A stretch of DNA of 63,683 bases, filler included. It is 11 parts of 11 records of this genome, joined end to end, with 100 filler letters (N's around TTAATTAATTAA, not from the genome) between each part and the next. Parts side by side here need not be neighbours in the genome. Positions count along the whole stretch, not along the records: positions 42,458 to 47,779 come from SRR31156797_149674; 10 more parts are not named here. One strand, 5' to 3'. Position 1 is the stretch's first letter. Every line of letters begins with the position of its first letter. The notes under the pieces are model-generated. The model was not told the DNA's origin. It did no database searches and saw only the letters and a program-made list of their open reading frames with translations. The position numbers and the translations under genes are program-made. This document shows, one piece after another, positions 1-63,683 of this stretch.

Positions 1-4
1 CGGG

Positions 5-1321
5 GTGACCACCCTGACCATTGCCCCGGGCGCCGGCCTCCGGTTCAACCGGTATACGGGTCTCACGGTCGGGGCCAATTCGGGTGATCCGGGGGAACTC
101 CAGGCTGTGGGTACGGCCGACCAGCCAATCATCATGACCGCCAATCAGCCTTCACCCACACCAGGCCATTGGAAAGGTGTCTACTTTTACACCACTTCCG
201 ATCCTTCCTCACGTCTTGAACACTGCCTTGTCGAATATGGGGGACACGGAAATTTGGGAAGTGTATATGTCGTCAAATCAACCCCCAGTATCATATCTTC
301 TTTTGTTCGCCATAGTTCAAATTATGGAATTTACACCAACAGCTGTACTCCCCGGATCAGTCAGTGCGGGTTTTCGGACAATACCAATTATTCGGTGTAC
401 AATGTCAGCGCCGCCAATACCCTGTCGGCCCGGAATAATTGGTGGGGACATCCCAGCGGCCCCTATCATCCGACCTTAAACCCCGATGGAACCGGCCAGC
501 CGGTCAGCAATTATGTCGATTTTATTCCCTGGTTAACGGCCTCACAAGACAGAGATGCCGACGGCCTTTTGGATGTGGATGAATATCTGGCCGGTACCGA
601 TCCCCTGGATTCTGACAGTGACGGGGACGGTATGGCCGACGGCTGGGAAGCCGCCAACGGCTTTAATCTCCTGGAAAATGATGCCTTGGGGGATGAAGAT
701 GCAGACGGCCTGTCCAATCTGACCGAATACCTGGCCGGTTTAGGTCCGGCAGATACGGGCGAGGGGATTACCCTGGTTGATTTTGAAGGTGAATCCCTAG
801 CCCTTTTCTATTGGATCACACAGCCCCCGGGCAATTGGGCCGTGGGGACATCCCATTCCTATTCAGGCAGTTGTGCCCTGGAATCGATTCCTGCAGAGGC
901 CGGCGCCACTTCGGTCATAGAGACCGCCGTGAACTGCACCAATGGGCAGGTGGGATTCATGTTCAGCCTCACCGCCCGGCAGGGCGAGAACACCTTGTAT
1001 TTTTATATCGACGACACCCTCATGGGACAATGGTCCGGCGACCAGCCTTACCGGTCCGCCGTCTTTCCGGTCTCTCCGGGCCGTCATGACCTGAAATGGA
1101 TACACAATAAAGAAGGGGCCGGCGACAACAGCGGGGCCCGGGTGGACCATCTCGTTATGCCGGGGCGTCCTGATTCCGACGAAGACGGCATCCTTGACGG
1201 ATGGGAATACACATATTTCAACGGCCTGGACCACGACATGGCCTCAGACTCGGATTCGGACGGGGTTTCGGACGGGGCCGAGTATGACCGGGGAACGGAC
1301 CCGCTGGTGGCTCAGCCATGA
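5..1321 (+). CDS. Large extracellular/surface protein, C-terminal part (5' truncated at window edge); beta-helix-like region plus Ca-binding DxDxDG (thrombospondin type-3-like) repeats
   Basis: NNWWG..SGP motif after a right-handed beta-helix-like region; repeated DxDxDGxxDxxE motifs (DRDADGLLDVDE, DSDGDGMADGWE, DSDEDGILDGWE). Confidence 0.7.
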   Translation: MTTLTIAPGAGLRFNRYTGLTVGANSGDPGELQAVGTADQPIIMTANQPSPTPGHWKGVYFYTTSDPSSRLEHCLVEYGGHGNLGSVYVVKSTPSIISSFVRHSSNYGIYTNSCTPRISQCGFSDNTNYSVYNVSAANTLSARNNWWGHPSGPYHPTLNPDGTGQPVSNYVDFIPWLTASQDRDADGLLDVDEYLAGTDPLDSDSDGDGMADGWEAANGFNLLENDALGDEDADGLSNLTEYLAGLGPADTGEGITLVDFEGESLALFYWITQPPGNWAVGTSHSYSGSCALESIPAEAGATSVIETAVNCTNGQVGFMFSLTARQGENTLYFYIDDTLMGQWSGDQPYRSAVFPVSPGRHDLKWIHNKEGAGDNSGARVDHLVMPGRPDSDEDGILDGWEYTYFNGLDHDMASDSDSDGVSDGAEYDRGTDPLVAQP

Positions 1322-1833
1322 AAAGGAGGATCAAACAGGTGAAAACCGCTACAGCCGCAGCTATCCTGATAATGGCCGTGCTCTCCGGCACCGCCCTTGC
1401 CGGTCCGTCCCCCCTGTTCGCCACGGGCAGCCTGATGGAAGTGGACCGCCTGGCCTCTGCCTGGCTGATCAAGCGGTGGATTGAACCTGACGCTGAGTTC
1501 CTTTTTGTGCCGGACGGACAGCTGATCACCCGGGGAACGGCCTTTGACACCCCGGATGCCCGATTCTGCCGCACCCACAACAAGGCCACCTTTGAATTGC
1601 TTTTGGCACACTATAAAATCAAGGATCCCCGCCTCAGTATCCTGGCCGGAGCGGTCCACGAGGTGGAAATCAATTATTGGGCCGGAGGAGAGTCCCACCC
1701 CCTGGCCGCCGGAATGGCCCGGGAAATCCGGGATATCATTTCGGCCAACCCGGATCCGGTCCTCTGCCTTGGGGCGGCCCTGACCTATTTTGACAGGCTT
1801 TTTGACCAATTGTCCGTCAAGGACAAACTATAA
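1318..1833 (+). CDS. Secreted protein with chromate-resistance ChrB C-terminal domain
   Basis: VDRLASAWLIKRWIEPDAEFLF...FD..TFE.LL.HY.IKDP matches the ChrB_C pattern; N-terminal signal peptide (MKRR...TALA); ATGA overlap with upstream gene. Confidence 0.75.
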   Translation: MKRRIKQVKTATAAAILIMAVLSGTALAGPSPLFATGSLMEVDRLASAWLIKRWIEPDAEFLFVPDGQLITRGTAFDTPDARFCRTHNKATFELLLAHYKIKDPRLSILAGAVHEVEINYWAGGESHPLAAGMAREIRDIISANPDPVLCLGAALTYFDRLFDQLSVKDKL

Positions 1834-1854
1834 CCGTAAACAAAGGTATATATT

Positions 1855-2883
1855 ATGAGGTTTAATTTAAGATTCAGTCCCCGCATAAGGGTTTTGGTGC
1901 TTTGCGCCATGGCCGTCCTCACCTGGGCCGGCAGTGCAGCCGCCCGCCAGGTTGTGGTGTTCACCGCTTTGGACCAGGTGTTTTCCGAGCCCATCCTCAA
2001 GGATTTTGAAGCAAGGACCGGTATCCGTGTGAAGGCGGTATACGACCTGGAAGCCACCAAGACAACAGGGCTGGTCAACCGGCTCATTGCAGAAAAAAAG
2101 TCCCCTTTGTGTGACGTATTCTGGAACAATGAGGTCATCAAATCCATTGTTCTCAAGCAGAAGGGCATACTCCAGCCCTATGTGTCTCCTTCCGCAAAGG
2201 ACATCCCGGCCGCCTTTAAAGACAGTGAGGGATATTGGACCGGGTTTGCCGCAAGGGCCAGGGTGCTGGCGGCAAATACCCGGGTTCTGGACGCCGATGA
2301 CCTTCCTGGAGGGATTTTCCAGTTGACCGAGCCGCGGTTTAAGAACAGGGTGGCAATTGCCAATCCCCTTTTCGGGACTACGGCCACCCATGTGGCCGCC
2401 CTTTTTTCCCATTTGGGTGAAGAAAGGGCCAAGTCATATTTCAGGGCCCTTAACGCCAACGGGGTGCGCATCCTGGACGGAAATTCAGTGGTTAAGGACC
2501 GGGTAGGGGCCGGCGGGGTCTGGGTGGGGTTTACAGACACCGATGATGCCAATGTGGGTGTTGAGGCCGGCCTTCCCCTGGCAAAAATTTTTCCGGATAA
2601 AGAGGGTATGGGCACCCTGCTCATCCCAAATACCGTCGGCATGGTTGCAAATTGCCCCAACCCCGAAGAGGCCTGTCAATTGATCGATTACCTGCTCAGC
2701 AAAGAGGTGGAACAGCGGCTGGCATTCTGCCCTTCGGTTCAGATGCCCCTGCGGGGGGACGTCCCCACTCCCCCCGATTTTGTCACCATAGACCGGATTA
2801 ACGCCATGAATGTGGATTTTGAAGCTGTGGCAGAAATGATGGATACATCGGTCCGTTTTATCCAGGAAGAGTTTTTGAGGTAA
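1855..2883 (+). CDS. Fe(III)-type ABC transporter substrate-binding protein (AfuA/FbpA-like)
   Basis: Signal peptide; VVVFTALDQ, DVFWNNE, RARVL, IANPLFGTT and TDTDDA motifs; followed by permease and ATPase. Confidence 0.85.
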   Translation: MRFNLRFSPRIRVLVLCAMAVLTWAGSAAARQVVVFTALDQVFSEPILKDFEARTGIRVKAVYDLEATKTTGLVNRLIAEKKSPLCDVFWNNEVIKSIVLKQKGILQPYVSPSAKDIPAAFKDSEGYWTGFAARARVLAANTRVLDADDLPGGIFQLTEPRFKNRVAIANPLFGTTATHVAALFSHLGEERAKSYFRALNANGVRILDGNSVVKDRVGAGGVWVGFTDTDDANVGVEAGLPLAKIFPDKEGMGTLLIPNTVGMVANCPNPEEACQLIDYLLSKEVEQRLAFCPSVQMPLRGDVPTPPDFVTIDRINAMNVDFEAVAEMMDTSVRFIQEEFLR

Positions 2884-2887
2884 GTTT

Positions 2888-4501
2888 TTGCCTGTCCAGC
2901 CCCGATATATCAATTTTGTGAGTCTGACGCTCTTCGGCCTGATCGCCGGCCTGCCTGCAGCCTATATGCTGGCGGGACCGGTATGGGGTGATGGTGAATT
3001 GGGCCGTTCCCTGTCAGACATGGGGACATCCCGCCAAGCCGGGCTGTTCATGCGCAGCCTTGGGATGGCCGCGGCGGCAGCAATTCTGTCGGTTCTGTTG
3101 GGGACCCTCCAGGCCCTTCTCACTGCCCGGACCCGGGATGCGGCCCTGGGGTGGTGGCGGCATATTTATCTTCTGCCCCTGTGCATCCCCCCCCATATTC
3201 ATACCATTGCCTGGATTTATCTTGGCGGGGACACGGGCATTATAAACCGTCTCTTGGCCGGGATTTTCGGGCCGTCTGCCCCCCGGCTTGATATATATAA
3301 TCCCCTGTGGGCCGCCGTAATCCTGGCCCTTGCCTACCATCCCCTGGTTACGCTCATGGCCAGAAGCGGCCTGGCCTCCATGGATAGCCGCATGGAGGAC
3401 GCCGCCCTTCAATATCGGCCTCCGGCCAGGGTATTGAAGCAGGTGACCTTGCCCCTGCTGCTTCCCCATATTTTTGCAGGGGCTGTTTTTGTCTTTATCT
3501 TTGCCTTTTTTGACTATGGGGTTCCCGCCCTTTTACGGGTCCATACCTATCCTGTTGAGATTTTTGCCCAGTTCAGCGCCTTTTACAACGAGGCCGGGGC
3601 AACCGCCCTTGCCCTGCCGGTTATCCTGGTTGCTTTCCTGCTGCTGGCCGTCCAGGGGTATCTGATGCGGGGCCGCAGTTATGTGGTCATGGACAGCGGA
3701 CGGACCCGGGCCCGGCTCCTTTCCCTGGACCGGTGGCGGGTTCCGGCCGCCTGGTACCTGGCAGTCCTGGCCGGTACGGCTGTGGTGCTGCCCCTGGCCG
3801 TACTCACCGTTCAGACCCGGGGACCGGCCGTATTCAAGGCGGTGTGGCGCAGTGCAGGCCCGGAGCTTATCTTTACTGTCTGCATTGCCATAGCCGCGGC
3901 AACGGCCATTGTCCTGCTGGCCTTTCTGCTGGGGGGCATCCCAAAAAAGGGTATAAAAGGGGGGATGCTTGATTTTGTTTTTTTTGCCCCCCTGGCCCTG
4001 CCGGCCACGGTCCTGGGTATCGGGCTGATTCACGTCTGGAACAGGCCGTCCACCCAGGTGGTCTATTCAAGCGCCGTGATAGTGGTGATCGCCTATACCG
4101 CCCGGTTTGTTTCCTTCAGCCTTCTGGCCGTAACCGCAGGGATGCGCCAGGTGGGAACCAGTCTCAGGGAGGCGGCCTGCCTTTACCAGGGCTCTTTTTT
4201 TAAACGGAGTATCGCCGTTGACCTGCCCCTGTGCCTGCCGGCCCTTGCCGCTGCATGGGGCATCGCCTTTATCCTATGCATGGGGGAGTTGGGAACCACC
4301 CTGCTCATCATTCCCCCGGGCATGGGCACCCTTTCCCTTAAGATTTATACCCTCATGCACTATGGGGCCAATCAGATGGTTGCAGCCCTTTCCCTGGTGC
4401 TGGTCCTGGTCAACCTGGCTGCGGCCGCAGGAATTTGTTTTGCCACAGGACGGCTTGGCGCCGGGCCATGGGCCGATACCCCAAAGGGAGGAGGCCTATG
4501 A
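2888..4501 (+). CDS. Fe(III)-type ABC transporter permease (duplicated TM domain)
   Basis: 537-aa hydrophobic protein with two EAA-type loops (MEDAA, LREAA); TTG start. Confidence 0.85.
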   Translation: MPVQPRYINFVSLTLFGLIAGLPAAYMLAGPVWGDGELGRSLSDMGTSRQAGLFMRSLGMAAAAAILSVLLGTLQALLTARTRDAALGWWRHIYLLPLCIPPHIHTIAWIYLGGDTGIINRLLAGIFGPSAPRLDIYNPLWAAVILALAYHPLVTLMARSGLASMDSRMEDAALQYRPPARVLKQVTLPLLLPHIFAGAVFVFIFAFFDYGVPALLRVHTYPVEIFAQFSAFYNEAGATALALPVILVAFLLLAVQGYLMRGRSYVVMDSGRTRARLLSLDRWRVPAAWYLAVLAGTAVVLPLAVLTVQTRGPAVFKAVWRSAGPELIFTVCIAIAAATAIVLLAFLLGGIPKKGIKGGMLDFVFFAPLALPATVLGIGLIHVWNRPSTQVVYSSAVIVVIAYTARFVSFSLLAVTAGMRQVGTSLREAACLYQGSFFKRSIAVDLPLCLPALAAAWGIAFILCMGELGTTLLIIPPGMGTLSLKIYTLMHYGANQMVAALSLVLVLVNLAAAAGICFATGRLGAGPWADTPKGGGL

Positions 4502-5199
4502 TACGTTTGGAGGGGGTGGGCAAACAGATCCCCGGGGGCTGGGCCGTCAGGGACCTGGACCTGGAGGTATCCCCGGGGGAGACCCTGGTTCTCTTCGGCC
4601 CCTCCGGCTGCGGCAAGACCACAACCCTCCGTCTGATCGCCGGGTTTGACCGGCCTGACCAAGGGATACTCCGCATGGGCGGAAAACAGGTCAACAGCCG
4701 GTTCCGGCCCCTGCCTCCCCACCGCAGGGGGGTCAGTATGGTTTTCCAGGATCTGGCCCTCTGGCCCCACATGACGGCTGAAAAGCATCTTGGTTTTGCC
4801 ATGGGGGGAAGAAACACCAGGGACAGGGCCCAGAGGATAGGGGCCCTGCTGGACCAGGTGCGGCTGGGGAGCAAGTCCGGCTGCTATCCCCACCAGCTTT
4901 CCGGCGGGGAAAAACAGCGGCTTGCCCTGGCTAGGGCCTTGTCGGTTCAGCCCCGGGTGCTGCTCATGGACGAACCCCTGTCCAGCCTGGATGAAGGCCT
5001 GAGGTCGGCGCTCCTCCTGGATATTCGGGATCTCACCCGGGAAACCACCATGATTTATGTCACCCATGATCGCCGGGAAGCCCTGTTTCTGGCCGACCGG
5101 GTGGCGGTGATGGAAAATGGACGCATCGCGGCTGAGGAATATCACGGTGAAACCAAACCCGGCCGGTGCCGGGTCTTAACAAATAGATTGATCGGATGA
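4498..5199 (+). CDS. ABC transporter ATP-binding protein (FbpC-like, no C-terminal TOBE domain)
   Basis: Walker A GPSGCGKT, signature LSGGE, Walker B LLMDE; ATG 4498 after GGAGG RBS overlaps the permease stop. Confidence 0.9.
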   Translation: MIRLEGVGKQIPGGWAVRDLDLEVSPGETLVLFGPSGCGKTTTLRLIAGFDRPDQGILRMGGKQVNSRFRPLPPHRRGVSMVFQDLALWPHMTAEKHLGFAMGGRNTRDRAQRIGALLDQVRLGSKSGCYPHQLSGGEKQRLALARALSVQPRVLLMDEPLSSLDEGLRSALLLDIRDLTRETTMIYVTHDRREALFLADRVAVMENGRIAAEEYHGETKPGRCRVLTNRLIG

Positions 5200-5203
5200 C
5201 ATC

Positions 5204-6295
5204 ATGAAACTACGCATTATCCCCTGGATACCCCTTTTTTTCATTATGGCCGCCATTGCCCCGGCCCAGGCCGGCTATATCAGCCGGGTGACCGTTGACC
5301 CTGAAGGGGCAGACCCGGCCCGGGGCCAAACCGCGGCCATTTCCTGGGAGACCGGGGCTAAAGGCCTTGTGGACCTTTATATCTGCGACATGGACGGGGT
5401 GGTGGTCCGCCGCCTCATGGACCGCACCCGGTGCGGTGCCGGGAGCCACACCGCTCAATGGGACGGGACGGACGATGGGGGAGGGCTTCTGCCCAATGGG
5501 GCCTATTTCCCCTTTATCCGCATCATCACCCACCGCGGGAGTTTTGATGCATATGAACCTGTACAGGGCCGGTGGGGCGGCCGCCTGCCCGTAAAAGACC
5601 TGGCCTATGATCCAGACCTTAAAGAGATCACCTACACCCTTGAAAAACCGGCAATCTGCCTTGTCCGCATCGGGGAAAAGCAGGGAGGCCCCAGCTACGG
5701 CACCCTTTTGCACTGGGTGGCCCGCCCGGCCGGAGACCACAGGGAACCATGGAACGGAATGGATCTTCAAAACCTTTTTGAGGTGCATTCCCGGAAGAAT
5801 TTTAACATCATTTTTGATACCCTGGCCCTGCCGGCCAACGCCATTCTCCTGAGAGGCTCAACCGCTTCCCATACCCGGCCGGACCCCGCTGCCGAGCGCC
5901 TCTCCCTTCATCCCCCCACGGGCAGGGATATTTATATCCATTCCCTCCATCCCCGGTACCTCTGCCGGGACCCGGAGCTTAAGGTCACGGTCCTGGAAGG
6001 ACTTGAAACCGCAGCGGGGACGCTGCCCGGTACCAGGGGGCCCGTGATGCGCTTTGAAGTGACGGCCGTTGATCCGGACCAGGCCCAAAACATGGCCTTT
6101 GAGGGCTGCGAGGTCTATATCTTTGTGGACGGTGTTTTCCAGCAGGAGATAAAAACCCGGACCCTGCCGGCCGCCATCAGCCTTTCGGCAGCGGGAATAT
6201 CCCCCGGCCGACACATCCTGACCTTTAACCTTCGTTCCATAGAGGACCATGTGGGAAGCTTTTCCATGCAGATCGCCAAAGGAGGCGGCTTATGA
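5204..6295 (+). CDS. Secreted FlgD Ig-like domain protein
   Basis: Signal peptide (APAQA); G..VRRL......G.H...WDG.D..G..LPNG.Y FlgD-Ig motif, with a second degenerate copy (GDHREPWNGMD). Confidence 0.65.
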   Translation: MKLRIIPWIPLFFIMAAIAPAQAGYISRVTVDPEGADPARGQTAAISWETGAKGLVDLYICDMDGVVVRRLMDRTRCGAGSHTAQWDGTDDGGGLLPNGAYFPFIRIITHRGSFDAYEPVQGRWGGRLPVKDLAYDPDLKEITYTLEKPAICLVRIGEKQGGPSYGTLLHWVARPAGDHREPWNGMDLQNLFEVHSRKNFNIIFDTLALPANAILLRGSTASHTRPDPAAERLSLHPPTGRDIYIHSLHPRYLCRDPELKVTVLEGLETAAGTLPGTRGPVMRFEVTAVDPDQAQNMAFEGCEVYIFVDGVFQQEIKTRTLPAAISLSAAGISPGRHILTFNLRSIEDHVGSFSMQIAKGGGL

Positions 6296-7776
6296 TCCAA
6301 TCAGTCTTCAACCCCATGAAAATCATTTACCATATCCTGTGTTCCATCCTGATCGCCTGTTTCATGGGGCTTACGCCACCCCCGGCCCATAGCTCCTGCG
6401 CCATCTCGATCGCTCCCATGGGGATAGGGGAGAACGGGGGCAAAGCCCGCTGCCAGGGGGCCCCGGGCTGGACGGTGAACATGGTCAATGCCAACCATTT
6501 TGTCACAGACACCCCCCTGTGGTATGAGCCCGCCATAGGGCCCCCGGTGGAGATCACCCTGAACTTTAACTCCCAGGACTCCGCCCATCTGGTGGGGCTG
6601 TTCGGCCGGGGCTGGCGGTTCAACTACGGGTACGGGTCCAGATTCGGCACCGTGGACGCGGAGGGCTGGTTCAGGGATATCTTTCCCCCGCCCCCTCCGG
6701 GGAACGGGGCCGCCCCCCCGGCCGCCGCTGTGGATGCGGCGGAGATCGTTTTGCCCAGCAGCCGGATCATCAAATTTATGGATACCGCCTCTTCTAGCGA
6801 CCCCAGGGCCATTCCCAAAAAAAATACCTACGACCGGTTCTACGGAGAGCTGCGCAAGCTTGATGCCGACCGGTACGAGCTTGAGACCGAAACGGGCACG
6901 GTCTATTCCTATGAGGCCACAAACCTCAGCGTGGATGCCATGTCCTGGACCGACGACAGCCTTTACGAGCCTGTGTTCAGCCCCAGATTCTCCAGGCTCA
7001 CCGCCGTTACGGACCGGTACGGCAATGGGCTCACCTTTGAACATGAGGGCCTGAAGCCCACCAAAATCATCGACGCCCAGGGGCGGCAGACCACCATCTC
7101 CTACAACGGCCGGGGCCTGATCTCCCGGATTGAGGATCCCTTCGGCCGGACCGCCTCCTTTGAGTACGACGACCAGCTTTTTTTGACCAAAATCACGGAC
7201 ATGAACGGCTATTGGACGGAATTCGAGTACGGCCGGAGCACGGGCCGGCCCTATGAGGGGGTGGAGACCGAGTACGTCCTCGGCACCTATGTCACGGCCA
7301 TGCGGAACAGCCGGGGGGTTACAACGTTCTACCACGAGCGGGGGGAGCGCAAACTTGCCACCTTGTTCCAGCCCCCTTATCCGGCCCCGGGGGAGGATAT
7401 GCTCTCCAGCTACCGCCTCACCGTCACCCATCCGGACAATGCCAAAGAAGAGTTCTACTATTGCGGCCCCTTCGGCTACGGCTGGCATGTGAGCCCGGAA
7501 CATTATACGGCCTACGTGGACGAGCACAGGAACAATTATGCGGACAAGGTGCCCAAAACCCTTTACTACTATGGGGCTACGGCCAAAGGGCCCAGGGAGC
7601 AGATTGGAAAGATCATCACCCCCGAGGGCCATATCCGGGCATCCTATCAATACGATCCCCTTACCCAGAACATCCTGTCCACCACCAATGCCAAGTCCCA
7701 GGCCGTAAAGTTCACCTACAATCCCAAGGGCCGGGTGGCCACGGTGACGGATCCGTTAAATCGGGTGACCACCTAT
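6292..7776 (+). CDS. RHS/YD-repeat protein with signal peptide and DUF6531-like N-domain (3' truncated)
   Basis: YD repeats (DRYGN, DAQGR, DPFGR, DMNGY, DPLNR); FGRGWRFNY motif; runs into linker. Confidence 0.85.
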
Positions 7777-7876
7777 NNNNNNNNNNNNNNNNNNNNNNNN
7801 NNNNNNNNNNNNNNNNNNNNTTAATTAATTAANNNNNNNNNNNNNNNNNNNNNNNNNNNNNNNNNNNNNNNNNNNN
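7777..7876. other. Artificial contig linker (44N-TTAATTAATTAA-44N)
   Basis: N runs around a six-frame-stop spacer; identical 100-nt structure occurs ten times. Confidence 0.98.
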
Positions 7877-10243
7877 CCTGTCATAGTCAATCTGCGTGAA
7901 CCGGGACAACATGTTGTGGGCCAACTCTTTCATGGGAGAAAAAAAACGGTAGTAAACACTTTGGGGGGACAATATGTGGAACAGCTCAACCAGCAACGGG
8001 GCGTCTTCGGGCCGAATGGGACGAATGATCAGATTCCCCACCTTTACAAGGGTCACTTGGGACTCGTATCTCGTCGGATAGGGGCTGACAACGAGATGCA
8101 TCGGGGCCTGGCAGGATGCCGGTCTTAGCGCCATGCGGGCATCCACGGCAATGGGAAGGCAATTTTGTATGACCAGTGGATTGATATCCAGTTCCACAAT
8201 TTCCGGGAAATCCGTAACGAGCTGGGCCAGACCGATCAGGACGCGCTCCAGCGCTTCCTGATCGGTACGGGGAATGTTTCGGAACCCTTTCAGTAACGTG
8301 TCAATCCGCGTGCCTTCCATAAGACGTGAAGCAAGAAGGCGATTCAACGGCGGCAGGGCGATGGCACGATCCTTCAACAATTCCGCAAGGATCCCCCCCA
8401 TACCGAAAAGGATAACCGGTCCGAAATCCGGGTCCTGCTTGGCCCCGACAATCAATTCACAGGTGATCCGATCGATCATCGGCTGGAGGGTCACACCATC
8501 TATCCTGGCGTTTGGTGAATGTAGCAGCGCCTTGCCCATCAGTTTTTGAAACCCTCTTCTCACCTCTTCTTTGGAATTCAGATGAAGAAGAACACCGCCC
8601 GCATCGCTTTTGTGGATGATATCCGGTGAAAGAATTTTCATTGCCACAGGCATTTTCATCTTCTCGTAAATGGAACAGGCATCCTCCTGGGAGACGGCGA
8701 TGACCGTCGGATTCACCGGTATTCCGTATTTTCCCAGGATCGCTTTTGCCTGGACCTCCGACAGGATACCGCCGGGAATAGAAAGCCCCCTTTTGATCAG
8801 CGGTTCGGTCTTTTCCCGATCCGCTTCGATCCGTGAAGAGAGCCTTGGCGGAATTTGCTCGAGCATTTCAATTCCGCGGGTGTGACGGTACAGGTTCATG
8901 AATGCGCGAACAGCCCTTTCCGGCGTGTCAAAGGTTGGAAAACCGGCACAATTCAATATTTCCCTACCCTCTTCAACGTCCACGCCGCCAAGCCATGAAG
9001 TCAGTATGGGAAGCGGTGAATTCCCGTACTTTTCCACGAGCATCTTGGCGACTGCCTTTGGATCGGTCACTGCCTGCGGTGCTAACATGACCAGCAAAGC
9101 GTTTACCTCTCTTGCCCGAAGAAGAATCGATATGGCGTCCGAATACCGCTGGGGGGTGGCGTCGCCGATAATATCCACAGGATCGCCATGACTCCAGTGA
9201 TCGGGTAAAACCCTGTTCAAAGCTTCTATAGTATGCTGTGACAATACCACCGGATTCAATCCGAAATCAGCCATCGAATCCGCCGCCATAACACCGGGTC
9301 CGCCGGAGTTGGTAACGATAGCAAGCCCGGGGCCATGATAACGGCCTTGCCTAGAAAGAATTTCAGCCGTGTCGAAAAGCTCCTCGAAGGTTTTTACCCG
9401 AACGATACCCGCACGCTCGAAGGCAGCATCGTACACGGCGTCCTCTCCGGCCATGGCCCCGGTGTGGGAAGCGGCAGCCTTGGCGCCGCTCTTCGTTCTG
9501 CCAGCTTTCAGCGCAACAATGGGTTTTACACGGCTTACCGCCCGTGCTGCACTCATGAAATTACGATGCCGGGTGAGGCTTTCCACATACAGGACAATGC
9601 TGTTTACCTTTGCATCTCCCCCCAGGTAGTCAATGATGTCGCCAAAATCCACATCCAGCATGGAGCCGAGGCTGATAAAATGGCTGAAACCGATATGCTC
9701 TTTCACCGAAAAATCGAGGATCGCCGTACAGATGGCTCCACTTTGGGAAACGAAGGCCAACTTGCCATCCAGTGCCATTCGAGCTGCAAAACTTGCGTTC
9801 AAGGCTCCCGATCCGCACATAATGCCCAGACAGTTCGGACCGATGATCCTCAATCCGCTGTTTCCGGCCGCATGCAGAATTTTTTCTTCCATTTCCCTTC
9901 CCTGTGTGCCGGTCTCCTTGCCGCCCGCAGAGATGATAACGGCGCCGGCGACACCGGCCCGTGCACAGTTGGAAACGATGCCAGGCACGGTCTCCATGGG
10001 GGTTGCGATGACTGCCAGATCCACTGGTTCTTCAACTTGATCCAGCTCTGCCATGGCCTTGCACCCGAGGATCGACGAGCGTTTATTGTTAATCGGGTAA
10101 AGCGATCCGGAGAACCCGGCATCGATTAAATTTTTCATCACGGCCCCACCGATGGATCCCTGGCGTTCGGAGGCACCGACAATGGCGATGGATTTAGGAT
10201 GAAATAGATTGTCAAGTCGTTCGATACTCACGGTATACTCCAT
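7877..10243 (-). CDS. Bifunctional acetate-CoA ligase (ADP-forming) family / GNAT protein lysine acetyltransferase (Pat-like), 3' truncated
   Basis: IIGPNCLG, SQSGA, ASHTG, ATP-grasp HKSDAGGV and ELDINPL; start of GNAT domain (IRPIRPEDA..YYRFF..FTQIDYDR). Confidence 0.9.
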
Positions 10244-10318
10244 GTGTGGTTATGGGTTATGGGCCAGAGGCGATGGGCGATCACCTATGCGCTAAGAGCT
10301 ATAAGCAGCGATGAAGGA

Positions 10319-11230
10319 CTACGTTATAATCCAGACCGTATCCTTACATCCCGCATACACGACTTTACTGCTCACTCGGCCAATGAAAAAATCCCTGGCG
10401 CGAGTTAGCCCGCGTCTTCCAAGAACGATTGTTCCCCATTTCCCCTCTTCCGCGGTTTTGACAATCGCACCTGCACGACTGAGCACACCCGTAACGGCAT
10501 TGGTGGAGAGCGCATTTTGCGAAAAACCGCCTTCCATCAGTATCCTTGAAGCATCCTCGAAAATGGACTTCGTGTCGTTGATGCGGTTTTTATTGAATAT
10601 GTCCAGATCGCTCAACCCCCCACCCCTTACCGCATGAAACAAGCAGACCTCGTATCCTTCAAGCGACCCCAAGGTTTCGGCCACAAACCGAACCGCCCTC
10701 GTGGCGCATGGGGATCCATCTACCGCAAGCAGAACCTTTTTGTTGACGGGGTTTCTTCCGGCAATGAGAACCGGCATAAATGTCAATTTTTCCATCAGTT
10801 TGCCGCTAACGCTACCCATCACGATGTTGTTGAGTGCCGTGACGCCTCGACGGCGTATCAAAACGGCATCATACCCTTTCTGGGCTTCGGCAATAATATC
10901 ACGCGCCACACCGCGTCTTCGATTCTGAATTTTTATCTCTACATCCGTTTCTGTATACCCGGCCGCCAAAAGGATCTCTTTGGCTTTTTCCATACATTTT
11001 ATAGCCTCTTTTTTCTGGTTCACCTCCCAACTTCTCACATGCCGAACCACGTTGACGCTTTTCGGCTCTTTTTCCAAATCGTAGTATGCATCAGGGATGC
11101 TGTTGAAAACGTGGAACAACACGATGCGCATCTGTTTGAATGCATTTTCTTCTCCGGCATACTTTATGGTTTGCATCGCCCTTTTTGAACAGTCTACGGC
11201 GATCAACAGTTTTTTTTGTTTGTGTTCCAT
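10319..11230 (-). CDS. Universal stress protein (tandem USP domains)
   Basis: LLIAVDCS and LLAVDGS; MGSVS and IVLGRRG...IGRVS motifs. Confidence 0.9.
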   Translation of the reverse strand: MEHKQKKLLIAVDCSKRAMQTIKYAGEENAFKQMRIVLFHVFNSIPDAYYDLEKEPKSVNVVRHVRSWEVNQKKEAIKCMEKAKEILLAAGYTETDVEIKIQNRRRGVARDIIAEAQKGYDAVLIRRRGVTALNNIVMGSVSGKLMEKLTFMPVLIAGRNPVNKKVLLAVDGSPCATRAVRFVAETLGSLEGYEVCLFHAVRGGGLSDLDIFNKNRINDTKSIFEDASRILMEGGFSQNALSTNAVTGVLSRAGAIVKTAEEGKWGTIVLGRRGLTRARDFFIGRVSSKVVYAGCKDTVWIIT

Positions 11231-11253
11231 AGGTCAATCCTCCTTTCAATCCT

Positions 11254-11940
11254 TTATCGATCTTGTAAAATGATCCTTTTATCTTCACGGTGATCCACAA
11301 AGTAGCGCAGGTTCGCCATGCCTTTGAGAAGCTCCAGCATTTCATCAAGACGTTTACGGGGAATTCCGTAGCATCTCAAATAGACGTTGCGAAAACCCGA
11401 AGGGGCTCTTTCATATGTTGAAAGAATGCTTGCCATACGACCGCCGAAATTTCTGACGACATCGACAATTTCTTTGATCGATCCCGGATTGTCCTTGAGA
11501 AGAAAGGCCAGATGAAGCCCTCTTTTATTCAGCCCTGTAATGTACAAGGTCGCCTTGAAAAGGTCGGTCTGGGTGATAACGCCACAAAGCCGATTTTCTT
11601 CGTTGGTGACAGGTGCCCCTGAAATTTTGTTCGCCAGCAGTAAATTCGCCGCTTCTTCCAACGTCCAATCGGACTTTACGGTGACCACGTCGTCCGTCAT
11701 GATCTCCCTTACCTTTATTTTGGTGATAAGGTAGAGAAGTTCGTGTACATCCAGGGAAGTGGCATCCGATGCAGATGCCCGCTTCAGGTCACGGTCTGTC
11801 ACGATACCGCAAAGAACACCTTTCTCCGTAACAGGCAGCAACCGTATATTCTTCTCTTTCACCAACGATATTGCATGTTGCATGGTGTCATTCTTATCGA
11901 TCGTTATTGCCGGTTGACTCATCCAGTATTTGACCAACAT
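11254..11940 (-). CDS. acuB: CBS-pair + ACT domain protein (AcuB-like)
   Basis: GIVTDRDLK..S.S.ATSL...EL.YL motif, second CBS GVITQTDLF, C-terminal D.PG ACT-like domain. Confidence 0.75.
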   Translation of the reverse strand: MLVKYWMSQPAITIDKNDTMQHAISLVKEKNIRLLPVTEKGVLCGIVTDRDLKRASASDATSLDVHELLYLITKIKVREIMTDDVVTVKSDWTLEEAANLLLANKISGAPVTNEENRLCGVITQTDLFKATLYITGLNKRGLHLAFLLKDNPGSIKEIVDVVRNFGGRMASILSTYERAPSGFRNVYLRCYGIPRKRLDEMLELLKGMANLRYFVDHREDKRIILQDR

Positions 11941-11973
11941 GGTGCACCCCTTTCTTTTGACAGATAACGAAAC

Positions 11974-12450
11974 TTAATCCCGTTTTCCTTTTTCAAAACC
12001 CGCGGGGATGGTTAAAAGCGGAATGGGAGATTTCCGATACAGCTTTCTGGCAACCGATCCGATCACGGCGTCCGCCAGATTGCTGCGCCCCTTTGTTCCA
12101 ACCACAAGAAGGTCCGCTTTTTCTGCCTCAACAGCATCGAGTAGTTCACTATGAGGGACGCCGCTGCGAATAAAAAAGCGGCAATCAACAGAATCCGGGC
12201 ACACCTTCCGAACAAGATCTCTCATTTTCGACTTGCAATCATCTTCTTGTCCCGCCAGATAATCGGGGTAGGAAAAAGATTCAAAACCAATCATGGTTCG
12301 ATGGACCATGTCCAAATCACGCTGGTTAATTACGTTGACCAATATGAGCTCCGCATCCAGTTTCATTGCCAACGCACCCCCGTATTGAACTATCGTTTCT
12401 GAAAAATCGGACATGTCTACGGCTACTACTATTTTTGTCTTTTTTGTCAT
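11974..12450 (-). CDS. Universal stress protein
   Basis: IVVAVDMS; DLLVVGTKGRS...IGSVA. Confidence 0.9.
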   Translation of the reverse strand: MTKKTKIVVAVDMSDFSETIVQYGGALAMKLDAELILVNVINQRDLDMVHRTMIGFESFSYPDYLAGQEDDCKSKMRDLVRKVCPDSVDCRFFIRSGVPHSELLDAVEAEKADLLVVGTKGRSNLADAVIGSVARKLYRKSPIPLLTIPAGFEKGKRD

Positions 12451-12512
12451 GTGTCGCTCCTTATTCTTTGGTAGTAGGTTTCTTTAAATATTTTTCACCT
12501 GACGAAGGGTTG

Positions 12513-12529
12513 AGCAACCTGCGTGCCAA
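12513..12529 (-). promoter_or_regulatory. Sigma54 (RpoN) -24/-12 promoter upstream of the USP-acuB-USP-pat cluster
   Basis: Minus strand reads TTGGCACG-CAGG-TTGCT, matching TGGCACG-N4-TTGC, about 60 nt upstream of the first ATG. Confidence 0.8.
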
Positions 12530-12723
12530 ATTCAGGAGAGTACTCTAAAGTGTTTTTAATCGATAATATCTGGCTGTTATAAAATTTTAAACAGAATCAC
12601 TTGATCAGGGAAATGTCAGCTTCTTTTTCAGGATGTAAAAATCCACGCCCCATAAGCCCCGCCCTGCAGGGTAACCTGCATTCGGGATTTATTTAATCAT
12701 TCAAAGTGGAATCTATGGGGCGC

Positions 12724-12826
12724 CAATCTCAAATGGCCAATGACAAATGCCAATTGGAGGTATTCTATCCAGTTAAAATGGACCTGATCCTTCAATTGGC
12801 ATTTGGATTTTGACACTTGTCATTTA
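12724..12826. repeat. Imperfect inverted repeat built of 7-nt units
   Basis: Left arm caatctc-aaatggc-caatgac-aaatgc-caatt; right arm aattggc-atttgga-ttttgac-acttgtc-attt. Confidence 0.6.
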
Positions 12827-13016
12827 GGTCAATCCCAAGAAAGCTTCGGCATTACAACATTTGCCAGGATTTGATTCCAAATACTGCTACCCTGTCGCGC
12901 CCTGTTTCTGCAGTGGTATTTTGTATGGATTGATGTTATTGAACACGAAAGATAGAATGCGAGGTTATCTGTGCGCGAGTCCTTGGTATTTTGCATAAAC
13001 CAGCGTGAGGTGTTTG

Positions 13017-13646
13017 ATGCCTGATTTCACACCTGTAATCGTAATTGATCGTGAAACGGGTGAACCGTTCGAAGAGAGGGTTTTGGGTGAGAAATGGATA
13101 CGTTGGGCGTATCAGGACTCAAAATCGAGTATCCTGGAACGCATCCTTTTCAGGTCATCCATCATCAGTAAACTGATGGGAAAATGGTACGACTCCTCCT
13201 TCTCCAAAGGGAAGATTGAAGCAGTGATCGAAGAGCTCGATATTGATGTCGACGAGTTCGCTCAACCCAAAGAGAGTTACCAATCCTTCAACGAGTTCTT
13301 TACCCGACGATTGAAGCCTGCTGCACGCCCTTTCGACGCGACGCCCGATGCGGTTGTATCTCCCGCCGACGGTCGTGTTCTGGTTTTCCCCACAGTCGAT
13401 AAAAACACCTTTGCACCGGTAAAGGGTCGCTCTTTCGAGATCTGCAAAATGCTTCCCGGTGAATCGGATCGCTATACCGACGGGGCCTTGGCCATTGTCC
13501 GTCTCTGCCCCGCAGATTACCACCGTTACCATTTCCCCTGTTCGGGCAACATCTCCGAATACCGGTCTATTGCCGGTGCACTGCACTCGGTGAACCCAAT
13601 CGCACTGGCAAGCGGCCCCGATGTCTTCGGCGACAACAAGCGAAGC
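13017..13646 (+). CDS. psd: Phosphatidylserine decarboxylase (3' truncated)
   Basis: SFNEFFTRRLK, VSPADGR, RLCPADYHRYHFP and SVNPIA motifs. Confidence 0.9.
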
Positions 13647-13746
13647 NNNNNNNNNNNNNNNNNNNNNNNNNNNNNNNNNNNNNNNNNNNNTTAATTAATT
13701 AANNNNNNNNNNNNNNNNNNNNNNNNNNNNNNNNNNNNNNNNNNNN
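13647..13746. other. Artificial contig linker
   Basis: 44N-TTAATTAATTAA-44N. Confidence 0.98.
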
Positions 13747-14193
13747 GGAGCGGAAAAAGATGAGTTGATTGTTGATTCGGCAGCCATGAAGATGGAAATT
13801 CTCATGGCAAACAAAGATTTATATAACGTTCTCGAAAACCATGCAGCTCGGATTTCGGATTCCATTGGAACGGTATATGAATGGTCAAATAAAGTGATCC
13901 CTGTAATCAGTAGCATGGTCATGAAGGGTTTCAAACCAACAATCGATTCCGTTTCGAAGGAACTCGCATTGAGCAGGCGCAGTCTTCAAACAAATCTCAA
14001 AGGGGAACAGACGACTTTCAGAAAATGTTTGGAGAAAGTGCGCAAGCAAACAGCTCTCGATTATCTTGGTAGACCTGATGTTTCCATTTGTGATGTGGCC
14101 TTTCTGCTCGGGTATTCTGAGCAAAGTGCCTTCAATCATGCATTCAAACGGTGGACGGGGAAAAGCCCCCAAGATTATCGCAACCAATATTAG
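13747..14193 (+). CDS. AraC-family transcriptional regulator (5' truncated)
   Basis: SRRSLQ..L and VAFLLGYSEQSAFNHAFKRWTGKSP HTH motifs. Confidence 0.9.
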   Translation, partial: GAEKDELIVDSAAMKMEILMANKDLYNVLENHAARISDSIGTVYEWSNKVIPVISSMVMKGFKPTIDSVSKELALSRRSLQTNLKGEQTTFRKCLEKVRKQTALDYLGRPDVSICDVAFLLGYSEQSAFNHAFKRWTGKSPQDYRNQY

Positions 14194-14411
14194 CCCCCAA
14201 ACAGATCTGCCTTCTCTTCCTTTTTACTTTTATCTCAGGCTTTTAGCTTGGCCTTCCTATTTGTTTCGAAGATCGAATTGTGATCATCTGTCTTTTCGTG
14301 TCTACTTTTTATCACCAGGTTTTTCTACTCTCCTTTCATTTCTACAGACTTCAAACGGTCCATGATTTAACGATGAAAATAGGATTCGTGAACACTTTTT
14401 GAAAACAGTAA

Positions 14412-14440
14412 TTGACATGCGCAGGAGATGCTTATATATT
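14412..14440 (+). promoter_or_regulatory. Sigma70 promoter of arsR
   Basis: TTGACA-17 nt-TATATT, 25 nt upstream of the ATG at 14466. Confidence 0.7.
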
Positions 14441-14456
14441 CCACAAAAACGATATA
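14435..14456. promoter_or_regulatory. Putative ArsR operator 1 (TATATT-N9-CGATATA)
   Basis: Imperfect palindrome overlapping the -10 box; same motif recurs at 14830-14851. Confidence 0.55.
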
Positions 14457-14465
14457 GAGGGCGAA

Positions 14466-14813
14466 ATGAAAGAATTTATCCGCGTCATGAAGGCGCTTTC
14501 CGATCCGACAAGAGTCAAGATACTAAAAATTCTTGAAAAACGTCTAATGTGTGTTTGCGAAATTCAGACTGCCATTGGCGCCGCTCAATCTACAGCCAGC
14601 AAACATCTGAAAATGCTGGAGGATGCGGGACTTGTTGAATCGCAAAAGGATGGGCTGTGGGTCAATTACACCCTTGCCGACGGAAAGCAGAGTCCTTATG
14701 CCGCCTCCATTCTTGGTAATCTGCGGCATTGGCTGAATGATGAAGAGGATGTCGCCAGCCTCATGGGGTCCATCGATCAAATCGACCGTTTCGAAATTCT
14801 GAACAAGAACTAA
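14466..14813 (+). CDS. arsR: ArsR/SmtB-family transcriptional repressor
   Basis: KALSDPTRVKIL, MCVCEI, SKHLK.L..AGLV. Confidence 0.9.
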   Translation: MKEFIRVMKALSDPTRVKILKILEKRLMCVCEIQTAIGAAQSTASKHLKMLEDAGLVESQKDGLWVNYTLADGKQSPYAASILGNLRHWLNDEEDVASLMGSIDQIDRFEILNKN

Positions 14814-14829
14814 TATTTTTTACCGTTTT

Positions 14830-14851
14830 TATATTATTATATTGCGATATA
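14830..14851. promoter_or_regulatory. Putative ArsR operator 2 (TATATT-N9-CGATATA)
   Basis: Second copy of the motif, between arsR and the permease gene. Confidence 0.5.
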
Positions 14852-14918
14852 TCAAATTACAAACAGTTTGCATTTACAAAGCGCCAATATCACTGGCGGT
14901 ATTTAGGAGTCCGGGATC

Positions 14919-16301
14919 ATGAGCGAAACCCTTTCACTGGCCAACAGGGACAGTTCCTTAGATGCTTCAAACGATGAAAAAATAGAAGAGGAGCCCAGTC
15001 AGATTGATTGGCAAACCATCTGGAAACCCTTAAGCTTAATCGTCGGCGGCTTTTTGCTCTTCTTTTTCCTGCCCATGGACAGCGCCCGGTTTACCAGTTC
15101 CATTATCGAATCCCTGGCATTGGCCAGATGGTATGCCCAGGAGCACGTGCTTTTGTGTCTTGTCCCGGCATTTTTTATTGCGGGTGCGGTTGCCGTATTC
15201 GTCTCCCAGGGATCGGTCATGAAATACCTCGGGGCCGGTGCAAATAAGGTGCTCTCGTACGGTGTGGCCAGCGTATCCGGTTCTGTGTTGGCGGTTTGTT
15301 CATGCACCATCCTGCCACTGTTCGCCGGAATATGGAAACGTGGTGCCGGTTTGGGACCGGCCATCGCTTTTCTTTATTCAGGCCCGGCCATCAACGTGTT
15401 GGCCATTATTTTGACGGCACGCATACTGGGGCCCGAAATCGGCGTAGCCCGTGCCGTGGGCGCGATTATTTTCAGCATCATCATCGGCCTGTTCATGCAT
15501 TTTATGTTTAGAAAGGAAGAAGAAGCCAAGGCTGCCGCTGCCATGCATATGCCGGAGCCGGAGGTCGAACGGCCCCTTTGGCAGACCCTCCTGCTATTCG
15601 CCGTCATGGTGGGCCTTCTGGTCTCCGCAACCTGGGGGAAACCTGAACAGGCTAGCGGTTTCTGGTCGGCCGTGTTTAGCGTAAAATGGCTCCTTGCCGG
15701 CGGATTTGCAACACTTCTGGGCATCCTGATGGTGCGCTGGATGCGCGTCAAGTTTTATAAATTTATCTTTGCCGCGGTGGCTGTTCTGATTCCTGCTTTG
15801 CTTCTTCCTCAGCAACCGTTGATCGCATTCTCCGTGGGTCTTGTCGCTTTTGTCAGTTTGCTGACAACCACACGCGGCGAGACCGAATCCTGGTTTACCG
15901 CTTCTTGGGATTTCGCCAAGCAGATCATGCCGCTTTTGCTTGCAGGCGTTCTGGTGGCGGGCCTGCTTTTGGGAAGACCTGGTTCAGAAGGTCTGATCCC
16001 TTCTACATGGATCAGCGGCCTCGTAGGAGGCAATTCATTCTGGGCCAACCTGTTTGCCTCTGTCGTCGGAGCCTTCATGTATTTTGCTACCCTGACGGAA
16101 GTACCCATTTTGCAGGGGCTTATCGGCGCTGGGATGGGAAAAGGCCCGGCACTGGCGCTGCTTTTGGCGGGGCCTGCTTTGAGTCTGCCCAACATGCTTG
16201 TCATCCGCAGCGTTTTGGGCACCAAGAAAACCGCCGCCTTCGTGTTGCTCGTCGTGGTAATGGCCACCATCAGTGGACTGATCTTTGGACATTTTTTTTA
16301 G
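14919..16301 (+). CDS. ArsP (DUF318) family permease
   Basis: AVCSCTILPLF, FLYSGPAIN, FMYFATLTEVPI and LLAGPALSLP motifs; located in ars cluster. Confidence 0.85.
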   Translation: MSETLSLANRDSSLDASNDEKIEEEPSQIDWQTIWKPLSLIVGGFLLFFFLPMDSARFTSSIIESLALARWYAQEHVLLCLVPAFFIAGAVAVFVSQGSVMKYLGAGANKVLSYGVASVSGSVLAVCSCTILPLFAGIWKRGAGLGPAIAFLYSGPAINVLAIILTARILGPEIGVARAVGAIIFSIIIGLFMHFMFRKEEEAKAAAAMHMPEPEVERPLWQTLLLFAVMVGLLVSATWGKPEQASGFWSAVFSVKWLLAGGFATLLGILMVRWMRVKFYKFIFAAVAVLIPALLLPQQPLIAFSVGLVAFVSLLTTTRGETESWFTASWDFAKQIMPLLLAGVLVAGLLLGRPGSEGLIPSTWISGLVGGNSFWANLFASVVGAFMYFATLTEVPILQGLIGAGMGKGPALALLLAGPALSLPNMLVIRSVLGTKKTAAFVLLVVVMATISGLIFGHFF

Positions 16302-16411
16302 CCATGCGTACCCTGCCGCAACACTTGGCTTCGTCGGGGCAAGCCGATCCATCAAAGCGTTTAAAGGCAACCAACCCGACGAGCTGGCCTTAAACAAAAG
16401 GGGACCTTCGC

Positions 16412-16801
16412 ATGAACGTTCTTGAAATCGAATGGCGTCATTTGGAAAAGAATGGCAAAACCTGTGATCGGTGCTCGGACACAGGGGATACGATCCGCAC
16501 CGCCTGCATGGATATCGTCAAAGAATTGAAACCCAAAGGCTGGGAGGTTGTCTTTAAGGAAACGCTGTTAACGGATCAGCAGATACCGGAATCAAACAGC
16601 ATTTATTTGAACGGAATCTCAATTGAGAAATTACTACCTGGCACACGCAAAGCGGAAAACTGCTGCGTCTCGTGCGGTGAGATCCTCGGATCCCCCACGA
16701 TGTGCCGGACCCTTGAACGGAACGGTCAAACCTTCGAGGCGATACCCGCTTCCATGATCGTAGAAGCCGCTCATCGGTTTGTCCAAACACAAAATAAGTG
16801 A
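16412..16801 (+). CDS. DUF2703-like Cys-rich protein
   Basis: IEW.HL...G.TCDRC..TG, SNSI.LNG and C.SC...CR motifs. Confidence 0.7.
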   Translation: MNVLEIEWRHLEKNGKTCDRCSDTGDTIRTACMDIVKELKPKGWEVVFKETLLTDQQIPESNSIYLNGISIEKLLPGTRKAENCCVSCGEILGSPTMCRTLERNGQTFEAIPASMIVEAAHRFVQTQNK

Positions 16802-16813
16802 AGGAGAACAAAA

Positions 16814-17044
16814 ATGGACATCAAAGTACTGGGGCCTGGGTGCCCGAAATGTGAGAAGACGGAGAAAATCGTAAAAGACGCAGTAGCCGAAAGCGGTGTG
16901 GATGCATCGGTAGAAAAGGTCACCGAAACCTTGGCCATCGCGGAGTATGGCGTGTTTGGAACCCCCGCCGTCGTCATTGATGGCGAGGTGAAATCGGTGG
17001 GCAAAATTCCCAAAAAAGAAGAGGTGATCGCTTGGATCGGATGA
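16814..17044 (+). CDS. Small redox-active disulfide protein (MTH895/thioredoxin-like)
   Basis: IKVLGPGCPKC...YGV..TPAVVIDG. Confidence 0.9.
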   Translation: MDIKVLGPGCPKCEKTEKIVKDAVAESGVDASVEKVTETLAIAEYGVFGTPAVVIDGEVKSVGKIPKKEEVIAWIG

Positions 17045-17080
17045 TCGATTCGGCAAGGTGGATGTATTACAAAGATACCG

Positions 17081-17509
17081 ATGAAACAATCATCTAACAA
17101 ACAGGTGGACATGAAGAATCCATTGGAGCGGTATATACGCTATTTTTTAATCCTTGCCGGCCTGGCTTCTGGTGCCACTACAGGTGCTTACGCAGAAACC
17201 CGTGTTGACTTCAATGCACTTCCTGTCAAAGGCATGGTCACCATGGTCGATCTGGGGGCCAAAAAGTGCATTCCCTGCAAGATGATGGCACCCATCATGG
17301 AAAAGATGGAGAAAAAATATGATGGCAAAGCCGCCATTGTGTTTATCGACGTATGGGAGAATCCGGAACAGGCCCGCCGATTTGGCATCAGGGGAATTCC
17401 CACACAGATCTTTTATGATGCAGACGGTAAAGAGGTGACGCGCCATGTCGGCTTCATGCCCGAAGAGAGTATCGTAAAAACACTCAGCCAGTTGGGTGTA
17501 AAGCCTTAA
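17081..17509 (+). CDS. Exported thioredoxin-family protein
   Basis: Signal-like N-terminus; CIPC active site; GIRGIPTQIF; alternative start at 17111. Confidence 0.85.
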   Translation: MKQSSNKQVDMKNPLERYIRYFLILAGLASGATTGAYAETRVDFNALPVKGMVTMVDLGAKKCIPCKMMAPIMEKMEKKYDGKAAIVFIDVWENPEQARRFGIRGIPTQIFYDADGKEVTRHVGFMPEESIVKTLSQLGVKP

Positions 17510-17524
17510 CGCGAGGGGGGAGGA

Positions 17525-18241
17525 ATGCTGGATTCCTTTTTTATTGCCATTCATGCATGGATGACCAGTGCCTCGGCCATCGCCTACATTGGCTGCTTTC
17601 TCTGGGGGATGGTAAGCGTGATGTTCAGTCCTTGCCACCTGGCATCCATTCCCTTGATCGTTGCTTATGTCGCCGGTCAAAAGAGCGCTGTGAATCCCAA
17701 GCGGGCAAGCCTTTATGCCGGTGCATTCACTGCAGGGCTGTTCATCACGATCGCACTGGTCGGCATTGTTTGCGCCATACTGGGACGCATGCTCGGGGAT
17801 GTGGGGCTGTGGTGGCAACTGCCGGTGGGAATAATTTTGGTATGGGTCGCATTGGGGATGCTGGGAGTTCAGGCTTGCACCCTATCCGGGTCGATGCTTT
17901 ATCGATTGAACCTGCGTGGCGTCCACGGTGCTTTTGGTTTGGGTTTGGCCTATGGCATTTTGTCCGGTTCGTGCACCTTCGGCTTTATTGCTCCGATTCT
18001 GGCGGTGGTTACTGTCCAAAAGCAGTTTGTAACGGGATCCCTGATGATGATTTTATTTGCGGTGGGACATTGCCTGCCCATTGTGATCGCTGGCAGTTCT
18101 ACCGCCTTGGTGAGAAAGTTGACCGAAAATCATGCGTGGCAAGGAGTAGGGAACTGGTTCCGCAAAGGTGCCGGTGTGATTGTCGGTTTAATGGGCTTGT
18201 ATTTCATGGCCCGCCCATTCATTGATGCCAGCAGTGCATAA
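17525..18241 (+). CDS. ccdA: CcdA/DsbD-type transmembrane electron transporter
   Basis: FSPCHL..IPL and GSCT Cys motifs in a polytopic membrane protein next to thioredoxins. Confidence 0.8.
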   Translation: MLDSFFIAIHAWMTSASAIAYIGCFLWGMVSVMFSPCHLASIPLIVAYVAGQKSAVNPKRASLYAGAFTAGLFITIALVGIVCAILGRMLGDVGLWWQLPVGIILVWVALGMLGVQACTLSGSMLYRLNLRGVHGAFGLGLAYGILSGSCTFGFIAPILAVVTVQKQFVTGSLMMILFAVGHCLPIVIAGSSTALVRKLTENHAWQGVGNWFRKGAGVIVGLMGLYFMARPFIDASSA

Positions 18242-18266
18242 TGGTAATTTGATTATGGAGGAAAAG

Positions 18267-18806
18267 ATGCTTCTCGAATCCTACCGGCTTGAAATCTTCA
18301 ACAACAAGTGTATGCCAAGTGCCATGACCGTACAGTGTTTTGCCCACCTGGACCAGGATGTCTCCGAAGCGCTGCCTTTTTTGAATACTGAACTGGGTGG
18401 ATTTGAATACATCAAGGACCCACCGTCTGTAACCTTCCGGTTACACGGTAAACTGCTTACCGTGCATGGCAACAAGATTGCCGTGAATGCACTCAAAGAT
18501 GAAAAAGAAGCCCGTAAGATTGTTGAATGGGTAAAACGCGAGATCAACGACGCATGGGAAAAACGCGATACCATAAAACCTCGTTTTGAAGGAATGCCTC
18601 GCCCCCAGGTAATCCAGATTTTGAAATACCTGCCCCAAACCAATTGCCGCGATTGCGGGGAACCCACCTGCATGGTCTTTGCAGCCCGTGTGACCGAGGG
18701 TGTCAAAGACAGCAATGATTGCCCACCATTGTCACCGTCGGCCAAAGCGGAATTGGACACCTACATGAAACCGTTTGCGGTGGATGTGGATGGCATACCA
18801 TGGTGA
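18267..18806 (+). CDS. Fe-S cluster-binding protein (C-terminal FeS domain)
   Basis: LPQTNCRDCGEPTCMVFA...CPPL motif; GGAGG RBS before ATG 18267. Confidence 0.8.
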   Translation: MLLESYRLEIFNNKCMPSAMTVQCFAHLDQDVSEALPFLNTELGGFEYIKDPPSVTFRLHGKLLTVHGNKIAVNALKDEKEARKIVEWVKREINDAWEKRDTIKPRFEGMPRPQVIQILKYLPQTNCRDCGEPTCMVFAARVTEGVKDSNDCPPLSPSAKAELDTYMKPFAVDVDGIPW

Positions 18807-19068
18807 AAGACCACGGTTTGCAGATCAGAAGAGCAATTTGGCAGATTTCGGCACCAATCGTTGTTGCAGTCATCACCGATACACTCGCAAATGCGTGGGG
18901 AAGCGACGGCACACCCCTTGGCGGTGGCTGGCGGGGTAAACGATAGAAACGATTGCGGACCTGATAAACACGTCTGGAAAACCTTTGCGGTCAACATAAT
19001 CGGCCGGGTCTTGTGGAAACGTTCGTTGACAATAAGGCCGAAAACAAAAAAACAAAGAGCAGGTGATC

Positions 19069-19253
19069 ATGACCAAGAAAGTAAATATTCTGTTTTTATG
19101 CACCGGCAATTCATGTAGAAGTCAAATGGCCGAAGGGTGGGCCAAACACTTGAAAAGTGACGTTTTAAACTGCCGGTCGGCAGGCATCGAAACTCACGGG
19201 CTCAACCCCATGGCGGTCAAAGCCATGGCCGAAATGGGTGTGGACATCTCCCG
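19069..19253 (+). CDS. arsC: Arsenate reductase, thioredoxin-coupled LMW-PTP family (3' truncated)
   Basis: [18 protein letters not shown]-loop. Confidence 0.9.
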
Positions 19254-19353
19254 NNNNNNNNNNNNNNNNNNNNNNNNNNNNNNNNNNNNNNNNNNNNTTA
19301 ATTAATTAANNNNNNNNNNNNNNNNNNNNNNNNNNNNNNNNNNNNNNNNNNNN
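19254..19353. other. Artificial contig linker
   Basis: 44N-TTAATTAATTAA-44N. Confidence 0.98.
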
Positions 19354-20376
19354 CAGAACATTCCCTGGGGTTCCTATTACGACCAGCTGTTCACGTCGAT
19401 CATCGGTGGCAAGGCTCCGGATACGGCAATGACGAAACTGTGGGCGTTGCCGCAATTGATCGAGATGGAGGCGTTGGTCCCGATCGACGACCGCATCGCC
19501 AAATGGGATGCCAAGGACGACATCCTTCCCGACCTGTGGGACATCACCAAGGGTCCGGACGGCAAGCACTATTACATGCCGATCCAGTATGTCGCGCTTT
19601 ACCTGTACTATCGCGCCGACGTCTTCAAGGCCGCCGGCCTGGAGCCGCCGAAAACCTGTGACGAATTCCTCAGCGCCGCCAAGAAACTGACCAAGGACGG
19701 CATGTACGGGTTCGGTCTGCGCGGCGCCAAGGGCGGCCACGACCACTTCCTTTCGTTCGCGCTGGCGATGGGTGCCAGCTTCGAAAAGGGCGGAATGGTG
19801 ACGCCGGAGGCGATCAAGGCGGCCGAATGGTTCGTCGATCTGCACCGTGTCCACAAGATCTTCCCGCCGTCGGCGCCGACCGACGGCTTCAACGAGATCA
19901 CCGGTGGTTTCCGTGCCGGCCGTACGGCGATGACGATCCACCACATCGGCTCGTCGGCCAGCATGATCAAGGCGCTCGGCGACAAGGTCTCGGCAGTGCC
20001 GGTGCCACTTTGCAACGGAAACGGCTGGACCTCGTTCGGCGACGAATCGACGGCAATCTTCTCGCAGTCGAAATCGCCCGACGCCGCCTGGAAGTGGGTC
20101 TCGTTCCTGTCGACCGGCGACAACAACGTTCTGTTCAATCAGGCGACCGGTCAGATGCCCGTGACCAAGTCGGGAACGGCTTCATGGAACAACCACGAGA
20201 AACGATTCGTCGATGCGACCGCGGCCAGCTTGCCGATTGCCGGCATCCTGCCGTTGGTGCCCGAAACCGGCGAATTCGTCGGGTCGGTTTGGCCGACCAC
20301 CACGCAGCGGGCGCTTCTTGGCGAAATTACGCCCAAGCAGATGATGGAAACGTTCGAAAAGCACTATCACAAATAG
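19354..20376 (+). CDS. Sugar ABC transporter substrate-binding protein (CUT1; 5' truncated)
   Basis: LYYRADVF..AGL.PPKT.DE, F.AGRTAM, AAWKWVSFL; frame open from the contig edge. Confidence 0.85.
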   Translation, partial: QNIPWGSYYDQLFTSIIGGKAPDTAMTKLWALPQLIEMEALVPIDDRIAKWDAKDDILPDLWDITKGPDGKHYYMPIQYVALYLYYRADVFKAAGLEPPKTCDEFLSAAKKLTKDGMYGFGLRGAKGGHDHFLSFALAMGASFEKGGMVTPEAIKAAEWFVDLHRVHKIFPPSAPTDGFNEITGGFRAGRTAMTIHHIGSSASMIKALGDKVSAVPVPLCNGNGWTSFGDESTAIFSQSKSPDAAWKWVSFLSTGDNNVLFNQATGQMPVTKSGTASWNNHEKRFVDATAASLPIAGILPLVPETGEFVGSVWPTTTQRALLGEITPKQMMETFEKHYHK

Positions 20377-20390
20377 GTTGAACTCCCTGT

Positions 20391-20420
20391 TCCCGGGCGC
20401 CCGTTCGCGGGCGTCCGGGA
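20391..20420 (+). other. Intergenic GC-rich stem-loop after the SBP gene (mRNA stabiliser/attenuator)
   Basis: TCCCGGGCGCCCG-TTCG-CGGGCGTCCGGGA with UUCG loop. Confidence 0.6.
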
Positions 20421-20454
20421 TCTCCCGAACCTTCGCAAAGCCGGCCGGTTTCAT

Positions 20455-21372
20455 ATGCGCGAATCAACAACAATAACCGCATCGTCCGTCCCTTGGCGGC
20501 GCATCAAGGTACGGGTTCTTCCCTACGTTCTTCTGTCGCCTGCGGTGGCGGCGACTCTGTTGATCATCTTCTTTCCGATGATCCAGGCGGGCTATATGAG
20601 CCTGCACAACTACATTCTGTGGAAACCGAAGGCGATCACCCTGATCTGGCTCGACAATTACCTGCGCGCCTTCGCCGACGAGGTTTTCTGGATTTCATTG
20701 AAGAATACGGCGATCTGGATCGGCGCGACGGTGCCGTTGCAGATGATCCTGGGGCTGATCACGGCACTTTTGTTGAATCAGCAATTTCCCTGGCGGGCGC
20801 TGGCCCGCGGTTTGGTCATCATTCCCTGGGCGCTGCCCAGTGTCGTTATCGGGTTGATGTGGACCTGGATCTACAATCCCAATTACGGGGTGCTGAACGA
20901 TTTGATGCTGCGCATCGGTATCTTGCAGACCGCCATGCCCTGGTTGGCCGATCCGGACACGGCGCTGTTCGCGGTTATCGTCACCCTGATGTGGCAGGGT
21001 TTTCCGTTTTTTGCGGTCATGTTCCTGGCCGGTTTGCAGGCCATCCCGAAAAGCTACTACGAAGCGGCCGAACTGGACGGCGCCTCGACCTGGCAGCAGT
21101 TCCGCCACATCACCCTGCCGGGTCTCAAGGGCGTGATGGTGACGGCGTTGCTGCTGCGCACCATCTGGGTCGCCAATTCCATCGACGTCATCTACGTCAT
21201 GACCGGCGGTGGCCCCGGCTACAACACCCATACGCTGCCGCTTTATTCCTTCATCCGAACCTACACCGGCATGGATTTCGGATACGGTTCGGCCCTGGCG
21301 GTGATTTTCACGATCATGCTGCTGAGCATCGTCATCGTGTATTTGCGCCGGGTCGGGCGGGAGCTGCGCTGA
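20455..21372 (+). CDS. Sugar ABC transporter permease 1
   Basis: LAGLQAIP...YEAAELDGAS EAA motif. Confidence 0.9.
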   Translation: MRESTTITASSVPWRRIKVRVLPYVLLSPAVAATLLIIFFPMIQAGYMSLHNYILWKPKAITLIWLDNYLRAFADEVFWISLKNTAIWIGATVPLQMILGLITALLLNQQFPWRALARGLVIIPWALPSVVIGLMWTWIYNPNYGVLNDLMLRIGILQTAMPWLADPDTALFAVIVTLMWQGFPFFAVMFLAGLQAIPKSYYEAAELDGASTWQQFRHITLPGLKGVMVTALLLRTIWVANSIDVIYVMTGGGPGYNTHTLPLYSFIRTYTGMDFGYGSALAVIFTIMLLSIVIVYLRRVGRELR

Positions 21373-22208
21373 TGATCGCCCGGAAATCCCCTCTGCGCCG
21401 CATCCTGACCGTCGATCTGCCGGTGCTGGTCATCGTCGCCTTCGCGCTCGGGCCGTATATCTGGATGTTCATCACCTCGATCAAGCCGGAAGAGGAACTG
21501 TTCACGGCGATCGTCGGATACTGGACGGCGCACCCGACATTGGCCAACTACGAACGGCTTTTTTCGCACACCAGTTTCCTCGGCAATATGCTGGACAGCT
21601 TTATCGTCGCCGCCGGCACCGTCGTCGTCGGCCTGACGCTGAGCGTCACGGCTGCCTATGCCTTTTCGCGCTTCCGCTTTCCCGGGCGGCGCTATCTGAT
21701 GATGCAGTTCCTGGTCATCAACATGTTCCCGATCGTGCTGCTGATCATCCCGCTGTTCGTGATCATGCGCTGGTTCGGGCTGTTGGATACCTATCCGGCC
21801 CTGATCATCGCCCATTCGACCTTCAGTATTCCGTTCGCCACCTGGATGATGACGAGCTACATGAACGCCATCCCGATGAGCCTGGACGAAGCCGCCCTGA
21901 CCGACGGCTGTACCCGCGCCGGCGCCATGTGGCGAGTCGTTCTGCCGCTGTGCCGGCCCGGCGTCGCGGCGACCGGGATCTACATCTTCATCACGTCCTG
22001 GAACGAATACCTCTACGCCCTGACCCTGGCCGGGCAGGAGGTGCGGACCATCACCGTCGCCATCCAGACCCTGATCGGCGAGTTCGAGATCGCCTGGGGC
22101 CTATTGACCGCCGGTGGCGTCATGGGAGCCCTGCCGGCGACCGTCCTGTTCATGCTGGTGCAACGCCACCTGATCAGTGGCCTGACCCAAGGCGCCGTCA
22201 AAGGCTGA
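21372..22208 (+). CDS. Sugar ABC transporter permease 2
   Basis: True start ATG 21372 overlaps the upstream TGA (MIARKSPL...); IPMSLDEAALTDG; ends GLTQGAVKG. Confidence 0.9.
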   Translation: MIARKSPLRRILTVDLPVLVIVAFALGPYIWMFITSIKPEEELFTAIVGYWTAHPTLANYERLFSHTSFLGNMLDSFIVAAGTVVVGLTLSVTAAYAFSRFRFPGRRYLMMQFLVINMFPIVLLIIPLFVIMRWFGLLDTYPALIIAHSTFSIPFATWMMTSYMNAIPMSLDEAALTDGCTRAGAMWRVVLPLCRPGVAATGIYIFITSWNEYLYALTLAGQEVRTITVAIQTLIGEFEIAWGLLTAGGVMGALPATVLFMLVQRHLISGLTQGAVKG

Positions 22209-22496
22209 ACAACCAACCTTAAAAACAACCTTTGTTCGCATTTTGTTTCATACTGTGGGCGCCTCGCGTATGGTTCGAACGAAAGGGCGGGCAGTGCATG
22301 CCGATTCCTGAAAAATAGAATTGTTCCGGCCTGTAACGCTATCGAACAAAGCTGTCATTAACGCGTTACAATCCCCAGTTTATCATGCGGACAGCAGGCG
22401 GTACGGGCGAAAACGCCGGCCGCTTGGAGGGAAGAAGCATCAAGCCCAGATGCGCAATGATAATTGCGGGGAACGGGAAACCGTTCCGGCCGGACA

Positions 22497-24989
22497 ATGG
22501 AAATATTGAAAAAGCACTGGGTCGGGTTGGCCTTTATCGGTTCGTTTGTGTTGGCGTTGGTCTTTTTTATCGAAGCCGACTTGATCGACAAATGGTACGT
22601 ATTTACCCGCCAACACGAAGACTGGGAACTGGACGAGCTTCCCCTGGTGTTCGCCTTTATGGGGTTCTGGGCGCTCCTGTTCGCCTTTGTTTTTGCGCGG
22701 CGCGAGGCACGGCTCAATGTGATTGCGCGGGCGCGGGCCGAGGCGCTGACCTCCCGATCCCTTCGCCAGTTCCTGGAGGCGATGGAAGGCTGCACGATCG
22801 GCATCGTGTTTTTCGATTCGGAAGACCGCCTTGTTCTGGTAAACGAGGCACTGCGCCAGTTGGAGGCCGACGGCGGCCAATTCGCCCTGGGCCGGACCCT
22901 TGCCGATCTGAAAGAGATGGCGGTCGACGCGAAATTCGGTTCGGTCGTGGATACTGCCCTGTTTCGCGAGATCGTATCGCGGGAAACCGGCCCGAGCGGC
23001 ATGACCGAGGCGGCATTCAAGGGCCGCGACTATCGGATCGGCAAAAGCACGACTGCCGACGGCGGATTCCTGGTCGTCGTCGAGGATGTGACCGACCGCA
23101 AAAAGGCCGAGGAGCTTCTGCGCGACCGGGTTCGTTTCCAACGGACCCTTTTCAACGCCATGCCTATTCCGATCTATGCAAAAGACGAAAACGGGCACTA
23201 CACCGGCTGTAACCCGGCTTTCGAGGAATATTTCGGTATCTACGAGGAAAACCTGATCGGAAAGTCGGTTTTCGACGTGGTGCCGCCGGAAAGGGCGACG
23301 CTATACAACGATTCGGACAAGGCCCTGATGGCAGCCGGTGGCCATCAGATTTATGACACGCAGTATCCGGCCAAAGACGGCGAGCTTCGCGACGTCAAGT
23401 TCAGCAAGGCGGTATTCACCAAGGCCGACGGCAGCATTGGCGGCATCGTCGGCGCCATTGTCGATCTGACCGAAATCAAACGCACCGAGGAAGCGCTTCG
23501 TCAAAGCGAAGCCCGGTTGCGGGCGGTTTTGGGCAATTCGCCGGCATCGATCTATTTGAAAGACACGGAAGGTCGGTTCCTGCTGGTCAATCGCGAATTC
23601 GAACGCCGAAACGGCCTCAAGTCCGAACAGATCCTCAATAAGACAAGCCACGACTTGATTCCCGAAAAATCGGCACGGATCGTCATGGCCGAAGACCGGC
23701 AGGTTCTGGAATCCGGCCAGCCGTGCACCTTCCAGCGCGAGCTGACCTATCAAAGCGGATATACGGGCACGTTCCTGGCCACCAAGTTTCCGGTGACGAA
23801 CGAACAGGGAAAGCTGATCGGCGTCGGCAGTGTCAGCACGGACGTTTCCGAACGCACCAAGGCGATCCATGCCGTTCGGGAGACCGCCGGCCAACTGCAT
23901 TCCATCATCGAACACAGCCCGGCAGCGATCCATTTGCGCGACAAGAACGGCCGGTCACTGCATGCCAACAAGGTCTATCTCTCCCGGTTCGGCTATTCGG
24001 ACATAAAAGACGTGGTCGGCAAGACCGCCCACGAATACCTGCCGAAAGACATTGCCGACAAAGTCGTCATCCAGGACCGCGAAGTCATCGAATGCGGTGA
24101 AACCCGGACATATGACATGGTTATGGAAGTGGCCGGAGGGACGTCGCGCAATATTCATTTGACGCGGTTTCCGGTCTTCGACCTTGATGGCGGCCTAATG
24201 GGAACCGGCGCAATCGCCACCGACATTACGGAATCGAAGCGCGCCGAGGTGGCGGCAAAGCACCTTCAGGCCCAGTTGGCGCAGGCTTCGCGGATGGGAA
24301 TCATGGGGGAAATGGCTGCCGGGTTCGCGCACGAACTCAACCAGCCGCTGGCCGCCATCAAAAACTACGTGACCGGGGTAATGCGCCGGGTTCGCTCGGG
24401 TGACAGCAATGCGCAAGCGTATGTGCCGATCCTTGAACTGGTCATCGATCAGGCCCAGAGGGCCAGCGAAATCATTCGCCGCATTCGCCGCTTTGTCCGC
24501 AAGGGCGATATCGAATTGGCGCCGACGAACGTCAACAATTCCGTCGCCGCCGCGGTCGATATGCTGGCGGTCGAGCTCGATCAGGAAGTCAGCCTGAAGA
24601 AGGAACTGGCCAGAAACCTTCCGCCCGTGCGGGCCGATTCCGTCCAGATTCAGCAGGTCGTCCTGAATTTGCTGAGAAACGCCATCGAGGCCGTTGAAAA
24701 TGTTGAAGGGCAGAAGGAAATCGTTGCCCGGGTCCGGTCCGAAGGTCGTTTTTTGGTGCGAATCAGCGTCGAAGACACCGGTTCGGGTATCCCGGAAAGT
24801 GTCCGAAAAAGGCTGTTCGAACCCTTCTTCACGACGAAACCGTCGGGCATGGGGATGGGGCTTCTGATTTGCCGAACCATCCTCGAGGAGCACGGCAGCA
24901 GGCTCGATATCAGTTCGGCGCCGCATGGCGGAACGACGGTTTCGTTCTGCCTTCCGGTCGCCGAAGAGGCGGCAACGGAAGGCGATTAA
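22497..24989 (+). CDS. Membrane-bound multi-PAS sensor histidine kinase (FixL/TtrS-like)
   Basis: Two TM helices, about four PAS domains, H-box GEMAAGFAHELNQPL, NLLRNA, DTG.GI, FFTTK..GMGMGL. Confidence 0.9.
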   Translation: MEILKKHWVGLAFIGSFVLALVFFIEADLIDKWYVFTRQHEDWELDELPLVFAFMGFWALLFAFVFARREARLNVIARARAEALTSRSLRQFLEAMEGCTIGIVFFDSEDRLVLVNEALRQLEADGGQFALGRTLADLKEMAVDAKFGSVVDTALFREIVSRETGPSGMTEAAFKGRDYRIGKSTTADGGFLVVVEDVTDRKKAEELLRDRVRFQRTLFNAMPIPIYAKDENGHYTGCNPAFEEYFGIYEENLIGKSVFDVVPPERATLYNDSDKALMAAGGHQIYDTQYPAKDGELRDVKFSKAVFTKADGSIGGIVGAIVDLTEIKRTEEALRQSEARLRAVLGNSPASIYLKDTEGRFLLVNREFERRNGLKSEQILNKTSHDLIPEKSARIVMAEDRQVLESGQPCTFQRELTYQSGYTGTFLATKFPVTNEQGKLIGVGSVSTDVSERTKAIHAVRETAGQLHSIIEHSPAAIHLRDKNGRSLHANKVYLSRFGYSDIKDVVGKTAHEYLPKDIADKVVIQDREVIECGETRTYDMVMEVAGGTSRNIHLTRFPVFDLDGGLMGTGAIATDITESKRAEVAAKHLQAQLAQASRMGIMGEMAAGFAHELNQPLAAIKNYVTGVMRRVRSGDSNAQAYVPILELVIDQAQRASEIIRRIRRFVRKGDIELAPTNVNNSVAAAVDMLAVELDQEVSLKKELARNLPPVRADSVQIQQVVLNLLRNAIEAVENVEGQKEIVARVRSEGRFLVRISVEDTGSGIPESVRKRLFEPFFTTKPSGMGMGLLICRTILEEHGSRLDISSAPHGGTTVSFCLPVAEEAATEGD

Positions 24990-25210
24990 TCGGACGGCAA
25001 TGCCGGCGCCTTGGCGACGGCGGGCCGGTTCCTGCGGCTGGACTCCGGACGCCGCCGATTGACAGAGTTTCGGCCATGCTCGATCATTGCGCCCGGACCG
25101 ATGGCGGCCGGGCCTTTTTTCGTGGTTCGATCGGCCGCGATTTCCAGAGTATGCGCAGACCGGGCCTGTTGGGGGTCGTTGGCGCCAATTGCAGCGAGGA
25201 GGATGTTCGC

Positions 25211-25491
25211 GTGAGCGACACAAAAAAAACGAACGTGGGAACGGACAGCCGCATCCTGGTCATCAACGACGGGGACAATGTCGGCGTCGCCTGCGCCCGC
25301 CTTTCGGCCGGCACGATACTGACCGTCGGCAATAGCGAGATAATCATCTCGGGCGATGTCGAGCTCGGCCACAAGATCGCCCTGGAGCCGCTGGCTGCCG
25401 GCGCCAAGATCGTTAAGTGGGGGGCGCCGATCGGGTCCGTGACCTGCGCCGTCGCGGCCGGCGACCATGTCCATCTTCACAATATGAAAAG
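25211..25491 (+). CDS. UxaA/GarD-family SAF domain protein (altronate dehydratase small subunit-like), truncated
   Basis: DNVGVA, GHKIAL, KWGAPIG, GDHVHLHNMK. Confidence 0.8.
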
Positions 25492-25591
25492 NNNNNNNNN
25501 NNNNNNNNNNNNNNNNNNNNNNNNNNNNNNNNNNNTTAATTAATTAANNNNNNNNNNNNNNNNNNNNNNNNNNNNNNNNNNNNNNNNNNNN
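25492..25591. other. Artificial contig linker
   Basis: 44N-TTAATTAATTAA-44N. Confidence 0.98.
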
Positions 25592-25612
25592 CACAGCCCC
25601 GGAGGGGCAATA

Positions 25613-26623
25613 ATGCACAAATCCCAAATCACCATACGAGACGTCGCCCGGCGCGCCGGAGTTTCCATTTCCAGCGTATCGCGGGTGATTAATAACAACT
25701 CGCCGGTAAGCGACTCCATCCGGGAAAAAGTGCTGCGGGTCGTTGAAGAAATCGGTTACACGCCGGACAGGTCCGCCCGAGCGCTTAAAATGCAAAAGAC
25801 GTCTGTCATCGGCGTGGTCATTCCCGATATTTCCAATCCCTTTTTCTCTCTTATGGTCCGGGGGATTGAAAAAGCAGCCCACGATAATAATTACAGCGTG
25901 TTGATATGCGACACCGACAACATGTTAAAGAACGAAGCCAGGCATATCGACGTCTTGATTTCAGAGCATGTGGAGGGCGTAATACTGACCACCACGGGAC
26001 GCACAAACGACCGCCTGGACAAGCTGTTTGATTACAACATCCCCATAGTGGCCGCGGACCGGCGCCTGAAAGACCGGGATGCTGCCACAGTGTCCACGGA
26101 CGGCGTTAAAGATGCGCAGGTCTTAACCCGGTACCTGATCGGCCTTGGATATCGTGACATATGTTTCCTAGCAGGCCCGGATCGCGTGTCCACGGCCCGT
26201 GAACGGCTGGAAGGATTTAAAAGAACCATGGCCGGCTTCGGCCTGACCGCCCGGGTTATTCATCAACAAGCCGGAGATTACAGTTTTGAAAGCGGATACC
26301 GGGCGGTTGAGGAGTTGTGCCGCAACCCCTTGCCGGACACAATTATAGCCGCCAATGACATGATGGCCATAGGCGCGATCAAAGCCCTTGAAGAAGCAGG
26401 CCTGACGGCGCCGGACGACATCGGCGCTGCCGGTTTCGACCATATTCCCCTGACCGAATGGATCAAGCCGCGATTGACCACTATCGAGATCCCTGCTTTT
26501 AACATGGGCAGGCAGGCCATGGAACTGCTGCTTAAAATCATCCACGGCGAAGATGTTCCCGAAAATGGAATTACCGTGACCACCAGCCTGGTTGAAGGCG
26601 ACTCCACCCGGAGGATGATATGA
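25613..26623 (+). CDS. rbsR: LacI-family repressor (RbsR-like)
   Basis: TIRDVARRAGVSISSVSRVIN HTH; first gene of the ribose operon. Confidence 0.8.
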   Translation: MHKSQITIRDVARRAGVSISSVSRVINNNSPVSDSIREKVLRVVEEIGYTPDRSARALKMQKTSVIGVVIPDISNPFFSLMVRGIEKAAHDNNYSVLICDTDNMLKNEARHIDVLISEHVEGVILTTTGRTNDRLDKLFDYNIPIVAADRRLKDRDAATVSTDGVKDAQVLTRYLIGLGYRDICFLAGPDRVSTARERLEGFKRTMAGFGLTARVIHQQAGDYSFESGYRAVEELCRNPLPDTIIAANDMMAIGAIKALEEAGLTAPDDIGAAGFDHIPLTEWIKPRLTTIEIPAFNMGRQAMELLLKIIHGEDVPENGITVTTSLVEGDSTRRMI

Positions 26624-27543
26624 CATCCATTGCAATATTAGGCAGCCTGAACGCGGACCTGGTGGTGAACATGGACAGGTTTCCAGGGCCCGGAGAAACA
26701 GTGGTCGCCCGATCCTTCAATACCTATTCCGGAGGCAAGGGCGCCAACCAGGCCGCTGCCTGCGGCCGCGCTGGCGGGGATGCGGCCATGTTCGGGGCCG
26801 TGGGTGATGATGATTTTGGCAGAATTCTCGTTCGATCCCTTACAGACAGCAACGTGATCGCTGATGATATTCTTCGATGCGAGGACGTCCATTCCGGCCT
26901 GGCCCATATATGGGTCGAGAACAGCGGAGAAAATTCCATAGCTATAGTCCCCGGCGCCAATGCCCGTGTTGACCGGGACTATATCGACGCTGTTTTTCCT
27001 AAAATTAATGATGCCAAGTTAATCCTGCTGCAACTGGAAATTCCCTTGGATGCAATGGCCTACATGTTAAAGAAACTCGGGGAAGACGGTCCCATGGTTA
27101 TCCTGGATCCGGCCCCAGCCATGCCTCTTGATGAACTTCCTGCACGACGTATTTGGCTGCTGACGCCTAATGAACATGAACTTAACGTTTTAACCGGAAG
27201 GCCCACGGACAATGAAAAAAACATTGAAGCAGCCTGTAGCACATTATTAGACCATTCCGGGGCTGGGGCTGTTCTTTGCAAGGCCGGGAGCCGGGGCGCT
27301 TATCTATATGACGGAACTGTTTTTCAACAATTTCCCGGATATAAAGTCCAGACCGTTGACTCCACAGCCGCGGGAGACGCATTCAACGCAGCATTGGCGG
27401 TTGCTTTGTCTGAAAACCAATCTATAAAGGAAGCCATAAAATGGGCCAACGCGGCCGGCGCCCTGGCCGTGACCAAACCCGGCGCCCAGAATTCCCTGCC
27501 CTGGCGGGCGGAAGTGGATGAATTTCTAAGAACCCATAGCTAA
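26620..27543 (+). CDS. rbsK: Ribokinase
   Basis: GSLNADLV, GGKGANQA, NEHE and DSTAAGDAF PfkB motifs; next to rbsD. Confidence 0.9.
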   Translation: MTSIAILGSLNADLVVNMDRFPGPGETVVARSFNTYSGGKGANQAAACGRAGGDAAMFGAVGDDDFGRILVRSLTDSNVIADDILRCEDVHSGLAHIWVENSGENSIAIVPGANARVDRDYIDAVFPKINDAKLILLQLEIPLDAMAYMLKKLGEDGPMVILDPAPAMPLDELPARRIWLLTPNEHELNVLTGRPTDNEKNIEAACSTLLDHSGAGAVLCKAGSRGAYLYDGTVFQQFPGYKVQTVDSTAAGDAFNAALAVALSENQSIKEAIKWANAAGALAVTKPGAQNSLPWRAEVDEFLRTHS

Positions 27544-27559
27544 ACAAGCGAGGCGTTCC

Positions 27560-27955
27560 ATGAAAAAACAAGGCATCCTTAACGCGCAGTTGAACAGAAT
27601 TATTGCCTCATTGGGGCATACCGACCTGTTGGCCGTGGGGGACTGCGGCCTGCCAATACCACCAAAGGTAGAACTGGTGGACCTGGCCGTGGTCATGGGA
27701 TTGCCCCGTTTTATTCCGGTGGTGGAAGCCCTGGCCAAGGAACTGGTCATCCAAAAAATAATTATTGCCGAAGAAACATTTGGAAAGAATCTAGAAGTCT
27801 ACACTTTTCTTCAAAACCAGTTCAAAGGCTTGAATTTTGAAGCAATACCCCATGAAACCTTTAAAACAATTCTTCCTAAAGCCCGGGCGATTATCCGCAC
27901 GGGGGAAGCAACGCCATATGCCAATGTGATTTTAGAATCCGGCGTGCCTTTTTAA
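27560..27955 (+). CDS. rbsD: D-ribose pyranase
   Basis: MKKQGILN..L...IASLGHTD...GDCGLP; IRTGEATPYANVIL. Confidence 0.95.
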   Translation: MKKQGILNAQLNRIIASLGHTDLLAVGDCGLPIPPKVELVDLAVVMGLPRFIPVVEALAKELVIQKIIIAEETFGKNLEVYTFLQNQFKGLNFEAIPHETFKTILPKARAIIRTGEATPYANVILESGVPF

Positions 27956-27968
27956 CGGAGGAAAGTGT

Positions 27969-28736
27969 ATGGACCGTGAGCCGCTGGCCGAAATGCGCGG
28001 CATATCCAAACGCTTCGGCGGAGTTGTAGCCCTGGATGAAGTCGACCTGTCCATCTACCCCGGTGAAGTAATCGGTCTGGTCGGAGACAACGGCGCAGGG
28101 AAATCCACATTAATAAAAATTCTTTCCGGCGCCCACGGCCATGACCGCGGCGAAATCTATTTCAAGGGGAAGCCGGCCAACCTGTCAAGTCCCCGGGCGG
28201 CCAAGGATCTGGGCATTGAGACCGTGTACCAGGACCTGGCCCTGGTGAACACTCTTGACGTGCCGGGCAACATTTTTCTGGGGCGGGAATTGATTCGTTT
28301 CGGATTCGGTCCGATCCGCATCCTTAACAAGCCCCTCATGATGTCCCAGTCCAAGGAGATTCTAAAACGCCTGGGCGTGCCATTGGACAGGCTTAATGCA
28401 GAAGTCGGCAACCTTTCCGGCGGCCAGCGCCAGAGCGTCGCCATTTGCCGCTCTATTTTCACTGATCCCAAGCTGGTCATCCTGGATGAACCCACGGCGG
28501 CCCTGGCTGTAAGGGAAGTCGAACATGTCCTTGATCTGGTCCGGAATCTCCGCAAGCAGGATATCGGCCTGATCTTTATCAGCCACGTTCTGCAAGAGGT
28601 GTTCGCTTTGGCGGACCGGATCGTGGTGCTCAGAAAAGGCAGAAAAGCGGCTGATCTCAGAACCGAAGAAACATCGATCGACATGGTCGTAAACTATATG
28701 GTTGGAGAATTGGATGGCGGTGAACGCAATCAATAG
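27969..28736 (+). CDS. Monosaccharide ABC transporter ATP-binding protein (single NBD)
   Basis: GDNGAGKST, LSGGQRQ, ILDEPTAAL; 255 aa. Confidence 0.9.
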   Translation: MDREPLAEMRGISKRFGGVVALDEVDLSIYPGEVIGLVGDNGAGKSTLIKILSGAHGHDRGEIYFKGKPANLSSPRAAKDLGIETVYQDLALVNTLDVPGNIFLGRELIRFGFGPIRILNKPLMMSQSKEILKRLGVPLDRLNAEVGNLSGGQRQSVAICRSIFTDPKLVILDEPTAALAVREVEHVLDLVRNLRKQDIGLIFISHVLQEVFALADRIVVLRKGRKAADLRTEETSIDMVVNYMVGELDGGERNQ

Positions 28737-29688
28737 GCCCTGGCGGGATTGGGCTTTAGATTACGGCATATACGTGGTTTTCGTGCTGCTGCTGATTGTA
28801 CTCTGGCGGCTGAGCCCGCACTTTCTGACTGTCTCGAACCTGTTCAACATTGGTTCCCAGGCTTCAATGATCGCGATTACGGCCATCGGCATGACCATGG
28901 TCATCCTCATGGCCGAAATTGACTTGTCGGTTGGTTCGGTGGCCGCATTGGCCGGAGCAATAACCGCTGGAATGATACATGCCTCACCGGCCGGGGAGCC
29001 CACTGTCTCCTGGCTTCTCCTGGCCGTTGCCGCGGGCATGGGGGTTGGGGCGGCCGCCGGGCTGGTCAACGGCATATTCATCGTCTGGGGCGGCATTCCA
29101 TCATTCATCGTCACCCTGGGCATGTTGTCCATCGGCCGGGGGCTGGTGCTGCTCTACACCGGAGGGCGGCCCATCTTCGGTTTTGGAGACGATTTCGGCC
29201 TTATCAGTTGGGGTTCCATCGGTCCTGTGCCGGCGCCTATTCTTATCATGCTTGGCTTGTTTCTCATGGTCTGGCTTTTTTTACAGAACTCGCAGCTCGG
29301 GCGTTATATTTACGCCATCGGCGCGAACCAGGACGCGGTCAAGCTGGCCGGCGTCAATGTCCGCAAAATCAAAATCGGCATTTTCGCCCTGGCCGGAACT
29401 TTTTCCGCCCTGGCCGGAATCATGCTTACGGCCCGTCTCGATTCGGCCCAACCCACAGCCGCCGTGGGCTGGGAACTCGATGTCATTGCCGCGGTTGTTC
29501 TGGGCGGGGCCAGCCTGTATGGAGGTCGGGGCTCCGTGCTCAAAACCCTGATCGGCGCCTTTATCCTCCAGATCATATCCAACGGGCTCAATCTTTTAAA
29601 CGTCCAGGCTTACTGGCAACAGATCGCCAAGGGCGCGATCATTCTGATCGCTCTTTTAATCGAAAGGTCTCTCAGAGGAAGGAGGTGA
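28702..29688 (+). CDS. rbsC: Ribose-type ABC transporter permease
   Basis: IDLSVGS, GRYIYAIGAN, ELDVIAAVVLGG; true start may be 28714 or 28720. Confidence 0.8.
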   Translation: MENWMAVNAINRPWRDWALDYGIYVVFVLLLIVLWRLSPHFLTVSNLFNIGSQASMIAITAIGMTMVILMAEIDLSVGSVAALAGAITAGMIHASPAGEPTVSWLLLAVAAGMGVGAAAGLVNGIFIVWGGIPSFIVTLGMLSIGRGLVLLYTGGRPIFGFGDDFGLISWGSIGPVPAPILIMLGLFLMVWLFLQNSQLGRYIYAIGANQDAVKLAGVNVRKIKIGIFALAGTFSALAGIMLTARLDSAQPTAAVGWELDVIAAVVLGGASLYGGRGSVLKTLIGAFILQIISNGLNLLNVQAYWQQIAKGAIILIALLIERSLRGRR

Positions 29689-29762
29689 AACCGGATTTAG
29701 GTTATTATTTTACGTTTATATGGGGCAGAAACATCCTTCATTAAAAACGAGGAGGTAGTTGT

Positions 29763-30722
29763 ATGAAAGCCGTACCAGTGAAAACTTTCATTATCGGCCT
29801 GGCCGTGATCGCTATGATCCTGACATTCGGATCAACCAGCGCCCGGGCTGAAGACCCGTCTTACACGTATGGTTTGTCACTCTCTACACTCAACAATCCG
29901 TTTTTTGTCACGGTAAAAGACGGCGCTGAAGCCGAGGCCAAGCTGGTCAAGGTCAACGTCATTGTCACCGACGCCCAAAACAAGCTGGACAAACAGATTT
30001 CCGACATTGAAGACCTGATTCAGAAAAAAGTGAACGCCCTTTTGATCAATCCCACGGACAGCGCGGGCGTGGCCACTGTGGTCAAAAAGGCGAATGAGGC
30101 GGGCATTCCGGTCTTTGCCATCGATCGCGGTATAGAGACAGGCACGGGGGCCAAGGTTGTGGCCCAAATCGCTTCGGATAACGTGTTCGGCGGCCGGCTG
30201 CAGGCCCGGTTCCTGGCCAAGGCCCTGGGGGGTAAAGGCGCTGTTGTTGAACTCGAAGGAATCCCCGGCGCATCAGCCGCTATTGATCGCAAGGCGGGTT
30301 TTGAAGAAGAATTGGCCAAAGTCGCACCCGGAATCAAGATCATCGCCAGCCAGGAAGCAGGCTTTGACCAGGCCAAGGGGCTTGAGGTAATGCAGAACCT
30401 GATTCAGGCCCATAGCGGCAAGATCGACGCAGTAGTCGCGGCCAACGACTCCATGGCCCTGGGCGCGGTCAAAGCCATTTTACAGTCCAAAGCCAAACGG
30501 CCGGACGGCGGGAGAATAATTGTCATCGGCTTTGACGCCATTGACCCCGCCCTGGAAGAGATTAAAAAAGGAAACATGGATGCTACTATCGCGCAGCAGC
30601 CCGGCCTGATGGGTCAGTTGGGCGTGGGCTCGGCCAGGCTCAATTCCATCAGCCCGCTCCTATTCAGCCAACTTAAGAATGGTCAGTTTTTCCCTGTCCC
30701 TGTAAAAATAATAACGAAATAA
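29763..30722 (+). CDS. rbsB: Ribose-type ABC transporter substrate-binding protein
   Basis: Signal peptide; STLNNPFFV, INPTDS, ASDN..GG, TIAQQP. Confidence 0.85.
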   Translation: MKAVPVKTFIIGLAVIAMILTFGSTSARAEDPSYTYGLSLSTLNNPFFVTVKDGAEAEAKLVKVNVIVTDAQNKLDKQISDIEDLIQKKVNALLINPTDSAGVATVVKKANEAGIPVFAIDRGIETGTGAKVVAQIASDNVFGGRLQARFLAKALGGKGAVVELEGIPGASAAIDRKAGFEEELAKVAPGIKIIASQEAGFDQAKGLEVMQNLIQAHSGKIDAVVAANDSMALGAVKAILQSKAKRPDGGRIIVIGFDAIDPALEEIKKGNMDATIAQQPGLMGQLGVGSARLNSISPLLFSQLKNGQFFPVPVKIITK

Positions 30723-30753
30723 ATGCGGGGAACACAAAGGGCATGTAATTAAG

Positions 30754-30786
30754 GGGCTGGCCGCCGGAAGGCCCAGCCCTATTTTT
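30754..30786 (+). terminator. Putative intrinsic terminator
   Basis: GGGCTGG...CCAGCCC stem followed by TATTTTT. Confidence 0.55.
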
Positions 30787-30808
30787 AAATATAAAATTTC
30801 TTTATTAT

Positions 30809-30958
30809 TCAGTATAAATCATCATCGCCAAATTCACCATCCATCATACCGCCCGCCATGGCCATGGCCTCAAATACAGCATCCTCTATTTCTTCATCTT
30901 TTGTTTCCGGTAATTCGGATAGAATTTCAATTGCCTCTTCCCGATTTACGAATACCGA
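30809..30958 (-). CDS. 3' end of an acidic hypothetical protein (truncated)
   Basis: Open frame SVFVNREEAIEILSELPETKDEEIEDAVFEAMAMAGGMMDGEFGDDDLY* from the contig edge. Confidence 0.5.
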   Translation of the reverse strand, partial: SVFVNREEAIEILSELPETKDEEIEDAVFEAMAMAGGMMDGEFGDDDLY

Positions 30959-31058
30959 NNNNNNNNNNNNNNNNNNNNNNNNNNNNNNNNNNNNNNNNNN
31001 NNTTAATTAATTAANNNNNNNNNNNNNNNNNNNNNNNNNNNNNNNNNNNNNNNNNNNN
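30959..31058. other. Artificial contig linker
   Basis: 44N-TTAATTAATTAA-44N. Confidence 0.98.
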
Positions 31059-31059
31059 G

Positions 31060-31578
31060 GGCACCAACGGCATCCAGGCCATGGATCTCCTGGGCAGAAA
31101 GCTTGGCATGAAAAAGGGCGCCGTGTTCATGAATCTTCTTGCCGAGATGAACGAAATCATTACCCGGGCAAAGGAGGTTCCCCGGGTGGCGCCCCTTGCG
31201 GATCTGCTGGAAACCAACATCAACAAGCTTGGGGAGGTCGCCCTGAACATGGGAAAAACCGCCATATCTGAACGGTTCAAGACAGGGTTTGCCCATGCAA
31301 CGCCGTTCCTGGAGGTGGTGGGGGATTCGGTGGGCGCATGGATGCTCCTGTGGCGGGCCACGATTGCGGCAAACAAGCTTGAAAAGATCGTCAAGGACAA
31401 GGATGGGGCAGCCCTCGACGAGATCTGCAGGAAGAACGCCGATGCCGCCTATTACCAGGGACAGATCCTGTCAGCCGGTTTCTTCATCGAGTCAGTGCTG
31501 CCGGTGAGCCAGGGCCGTATGGATTCCGTGCTGGCAGGCTGTTCCGCGGCTGTGGATATACCGGAGAACGCATTTTAA
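31060..31578 (+). CDS. Acyl-CoA dehydrogenase, C-terminal part (5' truncated)
   Basis: GTNGIQAMDLLGRKL; ATPFLE..G....AW.LLW; YY.G....A.FF. Confidence 0.9.
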   Translation, partial: GTNGIQAMDLLGRKLGMKKGAVFMNLLAEMNEIITRAKEVPRVAPLADLLETNINKLGEVALNMGKTAISERFKTGFAHATPFLEVVGDSVGAWMLLWRATIAANKLEKIVKDKDGAALDEICRKNADAAYYQGQILSAGFFIESVLPVSQGRMDSVLAGCSAAVDIPENAF

Positions 31579-31603
31579 ACCGTCAGACAGGAAAGGAGAG
31601 TGT

Positions 31604-33142
31604 ATGAAGAATGATGGAATCGATCTATCACGGCAGCTTGTCCTTGGGGAGGTGCTGGCAAGGTGGGCCAGGAAGCGACCTGAAAAGGAGATGCTGGCCT
31701 TCAAGGATCGTCGTTACACCTATGAGCAGGTAAACACCCGGGTAAACGCCCTTGCCAACGCGTTGTCGGACCTTGGCGTCCAACAGGGGGAAAAGATCTC
31801 GGTGCTCTTCCTCAACTGCAACGAGATTCTCGAGTGCTATTTCGCGGCTGCCAAGATCGGGGCCGTGGCCGTTCCCCTGAACTTTCGCCTGGTGGGACCG
31901 GAGTTGATCTATCAGATCCGGAACTCCGATTCCGTTGCCCTGGTGTTCGGCAGGGAGTTTGTCCCGGTGGTGGACGCCATCCGGCAGGAGATTCCCGATG
32001 TCCGCTATTTCATCTCAAACGCGGGCAAGGGCATTGACGGGGTCATGGACTACGAGGTCCTGGTTAAAAACGGCTCCCCGGAAGAACCCGGGATTTATGT
32101 CAGTGATGACGATCCCGCATTCATCATGTACACCTCCGGCACCACGGGAAAACCCAAGGGCGCCGTCATGAGCCACAAGAACATCCTCATGGACTGCTTC
32201 AACCTGCTCATGGAGTTCCGGATCACCGACCAGGACCGGTATCTCTGCGTGCCCCCCTTGTTTCATACGGCCGCCCTTGCCATGGCCGTGGCCAACACGG
32301 TTGTGGGGGCAACCATCGTGCTGGTGGATACCTTTGATATCCAGGCGATTCCCGTACTGGTGGAGCAGGAAAAAATCACCTCCACCTTCCTGGTGCCGGC
32401 CATGTGGATCTTTCTGCTCCAGTTGCCGGGGATCGAGAACCACAACACGGAAAGCCTTCGGGTCTGCATCACCGGGGCGGCCGTCATGCCCACGGATGTC
32501 AAGAAACGGATCATGGCGCTTTTTCCCAACGCCGGGGTGTATGACGTGTTCGGACAGACCGAGATGAGCCCCTGCACCACCATTCTCAAACCGGAGCATG
32601 CTCTTGAAAAGCCGGGATCGGTGGGCCTTCCCATCCTTAATGTGGAGGTGAGGATCGTGGATGCAAACAACGGGGATGTCCCGGACGGCGAGATCGGGGA
32701 GATCGTTTACAAGGGGCCCACCCTGATGAAGGCGTATTACAAGAATCCCGAAGCCACGGCAAGGGCCATGGAAGGCGGCTGGTTCCACAGCGGCGACCTG
32801 GTCAGAAGGGATAGTGACGGGTTCATTTATGTGGTGGACCGGGCCAAGGACATGATCATCACCGGCGGTGAAAATGTCTATTCTGCCGAGGTGGAAGAGG
32901 TGCTCTTCCGCCATGATAAAATACTGGAAGCAGCCGTGGTCGGGGTGCCGGACCCCGAGTGGGGCGAGCGTGTCAAGGCCGTGGTGGTGCCGGTCAATGG
33001 GGTTACCCTGACCCGGGAGGAGATCCTCGAACATTGCCGGGAGAACCTTGCGGGCTACAAAAAACCAAGAATCATCGATATGGTCGAGGCCTTGCCGAGA
33101 AATGCGGCGGGCAAAGTATTGAAATTCAAGTTGCGCGAATAA
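31604..33142 (+). CDS. Long-chain fatty acid--CoA ligase (AMP-binding)
   Basis: YTSGTTGKPKG, FGQTE, WFHSGD, DRAKDMII.GGENV, PRNAAGKVLK. Confidence 0.92.
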   Translation: MKNDGIDLSRQLVLGEVLARWARKRPEKEMLAFKDRRYTYEQVNTRVNALANALSDLGVQQGEKISVLFLNCNEILECYFAAAKIGAVAVPLNFRLVGPELIYQIRNSDSVALVFGREFVPVVDAIRQEIPDVRYFISNAGKGIDGVMDYEVLVKNGSPEEPGIYVSDDDPAFIMYTSGTTGKPKGAVMSHKNILMDCFNLLMEFRITDQDRYLCVPPLFHTAALAMAVANTVVGATIVLVDTFDIQAIPVLVEQEKITSTFLVPAMWIFLLQLPGIENHNTESLRVCITGAAVMPTDVKKRIMALFPNAGVYDVFGQTEMSPCTTILKPEHALEKPGSVGLPILNVEVRIVDANNGDVPDGEIGEIVYKGPTLMKAYYKNPEATARAMEGGWFHSGDLVRRDSDGFIYVVDRAKDMIITGGENVYSAEVEEVLFRHDKILEAAVVGVPDPEWGERVKAVVVPVNGVTLTREEILEHCRENLAGYKKPRIIDMVEALPRNAAGKVLKFKLRE

Positions 33143-33230
33143 AAGAATCCCTGGGCGGAGTAGGTTGAGCAATCTCTTTTATCGTCACCGGTTCCATTAA
33201 TCTCTGACGAAAGTAAACGGGAGAAGAATT

Positions 33231-34862
33231 ATGAAAAAGGGGTTATCTATATTTTGTCTGGTTCTCGTGGGCATGTTTCTTATGGCTGGTATCGGATCTG
33301 CAAAGGATGAGGTTCAGGACATTACCGAAGAGGTTCTTGTGGGGCCCGGAAGCGTCAGCATCGCCACCAACAAGGATATCCAGATGAGCTTCGGCGGGCT
33401 GGTACGAATCATTCCCACATCTGAAGACAACTGGGATTTCGGCATGTCCCAGGAAGTACCGTCCTTCCTGGGGGGGATGCTGAAGGATTCGTTTTTCAAT
33501 AACCACTTTAACGAATCCGGGAACGTTGCCAACTCCTATATTCGTACGGAAAGCAAACTCTATTTCAATGCCATGCCCAAGGACAGGAAATGGACCTTTT
33601 ATGCCGCACTTGAGTTTGACCGGCCCTTGGAAAACGGGACCGTTGACAACCGTGGCGGTAAAAATTTTGAAACCAGTAACTTCGGCCTCGAGCGCCTCCA
33701 CGGAACCATGGCATTTGGCGATAACCTGCGTTTCCATGCGGGATGGGATATCTGGGAGATGGATGTCTACAGGGGCGGATCTCTCCTGTATGCGGACGAC
33801 AACCCCGGGTTCTGGGTCACCGGCGGCAGCGGTGACCTTAAATTCAATGTCGGTTATTTCAAACTCATGGAGAACGATTTCCAGAACAGCGTGGCCGTGA
33901 TCGATGATGATGAAAATAATGACAGGAGCCTGTTTGCCGGTTTTGTTGACTATGATATTAATGAAGCCAATACGATCCGGTTCATGTATGCCTATGACAG
34001 GATTCGAAAGATAGGGGTCAATGATTTTCTGGGTGCTCTCACCGGCGGCCAGATGGGTATCAACGGTTCTCCTGAGCCCAAGGTGGATTCCCACCATGTG
34101 GGCGCGTATTATATCGGTAATTTCGGGGGGCTGGAACTTCTCCTAGAAGGTGTGTATCAATTTGGTGACGCCGATGATACGGGCCTTGCCCGGGATGATT
34201 TTGACATAAGCGCCTATGCCTTTACCCTGGATTTCACCTATGAATTGAAAGAGGCGGTGGGGTTCAGCTTCAAGCCCCATCTGGGCCTACTCTACACATC
34301 CGGGGATGATGACCCGGATGACGATACCCTAGGCGGATACCAGGGTGTTTCCAATCCCCAGCGGTTCTCTCCCAGATGGGGCGGGGAAAATACCATACTT
34401 GGGGACACCAACTTCACCATGGGGACGATGCTCTACAGTTTCCTGCCTGAAATCCACGGTAACGGCACCCCTGTCCTGACCGGCGGGGTGCAGAACACCG
34501 CCGGCATGGGAGGGGGCCGGGGGGATAATCCCGGACTGACCATGGTGTCCTTTGGGCTCAAGGTCACGCCCAAGCGGTATCTCATCTATAGAACCAACAT
34601 AAACTACCTGATCTGGAATGAAGACTTTGTCGTGACAAGTTTTGTGGACGGTCAGACCAGGACCAATATTGACTCGGGGTATGCCGGCACCGAGTGGGAC
34701 AATGAAATCACCCTTGCCCTGAGTAAAAGCTCGTTCATCAAAGGCCAGTTCTCCTTTTTATTTCCGGGAGATGGGGTGGAAGACGTCACAACCGCCCTGT
34801 GCGGCAGCAAGGCCGATAAGATCGCAAGCCGTCTGGCAGCCGAGTTTATCTGGAATTTCTAA
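33231..34862 (+). CDS. Outer-membrane beta-barrel/porin-like protein
   Basis: Signal peptide, amphipathic beta strands, YTSGDDD motif of alginate-export-like barrels, C-terminal ..WNF. Confidence 0.65.
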   Translation: MKKGLSIFCLVLVGMFLMAGIGSAKDEVQDITEEVLVGPGSVSIATNKDIQMSFGGLVRIIPTSEDNWDFGMSQEVPSFLGGMLKDSFFNNHFNESGNVANSYIRTESKLYFNAMPKDRKWTFYAALEFDRPLENGTVDNRGGKNFETSNFGLERLHGTMAFGDNLRFHAGWDIWEMDVYRGGSLLYADDNPGFWVTGGSGDLKFNVGYFKLMENDFQNSVAVIDDDENNDRSLFAGFVDYDINEANTIRFMYAYDRIRKIGVNDFLGALTGGQMGINGSPEPKVDSHHVGAYYIGNFGGLELLLEGVYQFGDADDTGLARDDFDISAYAFTLDFTYELKEAVGFSFKPHLGLLYTSGDDDPDDDTLGGYQGVSNPQRFSPRWGGENTILGDTNFTMGTMLYSFLPEIHGNGTPVLTGGVQNTAGMGGGRGDNPGLTMVSFGLKVTPKRYLIYRTNINYLIWNEDFVVTSFVDGQTRTNIDSGYAGTEWDNEITLALSKSSFIKGQFSFLFPGDGVEDVTTALCGSKADKIASRLAAEFIWNF

Positions 34863-34920
34863 ACATCATTACCTGTACCATGGCCTGCCCGGAAGGGGCG
34901 GCCGGGTGACGGTTTGAGTG

Positions 34921-34961
34921 GCTCTCCCGGGTCGCGGCAAGTGCCGGCGATCCGGGAGAGC
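34921..34961 (+). terminator. Long hairpin downstream of the porin gene (probable terminator)
   Basis: GCTCTCCCGGGTCGC...GCGATCCGGGAGAGC followed by ATTTGTTTT. Confidence 0.55.
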
Positions 34962-35179
34962 ATTTGTTTTCAAGAACCCATGGGGCGTTTTTTTTGTTAT
35001 CGCATTGCAGCAAAAAAGGGGCGATTTCGTGTGAAACACCGGATGCCTAAAGGAAAGGTTGACTGACCAGTAAAAACGGAAGAAAAAAAATGCATAGTGA
35101 ACAGTGTTTTGGGTTGACATTGTTTGTTCATTAGATCATCTATTAATAACAAATTTACGCACATGTAACAGGAGGATAA

Positions 35180-35584
35180 ATGAAAATATTGAAAATTGAT
35201 CACCTGGGAATTGCGGTAAAGAGCATTGAGAATGGTAAAAATTTCTGGTCAGACGTTTTGGGCATGGAATTCGCGGGAACTGAAACCGTGGAAGCCCAGA
35301 AGGTGACCACGGCTTTTCTGCCCGTTGGAGAAAGTGAAGTAGAACTCCTTGAATCCACCTCCGACGACGGGCCTGTCGCAAAGTACATCGAGAAAAAAGG
35401 CGAAGGCATCCAGCATGTTGCCTTCCGGGTGGAAAACATCGAAGAGGCCCTCGAGGAGCTCAAGGCCAAGGGGATTCGCCTCATCGACGAGACGCCGCGA
35501 AAGGGCGCCGGGGGGGCAAAGATCGCATTCCTTCATCCCAAGGCGACATCCGGCGTGCTGGTGGAGCTCTGCCAGAGGGATTAG
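35180..35584 (+). CDS. mce: Methylmalonyl-CoA epimerase
   Basis: [29 protein letters not shown]...GVLVEL; upstream of mutase. Confidence 0.93.
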
Positions 35585-35686
35585 CAGAATACAATTGGTT
35601 TGATTTGTAACGTTTGTTGTCATAAGAAATTTGCCGTTAATCGAACGGATGGTGGTTTGCCATCCAGGATGAATAAGGAATTTTCA

Positions 35687-36085
35687 ATGTCACAAAGTCC
35701 TGATCTAAACGCCTGGAAAGAACTTGCAACAAAAGAACTGAGGGGAAAACCCCTGGAATCCCTGGAAAGCCAGACAACCGAAGGGATTAAGATCAACCCC
35801 CTGTACACATCCAAAGACCTGGACAAGGTCGAATTCATGGATAACCTGCCCGGCTTTGAACCCTTTGTAAGGGGACCCAAGGCCACCATGTATGCCGGAA
35901 GGCCCTGGACCATTCGCCAATATGCCGGATTCTCAACGGCCAGGGAGTCCAACGCCTTTTACCGCAAAAACCTTGCCGCCGGCCAGAAGGGGCTCTCCGT
36001 GGCCTTTGACCTGGCCACCCACCGGGGGTATGACTCAGACCACCCCAGGGTCCCGGGGGATGTGGGCAAGGCCGGAGTGGCCATT
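35687..36085 (+). CDS. scpA: Methylmalonyl-CoA mutase (3' truncated)
   Basis: [39 protein letters not shown]. Confidence 0.92.
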
Positions 36086-36185
36086 NNNNNNNNNNNNNNN
36101 NNNNNNNNNNNNNNNNNNNNNNNNNNNNNTTAATTAATTAANNNNNNNNNNNNNNNNNNNNNNNNNNNNNNNNNNNNNNNNNNNN
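36086..36185. other. Artificial contig linker
   Basis: 44N-TTAATTAATTAA-44N. Confidence 0.98.
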
Positions 36186-36203
36186 CTATACAGAGCAGGT
36201 CCG

Positions 36204-36243
36204 TCCCTATTAAGCAGTCCCTATTAAGCATCCCTATTAAGCA
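36204..36243. repeat. Three direct copies of TCCCTATTAAGCA
   Basis: Copies at 36204-36216, 36218-36230 and 36231-36243. Confidence 0.9.
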
Positions 36244-36256
36244 TGGGAAGAACTCG

Positions 36257-36553
36257 GTGGTCATGGGGCGTGAAGAGGATGACCGCACGCGTACGATCAA
36301 GATTGTCCCCCTGGAAAAAGACCAGGTCACCGTCCGACTCAAGGTTGCAGGAAACCAGGTGCGCGGCTATTACCGCCTGGCGGCCAGCGATGCCTGGACC
36401 GAGGTGGGGACCTGCACGGAGCCGAGGCCGGCCGGAGGTGAGGATAAACCTCACGTGAGTATCCAGTGCTACCAGGGAGATCCGGAGCATCCGCACTGGG
36501 CACGCATCACGAATCTTAGGATTAGTGCGATCGGGGAGACTGAAGCTCCGTAA
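36257..36553 (+). CDS. C-terminal fragment of a ConA-like/beta-sandwich (DUF1349-like) domain protein
   Basis: V.VRL.V.G.QV.GYYR...W..VG.C pattern; frame stays open to the contig edge. Confidence 0.45.
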   Translation: MVMGREEDDRTRTIKIVPLEKDQVTVRLKVAGNQVRGYYRLAASDAWTEVGTCTEPRPAGGEDKPHVSIQCYQGDPEHPHWARITNLRISAIGETEAP

Positions 36554-36606
36554 GGTGTACACCTGCACACCGTGCCGTCTGGATGGCGTTGGAGCACCCG
36601 TGTCTT

Positions 36607-39600
36607 CTATTTGGCACCGGGGGTGCCAAACAAACTTACGGCCAGCCAGTTCTCGCCTCGATTGTTGTCGCTGGAGACGTCCATCAGTTCGATGGTGTAT
36701 CCGGTTCCTTGGGCCGTGTCGGGCCAGGGCGCGGTCGAGGTGTAGTCGACCTGGTCGATGACGTTGCCGTCGGTGTCCAGGAGACGAAGGGATTCCCCTC
36801 CACTACTGAGTCCGAACGCAAAACCTCCCAGCAGGTTGCGGACGCGAGGATGGACGGTCTTGAACTTGATGCGGTCTCGACACAAGACGAGATAGCTCTC
36901 GGGCCACAGGACGGTGCCCGAAGCGAATGCATACACCTGTCCCGCTCCGGCGCTGAACTGCCAACCCGTCAGGTCGACGGCGGTATCGGTACGATTGACC
37001 AGTTCGATCCAGTCGTCACTGTCGGCCTCGGGGGCGGAGTTGTAGTTGATCTCCGTGATGACGACCGGATCTGCGCTGGGCGTGGTATCCGCCTCCAGAA
37101 AGGCGGCGAGCTGAATGTCGCCCGCAAGGGTGATTTCGATTTCAGGGCTGTCGATTCGATCCGTCTGGACCGCGGCAGCGGTCTTGCCTGTGAAGGAGCA
37201 GTCGAAGCTGATGTCGGAACTGCCGGCGCTGGCCTGATGGATCTCTACGGCCAGGGTATTGAGGCCAAGCCGCAAATGCGTGGGAGAGACCTGGAACTCG
37301 GCAAAGCCATTTTCATTGCCGATCGTCTGAAGTGCCAGGGTCGCAAAAGTGATGCGTCCCGAGGGCATGTTGACACGTGCGATTTCCTGGCCATTGAGAT
37401 AGGCGACGGCCCCGTCATCGACCAGCAGAGAGAGCGACACCGAATTGAAATCGGCGACCTCGGCCAGCTCGAAAGAGTGGCGGAAATAGGTGGTGATATG
37501 CTTGTCGCTCGCATCCGGGCCGTAGCCGACTACCGTCGCTTCGTCCCGATCGCCATAGCCGAGTTCGGCTGGTCCGGAGGGCCATGTCGTGTCGTCGTAG
37601 TCTGTCTGCTGCCATTCGGCGTCAAGAATTATTCCCGTGTCCGAGTATTTCCAAACGGCTCCCGTCGATACCATGCGCACCGACGAGACCACCGTGGCTT
37701 GGGCGTCCCAATGCGAGAAGGAGTATCCCAGTCTGGGTGTCGCGGTCGCGACGATGGGAATATCATTGAAGTAGATCCCCTGGAATCCGTCGGCCAGTCG
37801 CTTGCCATTGATTTGCAGCACGGCCGAATCCGGGACCTGTAGATCGAGAGTGATCAGCGACGTCCCGCTCAAGCCAAAGTGGTTGAGAAAGTGGCGTGTG
37901 GTCGGGGCGGGCCGTTCCACGGCGAAGAGCCGCATCCGGTCGACATTCTGTTCCCAACGCGCTACGGAGTTGAAGGTGGGACTCTGCCAGGTCTCCAGGG
38001 CGTCGGGATCTTTCTGCCCTCCCCAGCGCGTGATGTGGCGCGGAATCTCGGGGGCCAGGGCCGCCTGCAACTGATCGATGAGCCCCAGCACGCGCTGGGG
38101 ACCGAAGGTCGTATTCATGTGATAGGCGTAACGCTGGACGAACTCATTGCGAAAGCCGTCGTTCTCCAGCAGGTTTCGAAACAGGCGGGTGGACCATTCG
38201 GGATTGGGCCAACCCGACCCCAGCGTGGTCGTCGTCTTGTCGATCATGTCCTCACCGATCCAACCGGTGGTGAAGCATTGGTCCATGTCGTAGTTGATCC
38301 AGCGCCAGCGCGCCAGAGGCCCTGAGCTCGCCCGCCAGAACTTGATATTGTTGCCGGGCCAGTCGCGCTCGGCCAGGTAGATGTGGCCGATCTGGTAATC
38401 GATGTACTGGTCGATATCCACCTGAGCCCCGACGACCTCATAGTGCTCCGGATCGGCCAGGTCATGAGTGTTGGCATAGTCCACCAGCGCCGCGTAGCCG
38501 GCATTGGTCCCGCTGACAACGCTACCACTGCGTTCCAGCAGATTCACGTCATCGGCCTCGATGCCGAAATTTCCGGCGACGTAGTGCTCATTGATCTTCT
38601 CGCGAATATTGTGGATGCCCCAGTATTGACCGTTGAGGAAGAGGACGGCCGGACGGTAGGCTTGATAGTCCACGTCCATGTGTTCGACCAGCACCGTTTG
38701 TGACAGGGCATCACGGAACAGGGTGTGGACCTGGTCGTCGGCCGAACTCCTCAGGATGAAGGATTCGAAACGGTCGATGTCTTTGTCGGGAAAGAGTTGA
38801 TGGCGAAACGACCCCTTGCCATACACCTGGCGTGCGAACAGGGCCAACGATTTCTGCGGAAAGCGGTGACGCGAGCAGCCCCCGAAGATCGTCACGCCCG
38901 CACGTTGGTTCAAGCCCGGCTCCCCGTCCATTTCATACAGTTCAATATTGACAGGCCGCTCCCAATCCTGTTTCAGATTGCGGATGGCGCTGTCACAGTA
39001 GCCACCGGTGCCGTTCGTACCGGTCACGTAGATCCCGCGTTCGTCACTGAAGAAGTTGTCGGGATCCGTGACAATCGAGATGAAGGGAAGGTTGATCGGT
39101 TCATCGAGAAAAAAGGTCTGCGTCACAACGTCACTGGGTGCGAAGCCGTGCGTGTAGCCGATGGCGCGGACCGCGGTGGTGGCATCGAGAGCGATCGGCG
39201 CCTGGTAGGGGATGGCACTGTCGTCCGGGGGCGTGCCGTCGAGGGAGTAGTAGACGTCGATCTGGTCGGCATTCAGGAACGAGAGCACCTGACTGCCCTG
39301 GTAGAATCCTCCGGTGATCGAGAAGAGCGGTGGCGGCGTCACCGGCACGCCGTCGCGCGGGTCATTGACGGTTCCCGGGCTGGCCGGACTGAGGAAGCTC
39401 CACTGCGTCGTATCGCTCGCCAGGCGCCCGTACGACATGTCGTCTTGCTGTGCACCGAAGCTCAGCGTATCGACAGCAGCACCATCCGGCGCATACAGGC
39501 CCAGTTGCTCACCTCCTTTGTTTAGTCTGAAACTCAGGTGAAGTCCCGTATCGCGCCCGTCGGCCCACAAGAGCAGGAAGCCCGCTCCGGGAATCCGGGT

Positions 39601-39855
39601 TCCGTCGGGGATCCGCCACTTCAGCGGCTCATCCAGGTTATCCGTCAGGTAGTAGCCGCCCAGGTCCACGCCCTCAGGGGCCGGGTTGTAGAGTTCGATC
39701 CAGTCGGAGAATTCCTGGAATTCGGGGTCCTCGTTCACCGTTTGGTTGGAGGCGAGAAACTCATTGATCAGGATCTCGGGCGATTGACCGCGCGTCGTCG
39801 CATGAAGAACGAGAAGAACAAACAGGCTTAAAACGAATCGTGCATAGGTATTCAA
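36607..39855 (-). CDS. Secreted CotH-kinase family protein with N- and C-terminal lamin-tail domains
   Basis: INEFLASN/DWIELYN and ITEINYN/DWIELVN lamin-tail motifs; CotH YWGIHNIREK, DWPGNN, W.WI.YD.D; TTG start after GAAGGAG. Confidence 0.85.
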   Translation of the reverse strand: MNTYARFVLSLFVLLVLHATTRGQSPEILINEFLASNQTVNEDPEFQEFSDWIELYNPAPEGVDLGGYYLTDNLDEPLKWRIPDGTRIPGAGFLLLWADGRDTGLHLSFRLNKGGEQLGLYAPDGAAVDTLSFGAQQDDMSYGRLASDTTQWSFLSPASPGTVNDPRDGVPVTPPPLFSITGGFYQGSQVLSFLNADQIDVYYSLDGTPPDDSAIPYQAPIALDATTAVRAIGYTHGFAPSDVVTQTFFLDEPINLPFISIVTDPDNFFSDERGIYVTGTNGTGGYCDSAIRNLKQDWERPVNIELYEMDGEPGLNQRAGVTIFGGCSRHRFPQKSLALFARQVYGKGSFRHQLFPDKDIDRFESFILRSSADDQVHTLFRDALSQTVLVEHMDVDYQAYRPAVLFLNGQYWGIHNIREKINEHYVAGNFGIEADDVNLLERSGSVVSGTNAGYAALVDYANTHDLADPEHYEVVGAQVDIDQYIDYQIGHIYLAERDWPGNNIKFWRASSGPLARWRWINYDMDQCFTTGWIGEDMIDKTTTTLGSGWPNPEWSTRLFRNLLENDGFRNEFVQRYAYHMNTTFGPQRVLGLIDQLQAALAPEIPRHITRWGGQKDPDALETWQSPTFNSVARWEQNVDRMRLFAVERPAPTTRHFLNHFGLSGTSLITLDLQVPDSAVLQINGKRLADGFQGIYFNDIPIVATATPRLGYSFSHWDAQATVVSSVRMVSTGAVWKYSDTGIILDAEWQQTDYDDTTWPSGPAELGYGDRDEATVVGYGPDASDKHITTYFRHSFELAEVADFNSVSLSLLVDDGAVAYLNGQEIARVNMPSGRITFATLALQTIGNENGFAEFQVSPTHLRLGLNTLAVEIHQASAGSSDISFDCSFTGKTAAAVQTDRIDSPEIEITLAGDIQLAAFLEADTTPSADPVVITEINYNSAPEADSDDWIELVNRTDTAVDLTGWQFSAGAGQVYAFASGTVLWPESYLVLCRDRIKFKTVHPRVRNLLGGFAFGLSSGGESLRLLDTDGNVIDQVDYTSTAPWPDTAQGTGYTIELMDVSSDNNRGENWLAVSLFGTPGAK

Positions 39856-40106
39856 GCCGAATGCTCCTTCTGGGATACACATGAGTGAACGATGACATCG
39901 CCACACGGGCGTTGCTTGAGGTCAAGCCGCCACATCACCCCGACCAACTCTGTCAGGCCCGGTAAACAACTGCCGGACCCCCAACAATCCCTATTATACC
40001 CGTTTGAGGGCCAAAAACCTAGCATTTGCTACGCTCTCACCGCCTGCTCGTATCACGTGGACTATACCCCGCAGGCAGAGATTGCTTTGACGGCGGCTCT
40101 GGCGTG

Positions 40107-42356
40107 CTACGGCGTGGCCTCTTCGCATACTACCCGGAACCCGACATCGTGGACGGCTTGCGAGGGCTTGTAGTGGGTTCGGAACGCGGATCGGGCGCGG
40201 CGGGGGCGGTCGAGCCAGGAGCCGCCGCGGACGGTCTTTCGACCGGTTCGGTCGTCTTGGCTTTCGCCGGCTTTCAGTGGATACGGGCGATACGTCGAAC
40301 GCGTCCATTCGGCAACGTTGCCATGCATGTCGAACAGACCCCACGAATTCGGCCGGAAGGTGCCGACCGGTGCGGAGACGCGCCAGCCGTCGTCGAAGCG
40401 CGTATCCGCCGGTCGCCACGGCGGAAGGGCTCCCGGAACGTGGGGATAATCGACCGTGTTATGCGTGGCGTCCGACAGGTTGGCCGCACGGCTGAAGTCG
40501 TCGTCCAGTGAGCCGTACCACAGGGGGCTCGTGCCACCGCTGCGGCAGGCGTATTCCCACTGGGCTTCGGTGGGCAGGGTGAAGCGCATGCCCGTTTCAT
40601 TCGACAGCCAATCACAGAACGCCATTGCCTGCTTCCACGAGACGCGCACCACGGGTTGTTCGGGCCTTCGCAGAGGATGGCCCCGTTCGTAATCGCCAAA
40701 CTGATAGACCTCACCCGTCTCCAGCCCGCTGTCGTGCTCGGAATCGAAGCAGGCGTATTGTCGATTGGTGATCTCGAACTGACCCATCCAAAAGGCGTTG
40801 TCGATGTCGACCGGATGCGCCGGGCGTTCGTTGGGATAGCCCTGCTCGGTCCCCATGATGAATGAGCCGGAGGGGACGAGGACCAGTTCCAGTGTCACGC
40901 CGTCGGCCAAGGTGATGCGCATGGATTCCGGTGGTGATGAGAGCTTCGGACTGAGACGTCCCGCAGGTACAACTCTTGAGGTTTGTTGCGAAAGTCCCTG
41001 GGGGCCAGCGGCTGCCGAAAGGACCGCTGCCGGATAGACGGCTTCGGGGTCTTCATCGATGCCCGCATAGCGGCGGTGCAATTCCCGACGACGAGCGGCG
41101 CCCGGAGCGACCAGCCTGGCTTTCGCGGGAATATGACCGACCACCTCGTTCCACGTGCCGTGGGCCGGGGCGTTCAGATCGATCCAGGTGATGAGCCGAT
41201 CCCATGCCTCAGCATCCAGGCGGACGCCGTAATGGTCGTCGCGCAAGATCTGTATCAGTTTGCTCGTGTCACCGTGGAAATCCCGAACGGGCAGCAGGTG
41301 GGCGTCGCTTTCCAACGTGGGCGTGTGGACGAAGCGGCGCAGCGCCAGGTACGAGGGGGTGAAGCGCATTTGGAAGGCCGACGCCACGCGCTCGGCCGGC
41401 CGGGCGGTCAGGTCGAACGTTCTCTGCCCATTGGCCAGCGGCTTGCCGTGATGGCACTGGATGCAATAGGCGTCCAACACGGGCTGAACTTCGCGTCCGA
41501 ACGAGAACCCGCGCGGCGGGCCGTACCATGGTTTGATCTGCGAGGGCTTGCGCAGCACGGCCGTCGGCCTCGATTGAAACGGCGGTACGGAATTCTGCGG
41601 CTCGTGACAGCCGACGCACGAGACGACTTCGCCCGGCATGGCCGTGAACCAACTGCGCATCAGGGCCAGTGCTTTGCCTTCCGCGTCGAGCGGCTGGACC
41701 GCCACGGGTGTATGGGCGGGCACACGGAAATGAGCGGAGCCGTCCACATCGACGGGCACGGTCCCGAGGATGCGTCGCACGTCCCAGGGGCCGTCGAAGC
41801 CGACGCGGTCCGGTTCTCCTCCGAAGCCGTGAAACGTGAACTCATAGCTGATCAGTCGCAGCGACTTGACAGTCCCACGGGGCACGCCTTGCAGTCCCGG
41901 ACCGCGATAGACGTCCATCAGCAGCGCGGTGGCTTCCTTCTGATCGGGCTGGATGTTGTCGGGCACGATCGGTTGGCGTTGCGTCTTTCGCCACGGAATC
42001 GGTTCCAGCATCGCCCAGCCCGGTTCCTCACGGAGCAACACGAAGTTGTCGAACACGTCCACCAGGTAGACGCCCCACAACGAGTCTTTCGTGGGCTGGC
42101 AGGACACGAGGAAGTACTTTTCGCTGAGCGGATAGGGATGCAGAAACAGGGGCCAACTGCCACCGATCAGACCGTCCAGGATGACCGGCTCGACCGTCTT
42201 GCCGTAGCCCGGGATGCGCTGCACGGCACCGCTGGCCTCATGACGGCCCTGCGCGGGATCGAAGATGACCAGCTCACCCTGGCGGGGCAGGTCGTGATGG
42301 CCGCCCACGACGGCAATCACCTTCGTCGGATGGTGCGGGACCGGGCGGGCATAGAA
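40107..42356 (-). CDS. Planctomycete-type protein: HzsA-like middle domain, two CxxCH motifs and C-terminal SUMF1/FGE-sulfatase domain (5' truncated)
   Basis: ILGTVPV..DGSA.F.VPA, MRSWFT..PGE..SCVGCHE, CIQCH; FGE motifs LPTEAQWEYACR, DMHGNVAEW, GFRVV. Confidence 0.8.
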   Translation of the reverse strand, partial: FYARPVPHHPTKVIAVVGGHHDLPRQGELVIFDPAQGRHEASGAVQRIPGYGKTVEPVILDGLIGGSWPLFLHPYPLSEKYFLVSCQPTKDSLWGVYLVDVFDNFVLLREEPGWAMLEPIPWRKTQRQPIVPDNIQPDQKEATALLMDVYRGPGLQGVPRGTVKSLRLISYEFTFHGFGGEPDRVGFDGPWDVRRILGTVPVDVDGSAHFRVPAHTPVAVQPLDAEGKALALMRSWFTAMPGEVVSCVGCHEPQNSVPPFQSRPTAVLRKPSQIKPWYGPPRGFSFGREVQPVLDAYCIQCHHGKPLANGQRTFDLTARPAERVASAFQMRFTPSYLALRRFVHTPTLESDAHLLPVRDFHGDTSKLIQILRDDHYGVRLDAEAWDRLITWIDLNAPAHGTWNEVVGHIPAKARLVAPGAARRRELHRRYAGIDEDPEAVYPAAVLSAAAGPQGLSQQTSRVVPAGRLSPKLSSPPESMRITLADGVTLELVLVPSGSFIMGTEQGYPNERPAHPVDIDNAFWMGQFEITNRQYACFDSEHDSGLETGEVYQFGDYERGHPLRRPEQPVVRVSWKQAMAFCDWLSNETGMRFTLPTEAQWEYACRSGGTSPLWYGSLDDDFSRAANLSDATHNTVDYPHVPGALPPWRPADTRFDDGWRVSAPVGTFRPNSWGLFDMHGNVAEWTRSTYRPYPLKAGESQDDRTGRKTVRGGSWLDRPRRARSAFRTHYKPSQAVHDVGFRVVCEEATP

Positions 42357-42357
42357 C

Positions 42358-42457
42358 NNNNNNNNNNNNNNNNNNNNNNNNNNNNNNNNNNNNNNNNNNN
42401 NTTAATTAATTAANNNNNNNNNNNNNNNNNNNNNNNNNNNNNNNNNNNNNNNNNNNN
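42358..42457. other. Artificial contig linker
   Basis: 44N-TTAATTAATTAA-44N. Confidence 0.98.
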
Positions 42458-42533
42458 ATCGGCGATCTCATGGCGCAGGCCTGCCTCGTAGCAAATCTGA
42501 AGATAGTCTAAAACGGCAGAAGTTAAAACAGCG

Positions 42534-42568
42534 GCACAGGGCTCCGATCGGAGTCCTGTGCTTTTTTT
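42534..42568 (+). terminator. Intrinsic terminator of an upstream truncated gene (ends 42511)
   Basis: GCACAGGGCTCC-GATC-GGAGTCCTGTGC followed by T7. Confidence 0.85.
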
Positions 42569-42626
42569 CGCTCCGCCGGAATACTGTGCCCGCCTCCCTG
42601 AATAAAAATTTTGGGGAGGTGTTTGT

Positions 42627-42764
42627 TTGGATAAAAAAATTATCTATGAGACTGAAAATGTGACCGTGGAAGTTGAGCGCGTTTTCACGGACGGGAAAAC
42701 AAAAAAGGAGCTGATTATTGAATTATTACGTAAAAGGTATGAAGCCGATGGTCTGCGTCTGTAA
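42627..42764 (+). CDS. 45-aa hypothetical protein upstream of recombinase (TnpW/RDF-like candidate)
   Basis: Not in the ORF track; strong GGAGGTG RBS, TTG start, MDKKIIYETENVTVEVERVFTDGKTKKELIIELLRKRYEADGLRL*. Confidence 0.6.
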   Translation: MDKKIIYETENVTVEVERVFTDGKTKKELIIELLRKRYEADGLRL

Positions 42765-42827
42765 CAGACTCCCGCAAAGGCCCTTGCAGAGAACCGAAGG
42801 TTATCGGGCTGAGGAGGGTGCAAATAC

Positions 42828-44435
42828 TTGAAAGCCAGGGTGAAGGACTATAAAGCGGCTCTTTATATGCGCTTGTCAAAGGACGACGGACTAAGTGAAA
42901 GCGCCAGTATCAGCACACAGCGGAAAATGCTGCGGACCTATGCCCGAGAAAACGGATATGACGTAATCAGCGAGTATGTGGACGACGGCTGGAGCGGCAC
43001 AAATTTTGAGCGTCCGGGCTGGAAACGGCTGCTGTGTGACATCGAAAGCAAAAAAGTCAATCTTGTCATTACGAAAGACCTGTCCCGTCTGGGCCGCGAT
43101 TACATAACAACCGGCCAGTATACGGAGATTTACTTTCCGTCAAAGGGCGTGCGTTATATTGCCGTTAACGACGGCTACGATTCCGACAGTCCCTACACCG
43201 ATATCGCCCCGTTTAAGAATGTCATAAACGAAATGTATGCCCGCGATACCTCAAAAAAAATCCGGAGCGCCTTCCGGACAAAAATGGAGGAGGGCGCTTT
43301 CATCGGTAATTTTGCGCCATACGGATATATCAAAGACCCGGCGGATAAAAACCATCTGCTGATAGACCCTGCCGCAGCACCCGTTGTTCAGGAGATATTC
43401 CGAATGGCTGAAGAGGGGGGCTCACCGTCGGAAATCGCACGGACCTTGAATGCTCATGGAATTATGACGCCGGCGATGTACCGTTGCTGTCGGCGGCCGT
43501 ATCTGAACATTGACGATTATTCCAGCCGTAAAGAGTGGACGTCGTCCATGATCTGTAAAATCCTGCGAAACATCGTTTATCTGGGACATGTCGCTCAGGG
43601 TAAAACAACAAAGGTCTCCTTTAAAAGCGGCCTCACGCTGCAAAATCCCCGGGAGGAATGGATCATAGCAAAAAACATGCACCAAGCGCTCATCACTCAG
43701 AATACTTTTGATAATGTAAGACGCCGGAGCGTATCGCGCCGCCAGCCGCCGAAAACAGATTTTACAAACATCTTTTCCGGAATCGCCAAATGCGCCGATT
43801 GCGGACGCAATATGTCAATAACGGGGAGCCGGAGAAAGGGCGGCGGTTACGACCTTGTCTGCGGCGGTTATAAGCAGTATGGCCGCGAAGAATGCGCCAA
43901 TCACGTTATCAGCTATGATGGGCTTTATGAAGTGGTGCTTTGCGAGATTAACACGCTCCTTGCGCTGACCCGGGAGGCTGGGGAGGAAATTATTGAAGCG
44001 TTTATAAATGAATCGGTGGAAAAGCCTGAAATGCCGGGCGTGGTGATGGCTCTGAATAAGCGGGCTGAGGAGCTTGACAGAGTTATTGAACGGCTATATG
44101 AGGATCATGCTGGCGGCAGGCTGGAGGAAGCGCGTTTTTATAAGCTGCTGGCTTCCTATGAAGCGGAGCAGAAGGATGTTTTGGCGCGGCTGTCTCTGAT
44201 CAAACCGTCTGCGCCGGAAGTGGAGAGCACACAACAAAAGCTTTACCGTGCGGTTTCATCCTTAATGCAGAATAATGCCGAGATAACGGAGCTGACGCCC
44301 GGCCTCCTGCACATGCTGATAGACCGGATTGAGGTCTGTCAGGGCAGCTTTGACCAAGGACAACGCAGTGGCCGCAAGCATCAAACCATTCGTATTTTCT
44401 ATAAATTTAACGAACAGCCGGAGAAGACCGGTTGA
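42828..44435 (+). CDS. Large serine recombinase (SpoIVCA/TndX/TnpX-like)
   Basis: Y.RLS catalytic Ser, DDGWSGT..RP, KDLSRLGR, PYGY recombinase domain, Zn ribbon CADCG...C...C, coiled coil, C-terminal IRIFYKF. Confidence 0.95.
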   Translation: MKARVKDYKAALYMRLSKDDGLSESASISTQRKMLRTYARENGYDVISEYVDDGWSGTNFERPGWKRLLCDIESKKVNLVITKDLSRLGRDYITTGQYTEIYFPSKGVRYIAVNDGYDSDSPYTDIAPFKNVINEMYARDTSKKIRSAFRTKMEEGAFIGNFAPYGYIKDPADKNHLLIDPAAAPVVQEIFRMAEEGGSPSEIARTLNAHGIMTPAMYRCCRRPYLNIDDYSSRKEWTSSMICKILRNIVYLGHVAQGKTTKVSFKSGLTLQNPREEWIIAKNMHQALITQNTFDNVRRRSVSRRQPPKTDFTNIFSGIAKCADCGRNMSITGSRRKGGGYDLVCGGYKQYGREECANHVISYDGLYEVVLCEINTLLALTREAGEEIIEAFINESVEKPEMPGVVMALNKRAEELDRVIERLYEDHAGGRLEEARFYKLLASYEAEQKDVLARLSLIKPSAPEVESTQQKLYRAVSSLMQNNAEITELTPGLLHMLIDRIEVCQGSFDQGQRSGRKHQTIRIFYKFNEQPEKTG

Positions 44436-44472
44436 GCTGATGCATAAATTTCCTCTGTCATGTGCATGGGCT
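44436..44472. mobile_element. Putative attachment junction (att) between the recombinase-bearing element and split feoB
   Basis: FeoB homology starts abruptly at ATGTGC (44460), 24 nt after the recombinase stop, with no RBS; imperfect inverted arms AGCTGATGCATA / TGTGCATGGGCT. Confidence 0.5.
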
Positions 44473-45311
44473 TCGGCTGCAACGCCGCCGGTGTCATCGG
44501 CTGCCGTATTATTGACTCCCCGCGTGAGCGGCTTGTCGCGACGATCACTAATAATTTCGTGCCGTGCAACGGCCGGTTTCCGACGCTTATCGCCGTCATC
44601 ACGATGTTTTTCGCCGGTGCTGTCGGCGGCGCGTTTAAGTCCGTCGTCTCTACCGTGACGCTGACGGCTGTGATTGTGCTGGGCGTTGTGATGACGGTGT
44701 TTATCTCAAAGCTCTTATCAAAAACCATTCTAAAAGGAATGCCGTCGTCGTTTAATCTGGAACTGCCGCCGTACAGGCGGCCTCAGATTGGAAAAGTGAT
44801 CGTCCGCTCTGTCTTGGACAGGACGCTGTTCGTCCTTGGCCGGGCTGCCGTTGTCGCCGCGCCGGCCGGAATCATTATATGGACTATGGCAAATATCTCC
44901 GTGGACGGCGTGAGTCTTCTGGCGCATTGCGCAGGCTTTTTGGATCCGTTTGCACGGCTGATGGGCCTGGACGGGTTTATATTGATGGCTTTTATTCTCG
45001 GCTTTCCAGCCAATGAAATTGTTGTGCCAATTATCATCATGAGCTATATGGCAACGGGGTCATTAACCGAGCTCGGTAGTCTGGCGGACCTTCACGCGCT
45101 GTTTCTGAGTCACGGCTGGACTTGGCTGACGGCCATCTGCGTCATGCTGTTTTCCCTGATGCACTGGCCGTGCGGTACAACGTGTCTGACAATCCGGAAG
45201 GAAACCCAGAGTCTTAAGTGGACGGCCGTATCCTTTATTATTCCAACTGTTACAGGTGTTATTATTTGCATTGCCGTTGCCGGTGCAGCGCGCCTTTTAG
45301 GTCTCGTTTAG
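44460..45311 (+). pseudogene. feoB: 3' portion of ferrous iron transporter FeoB (gate + C-terminal domains); N-terminal GTPase half absent
   Basis: MGFGCNAAG...RII.SPRER, PCNGRFP, LELPPYR.P, GFPANEIV, HWPC.TT; 283 aa versus roughly 600-750 aa for full FeoB. Confidence 0.8.
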
Positions 45312-45346
45312 GCGCTGCCTGCTCAGCGGATATCCCGTATAAAGTA

Positions 45347-45385
45347 ACGCCCGGAGACGGAGCCGATGAGGCTCTCTCCGGGCGT
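45347..45385. terminator. Hairpin between the convergent feoB fragment and response regulator
   Basis: ACGCCCGGAGA...TCTCCGGGCGT stem. Confidence 0.5.
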
Positions 45386-45465
45386 GAGACTGTCTGTAAG
45401 GTCTATTTCAGTAAGGTGTCGTAATAAGGCAAAAAAAAGCCGCTGCCTGGCGTTAGCGGAGGAGG

Positions 45466-45846
45466 TTATCCGGTTATATTGTTTAACATGGATATCACTT
45501 TTTTAATACTGAACGGCTTGCTGATGCAGGTGACGGCACCCATTTCAAATGCTTTTTGAACCAGCTCATTGTTTGGGCTGACGCCTGTCATGATGATAAA
45601 CAGGGGCTTTTTATCAATCGGTATGGATTGGATATTTTCCATTACATTAATACCGTTAGCTTTCGGCATTCTTATATCGAGCAATACGATGTCAGGCTGC
45701 TTCGATACGATCATGTCGATGGCCGCAATACCGTCATAAGCGATGCCGACCAGCTCAAAGCTGAGATTTTTCTCTACCGCGAGATATTCGCAAAACAGAA
45801 AAGACATGTCCTTATTATCGTCAACAAGAATAACCGTCTTTGCCAT
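45466..45846 (-). CDS. Stand-alone response regulator receiver (Spo0A-receiver-like)
   Basis: LVDDN, GIAYDG, PDIVLLDIRMP..NG, KPF; no output domain. Confidence 0.85.
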   Translation of the reverse strand: MAKTVILVDDNKDMSFLFCEYLAVEKNLSFELVGIAYDGIAAIDMIVSKQPDIVLLDIRMPKANGINVMENIQSIPIDKKPLFIIMTGVSPNNELVQKAFEMGAVTCISKPFSIKKVISMLNNITG

Positions 45847-46018
45847 TTTTCCTCCCCCCGAAAAGCATCAAGTGTTTTCAAATTCAATCTTACAGAATAT
45901 TGTGTTAAATTACAATACTTTTTTTCATTAATACAATATATTGTTGCTGTAAGTAAACGCTGCTTAAATGAGGAGGCTTTTTAATGCAAGAAATTACTTA
46001 ATATTATTATAGCCGGCC

Positions 46019-47272
46019 TTAAAGCGGTGCGGTCTCTTCAAAATACCGCGTAAATAACGTTTCATCCAGAAGGCTCTCGATGGTTTCAATACCCAGCTTA
46101 TTTAATATTTCAAGAACATAGGGATTGTCAAGCGGGGTGTCGAAAGTGGACGTTTCGGCATAGTGTTCGAGGTTCTGCTTGCCGGCGGAACGGTCGATCA
46201 GCACCTTGGGTCCGCCGATGCAGCCGCCCTCGCAGCCCATCCCTTCCAGATAATTGGCCGTAATGTTATTTTCACGAAGCTGCTCTAAAAGCTCGCGGCA
46301 GCTTTTTGTCCCGTCGGCCTGCTGGGCAGAAACATTGACGAGGCGGTTGGGATTGAGCCGGTGGACGGTGTGTTCGACGGCCTCGCTGACGCCGCCGGTA
46401 CGTCCATAGATGCGCCCGGCTCTGGAAGAATGCTCCTTGCCATCCTCTGGCTCCTGAGACGGATTAATGTGAAACGCGTCAAAAATATCCCGGATCTCTT
46501 CAAAGGTGAGGACAAAATCAACGCCGTCCGCGATATCCACGTCGCGTGCTTCGGCTTTTTTGGCGATGCACGGCCCGATAAAAACCGTTATGGCCGACGG
46601 CGTCATTTTCTTAACGGCGCGGCCGCAGGCGATCATGGGCGAGACGGCGTCCGGAATATTTTTAAGATACTGCTTGTAGCTGCGGCGTATCATGGAAATC
46701 CAAACCGGGCAACAGCAGCTTGCCAGCATGAAATCCTCGCGGCTTTTTATTTTTTTATTGAAAACAAGAGCCTCTTTCAGCGTCAGGATATCGGCAAAAA
46801 GCGCAACCTCAACCATACCGGCAAATCCGAGGGATTTAAAGGCACTGCGAAGCTGACCCGGTGAAATCTCGCCGAACTGCCCGATAAAGGCCGGCGCGAC
46901 GAGCGCATACACAGGCGCGCCGGTGCTTTTCAGGGCGTCGAGTACCGGCAGGATATCCCGGCTTTCCGTGAGCTTCCCCGAGCTGCAGGCCTCAATACAT
47001 TCTCCGCAGCCGACACAGCGGTCCTTATCAATCCGGAGCTTGCCCTCGTCGTCCCGGCGTATGGCACTGAAGATACAGCGCCTGACGCATTCGGCGTCGC
47101 CCGCCGGGCAGTCGCAGGGTGACGTTGCCCAAACGGGTGCGTACCGCTCCGGGTTTAAAAGGCACGCTATGCCGTCACCTTCGCTATGCTTGCGGTATGC
47201 CTCAATGTAATCGTCCTGCTTTTTATCGGCAGCCGCCTGCAGTAGTCCTGTATATAAATCAGAAAAGTTCAT
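46019..47272 (-). CDS. [FeFe]-hydrogenase large subunit-like protein with 4Fe-4S ferredoxin domain
   Basis: CVGCGECIEAC; H-cluster-like motifs ASCCCPVW, GPCIAKKAE, EGMGCEGGCIGG. Confidence 0.8.
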   Translation of the reverse strand: MNFSDLYTGLLQAAADKKQDDYIEAYRKHSEGDGIACLLNPERYAPVWATSPCDCPAGDAECVRRCIFSAIRRDDEGKLRIDKDRCVGCGECIEACSSGKLTESRDILPVLDALKSTGAPVYALVAPAFIGQFGEISPGQLRSAFKSLGFAGMVEVALFADILTLKEALVFNKKIKSREDFMLASCCCPVWISMIRRSYKQYLKNIPDAVSPMIACGRAVKKMTPSAITVFIGPCIAKKAEARDVDIADGVDFVLTFEEIRDIFDAFHINPSQEPEDGKEHSSRAGRIYGRTGGVSEAVEHTVHRLNPNRLVNVSAQQADGTKSCRELLEQLRENNITANYLEGMGCEGGCIGGPKVLIDRSAGKQNLEHYAETSTFDTPLDNPYVLEILNKLGIETIESLLDETLFTRYFEETAPL

Positions 47273-47407
47273 GATGTGGCCCGCCTTCGTTCATTATTTA
47301 GTCTCATTGTAACCATTGACCGTAAAATAATGCCTGCGTTATTTTGTGTGCTGCAGAAACTTATGAGCAGATCAAAACTGGCTACAGATGCGCACAGCAA
47401 CCCAAAC

Positions 47408-47442
47408 AAAAAGCCCCGTGCCGAGAACGGCCGGGACTTTTT
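47408..47442 (-). terminator. Probable terminator after DUF2325 gene (bidirectional-type)
   Basis: AAAAAGCCCCG...CGGGACTTTTT. Confidence 0.55.
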
Positions 47443-47500
47443 GCGTGAGGCTGCTTGTATTGGAATCGAGCGCGGCAGACCGATGGCCTCTGAATCCGTA

Positions 47501-47779
47501 TCAAATGCGGCTATCACAGCGGGCCTGATTGCCGTGACTTCTCAAAATGGCTTTCAGCGAAGACAGACTGCTGCTGTGGCATCGCTCAATACAGGCGCTG
47601 CATTTTTTGGCCTGACACAGCGCGCACTGCACCATCTTGTGGGATACCGTACTGGTAAACAGTATATATAAGTCGGCGCTTCCAAGCTTCTTTTTAACAT
47701 CGCCGCTTATTTTTGTAATAACCTTTGCCTTGCAGCCGTGCTCCCGGCACGTGTCCGCATAAAGGCGCTCCATGCGTTC
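47501..47779 (-). CDS. DUF2325 family protein (5' truncated)
   Basis: DL.ILFTSTVSHKM...A....CHSSS pattern. Confidence 0.75.
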   Translation of the reverse strand, partial: ERMERLYADTCREHGCKAKVITKISGDVKKKLGSADLYILFTSTVSHKMVQCALCQAKKCSACIERCHSSSLSSLKAILRSHGNQARCDSRI

Positions 47780-47879
47780 NNNNNNNNNNNNNNNNNNNNN
47801 NNNNNNNNNNNNNNNNNNNNNNNTTAATTAATTAANNNNNNNNNNNNNNNNNNNNNNNNNNNNNNNNNNNNNNNNNNNN
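47780..47879. other. Artificial contig linker
   Basis: 44N-TTAATTAATTAA-44N. Confidence 0.98.
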
Positions 47880-47880
47880 G

Positions 47881-48855
47881 GCTACGGGCAGCAGTCTTTC
47901 AATTCCGGATATTCCAGGGTTGGAAGATGCGGCCATGACCACCGACCAGGTTCTGGACATGGAAGAGGCGCCTTCGGAAATACTGATCTTCGGGCAGGCC
48001 GGTCCTATTGAGCTTGAAATGGCGACTCTGCTCAACATATTCGGTTCCAAGGTTTACCTGACCACGGACCAGCCTCGTTTGCTGCCGAAAGAAGATCATG
48101 ACGTCAGCCAAAGGGCGGCCCAGTCTTTAAGAGAGCTTGGCGTAGAGATCATCACCAGGTGTTCCCTGACGTCCGTGGAAAAGTCCGGCGACAAGTTCAA
48201 GGCCGTGCTCGGCGGAAGCAAGGACCAGGAAGTAGAAATCGAAAAAGTCCTGGTAGCAGGCAGAAAGCCGAATGCGGCCGGAATGGGACTGGAAGAAATC
48301 GGCGTTCAGTTGAATGAAGACGGCGGCGTCCGGGTTAATGAAAAACTGGAGACTTCCGTTTCCGGCATCCTGGCCATCGGCGACGTCACCGGCGGATGGA
48401 TGCTCAGCCATGCGGCATCGTCCATGGCCGTTCCGGCTGCGGAAAACGCCATGGGCAGGGAGTCCCGCTTTCCTTTTCACCTTATTCCGAGGGTCGTTTG
48501 GACAATACCGCAAGTAGGATCCATCGGCTTGTCCGAGGAAGAAGCCGAAAAGCAGGGATACGATGTGGAAGTCGGCGATTTCCCATACGCCATTAACGGT
48601 TTGGGCATGTGCTACAACGAAATGGCCGGCTCGGTCAAGTACGTCACGGATTCCCAGTATGGAGAAATACTGGGCGTGCATATTGTGGGCGCCAATGCAA
48701 CGGAACTGATCGGAGAGGCCGGTTTGGCCATGCAGCTTGAATGCACGGTCGGAGAGTTGGCGCGGAGCATCCGGGCCCATCCCACCTTTTCCGAGGCGAT
48801 TGTGGATTCGGCCAGGGACGTCCAGGGTTGGGCTCTATACCTGCCCAGGCGGTAA
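47881..48855 (+). CDS. lpdA: Dihydrolipoamide dehydrogenase (E3; 5' truncated)
   Basis: ATGS, AIGDV, ILGVHIVG..ATELI, HPTFSEA. Confidence 0.85.
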   Translation, partial: ATGSSLSIPDIPGLEDAAMTTDQVLDMEEAPSEILIFGQAGPIELEMATLLNIFGSKVYLTTDQPRLLPKEDHDVSQRAAQSLRELGVEIITRCSLTSVEKSGDKFKAVLGGSKDQEVEIEKVLVAGRKPNAAGMGLEEIGVQLNEDGGVRVNEKLETSVSGILAIGDVTGGWMLSHAASSMAVPAAENAMGRESRFPFHLIPRVVWTIPQVGSIGLSEEEAEKQGYDVEVGDFPYAINGLGMCYNEMAGSVKYVTDSQYGEILGVHIVGANATELIGEAGLAMQLECTVGELARSIRAHPTFSEAIVDSARDVQGWALYLPRR

Positions 48856-48858
48856 TGG

Positions 48859-50409
48859 ATGGTCGTAAGGGATAAAGAAGGTCCGGCCCAGGCCCTGGAA
48901 GTCCTTGAATGGGGCCGTCTGGATTACGACGAAGCCCTGCGCAGGCAACTGGCGCTGGTCAGCGAGCGTGCGGCCAATGTGGCCCCGGACCGCCTGATAT
49001 TCGTGGAACACGATCCGGTGGTGACAATCGGCCGCAGCGGCGGCCGGACGGACCTTTGCATTCCTGAAGCCGAGATTCGCGGCCGGGGTGTGGACGTTCA
49101 CGAGTCTGACCGGGGCGGCATGGCGACCTGCCACGCCCCGGGCCAGATGGTGGCCTACCCGATAATCAAATTGAAGAAAAAAGACCTTCATGAATATCTT
49201 CAGACATTTCTTGATGCCGCGGTTTCTGTATTGCAATCCTTCGGGCTTTCCCCGGAATTAAAGCCGGGAGAACCCGGAGTGTGGGTGAATGGAGGGAAAA
49301 TAGCCAGCGTGGGCATTGCCGTGCGTAGTTGGGTCGCTTATCACGGTATGGCGCTGAATGTTAATAACGACGTTTCCCAATTCAACCTGATCGTGCCTTG
49401 CGGAATACCGGGCCAGAAGATTACGTCATTGTCCGAAGAGCTTTCCGCGCCGGTCAACATGGAGCGGGTCAAGGAAGAATTTGAAAAGGCCTTTCGCCGT
49501 AATTTCGGATATCCAGAGAGAACCGGATTTGAAAAGGGCGACAGGCTTCAACCTCCCTGGCTGGTGAAATCAGGAGCGGACCAGGAAGCGGTCGAGACCA
49601 TGGAAAGCATGCTGGCGGACATGCGGCTTACAACTGTGTGCCAGAACGCCCATTGCCCAAACCTGGGCGAGTGTTTTAACCAGGGCGCTGCGACATTCAT
49701 GATCCTGGGCGATTGTTGCACCCGAAACTGCAGGTTTTGCGCGGTAAATCACGGCAGGCCCGTGGAAGTCGATCCGAACGAATCCAAAAGGGTCGCTTTG
49801 GCCGCGAAGAAGTTGAACCTCGACTATGTGGTTGTGACGTCAGTGACCAGGGACGATTTGGAAGACGGGGGCGCCGCTCATTTTGCCGCAACAATAGAAA
49901 GCATAAGAAATCATTGCCCTGGGTCCGGCGTGGAAGTTTTAATCCCCGATTTTCAGGGAGCGGTTTCCGCCCTTGATACTGTTATTAAGGCCCGGCCTGA
50001 TGTTTTGAATCATAATATTGAAACCGTGCCAAGGCTTTACAAGGAAGTAAGGCCGGGGGCGGAGTACAAGCGGTCCCTGCAGTTAATGGAATATGCTTCT
50101 TCCAGGGGCGTAACCGTAAAATCCGGTTTAATGCTGGGGCTTGGGGAAACAGGCGATGAGATTGCGGAAGCTTTGGAACATCTGAGAAAAGCCGGCTGCA
50201 GTCTGATCACCATAGGGCAGTACCTGCCGCCTACGGAAAAGCATCATCCGCTTGACAGGTATGTATCCCCGGATGAGTTTGAAAAATGGGCGGATGAAGC
50301 CCTGAAAGCGGGATTTACGGCCGCGGCTTCCAGCCCCCTGGTGCGCAGTTCATACCGGGCCGGCGTAATGTATTTAGAGGTTTTAAAAAAGAGGGGAGGA
50401 GAATCGTGA
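48859..50409 (+). CDS. lipA: Fused octanoyltransferase LipB - lipoyl synthase LipA
   Basis: LipB: EH.PV.T.GR, RGG..T.H.PGQ, KIASVG, IVPCG; LipA: C.NA.CPN.GEC, CTRNCRFC, RSSY. Confidence 0.9.
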   Translation: MVVRDKEGPAQALEVLEWGRLDYDEALRRQLALVSERAANVAPDRLIFVEHDPVVTIGRSGGRTDLCIPEAEIRGRGVDVHESDRGGMATCHAPGQMVAYPIIKLKKKDLHEYLQTFLDAAVSVLQSFGLSPELKPGEPGVWVNGGKIASVGIAVRSWVAYHGMALNVNNDVSQFNLIVPCGIPGQKITSLSEELSAPVNMERVKEEFEKAFRRNFGYPERTGFEKGDRLQPPWLVKSGADQEAVETMESMLADMRLTTVCQNAHCPNLGECFNQGAATFMILGDCCTRNCRFCAVNHGRPVEVDPNESKRVALAAKKLNLDYVVVTSVTRDDLEDGGAAHFAATIESIRNHCPGSGVEVLIPDFQGAVSALDTVIKARPDVLNHNIETVPRLYKEVRPGAEYKRSLQLMEYASSRGVTVKSGLMLGLGETGDEIAEALEHLRKAGCSLITIGQYLPPTEKHHPLDRYVSPDEFEKWADEALKAGFTAAASSPLVRSSYRAGVMYLEVLKKRGGES

Positions 50410-50768
50410 ACGGAAAGCGGTTTATTGTTGAGATCGGATCCGGAGTGGATCTGCACGGAGAAGACGTGACCGAAGCCGCCTGCAGGGCGGTAAAGGACGC
50501 TATTGGAAAAAGCTGTCTTTGCGGACTCCTCGAAATAGTGGGCGTAACTGATTTGGATGATGTGGATGTGGACATCCTGGTCGCCTGCCCGAACCCGGAC
50601 ATGGTTGACCTGGAAAAAGTCAAAACGGTTGCGCCGGTTGGTAAAAAAACGGTCAGGGCCGTGGAAGGCGGAATGGTCGCTCAAGGATTGTGCGTTCCGC
50701 AATTCGCTGAACAATGCGACCGTATTGTCGTGGCCAATGCGGCGGTGACTGTTTATGTAAATAAGTAA
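50406..50768 (+). CDS. Lin0512 family protein
   Basis: RFIVEIG.GVDLHG.D.T.AA.RAV.DAI; ANAAV.V. Confidence 0.8.
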   Translation: MNGKRFIVEIGSGVDLHGEDVTEAACRAVKDAIGKSCLCGLLEIVGVTDLDDVDVDILVACPNPDMVDLEKVKTVAPVGKKTVRAVEGGMVAQGLCVPQFAEQCDRIVVANAAVTVYVNK

Positions 50769-50927
50769 AATCATTATTTATAAATGGTGTTTTAAATAAA
50801 GGGCCTCCGGCAGGCTGCTGCGGAGGGCCGGGATTAGTGAATAACCATAGGATGAAAGGGGGATAGGCTTAGAGAAGCAGCGTCATATCATCATGGCAGT
50901 CAAATTAAAGATTAAGGAGGTTCAAGA

Positions 50928-51890
50928 ATGAGTCTCGACAATGAGAAGATGGTTGGCTTTTACACCAACATGAAAAAAATTCGCATGTTCGAGGAAAAAG
51001 TATCCGAACTATTCGCCGCCGGCAAGTTCGGGGGATTTGTTCATCTTTACATTGGTGAAGAGGCTGTGGCCACCGGGGTTTGCGCCTCGCTAAACGATTC
51101 CGATTATATTACCAGCACGCACAGGGGCCATGGGCACCTGATATCCAAAGGGGGAGACATCAAGCTGATGATGGCCGAGCTTTTCGGCCGCAAGACCGGG
51201 TATTGCAAAGGCAAGGGCGGTTCCATGCACATCGCGGATGTTAACCTGGGCATCCTTGGCGCCAACGGCATAGTGGGGGGCGGTCCTCCATTGGCGGCCG
51301 GGGCTGCTTTTTCCGCTCAATACCGGGGCACGAATAACGTAGCGATCTGCTTTTTCGGGGACGGGGCGTCCAACCAGGGAACAACCCACGAAGCCATGAA
51401 CATTGCCGCCGCCTGGAAACTGCCAGTTGTATTCATCAATGAAAACAACCTATACGGCATATCCTGCTGCACGGCCAAATCCATGTCCATTGCGGACGTG
51501 GCCGACAGGGCCGCGGGTTACGACATTCCGGGAGTCGTCGTGGACGGCAACGACGTTATTGCCGTTTATGAAGCGGCCGCGGAAGCGATAAAAAGGGCGC
51601 GGGAAGGGGAAGGTCCTTCTTTGGTTGAATGCAAGACCTACCGCCACAAGGGGCATTTCGAAGGCGATCCTTGCGTTTACCGTGACGATGACGAGTTGAA
51701 CGAATGGAAGGAAAAGGACCCGATCGCCCGTTTTGAGAGCAAACTGTTGGAAATGAATGTTCTGACCAAGGAGATGGTTGACGATATCACCGGTAAAATA
51801 GAAGCGGGACTGGAAGAAGCCGTGCAATTCGCGGAAGACAGCCCGTTCCCCGATCCGAGTGAGATTGCCGAGGACGTTTACACGGTTTAA
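50928..51890 (+). CDS. acoA: TPP-dependent acetoin/pyruvate dehydrogenase E1 alpha subunit
   Basis: GFVHLYIGEEA, STHRGHGH, GDGA...N TPP motif, GHFEGD. Confidence 0.8.
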   Translation: MSLDNEKMVGFYTNMKKIRMFEEKVSELFAAGKFGGFVHLYIGEEAVATGVCASLNDSDYITSTHRGHGHLISKGGDIKLMMAELFGRKTGYCKGKGGSMHIADVNLGILGANGIVGGGPPLAAGAAFSAQYRGTNNVAICFFGDGASNQGTTHEAMNIAAAWKLPVVFINENNLYGISCCTAKSMSIADVADRAAGYDIPGVVVDGNDVIAVYEAAAEAIKRAREGEGPSLVECKTYRHKGHFEGDPCVYRDDDELNEWKEKDPIARFESKLLEMNVLTKEMVDDITGKIEAGLEEAVQFAEDSPFPDPSEIAEDVYTV

Positions 51891-51952
51891 GGGACCGTTC
51901 TCATAAAACGTGAGCGGTATGTCAACATAACCAATGAAGGGAGGACAAATCC

Positions 51953-52927
51953 ATGCCAACCATGAATTATGGACAGGCTATAAATAATGCCATTGAATTG
52001 GAAATGGAAAGGGACCCGAATATCTACGTGGCTGGTGAAGACGTAGGCGTATTCGGCGGTTGCTTCGGAGTTACAGCCGGGCTTTTTGACAAGTTCGGAG
52101 AAAAGAGGGTTCGCGACACGCCCATTACGGAAAGCGCCATAGTAGGCACCGCCGTCGGGGCGGCTGCCACCGGGTTGCGCCCGGTTGTAGAGCTTATGTT
52201 TGTGGACTTTATAGGCGTAGCCCTGGACCAGCTTTACAACCAGGCGGCCAAGATGAAGTACATGTTCGGCGGCAAGGCCAAGATACCAATGGTTTTAAGG
52301 GCCGCCTGCGGCGGCGGCATCGGCGCCGCGGCCCAGCATTCCCAGTGCCTGGAATCCTGGTTTATGCACATTCCGGGACTCAAGGTGGTCATGCCTTCGA
52401 CCCCGGCCGACGCCAAGGGACTCTTGATAACATCCATCAGGGACGACAACCCCGTGGTTTTCCTGGAGCATAAAATGCTTTATGGAGTGGAAGGGGAAGT
52501 GCCGGAAGGAGATTATACCATCCCACTGGGCAAGGCCGACATTAAAAAGGAAGGATCGGACGTAACTGTCGTGGCTACGTCCCAGATGGTCCAGGTCGCC
52601 CTTGGGGCCGCGGAAAAACTGGCTGCCGATGGTGTAAGCGTCGAGGTCGTCGATCCGCGGACCCTGTCGCCGCTGGATGAAGACACGATTCTCGATTCGG
52701 TCCGCAAGACCCACCGCCTGGTGATAGTGCACGAGGAGGTCAAGGTTGCGGGATCGGGCGCCGAGATCGCCGCCATTGTTGCGGAAAAGGCCTTTGACTA
52801 TCTTGATGCGCCCATCCTTCGCGTGGCCGCGCCTTTTACCCCCGTGCCTTTTGCCCCCACGCTGGAAGCGGAATTCATCCCCAGCGAGGAAAAGGTTATC
52901 GCGGCTATTAAAAAGGTTGCCGGTTAG
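51953..52927 (+). CDS. acoB: Acetoin/pyruvate dehydrogenase E1 beta subunit
   Basis: GEDVG, DTPITE, AAQHSQ, DPRTL.PLD. Confidence 0.8.
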   Translation: MPTMNYGQAINNAIELEMERDPNIYVAGEDVGVFGGCFGVTAGLFDKFGEKRVRDTPITESAIVGTAVGAAATGLRPVVELMFVDFIGVALDQLYNQAAKMKYMFGGKAKIPMVLRAACGGGIGAAAQHSQCLESWFMHIPGLKVVMPSTPADAKGLLITSIRDDNPVVFLEHKMLYGVEGEVPEGDYTIPLGKADIKKEGSDVTVVATSQMVQVALGAAEKLAADGVSVEVVDPRTLSPLDEDTILDSVRKTHRLVIVHEEVKVAGSGAEIAAIVAEKAFDYLDAPILRVAAPFTPVPFAPTLEAEFIPSEEKVIAAIKKVAG

Positions 52928-53006
52928 CAGCGGATTAATATCAATCTGAGCGGCTGATCGCTTTGGGGTTAGCCGAATAAATGGCAAAGCCGACCTGCGG
53001 GGGCGG

Positions 53007-53106
53007 NNNNNNNNNNNNNNNNNNNNNNNNNNNNNNNNNNNNNNNNNNNNTTAATTAATTAANNNNNNNNNNNNNNNNNNNNNNNNNNNNNNNNNNNNNN
53101 NNNNNN
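53007..53106. other. Artificial contig linker
   Basis: 44N-TTAATTAATTAA-44N. Confidence 0.98.
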
Positions 53107-53182
53107 CGGCTGGGCGGCCGAGACGCCCACCCTGGAGCCCATCTCCGCCCCGGCCGAGATCGAACCGGGCGAGCGGCTCCAG

Positions 53183-53899
53183 TTGACACTGAATGCTCTG
53201 AATCCGGGGAGCCAGGTGCTTCGGTTCTCACCGGGCCATCTGCCCGAAGGCGCGTATTACGATCCGAACAACCGAACCGTTTCCTGGAAACCCACGGCCG
53301 ACCAAGTCTATCAGACGTATACGTTCGCGTTCCTGGTCACCGACGGCGTCAGGCAATCCAGTCGAAGCGTTTCGATCGCCGTGGTCCCCAAGGCCGTCTA
53401 TGCCAGCAACATGGACATCGATCCGAACTGGCAACTCGATGAGGGCTGGAATTGGGGAACGCCCACGGGCGACGGCTCGCGTCACGGCGATCCCGTCTCA
53501 GGGCACACGGGTGAAACCGTACTGGCATATGCTCTTGACGGGGACTACGAGGATGACATACCGCAGACTCGATATGCCACAACCGGACCGATCGACTGCG
53601 GGGGCCACGCAAATATTCGCCTGAGCTTTTGGCGCTGGCTTGGTGTCGAATCCCCATACGACTACGCTAACGTGCAGGTCTCAAACGACGGGATCACCTG
53701 GGTCGATCTCTGGACCACGGGCTACGCCCACATCGACGACGGCTCCTGGCAGTTCGTGGAATACGCCGTGCCGTCAGCAATCGCCGATGGCCAGGCAACC
53801 GTCTATTTCCGCTGGGGTATCGGCCCCACGGACGACTCGATAACGTATGCGGGCTGGAACATCGACGACGTCCAGGTCACAGGCGATCTGATCCAATAG
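53183..53899 (+). CDS. C-terminal part of a secreted protein with putative Ig domain and beta-sandwich domain (5' truncated)
   Basis: LPEGA....SW.P...F.VTDG Ig motif; L.F.RWLGVE...YD and GWNIDDV motifs seen at peptidase C-termini. Confidence 0.6.
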   Translation: MTLNALNPGSQVLRFSPGHLPEGAYYDPNNRTVSWKPTADQVYQTYTFAFLVTDGVRQSSRSVSIAVVPKAVYASNMDIDPNWQLDEGWNWGTPTGDGSRHGDPVSGHTGETVLAYALDGDYEDDIPQTRYATTGPIDCGGHANIRLSFWRWLGVESPYDYANVQVSNDGITWVDLWTTGYAHIDDGSWQFVEYAVPSAIADGQATVYFRWGIGPTDDSITYAGWNIDDVQVTGDLIQ

Positions 53900-54014
53900 A
53901 TCGCCCCAACGTCGATCGTTCCGATTTGCGAAGGTTCCATCGGGTTTGCTGCCCAGCGCAGCCGGCTCGAGGGGGCCTCGCCGTGGGCGCCGCAATACTG
54001 TGCATGGGATGTTC

Positions 54015-55310
54015 TCAGGTCAGGACGTCGTCAAAGACCGCCGCGAGATCCTTGGTGAGTTTCCGCCGGCTGAATTGGCTCAGGTCCTGCTGCGCCGTCA
54101 TCTCCCGCAGCCGGCCGTCTTTCCAGAGCCGCCAATAATGGAGGAAGCCTTGGGCCACGCGCTGGACGTCTGAGATCCCGGTCACCGTGCCCGCCTCGGC
54201 CGACGAAAGCAACCAGGCATCGCCACCATCGGGCGGAACGATGCCCAGGACCGGGCGGTGCGCCGCCAGATACTCATAGGCCTTTCCTCCGATGACGTCG
54301 TTGCCTTCTCCTCGAATGGTCTGCAACAAAACGAGCACATCGGCCGTGCGCATGGCATGCAAGCTCTCCCGGTATGGCACGGGTCCCACGCTTTCGATGT
54401 GTTTGCCGCGCCCGGCTTCGGCCAATTGTTGCCGGTATTCCCCTGCGTCGCCAATGAGGCGGAGCACCGCCGTCTCGGCAAACGCCTTGTCCCGACAAGC
54501 CCGCTCAAAACCCTCGAGCATGATCGAGGGATCACGAATGCCTTTATCGACCTTGCCGATGTAGGAGAAAAGACAACGGTCGGACCGACCCTGGGGATGC
54601 GTCTGGCTGGTGCCTTCGGAATATCCGTTGGTGATGGCCAAAATGCGCTGCGCGACAGACTCATCCGTTCGCCCCCGCATGATCTCGGCCGTCAACGGAC
54701 TGGTGTAGATAATGCGTTGTGCCTTGCCCAACACCTTCTGCTCGCCGAGCAGTTGTTTTTCCTTGTTCTCGTCATCAAGCTTGGTCCACAACACACCGTA
54801 TGTCCAGGGGTCCCGGATGTCGGCGACAAGGGGTTTTCCCGTGAGGAGGGAAAGTCGATACCCTATCGTCAGGGCCGGCCAAGGCGGTCCTGTCGCCCAG
54901 ATCAGATCAAACCCCTCGCGCTGCAGGAAGCGTAGCCCCGCCCACATCGTCATGACACCGAGTCCTCTGCGGCCACACACCCGACCCAGCAAAGAGGCAC
55001 TCTGATCTGAGGGTGTCGCGTCCGACACGCAATCGGCGCGCAACCTCGGAGCCGGTCCGCCCGCGATGGGCCGAACGGTCTTGATGCGGCAATGAGGTTC
55101 TAATTCCTCCAGAATGTCACAGTCGCACGCCTCGCAGGAGCGATAGAATCCGTTCTGGGTCACCAGCAGAGGCACGAAACCGAATTCCGGCAGGTGCTTG
55201 GCGAAATGGAACGGACGCCAGGACCCGCTCGTATTGGCGGGCGGAAAGTCATAGGCGATCATGAGGACCTTCCGCATTCCCAGTTCCCGGGTCTTGGTGG
55301 AAATCAGCAT
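54015..55310 (-). CDS. Glycosyltransferase family 4
   Basis: KVLMIAY.FPP, VADIRDPW, GKAYEYLA; probable start 55277. Confidence 0.88.
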   Translation of the reverse strand: MLISTKTRELGMRKVLMIAYDFPPANTSGSWRPFHFAKHLPEFGFVPLLVTQNGFYRSCEACDCDILEELEPHCRIKTVRPIAGGPAPRLRADCVSDATPSDQSASLLGRVCGRRGLGVMTMWAGLRFLQREGFDLIWATGPPWPALTIGYRLSLLTGKPLVADIRDPWTYGVLWTKLDDENKEKQLLGEQKVLGKAQRIIYTSPLTAEIMRGRTDESVAQRILAITNGYSEGTSQTHPQGRSDRCLFSYIGKVDKGIRDPSIMLEGFERACRDKAFAETAVLRLIGDAGEYRQQLAEAGRGKHIESVGPVPYRESLHAMRTADVLVLLQTIRGEGNDVIGGKAYEYLAAHRPVLGIVPPDGGDAWLLSSAEAGTVTGISDVQRVAQGFLHYWRLWKDGRLREMTAQQDLSQFSRRKLTKDLAAVFDDVLT

Positions 55311-56045
55311 GCCTGCAAACTCCCTTCCCCAAGAGATGGGAGAAAATGCGGGATTGCGGAGCCGGCGCCCTGAGGAACCGATAACATGACGCCTTTTCGG
55401 ACGTCACACCGGTCCGCCAGTTTGTCCCTGCATCCCCTTGAGGCCAGACCGACGGCAACACCTGGGCCGAAGATGCGGAGGCCACCGGGCCACCACCATG
55501 AGCGCAAAACGCCCGCGGGCCCGAAGGGTTTCGGGGAGCTGCTTCCACGTTGTAAGAGCACGGAGAGTTCCATCTCGGCTATTCTCTGACCCTTTTCCAA
55601 ACGTCTCCAAAATCAGGGACCGAGCGAGCCAGACATGGATCGGGATCCCTTCTGGAGGGTCTTCGACACCCTGGCGGGCCGCCTTAAGCGAAAAGCATTC
55701 AACCAGCACCGGCAATCGGCCGACAATCCCTTCAGATTGATTCGCGTCTCTTGCGCGCGAACATTGAAGGAGCCGAAGGCGGAGCAATACGCGTCACGTG
55801 AGCCATAGATGCACGTGGCCTCCAGATCGGTCGAATCGCTCGCGGCCACAGCAACACGAGGGTCCGATACGTGGTGACATAGCGAGATTTATGGCCGCCC
55901 TGACGGACATCGGGATGAGAGTGTGACTGAGCATGACCCAGAAGAATGCCGCGTCAAAATGGCGCATGCCAATCAATAGCATTGTACCAAGACAACTCAA
56001 GGAGCCGGCCCTCCTGTCGTTGATTTCGTGGTCGGGAGCAAAGAG

Positions 56046-57023
56046 ATGACCAGCTATCGCAGTATTGCCTCAGCAAACAAAGACCTCCTGGCCTGGCTCG
56101 CCGTGCTCCCGGGGGACATAGAGATCATTGTCGGGATTCCGCGGAGCGGTCTTCTTGTGGCGAACCTGTTGTCCCTCCACATGAACATTCCGCTAACGGA
56201 TGTTGACGGACTGATTGCCGGCAGAGTCATCGGAACGGGTCCTCGCTATAAGGGAGACACGGCGCGCTTGCTGTCGTCGCCGAGGAAAGTCCTCGTGGTC
56301 GATGATTCCCTGGCGACGGGATCACAAATGCAATTGGTGCGAGAGAAGATAGAGGACGCTCGGCTGGCACACGAGGTGCTGTACTGCGCCATCTACATCC
56401 AACCGGGAAGCGAACACATGGTGGATTACTTCTGCGCAGCCCTGCCAACGCCGCGCGTTTTCGAGTGGAATATCGTTCACACCCCCATCGCCAAGGATTT
56501 CTGCTTTGATATCGACGGTGTCCTGTGCCGAGATCCGACGAGCGAGGAGAACGACGACGGCCCGCTTTACGAGCAGTTCATCAAGAGTGTCAGGCCGATG
56601 CTCGTGCCGTCGCATGAAGTGGGATGGTTGGTCACATGCCGGTTGGAGAAATTCAGGCCGCTTACTGAAGCGTGGCTTGCGAAGCACAACATCAAGTACC
56701 GCGAGCTGATCATGATGGACTTCCCCACGAAGGAGGCGAGGATGGCCTCGGGCGCCTATGCCCCGTTCAAGGCGGATGTCTATCGACGTACCGAGGCCAA
56801 GCTCTTCATTGAAAGTTCACCGCGCCTGGCGGAGCAAATCGCCGAACTCTCAGGACAGCCGGTTTTCTGTGCCGCCACCCGCGAAATGAGTTACCCAGGC
56901 TCTGCCTCCGCACATTATCATCGCGGCCGACGTCTGGCCCGGCTCCTGCGCCAACGTCCTCACATGGCGTTCAAAAGGCTGGTGCACTACGGACGGAAAT
57001 GTCTCGGCAGAACAAGGAAATAG
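56046..57023 (+). CDS. Phosphoribosyltransferase - HAD phosphatase fusion protein
   Basis: VGIPRSG and PRPP-binding VLVVDDSLATG; HAD motif I FDIDGVL, motif II VTCR, later K and FIES. Confidence 0.75.
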   Translation: MTSYRSIASANKDLLAWLAVLPGDIEIIVGIPRSGLLVANLLSLHMNIPLTDVDGLIAGRVIGTGPRYKGDTARLLSSPRKVLVVDDSLATGSQMQLVREKIEDARLAHEVLYCAIYIQPGSEHMVDYFCAALPTPRVFEWNIVHTPIAKDFCFDIDGVLCRDPTSEENDDGPLYEQFIKSVRPMLVPSHEVGWLVTCRLEKFRPLTEAWLAKHNIKYRELIMMDFPTKEARMASGAYAPFKADVYRRTEAKLFIESSPRLAEQIAELSGQPVFCAATREMSYPGSASAHYHRGRRLARLLRQRPHMAFKRLVHYGRKCLGRTRK

Positions 57024-57192
57024 GGGAGCCAGGGGACGCTCACGATCAATCACCGACCACGGCCCATGTCACACAGCGCGTTCAAGTAACGGCATCCAGC
57101 GGTCTGAAAAGAAATGGACGCCTGACGGCAGATCCTCTCCGGCGAACGTCCCCGCGATGTCACCCCTTCGCCGGCCAACCGCCATCGGTTCC

Positions 57193-58348
57193 TCAGCCGG
57201 CGGCCTCTCCGTGTCCCCGCCGTCCGGACGGCATGAGCCGAAGGCAGACGCGCCTCACCAGATCACCCACGTCATGCCGATCTCTATCCCGCAACGCCAA
57301 CCGGAAGAGGCAGAAGAGAAAGACCGCCGACCCAACCAGCGCACACGAAGCCACACCCAGCCAGCTGTCAGGCCGGACCAGTCTCTGCAACACTAACCAG
57401 ACGGGGACAGCAGCCAATCCCGGAAGAAAACCGGGCCACAGGGTCTCTCGAACCCAGGTTCGCCAATCGACCCCGGCCATGCGCAACCCCAAAGGCCAGT
57501 AAAACAGGGGTTCGAAGACCAGACATGTGGTGAAGGTGCCCAGCGCCGACCCGACGGCCCCCATCTTCCGCACACCCACCAAATAGAGTGTCAAGATGAG
57601 ATTGCACGTATGAATGATGATCGCGCGAATGGCCCAACTCCGTAATTGGGCCTTGGCTCGGGCAATATGAGGAAACATGACGTTCCCATAGGCCAGGGGA
57701 AACGTCGCCATCAGCAGTGCCAGTACAATGGCCGAAGCGAGGTACTTTTCCCCCACATAGAGCGTGACAATCTCTCTACGATAGACAATCAACGGCAGCG
57801 CCAGAAACATCGAGGCCCACAGGGCATAGCGTCCACCACGCAGATAGGCGCTCCGCAGGCGGTGGGCCGCACCGGTGGCGTGCAAAGCCGTCAGTTGCGG
57901 CTGCAGCGGGGCTCGGACCAGATAGGAGGTGACTTGAACATGCCGGAACACAACCGAACCCAGGTGAAAACTGGCGACGTCCAAACCCGTTCCCAGTTTG
58001 TTCAATATGATCGCGTCGGCATTGACGCGAATCTTGTCCGCAATCTGAAGGAGGAAGCTCCATCCGCCGAACGACATAAGGGTCCGGGCCAGATTCCACC
58101 GAATCTCACTCGGCCGGAATCGCAATTCCGGGATCAGGCGGCGCGACACGATGACGGTCAGTATCATGCGCAGCGTTTCGGCCGACACCGAAGCGACGAC
58201 CACCCATAGCACTCTCACCTCGACGGCGAAAAGCAACACAAACAGCAGCGCAATACGAAAGGCCTCGCAGCCCAGTCCCAATACGTTGGAGAGCACGAAA
58301 CGCTGGCGCACGTAGAGTCCGAGCGTAAACGGGGTCAGAAGCAGCCGC
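57193..58348 (-). CDS. Oligosaccharide flippase (Wzx/MATE-like), 5' truncated
   Basis: Polytopic membrane protein; L.SFG.W, NLIL...L....G.VG.A.GT; next to a GT. Confidence 0.8.
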
Positions 58349-58448
58349 NNNNNNNNNNNNNNNNNNNNNNNNNNNNNNNNNNNNNNNNNNNNTTAATTAA
58401 TTAANNNNNNNNNNNNNNNNNNNNNNNNNNNNNNNNNNNNNNNNNNNN
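58349..58448. other. Artificial contig linker
   Basis: 44N-TTAATTAATTAA-44N. Confidence 0.98.
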
Positions 58449-58449
58449 C

Positions 58450-59826
58450 GGCGAGCAGCCCCTGCTGCCCATGGAGGCGTGCAACCTTGGATCGGTCAAT
58501 CTGGCCAAATTTGTCGTGGAGAAAAAGGGCAAACCCGTTGTGGACTACAAGGCCCTGGGCCAAACGGTCCGTCTGGCCGTCCGCTTCCTGGACGACACCA
58601 TCGATAAATCGGTTTATCCCCTGGCGGAGATCACCGCCATGGTCCGGGGCAACCGCAAGATCGGCCTGGGGGTCATGGGGTTTGCCGACCTTCTCTTCAG
58701 CCTCAGGATCCCCTATAATTCGGACCAGGCCCTTGCCATGGCCGAAGAGGTGATGGCCTTTGTCCACAAGGAGGCGAAAAAGGCCTCCCGGACCCTTGCC
58801 CAGGAGCGGGGGGTGTTCGCGAACTTTGACAAGAGCGTTTTCAAGGACAGGAAGGACCAGGGATTCAGGAACGCCACCGTCACCACCATCGCCCCCACCG
58901 GCACCTTGAGCATTATCGCGGGCACCTCCAGCGGCATCGAACCCCTGTTTGCCCTGAGTTTTGTCCGGACCATCATGGACAACGACCGGTTTCTGGAGAT
59001 CAACCCCACATTCCTGGCCGTGGCCAAAGAGCGGGGCTTCTTCAGCGACGAGCTCATGGAAAGGATCGCCGGGACCGGCACCATCCAGGGCATGACCGAG
59101 ATCCCCGAGGATGTGCGGCGGGTGTTCGTCACGGCCCACGATGTTTCTCCCGCTTGGCATGTGCGCATGCAGGCCGCCTTTCAGAAATACACGGACAACG
59201 CCGTCTCCAAGACCGTGAACCTGCCCAGGGACGCCACCGAGCAGGATGTGGCCGAGATCTACGCCAAGGCCTTTGAGCTCGGGTGCAAGGGGGTCACCAT
59301 CTACCGGGACGGCAGCAAGGCCAACCAGGTGCTCGCCATCTCGGGCAGTGACACGGCGGGCAAGTGTTTCCCAAAGAGCGTCCAGGATCGGCCCGAAACC
59401 CTGGAGGGGTTTACCACCAAGATCAAGACGGGCCTTGGCCAGCTCTACGTCACCGTGACCGAGTTTGAGGGCCGGCCCTTTGAGGTGTTTGCCACCATCG
59501 GCAAATCCGGGAAATCCACCACGGCCAAGACCGAGGCCATCGGCCGGCTGATCTCCCTTTCCCTGCGGGCCGGGGTGGATGTCCGGGACGTGATCGAGCA
59601 GATTTCGGGCATCGGCGGCGAGCATGCGGTGTTCCAGAAGGGGGGCCGGGTGCTCTCCATCCCCGATGCCATCGGCCGGGTCCTTGAAAACCGCTATGGC
59701 CGGAACGACAAACGGGTCAACAACAACGGCCTCAAGGGGGATCGCTGCCCCGAGTGCAGCGCGGCTCTCAGCCATGAAGAGGGGTGCATGACCTGCCACG
59801 GCTGCGGCTACACCCTGTGCAGCTGA
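58450..59826 (+). CDS. nrdJ: Class II (B12-dependent) ribonucleotide reductase with TSCPD domain and C-terminal Zn ribbon (5' truncated)
   Basis: GEQPL, CNLGSVNL, TIAPTGT.S, SKTVN, CKG.TIYRDGS, SIPDA, CPEC...C..CG. Confidence 0.9.
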   Translation, partial: GEQPLLPMEACNLGSVNLAKFVVEKKGKPVVDYKALGQTVRLAVRFLDDTIDKSVYPLAEITAMVRGNRKIGLGVMGFADLLFSLRIPYNSDQALAMAEEVMAFVHKEAKKASRTLAQERGVFANFDKSVFKDRKDQGFRNATVTTIAPTGTLSIIAGTSSGIEPLFALSFVRTIMDNDRFLEINPTFLAVAKERGFFSDELMERIAGTGTIQGMTEIPEDVRRVFVTAHDVSPAWHVRMQAAFQKYTDNAVSKTVNLPRDATEQDVAEIYAKAFELGCKGVTIYRDGSKANQVLAISGSDTAGKCFPKSVQDRPETLEGFTTKIKTGLGQLYVTVTEFEGRPFEVFATIGKSGKSTTAKTEAIGRLISLSLRAGVDVRDVIEQISGIGGEHAVFQKGGRVLSIPDAIGRVLENRYGRNDKRVNNNGLKGDRCPECSAALSHEEGCMTCHGCGYTLCS

Positions 59827-59918
59827 TCATGGGGGCAGGGGGATAGATGCTTGTATTTGAATTGTTACCTGTATTACCTGTTAAATAAGAAATCAACTCA
59901 ATAAAAACCAGGTCCCCA

Positions 59919-60917
59919 ATGGACGGTACAAAACAGCAGGTCCTGACGGTTTTGCTCGCGGTGCTCCTGGTCGCCCTCGGTACGGCAGGCTATATGCTGA
60001 TCGAGGGCTGGACACTGATGGACGCCTTGTACATGACGGGCATCACCCTCACCACCGTGGGGTTCGGGGAGGTGCAGCCCATCAGCCCGCCAGGCCGGGT
60101 GTTTACCCTGATACTGATTTTTCTCGGCGGGGGATTCTTTTTCTATGTGGTCGGGAACGTAATCCAGTTCCTGGTGGAAGGACGCATCCGCCTTGTTCTA
60201 GGGAGGCGCAAATTGGATAAACAGATCAGCCGGTTGAAGGACCACTATATTGTCTGCGGATATGGACGCATGGGCCGGGCCCTGTGCCGGTTCCTGGCAC
60301 AGAAGCAGCTGGATGTGGTGGTGATCGAACAGAACCAGGCCCTGGTACCGGTCATGGAGAAAGACGGCATCCTCCATGTGGTGGGGGAGGCCAGCGAGGA
60401 GTCGAACCTGGTGAAGGCCGGTATCGGGAACGCCCGGGCGTTCATGACCGTCCTTGGCAAGGATGCGGCTAACGTTTTCCTGATCCTGATCGCCAGGCAG
60501 CTCAATCCGGACCTCTTTGTGGTGGCACGGGCCAACCGGAATGAAACCATAAATACCCTGTACGCGGCCGGTGCCGACAAGGTGGTCTCCCCATTTGGTA
60601 TCGGCGCCCGAAGAATGGCCCATGCCGTGATTCGGCCCACGGTGATCCATTTCCTGGAACTGGCCTTTGCCGATGAAACCACCGATATTCATATGGAGGA
60701 GTTCCCGGTGGCGCCCGCCTCTTCCCTTGTGGATAAAACCGTGCTGGAAGCAGGCGTCCGGCAGGACCTCAATCTGATCGTCCTGGCAATGAAAAAGGCG
60801 GACGGTTCCATGGCGTTTAACCCGTCGGCAACCACCCGGATCGAGGCCGGTGATACCCTCATCGCCGTGGGGGAGAGCAAAAGCCTCAGTCAATTGGAAA
60901 AACTCACCAATGACTGA
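59919..60917 (+). CDS. Potassium channel with RCK (TrkA-N/TrkA-C) domains, MthK-like
   Basis: Two TM helices, pore TTVGFGE, CGYGRMG Rossmann motif. Confidence 0.9.
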   Translation: MDGTKQQVLTVLLAVLLVALGTAGYMLIEGWTLMDALYMTGITLTTVGFGEVQPISPPGRVFTLILIFLGGGFFFYVVGNVIQFLVEGRIRLVLGRRKLDKQISRLKDHYIVCGYGRMGRALCRFLAQKQLDVVVIEQNQALVPVMEKDGILHVVGEASEESNLVKAGIGNARAFMTVLGKDAANVFLILIARQLNPDLFVVARANRNETINTLYAAGADKVVSPFGIGARRMAHAVIRPTVIHFLELAFADETTDIHMEEFPVAPASSLVDKTVLEAGVRQDLNLIVLAMKKADGSMAFNPSATTRIEAGDTLIAVGESKSLSQLEKLTND

Positions 60918-60971
60918 CTCTGCTCAGTCATTTTGTCAACGGGAGTCATCATTTTATGTGTCTCGATAATT

Positions 60972-61766
60972 CTATTTCCTTCCCCCATGCCATTTGATTT
61001 TCTGTTTGTCATATCTTCCGGCATCCAGGTCCTTGTATAACTGGTGAAGTCTTCCGTTTTTTTCCAGTTTCTTGATGCCGGAATTGAATTTTTCCAAAAA
61101 CAGCCTGCCTTTCCTGCATCTCTTTGATATGATCAGATTCAGTGTGCTTATCTCGAACTCTTTTGGATGATACGTAATGCGGTTTGCTTTCTCAGGAGGA
61201 AAAAGATTCCTTATTTGGGAAACCCCTACCACCGGATCATTGGGGAATATGTCGATTCGACCTGTCAGTAATTTTTGATAATTTTGCTCATCTGTTGTGG
61301 TGGTGTCCACCAATATCCTTTCTTCTTTTATGGCATTCATAAATTGTCTGCCGTAGTCGTATCCCCGTGTGAGTCCGATTCTAAGCCCGTTAAGGTCTTC
61401 AAGGGATTCCCATTTGAAATTGTGGTTTTTTAGATGGAAAAATACGAACGAGGTCTTGACGACCGGGTGTGTGACCCAAAAATACTTTTTGGTTTTCTCG
61501 GTGGGCCACCAGACGGCGGAAGCGTTCCATTTTATACCTCTTTTGGCTTCCTCATAGGAACGGATCCACGGGAAAAATCCCCATTTGATCTTTATCCCTT
61601 CCACTTCGAATGCCTCGGAAACAATATGGGACGCCAGTCCGTATTGATAGGAATATTCCGAGAGATACGGCTCCCATTCTCCGTTTGTAATGCGGATGGT
61701 TGTTTCGGCAAACAATGCCGTCGAAGAAAATATCAGCAAAAATAGGAAAAGGATCCGTTTTTTCAT
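60972..61766 (-). CDS. Polar amino-acid-type substrate-binding protein (SBP family 3)
   Basis: Signal peptide MKKRILF; GEWEPY, FPW.R, DL.GLRIG..RGYDY, KLL.GRID. Confidence 0.85.
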   Translation of the reverse strand: MKKRILFLFLLIFSSTALFAETTIRITNGEWEPYLSEYSYQYGLASHIVSEAFEVEGIKIKWGFFPWIRSYEEAKRGIKWNASAVWWPTEKTKKYFWVTHPVVKTSFVFFHLKNHNFKWESLEDLNGLRIGLTRGYDYGRQFMNAIKEERILVDTTTTDEQNYQKLLTGRIDIFPNDPVVGVSQIRNLFPPEKANRITYHPKEFEISTLNLIISKRCRKGRLFLEKFNSGIKKLEKNGRLHQLYKDLDAGRYDKQKIKWHGGRK

Positions 61767-61898
61767 CGGAGTAAACTCCTGCCGATATGAATATCTACAC
61801 CCTGGTGTCAATCAAGCGCAGCGATGATTAACGCAAAAGCCAACGGTTGTTATGGATTCGCCTATGGGTGAAAACATATACCTTGCCGCCGGCTGCGA

Positions 61899-62348
61899 TT
61901 ACAGCCATGGGTATTGTTTTTCCCTGTGCTTGGCCCAATCTTCCACCCCAAGCGCTCTTATCGTGTTTAAATTTTTAATCGGGGCATCTTTGCAAAACGG
62001 CTTGAGGAAAAAAAGCTTGCTGCATTGCTCAAACTCGTCACAGTCCCAGCATCCCTCGATGTTTTTACTTTTATTACATACAATGACTTCACAGGATTCC
62101 CCCCGCCCGCCTCCCTGTCTGCAGGGAACGTCACATTTCAAATCCATGATTGTCTTCAATAGGGAAAGCATGTGATCATATTGTTTGAACTGGTCCTTTT
62201 TAGTCGCGATCACCTTTGCGAGTTTGGAAAAATGGCTGCTTTCGAATTCATCCAACAGGTCGCCGCACAGATCGGAAAACCGGGCTTTGTAACGCGGGCA
62301 ATCTCCACAATAGATGCCACAATGGGTGGTTAAATTTTTATCTGTCAT
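61899..62348 (-). CDS. DUF3795 Cys-rich protein
   Basis: CGIYCGDC...C..CR.GGG...C....C......C..C..F..C. Confidence 0.75.
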   Translation of the reverse strand: MTDKNLTTHCGIYCGDCPRYKARFSDLCGDLLDEFESSHFSKLAKVIATKKDQFKQYDHMLSLLKTIMDLKCDVPCRQGGGRGESCEVIVCNKSKNIEGCWDCDEFEQCSKLFFLKPFCKDAPIKNLNTIRALGVEDWAKHREKQYPWL

Positions 62349-62463
62349 CTCATCCTCCTTTGGGTAACGACGTATATTGGTCGGGCTGGTTTCCCCGACC
62401 GCAGACCTTGAAAATCAATACACATCAAAAAAGGACCGGAACAAAGGCTATAGGGAATTCAAA

Positions 62464-63297
62464 TCATCTTCCCCGGGGAATGTCAATATCTATGGACTCT
62501 TTATGGCGACTTTGGTCTTGCCATTTGTGTTTCTGTTTGTCATATCTTCCGGCATCAAGATCCTTGTATAGCTGATCCAGTCTTCCGCTTTCTTTCAGTC
62601 TGGTCATACCGGCATTGAATTTTTCTAAAAACAGCCTGCCGTTTTGGCATCGCTTCGAGATGATCAGATTCAGGGTTTTGACCTCGAATTGCTTCGGATG
62701 AAATGTAATGAGCCTGGCTTTTTCGGGCGTAAAATTATTCCTTGTTTGAGTAATCCCCACGACCGGATCATTGGGAAAGATGTCTATCCGGCCTGCCAGC
62801 AGCTTTTTGAAATTCTGCTCGTCTGTCGTGGTGATATCAACAACGATCCATTTTTCCTTGACGGCGCTCATAAATTTCTCGCCGTAATCGTATCCGCGTG
62901 AGCCTCCGATTCTAAGCCCTTTCAGGTCTTCAATCGAGTTCCATTGAAAGGGGCGGTTCTTAAGGTGGAAAAATACGATGGACGTATTGACCACCGGTTC
63001 CGAGACCCAGAAATCCTTTTGGGTTGCCTCCGTCGCCCACCAGACCGCAGAAGCGTTCCATTTTTTTCCCATTTTGGCCTGGTGGTATGAACGTACCCAC
63101 GGAAAAAAGCCCCATTTGATCTGTATGCCTTCCAATTTGAACGCCTCGGAAACAATATGGGAGGCCAGCCCGTACTGATAGGAATATTCGGAGAGATACG
63201 GTTCCCATTCCCCGTTTGTAATGCGTATGGTTGCTTCGGCGAACACAGCTGTTGGCGCAGACATCAGGACAAATGCCAATAGAACCAGCTTGGTCAT
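62464..63297 (-). CDS. Polar amino-acid-type substrate-binding protein, paralogue of 60972-61766
   Basis: Near-identical blocks such as TIRITNGEWEPYLSEYSYQYGLASHIVSEAF; start uncertain (63297 to 63381). Confidence 0.85.
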   Translation of the reverse strand: MTKLVLLAFVLMSAPTAVFAEATIRITNGEWEPYLSEYSYQYGLASHIVSEAFKLEGIQIKWGFFPWVRSYHQAKMGKKWNASAVWWATEATQKDFWVSEPVVNTSIVFFHLKNRPFQWNSIEDLKGLRIGGSRGYDYGEKFMSAVKEKWIVVDITTTDEQNFKKLLAGRIDIFPNDPVVGITQTRNNFTPEKARLITFHPKQFEVKTLNLIISKRCQNGRLFLEKFNAGMTRLKESGRLDQLYKDLDAGRYDKQKHKWQDQSRHKESIDIDIPRGR

Positions 63298-63683
63298 CAC
63301 TGTAGCGCTCTGTCTTATAAAGCTCCTCATCACCTTTACCGTCCTGGAGGCTGTGATGTCCAAATGGAAAAGCCGCGTCACCTGATGGTAACCCGGCTGT
63401 CAACGATGCCTCCGAATTCCCCCGTCCCTGTATCACTTCCGTTTTCGCTTTTTCATATAAACTGTTTATTTACAGTACCTTTAAAACCATGACAAATTAC
63501 CCTCCCATCGTCAAGGGAAATAACGAAAAATCGTAATAAGATATCGCGGTTCTTCAGTGTTTTCAAGCCCCCCTGATTTTGGCAGACAGAAGATGATTCT
63601 TATCCCCATGGGCCCCCTGGTGGCAGGGCGAACGCATGTAGATTCTTGGATCATATGGTTTCAGCATGTTACGCGGCACAAGG

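Follow-up and report, generated by a model that had tools for sequence, protein, structure and literature searches.

The partial feoB gene that follows a recombinase gene in this DNA raises the question of whether the pair forms a developmental switch, in which excision of an element rebuilds an iron transporter gene on a signal, or marks the place where an ordinary mobile element has landed. The window, that is, the whole stretch of 63,683 nucleotides that was analysed, comprises 11 short contigs joined by spacers (N44-TTAATTAATTAA-N44), and the feature belongs to a single contig at positions 42458-47779.

The recombinase gene and the adjoining feoB piece

The recombinase is encoded on the plus strand (42828..44435) by a reading frame of 535 aa that starts at TTG, 9 nt downstream of GAGGAGG, and terminates with TGA (44433-44435). 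Pfam models for Resolvase (9.7e-23, 143/145 model positions covered), Recombinase (2.8e-21, 98/102), the zinc ribbon (Zn_ribbon_recom, 3.3e-12, 56/58) and a DUF4368 tail (6.9e-9) match the protein, in which the motifs YMRLSKDD (N-terminal and common to relatives) and SRLGR can also be read. The resolvase catalytic, Recombinase and zinc ribbon domains together identify the product as a large serine recombinase (LSR). Its best named match is an annotated TndX (39.6% identity over 97% of the length), and domain content and kinship alike place it in the TndX/TnpX-like (DUF4368) subgroup. A 45-aa ORF lies directly upstream on the same strand (42627..42764), with a TTG start and GGGGAGG 8 nt before it. 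It matches no Pfam family. The two loci with an element arm like that of the window, L008 and L027, have a counterpart (53% identity) in the corresponding place; the product of the ORF is possibly an accessory factor.

The LSR stop codon is separated by 24 nt from ATG 44460, which opens a plus-strand frame of 283 codons to 45311. Pfam, protein alignment and tblastn identify this frame as the 3' part of feoB; it shares 94% identity with residues 434-716 of FeoB P0001 (716 aa), from which it differs by conservative changes only, with no frameshift. The window retains FeoB_C and Gate alone, whereas intact relatives carry the full layout of FeoB_N, Gate, FeoB_C and Gate. In the best full-length relatives, which are 717 aa long, the sequence ...GKQALT|MCMGFGCN runs continuously through one ORF; in the window the in-frame reading upstream of 44460 is stop-I-S-S-V. 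The 24-nt gap holds no purine-rich Shine-Dalgarno sequence, and the 3' piece, which has no ribosome-binding site of its own, is most likely silent. The preliminary description, which had feoB beginning mid-protein just past the recombinase stop and intact to its own stop, is thus confirmed. Its expectation that the missing half would end in ...GKQALT is supported by the full-length relatives and by junction alignments.

The contig begins 370 nt upstream of the LSR gene, which places the 5' half of feoB and the cargo off the contig. Positions 42458..44462 (plus strand) therefore represent the incomplete right-hand end of an integrated element, whose left junction (attL) lies beyond the contig. 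When full-length FeoB was compared with the whole window by tblastn, residues 434-716 were recovered and no 5' half was found; since short contigs make up the window, this absence is uninformative about the genome. The terminator-bounded genes previously placed upstream are reduced to one terminator-like hairpin (42533..42562, plus strand; a 13-bp stem followed by a T run), which would close an upstream cargo gene, and otherwise to the 45-aa ORF. An Rfam scan of the contig gave no match, and the one sigma-70-like site near the recombinase is on the wrong strand, inside the 45-aa ORF.

Downstream of feoB, outside the element, a host flank (45466..47773, minus strand) carries three genes recognised by Pfam: one for a response regulator that consists of a receiver only (45466-45846), one for an Fe-S protein resembling [FeFe]-hydrogenase (46019-47272) and one for a DUF2325 protein (47501-47773). 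The receiver had been called Spo0A-like, and the three genes had been taken as fitting a developmental context. The receiver is a bare Response_reg domain of 126 aa, and these genes are syntenic with feoB in no related locus.

The landing site and the crossover

A survey of 111 loci with LSR relatives (36-78% identity over the best matching stretch) indicated that the junction did not arise by chance, given that an LSR relative adjoins feoB broken at the same codon in 86 of the 94 loci that could be judged. Among genome contigs (genome_contigs), 37 of 43 loci adjoin feoB, and of the other six, five end at a contig edge and one (L010) has an attP-type junction. Among metagenome contigs (metagenome_contigs), 48 of 68 loci, plus L109, adjoin feoB, 12 are unjudgeable and seven are not feoB-adjacent. 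Integrated copies sit at one feoB codon in 86 cases out of 88, the exceptions being L053, in another target, and L101 (36% identity), with no adjoining feoB. The feoB 3' pieces all start at M434-M436, and where both halves are seen they are always parted by a recombinase-bearing insert. The earlier proposal that an LSR-bearing element interrupts feoB is upheld. The recombinases are diverse, with 94 near-full-length proteins grouping into 43 clusters at a 90% identity threshold and into 30 at 70%, and in a metagenome scan for the LSR of the window the closest relatives reached about 60-78%, over partial matches. Occupancy of the site is low: in an order-level sample, 5 of 140 non-seed genomes with this feoB (about 4%) have it split at the site, four of them with an LSR relative (41-58%) beside the junction.

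As a separate observation, feoB is also the target, about 40 codons further downstream, of at least one other serine-recombinase family.

The window shows the attR of the element. Its element-derived arm (P arm, 44436..44460) was delimited by junction alignment and by loose ends at 44459/44460; it supplies the A of ATG 44460 and resembles the arms of L008 and L027. Crossover is predicted at the dinucleotide TG (44461..44462), positions 2-3 of the Met434 codon, as TG is the sole dinucleotide common to attL and attR in every complete element printed. The preliminary description had sought the shared core within ATGTG (44460-44464), which is hereby narrowed. Common cores read CATG, ATGTG or CCATG, with TGT in L026 (by eye), and the element arms of L008, L041 and the L018 group appear, also by eye, symmetric about TG. 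In every one of the 24 distinct complete elements printed, out of 26 loci with both junctions, the reading frame is restored when the DNA from one TG to the other is removed. The suggestion that precise excision rebuilds feoB thus holds for complete relatives, whereas the window itself displays attR alone.

Junctions of other kinds were also examined. Palindromic attP-type junctions occur in six loci (L010, L044, L051, L085, L087 and L097). A terminal-overlap test of 17 whole-contig loci, including four of these six, detected no circular contig, and DNA beyond the attP-type junctions gave no informative match when blasted against integrated copies. In sequencing data, a Logan contig of the best-matching run (X1) crosses the junction with 0 differences, and the loose ends listed for that run, from contigs only, include no excised or rejoined form. 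In runs X2 and X3, relatives 90-99% alike have an uninterrupted feoB, where the loose ends at 44459/44460 read the end of the 5' half. A joint in run X2 that 'skips 493' was disregarded, its shorter side being just 21 letters. No RNA run matching the window was present among the sequencing runs listed.

Mobile element or gene switch

Related elements span 3-34 kb and have a variable cargo, including NikA/MobC, MobA relaxase, TrwB/TraG coupling protein, restriction-modification genes (ResIII, methylase and TIR), and corrinoid, sugar and surface-protein genes. Mobilisation genes (NikA/MobC, MobA relaxase or TrwB/TraG) are present in L011, L037 and L032; none is recognisable in the complete relatives L008, L026, L030 and L041, so the term 'mobilisable' does not apply generally. 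Horizontal spread is indicated by elements that are far more alike than the feoB genes of their hosts: in L011/L038 the element is 90-97% alike against 59-81% for feoB and flanks, in L020/L029 the recombinase is 97.5% alike against 72.2% for the feoB 3' piece, and, taken together, these two element pairs, 90-99% alike, lie in feoB genes that are 72-81% alike. Element turnover is seen in L003/L007 (recombinase 76% alike, host 89-90%). In L017/L026 and the L018-like group (L018/L024), element divergence about equals host divergence. With variable cargo, horizontal spread and low occupancy, these are, as a family, not resident, vertically kept elements of conserved content.

The window probably contains the attR of a TndX/TnpX-like site-specific integrative element that uses feoB as its attB, with any excision being a by-product of mobility and not a regulated switch. 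The recombinase would recognise a conserved feoB stretch, which encodes T433-M434-C435-M436-G437 in the GFGCN motif, and would exchange strands at TG within the Met434 codon; feoB would be cut in two by integration and restored by excision. The copy in the window may still be active, and its recombinase would integrate and excise alone, as reported for TnpX and TndX, which are said to suffice for the two reactions (PMC5704250). In this source the Tn4451 recombinase (TnpX; the text there writes TndX) is said to need no directionality factor. Hosts probably tolerate the insertion through remaining distant feoB paralogues, judging from five related hosts: in each of the 5 genomes checked, the two feoB halves share a contig, at a distance of 5.4-18.4 kb, and there are 1-3 additional feoB matches that are distant (31-33%) but full-length, present as one or two pieces. 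Counting against this reading, only one junction of the window's copy is seen, the remainder of the element and the 5' half lying beyond the contig; so do the lack of an excised form among the ends listed for run X1, the lack of a closed circle among the attP-type contigs tested, and the open feoB pieces of relatives in which element and host have diverged about equally.

The preliminary description had instead proposed a skin-like switch tied to development or iron. In this rival reading, a resident element (as in skin, SPbeta or 'active lysogeny') would leave feoB in response to a cue, for example sporulation or iron limitation, with selection keeping both halves. Such a switch would account for the finding that both halves are nearly always open, the 3' pieces over at least 265 codons in 62 of 74 cases (of the other 12, four run off the contig, seven have a second insertion and one, L075, is truncated) and the 5' pieces in 38 of 38. 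It is also consistent with frame-exact restoration, with the co-occurrence in run X2 of an empty site and a 92%-alike occupied copy, and with pairwise dN/dS values of 0.03-0.15 for interrupted 3' pieces (median 0.096 in 25 loci of one element group), although these loci were chosen for having the recombinase, and the low values may date from before the insertion or stem from gene flow out of empty alleles. Where the element has diverged in step with its host (L017/L026 and the L018-like group), such values in an open feoB fit long residence and a gene that is still useful. Skin (SpoIVCA, sigK) and SPbeta (SprA, spsM) are likewise LSR-bearing inserts that split a gene and whose exact excision would rebuild it. 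Their targets are sporulation genes, their excision takes place in the mother cell and is controlled by sporulation, and they are remnants of prophages passed on for the most part vertically, whereas the feoB elements hit an iron transporter, vary in cargo, which partly serves transfer, and spread horizontally, and most species have an empty site. The feoB gene is not known as a gene of the mother cell or of terminal cells, and no conserved sporulation context accompanies it. The attP-type junctions and the extra feoB matches in all five hosts checked also speak against a regulated switch, and no conserved regulator, Rfam element or promoter match was found near the recombinase. A signal-driven switch is accordingly considered improbable. 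Rather unlikely, too, is the looser idea that the elements reversibly turn a single Fe2+ transporter on and off, in which a recombinase with no directionality factor would excise and re-enter measurably and render iron uptake heterogeneous within the population; this would explain purifying selection on both halves despite the joint divergence of element and host in L017/L026 and the L018-like group.

The opposite extreme, a stuck element beside a young feoB pseudogene made dispensable by paralogues, agrees with the missing ribosome-binding site, the distant paralogues of related hosts, the truncated 3' piece of L075 and the lack of a rejoined form among those listed for run X1. It is nevertheless quite improbable, in view of a complete recombinase frame with all four domains, a 3' piece free of frameshifts and attP-type junctions among relatives. 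An assembly chimera joining a mobile element to feoB could be suspected from the short contig, the fragmented assembly and Logan contigs that branch upstream of the recombinase, and a naturally two-gene feoB had been put forward earlier as grounds for abandoning the interruption altogether. Both are exceedingly unlikely and were rejected: the same junction recurs in 86 loci from many separate assemblies and is bridged by a Logan contig, and 116 of the 120 best relatives listed, in a search of proteins of at least 497 aa, are single proteins of 705-734 aa.

Relation to known systems and significance

The LSR of the window shares its four-domain layout, including the DUF4368 tail, with TndX (Tn5397) and TnpX (Tn4451/Tn4453), and some of its relatives resemble Tn4451 in carrying relaxase or MobC. 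The feoB elements differ from these in that the recombinase gene stands at the end of the element and reads outward, and in a predicted TG crossover where TnpX and TndX use GA. Insertion of the Tn4451 family is described as being of low specificity (PMC5704250), and DUF4368 LSRs have been placed in a multi-targeting clade (Durrant 2022). By contrast, the feoB family is strongly site-specific, with 86 of 88 integrated copies in feoB, and does not share the low or multi-target specificity of its subgroup. Serine-recombinase IMEs are reported to integrate inside dispensable genes (PMC5704250); streptococcal site-specific examples (e.g., in rumA) differ from the present elements in recombinase lineage, host class (here Clostridia) and target. 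Convergence of diverged LSR clusters on one conserved coding site, as seen here for feoB, has been described for a Mg-chelatase/ATP-dependent protease and a prolyl isomerase (Durrant et al., 2022). The main text of that study mentions neither feoB nor 'ferrous', and its supplementary tables may list target clusters. The IME review (PMC5704250) returned 0 matches for 'feo' and 'iron', and nothing relevant was found in literature on feoB with serine recombinase, attB, mobilizable integration or interruption/excision.

The locus thus resembles an ordinary mobile element, one whose preferred target is undescribed, and not a developmental switch. A conserved landing site can be named, the T-M-C-M-G codons of the FeoB GFGCN motif with a TG crossover, and it is shared by a diverse LSR family in many Clostridia from gut and sediment. 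This family seems to depart from the reported association of DUF4368 with multi-targeting. In annotation, a 'truncated feoB' or 'nucleoside recognition domain protein' beside a recombinase can be read as an insertion junction. For tool building, the family offers many recombinases with one common attB and different element arms. If a switch were nevertheless true, a widespread LSR gene switch would exist outside sporulation and heterocysts, and the DUF4368 clade, with one common attB and several distinct attP types, would be a useful integrase set. For physiology, these elements provide a testable case of whether an interrupted transporter is lost or toggled.

The recombinase gene and the interrupted feoB

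The window comprises 11 contigs of 5-7.8 kb each (G+C 0.50-0.61), separated by spacers of the form N44-TTAATTAATTAA-N44 that fall within 7777-58448. Since the contigs are joined by spacers and look unrelated, genes on either side of a spacer cannot be read as neighbours, and sequence outside 42458-47779 is unrelated to the contig considered here (42458-47779; 5,322 bases; G+C 0.51). An open reading frame on its plus strand (42828-44435; 535 aa) encodes a large serine recombinase (LSR), given its Resolvase, Recombinase, Zn_ribbon_recom and DUF4368 domains (Pfam). Translation starts at a TTG 9 nt after GAGGAGG, and the TGA stop ends at 44435. The feoB 3′ piece (44460-45311, plus strand) begins with an ATG 24 bases past this stop and runs for 283 codons with FeoB_C and Gate domains. 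In a search limited to longer proteins, this frame corresponded to the C-terminal 283 residues of FeoB proteins approximately 716-717 aa long, the best relative being the 716-aa P0001 (94% identical), used here for residue numbering. Uninterrupted relatives read ...ACAHGKQALT-MCMGFGCNAAG... in one protein, while the window reads stop-ISSV-MCMGFGCNAAG. The domains, the 24-base gap and this alignment bear out the preliminary description, which had placed an LSR directly 5′ of a mid-protein feoB piece.

No part of FeoB other than the last 283 residues was found in the window; the 5′ half is absent because the contig begins 370 nt before the LSR. The contig upstream of the LSR contains a terminator-like hairpin (42533-42562, plus strand) and a 45-aa open reading frame (42627-42764, plus strand), and nothing else. 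A 12-bp hairpin at 42591-42621, flagged as terminator-like in the scan, forms between GGGGAGG, the ribosome-binding site of the 45-aa frame, and an upstream CCTCCC. Alternatively, this hairpin could mask the beginning of the operon formed by this frame and the LSR.

A shared insertion site in feoB

A scan of one genome per prokaryote species identified 43 loci with LSR relatives (46-72% identity in the best-matching segment), 37 of which carry a feoB piece no more than 360 nt from the LSR gene. The remaining six lie at a contig edge (L005, L016, L034, L042, L043) or have a different junction (L010). Metagenome contigs yielded 68 further loci (36-78% identity), of which 48 adjoin feoB, as does L109 with a fragmented LSR; 12 were not judgeable and seven are not next to feoB. 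These locus counts are not independent events, as approximately 25 metagenome loci represent one element in one species group. Clustering of the 94 near-full-length LSRs gives 43 groups at 90% identity and 30 at 70%, the window LSR being a singleton at the latter. Three arrangements account for the 85 classified loci (genome plus metagenome): (i) the LSR 3′ end against the feoB 3′ piece, as in the window (27 + 44), (ii) the LSR 3′ end against the feoB 5′ piece, with feoB on the opposite strand (8 + 3), or (iii) the feoB 5′ piece followed by the LSR start (2 + 1). The 3′ pieces all start at Met434, Cys435 or Met436.

At the 5′ junction the DNA reads ...ACC ATG TG followed by element sequence, and at the 3′ junction element sequence is followed by ATG TGC ATG GG... 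The left and right junctions (attL and attR) were compared for 24 distinct pairs from the 26 loci with both, and have CATG, CCATG, ATGTG or a longer stretch in common; in L026 the script found no common stretch at its anchor and TGT was read by eye. The TG of the Met434 codon is the sole dinucleotide common to all junction pairs, and the element-derived arms of L008, L041 and the L018 group, read by eye, are mirror-symmetric about it. For these two reasons the crossover is placed at 44461-44462, and the A at 44460 derives from the element. Deletion between the two TGs puts the codons back in register in all complete elements examined. The window arm (44436-44460) is not of the commoner type and is similar to the arms of L008 and L027, two loci that also carry the 45-aa frame upstream of the LSR (53% identity). 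In L044, L045 and L048, a second, inverted arm-like copy immediately precedes the element arm, at approximately 40-60 nt from the junction on its upstream side, and gives a long hairpin past the LSR stop, a possible terminator or a possible scar left by previous recombination.

Other landing sites were also observed. A second site in feoB, at residue ~473 (after ...PCNGRF), is approximately 40 codons further downstream and is occupied at L031:3766-7812, L089:11777-15823, L045:11801 onward, L009, L028, L048 and L056, and in genomes G153, G198 and G030. The serine recombinase there is a different one, in which Resolvase and Recombinase domains are present (~23% identity to the window LSR in G153), and YfhO or an FtsK/Rep/HTH/MmeI/HEPN set is among the cargo; both insertions are present in 7 of 74 loci. 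Residue ~391 may be a third feoB landing site: at G010:C9:34029-36979 (L119), a feoB match begins there with a distant LSR (23.5% identity) just upstream, and the contig ends soon after. The element at L053 (~6290), whose LSR shares the 70% cluster and arm type of L051, is joined to non-feoB coding sequence, which makes its site a secondary or off-target one.

Cargo, movement and empty sites

Complete elements range from about 3.0 kb (L031, L089) to 11 kb in the fetched loci, and reach 13-18 kb (G002, G003, G005) and about 34 kb (G223) in whole genomes. The 12 elements scanned with Pfam have no common cargo besides the LSR. Their genes include NikA/MobC (L011), NikA, MobA relaxase, ResIII, a methylase and a TIR protein (L037), a TrwB/TraG coupling protein with a tyrosine integrase (L032), a corrinoid methyltransferase set (L023), xylose-isomerase-like, FGGY kinase and DAP dehydrogenase genes (L030), sugar transferases and an epimerase (L026, L041), a single fn3/MBG surface protein of 1,506 aa (L008), and Fic and Bro-N proteins (L018). 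Such a gene content is that of small, partly mobilisable integrative islands, unlike a conserved resident such as skin.

Several lines point to active movement. The L011 and L038 elements are 90-97% identical over most of their length, compared with 59-81% for their feoB pieces and flanks (feoB dS 0.94-1.27). Similarly, L020 and L029 share 97.5% identity in the LSR and 99.1% in the upstream cargo against 72.2% in the feoB 3′ piece. The elements of both pairs are thus more alike than their feoB genes, indicating that the same element entered the same site in different species. Conversely, the LSRs of L003 and L007 are 76% identical in hosts that are 89-90% identical, which indicates element turnover. 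A palindromic attP-type junction, with two inverted arms around the core and no feoB, lies just after the LSR in L010 (~2110), L044 (~4780), L051 (~3470), L085, L087 and L097, the form that would be expected from sequence of an excised circle or tandem copy; terminal overlap gave circular closure in none of four tested contigs with such a junction.

No RNA run was among the matching sequencing runs listed. In X1, the sequencing run with the highest match (0.86 of sampled words) and probably the source, a 2,320-base contig spans the LSR/feoB junction with 0 differences. Runs X2 and X3, from another study, contain relatives at 90-99% likeness whose contigs depart from the window at 44459/44460 and run on into the end of the feoB 5′ half, and therefore carry an uninterrupted feoB. 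An additional X2 contig (92% alike) bridges LSR and feoB, so that empty and occupied sites occur in one sample, in the same or different strains, which contigs cannot tell apart.

Genetic switch or integrative element

The preliminary description had proposed a skin-like element, with feoB restored by regulated excision as a genetic switch. This idea is kept alive by the state of the halves, in which no decay is detectable, although this is not proof. Both are almost always open: all 38 of the 5′ pieces, and 62 of 74 3′ pieces for at least 265 codons (four others run off the contig, seven carry a second insertion and one, L075, is truncated). Pairwise dN/dS of interrupted 3′ pieces is low (0.03-0.15), with a median in the 25 L018-like loci of 0.096 for the feoB 3′ piece against 0.208 for the LSR, and element divergence is similar to host divergence in L017/L026 and L018/L024, as expected if the element were resident while feoB stayed constrained; these tests give no insertion dates, and compare non-independent pairs from loci selected for having an LSR. 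What stands of the skin comparison is that the element splits a gene; it lacks the other defining features of skin-type elements.

Occupancy was assessed in 301 genomes, sampled evenly across the order to which G001 belongs; 141 of them have the window-type FeoB (called at E <= 1e-100). Seed aside, five are split at the window site (G223, G162, G053, G104, G233), and an LSR relative (41-58%) adjoins the junction in four; none was found in the 2.6 kb upstream of the feoB 3′ half in G223. In five host genomes examined for both halves, these share a contig, 5.4-18.4 kb apart, and every genome contains an additional one to three full-length feoB matches (31-33% identity, as one or two pieces; one match has an internal stop), so that loss of the interrupted copy is plausibly tolerable. 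Two features of the 5′ halves were also observed. In L011 and L038 the frame continues 245 codons into the element with no stop and may give a FeoB-N fusion protein or reflect chance. A shorter FeoB in L014, L024, L037 and L061-L070, without roughly residues 200-300 (between G-domain and membrane part), has the look of natural variation rather than decay, because the frames are open.

Passages of a review of IMEs describe serine-recombinase elements that insert inside and disrupt host-dispensable genes, a Tn4451 recombinase (TnpX, written TndX there) that performs integration and excision with no directionality factor, and low integration specificity in the Tn4451 family (PMC5704250). TndX of Tn5397 is the best named relative of the window LSR (39.6% identity over 97% of length); TndX and TnpX are its kin by sequence and not by target behaviour. 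The main text of Durrant et al. (2022) describes DUF4368 as marking a multi-targeting LSR clade and reports other conserved-gene LSR targets; 'feoB' and 'ferrous' do not occur in that main text. A full-text literature search combining feoB with recombinase or att terms returned nothing relevant. The element works like a site-specific serine-recombinase integrative element, and its target, feoB, is strikingly conserved and apparently undescribed before.
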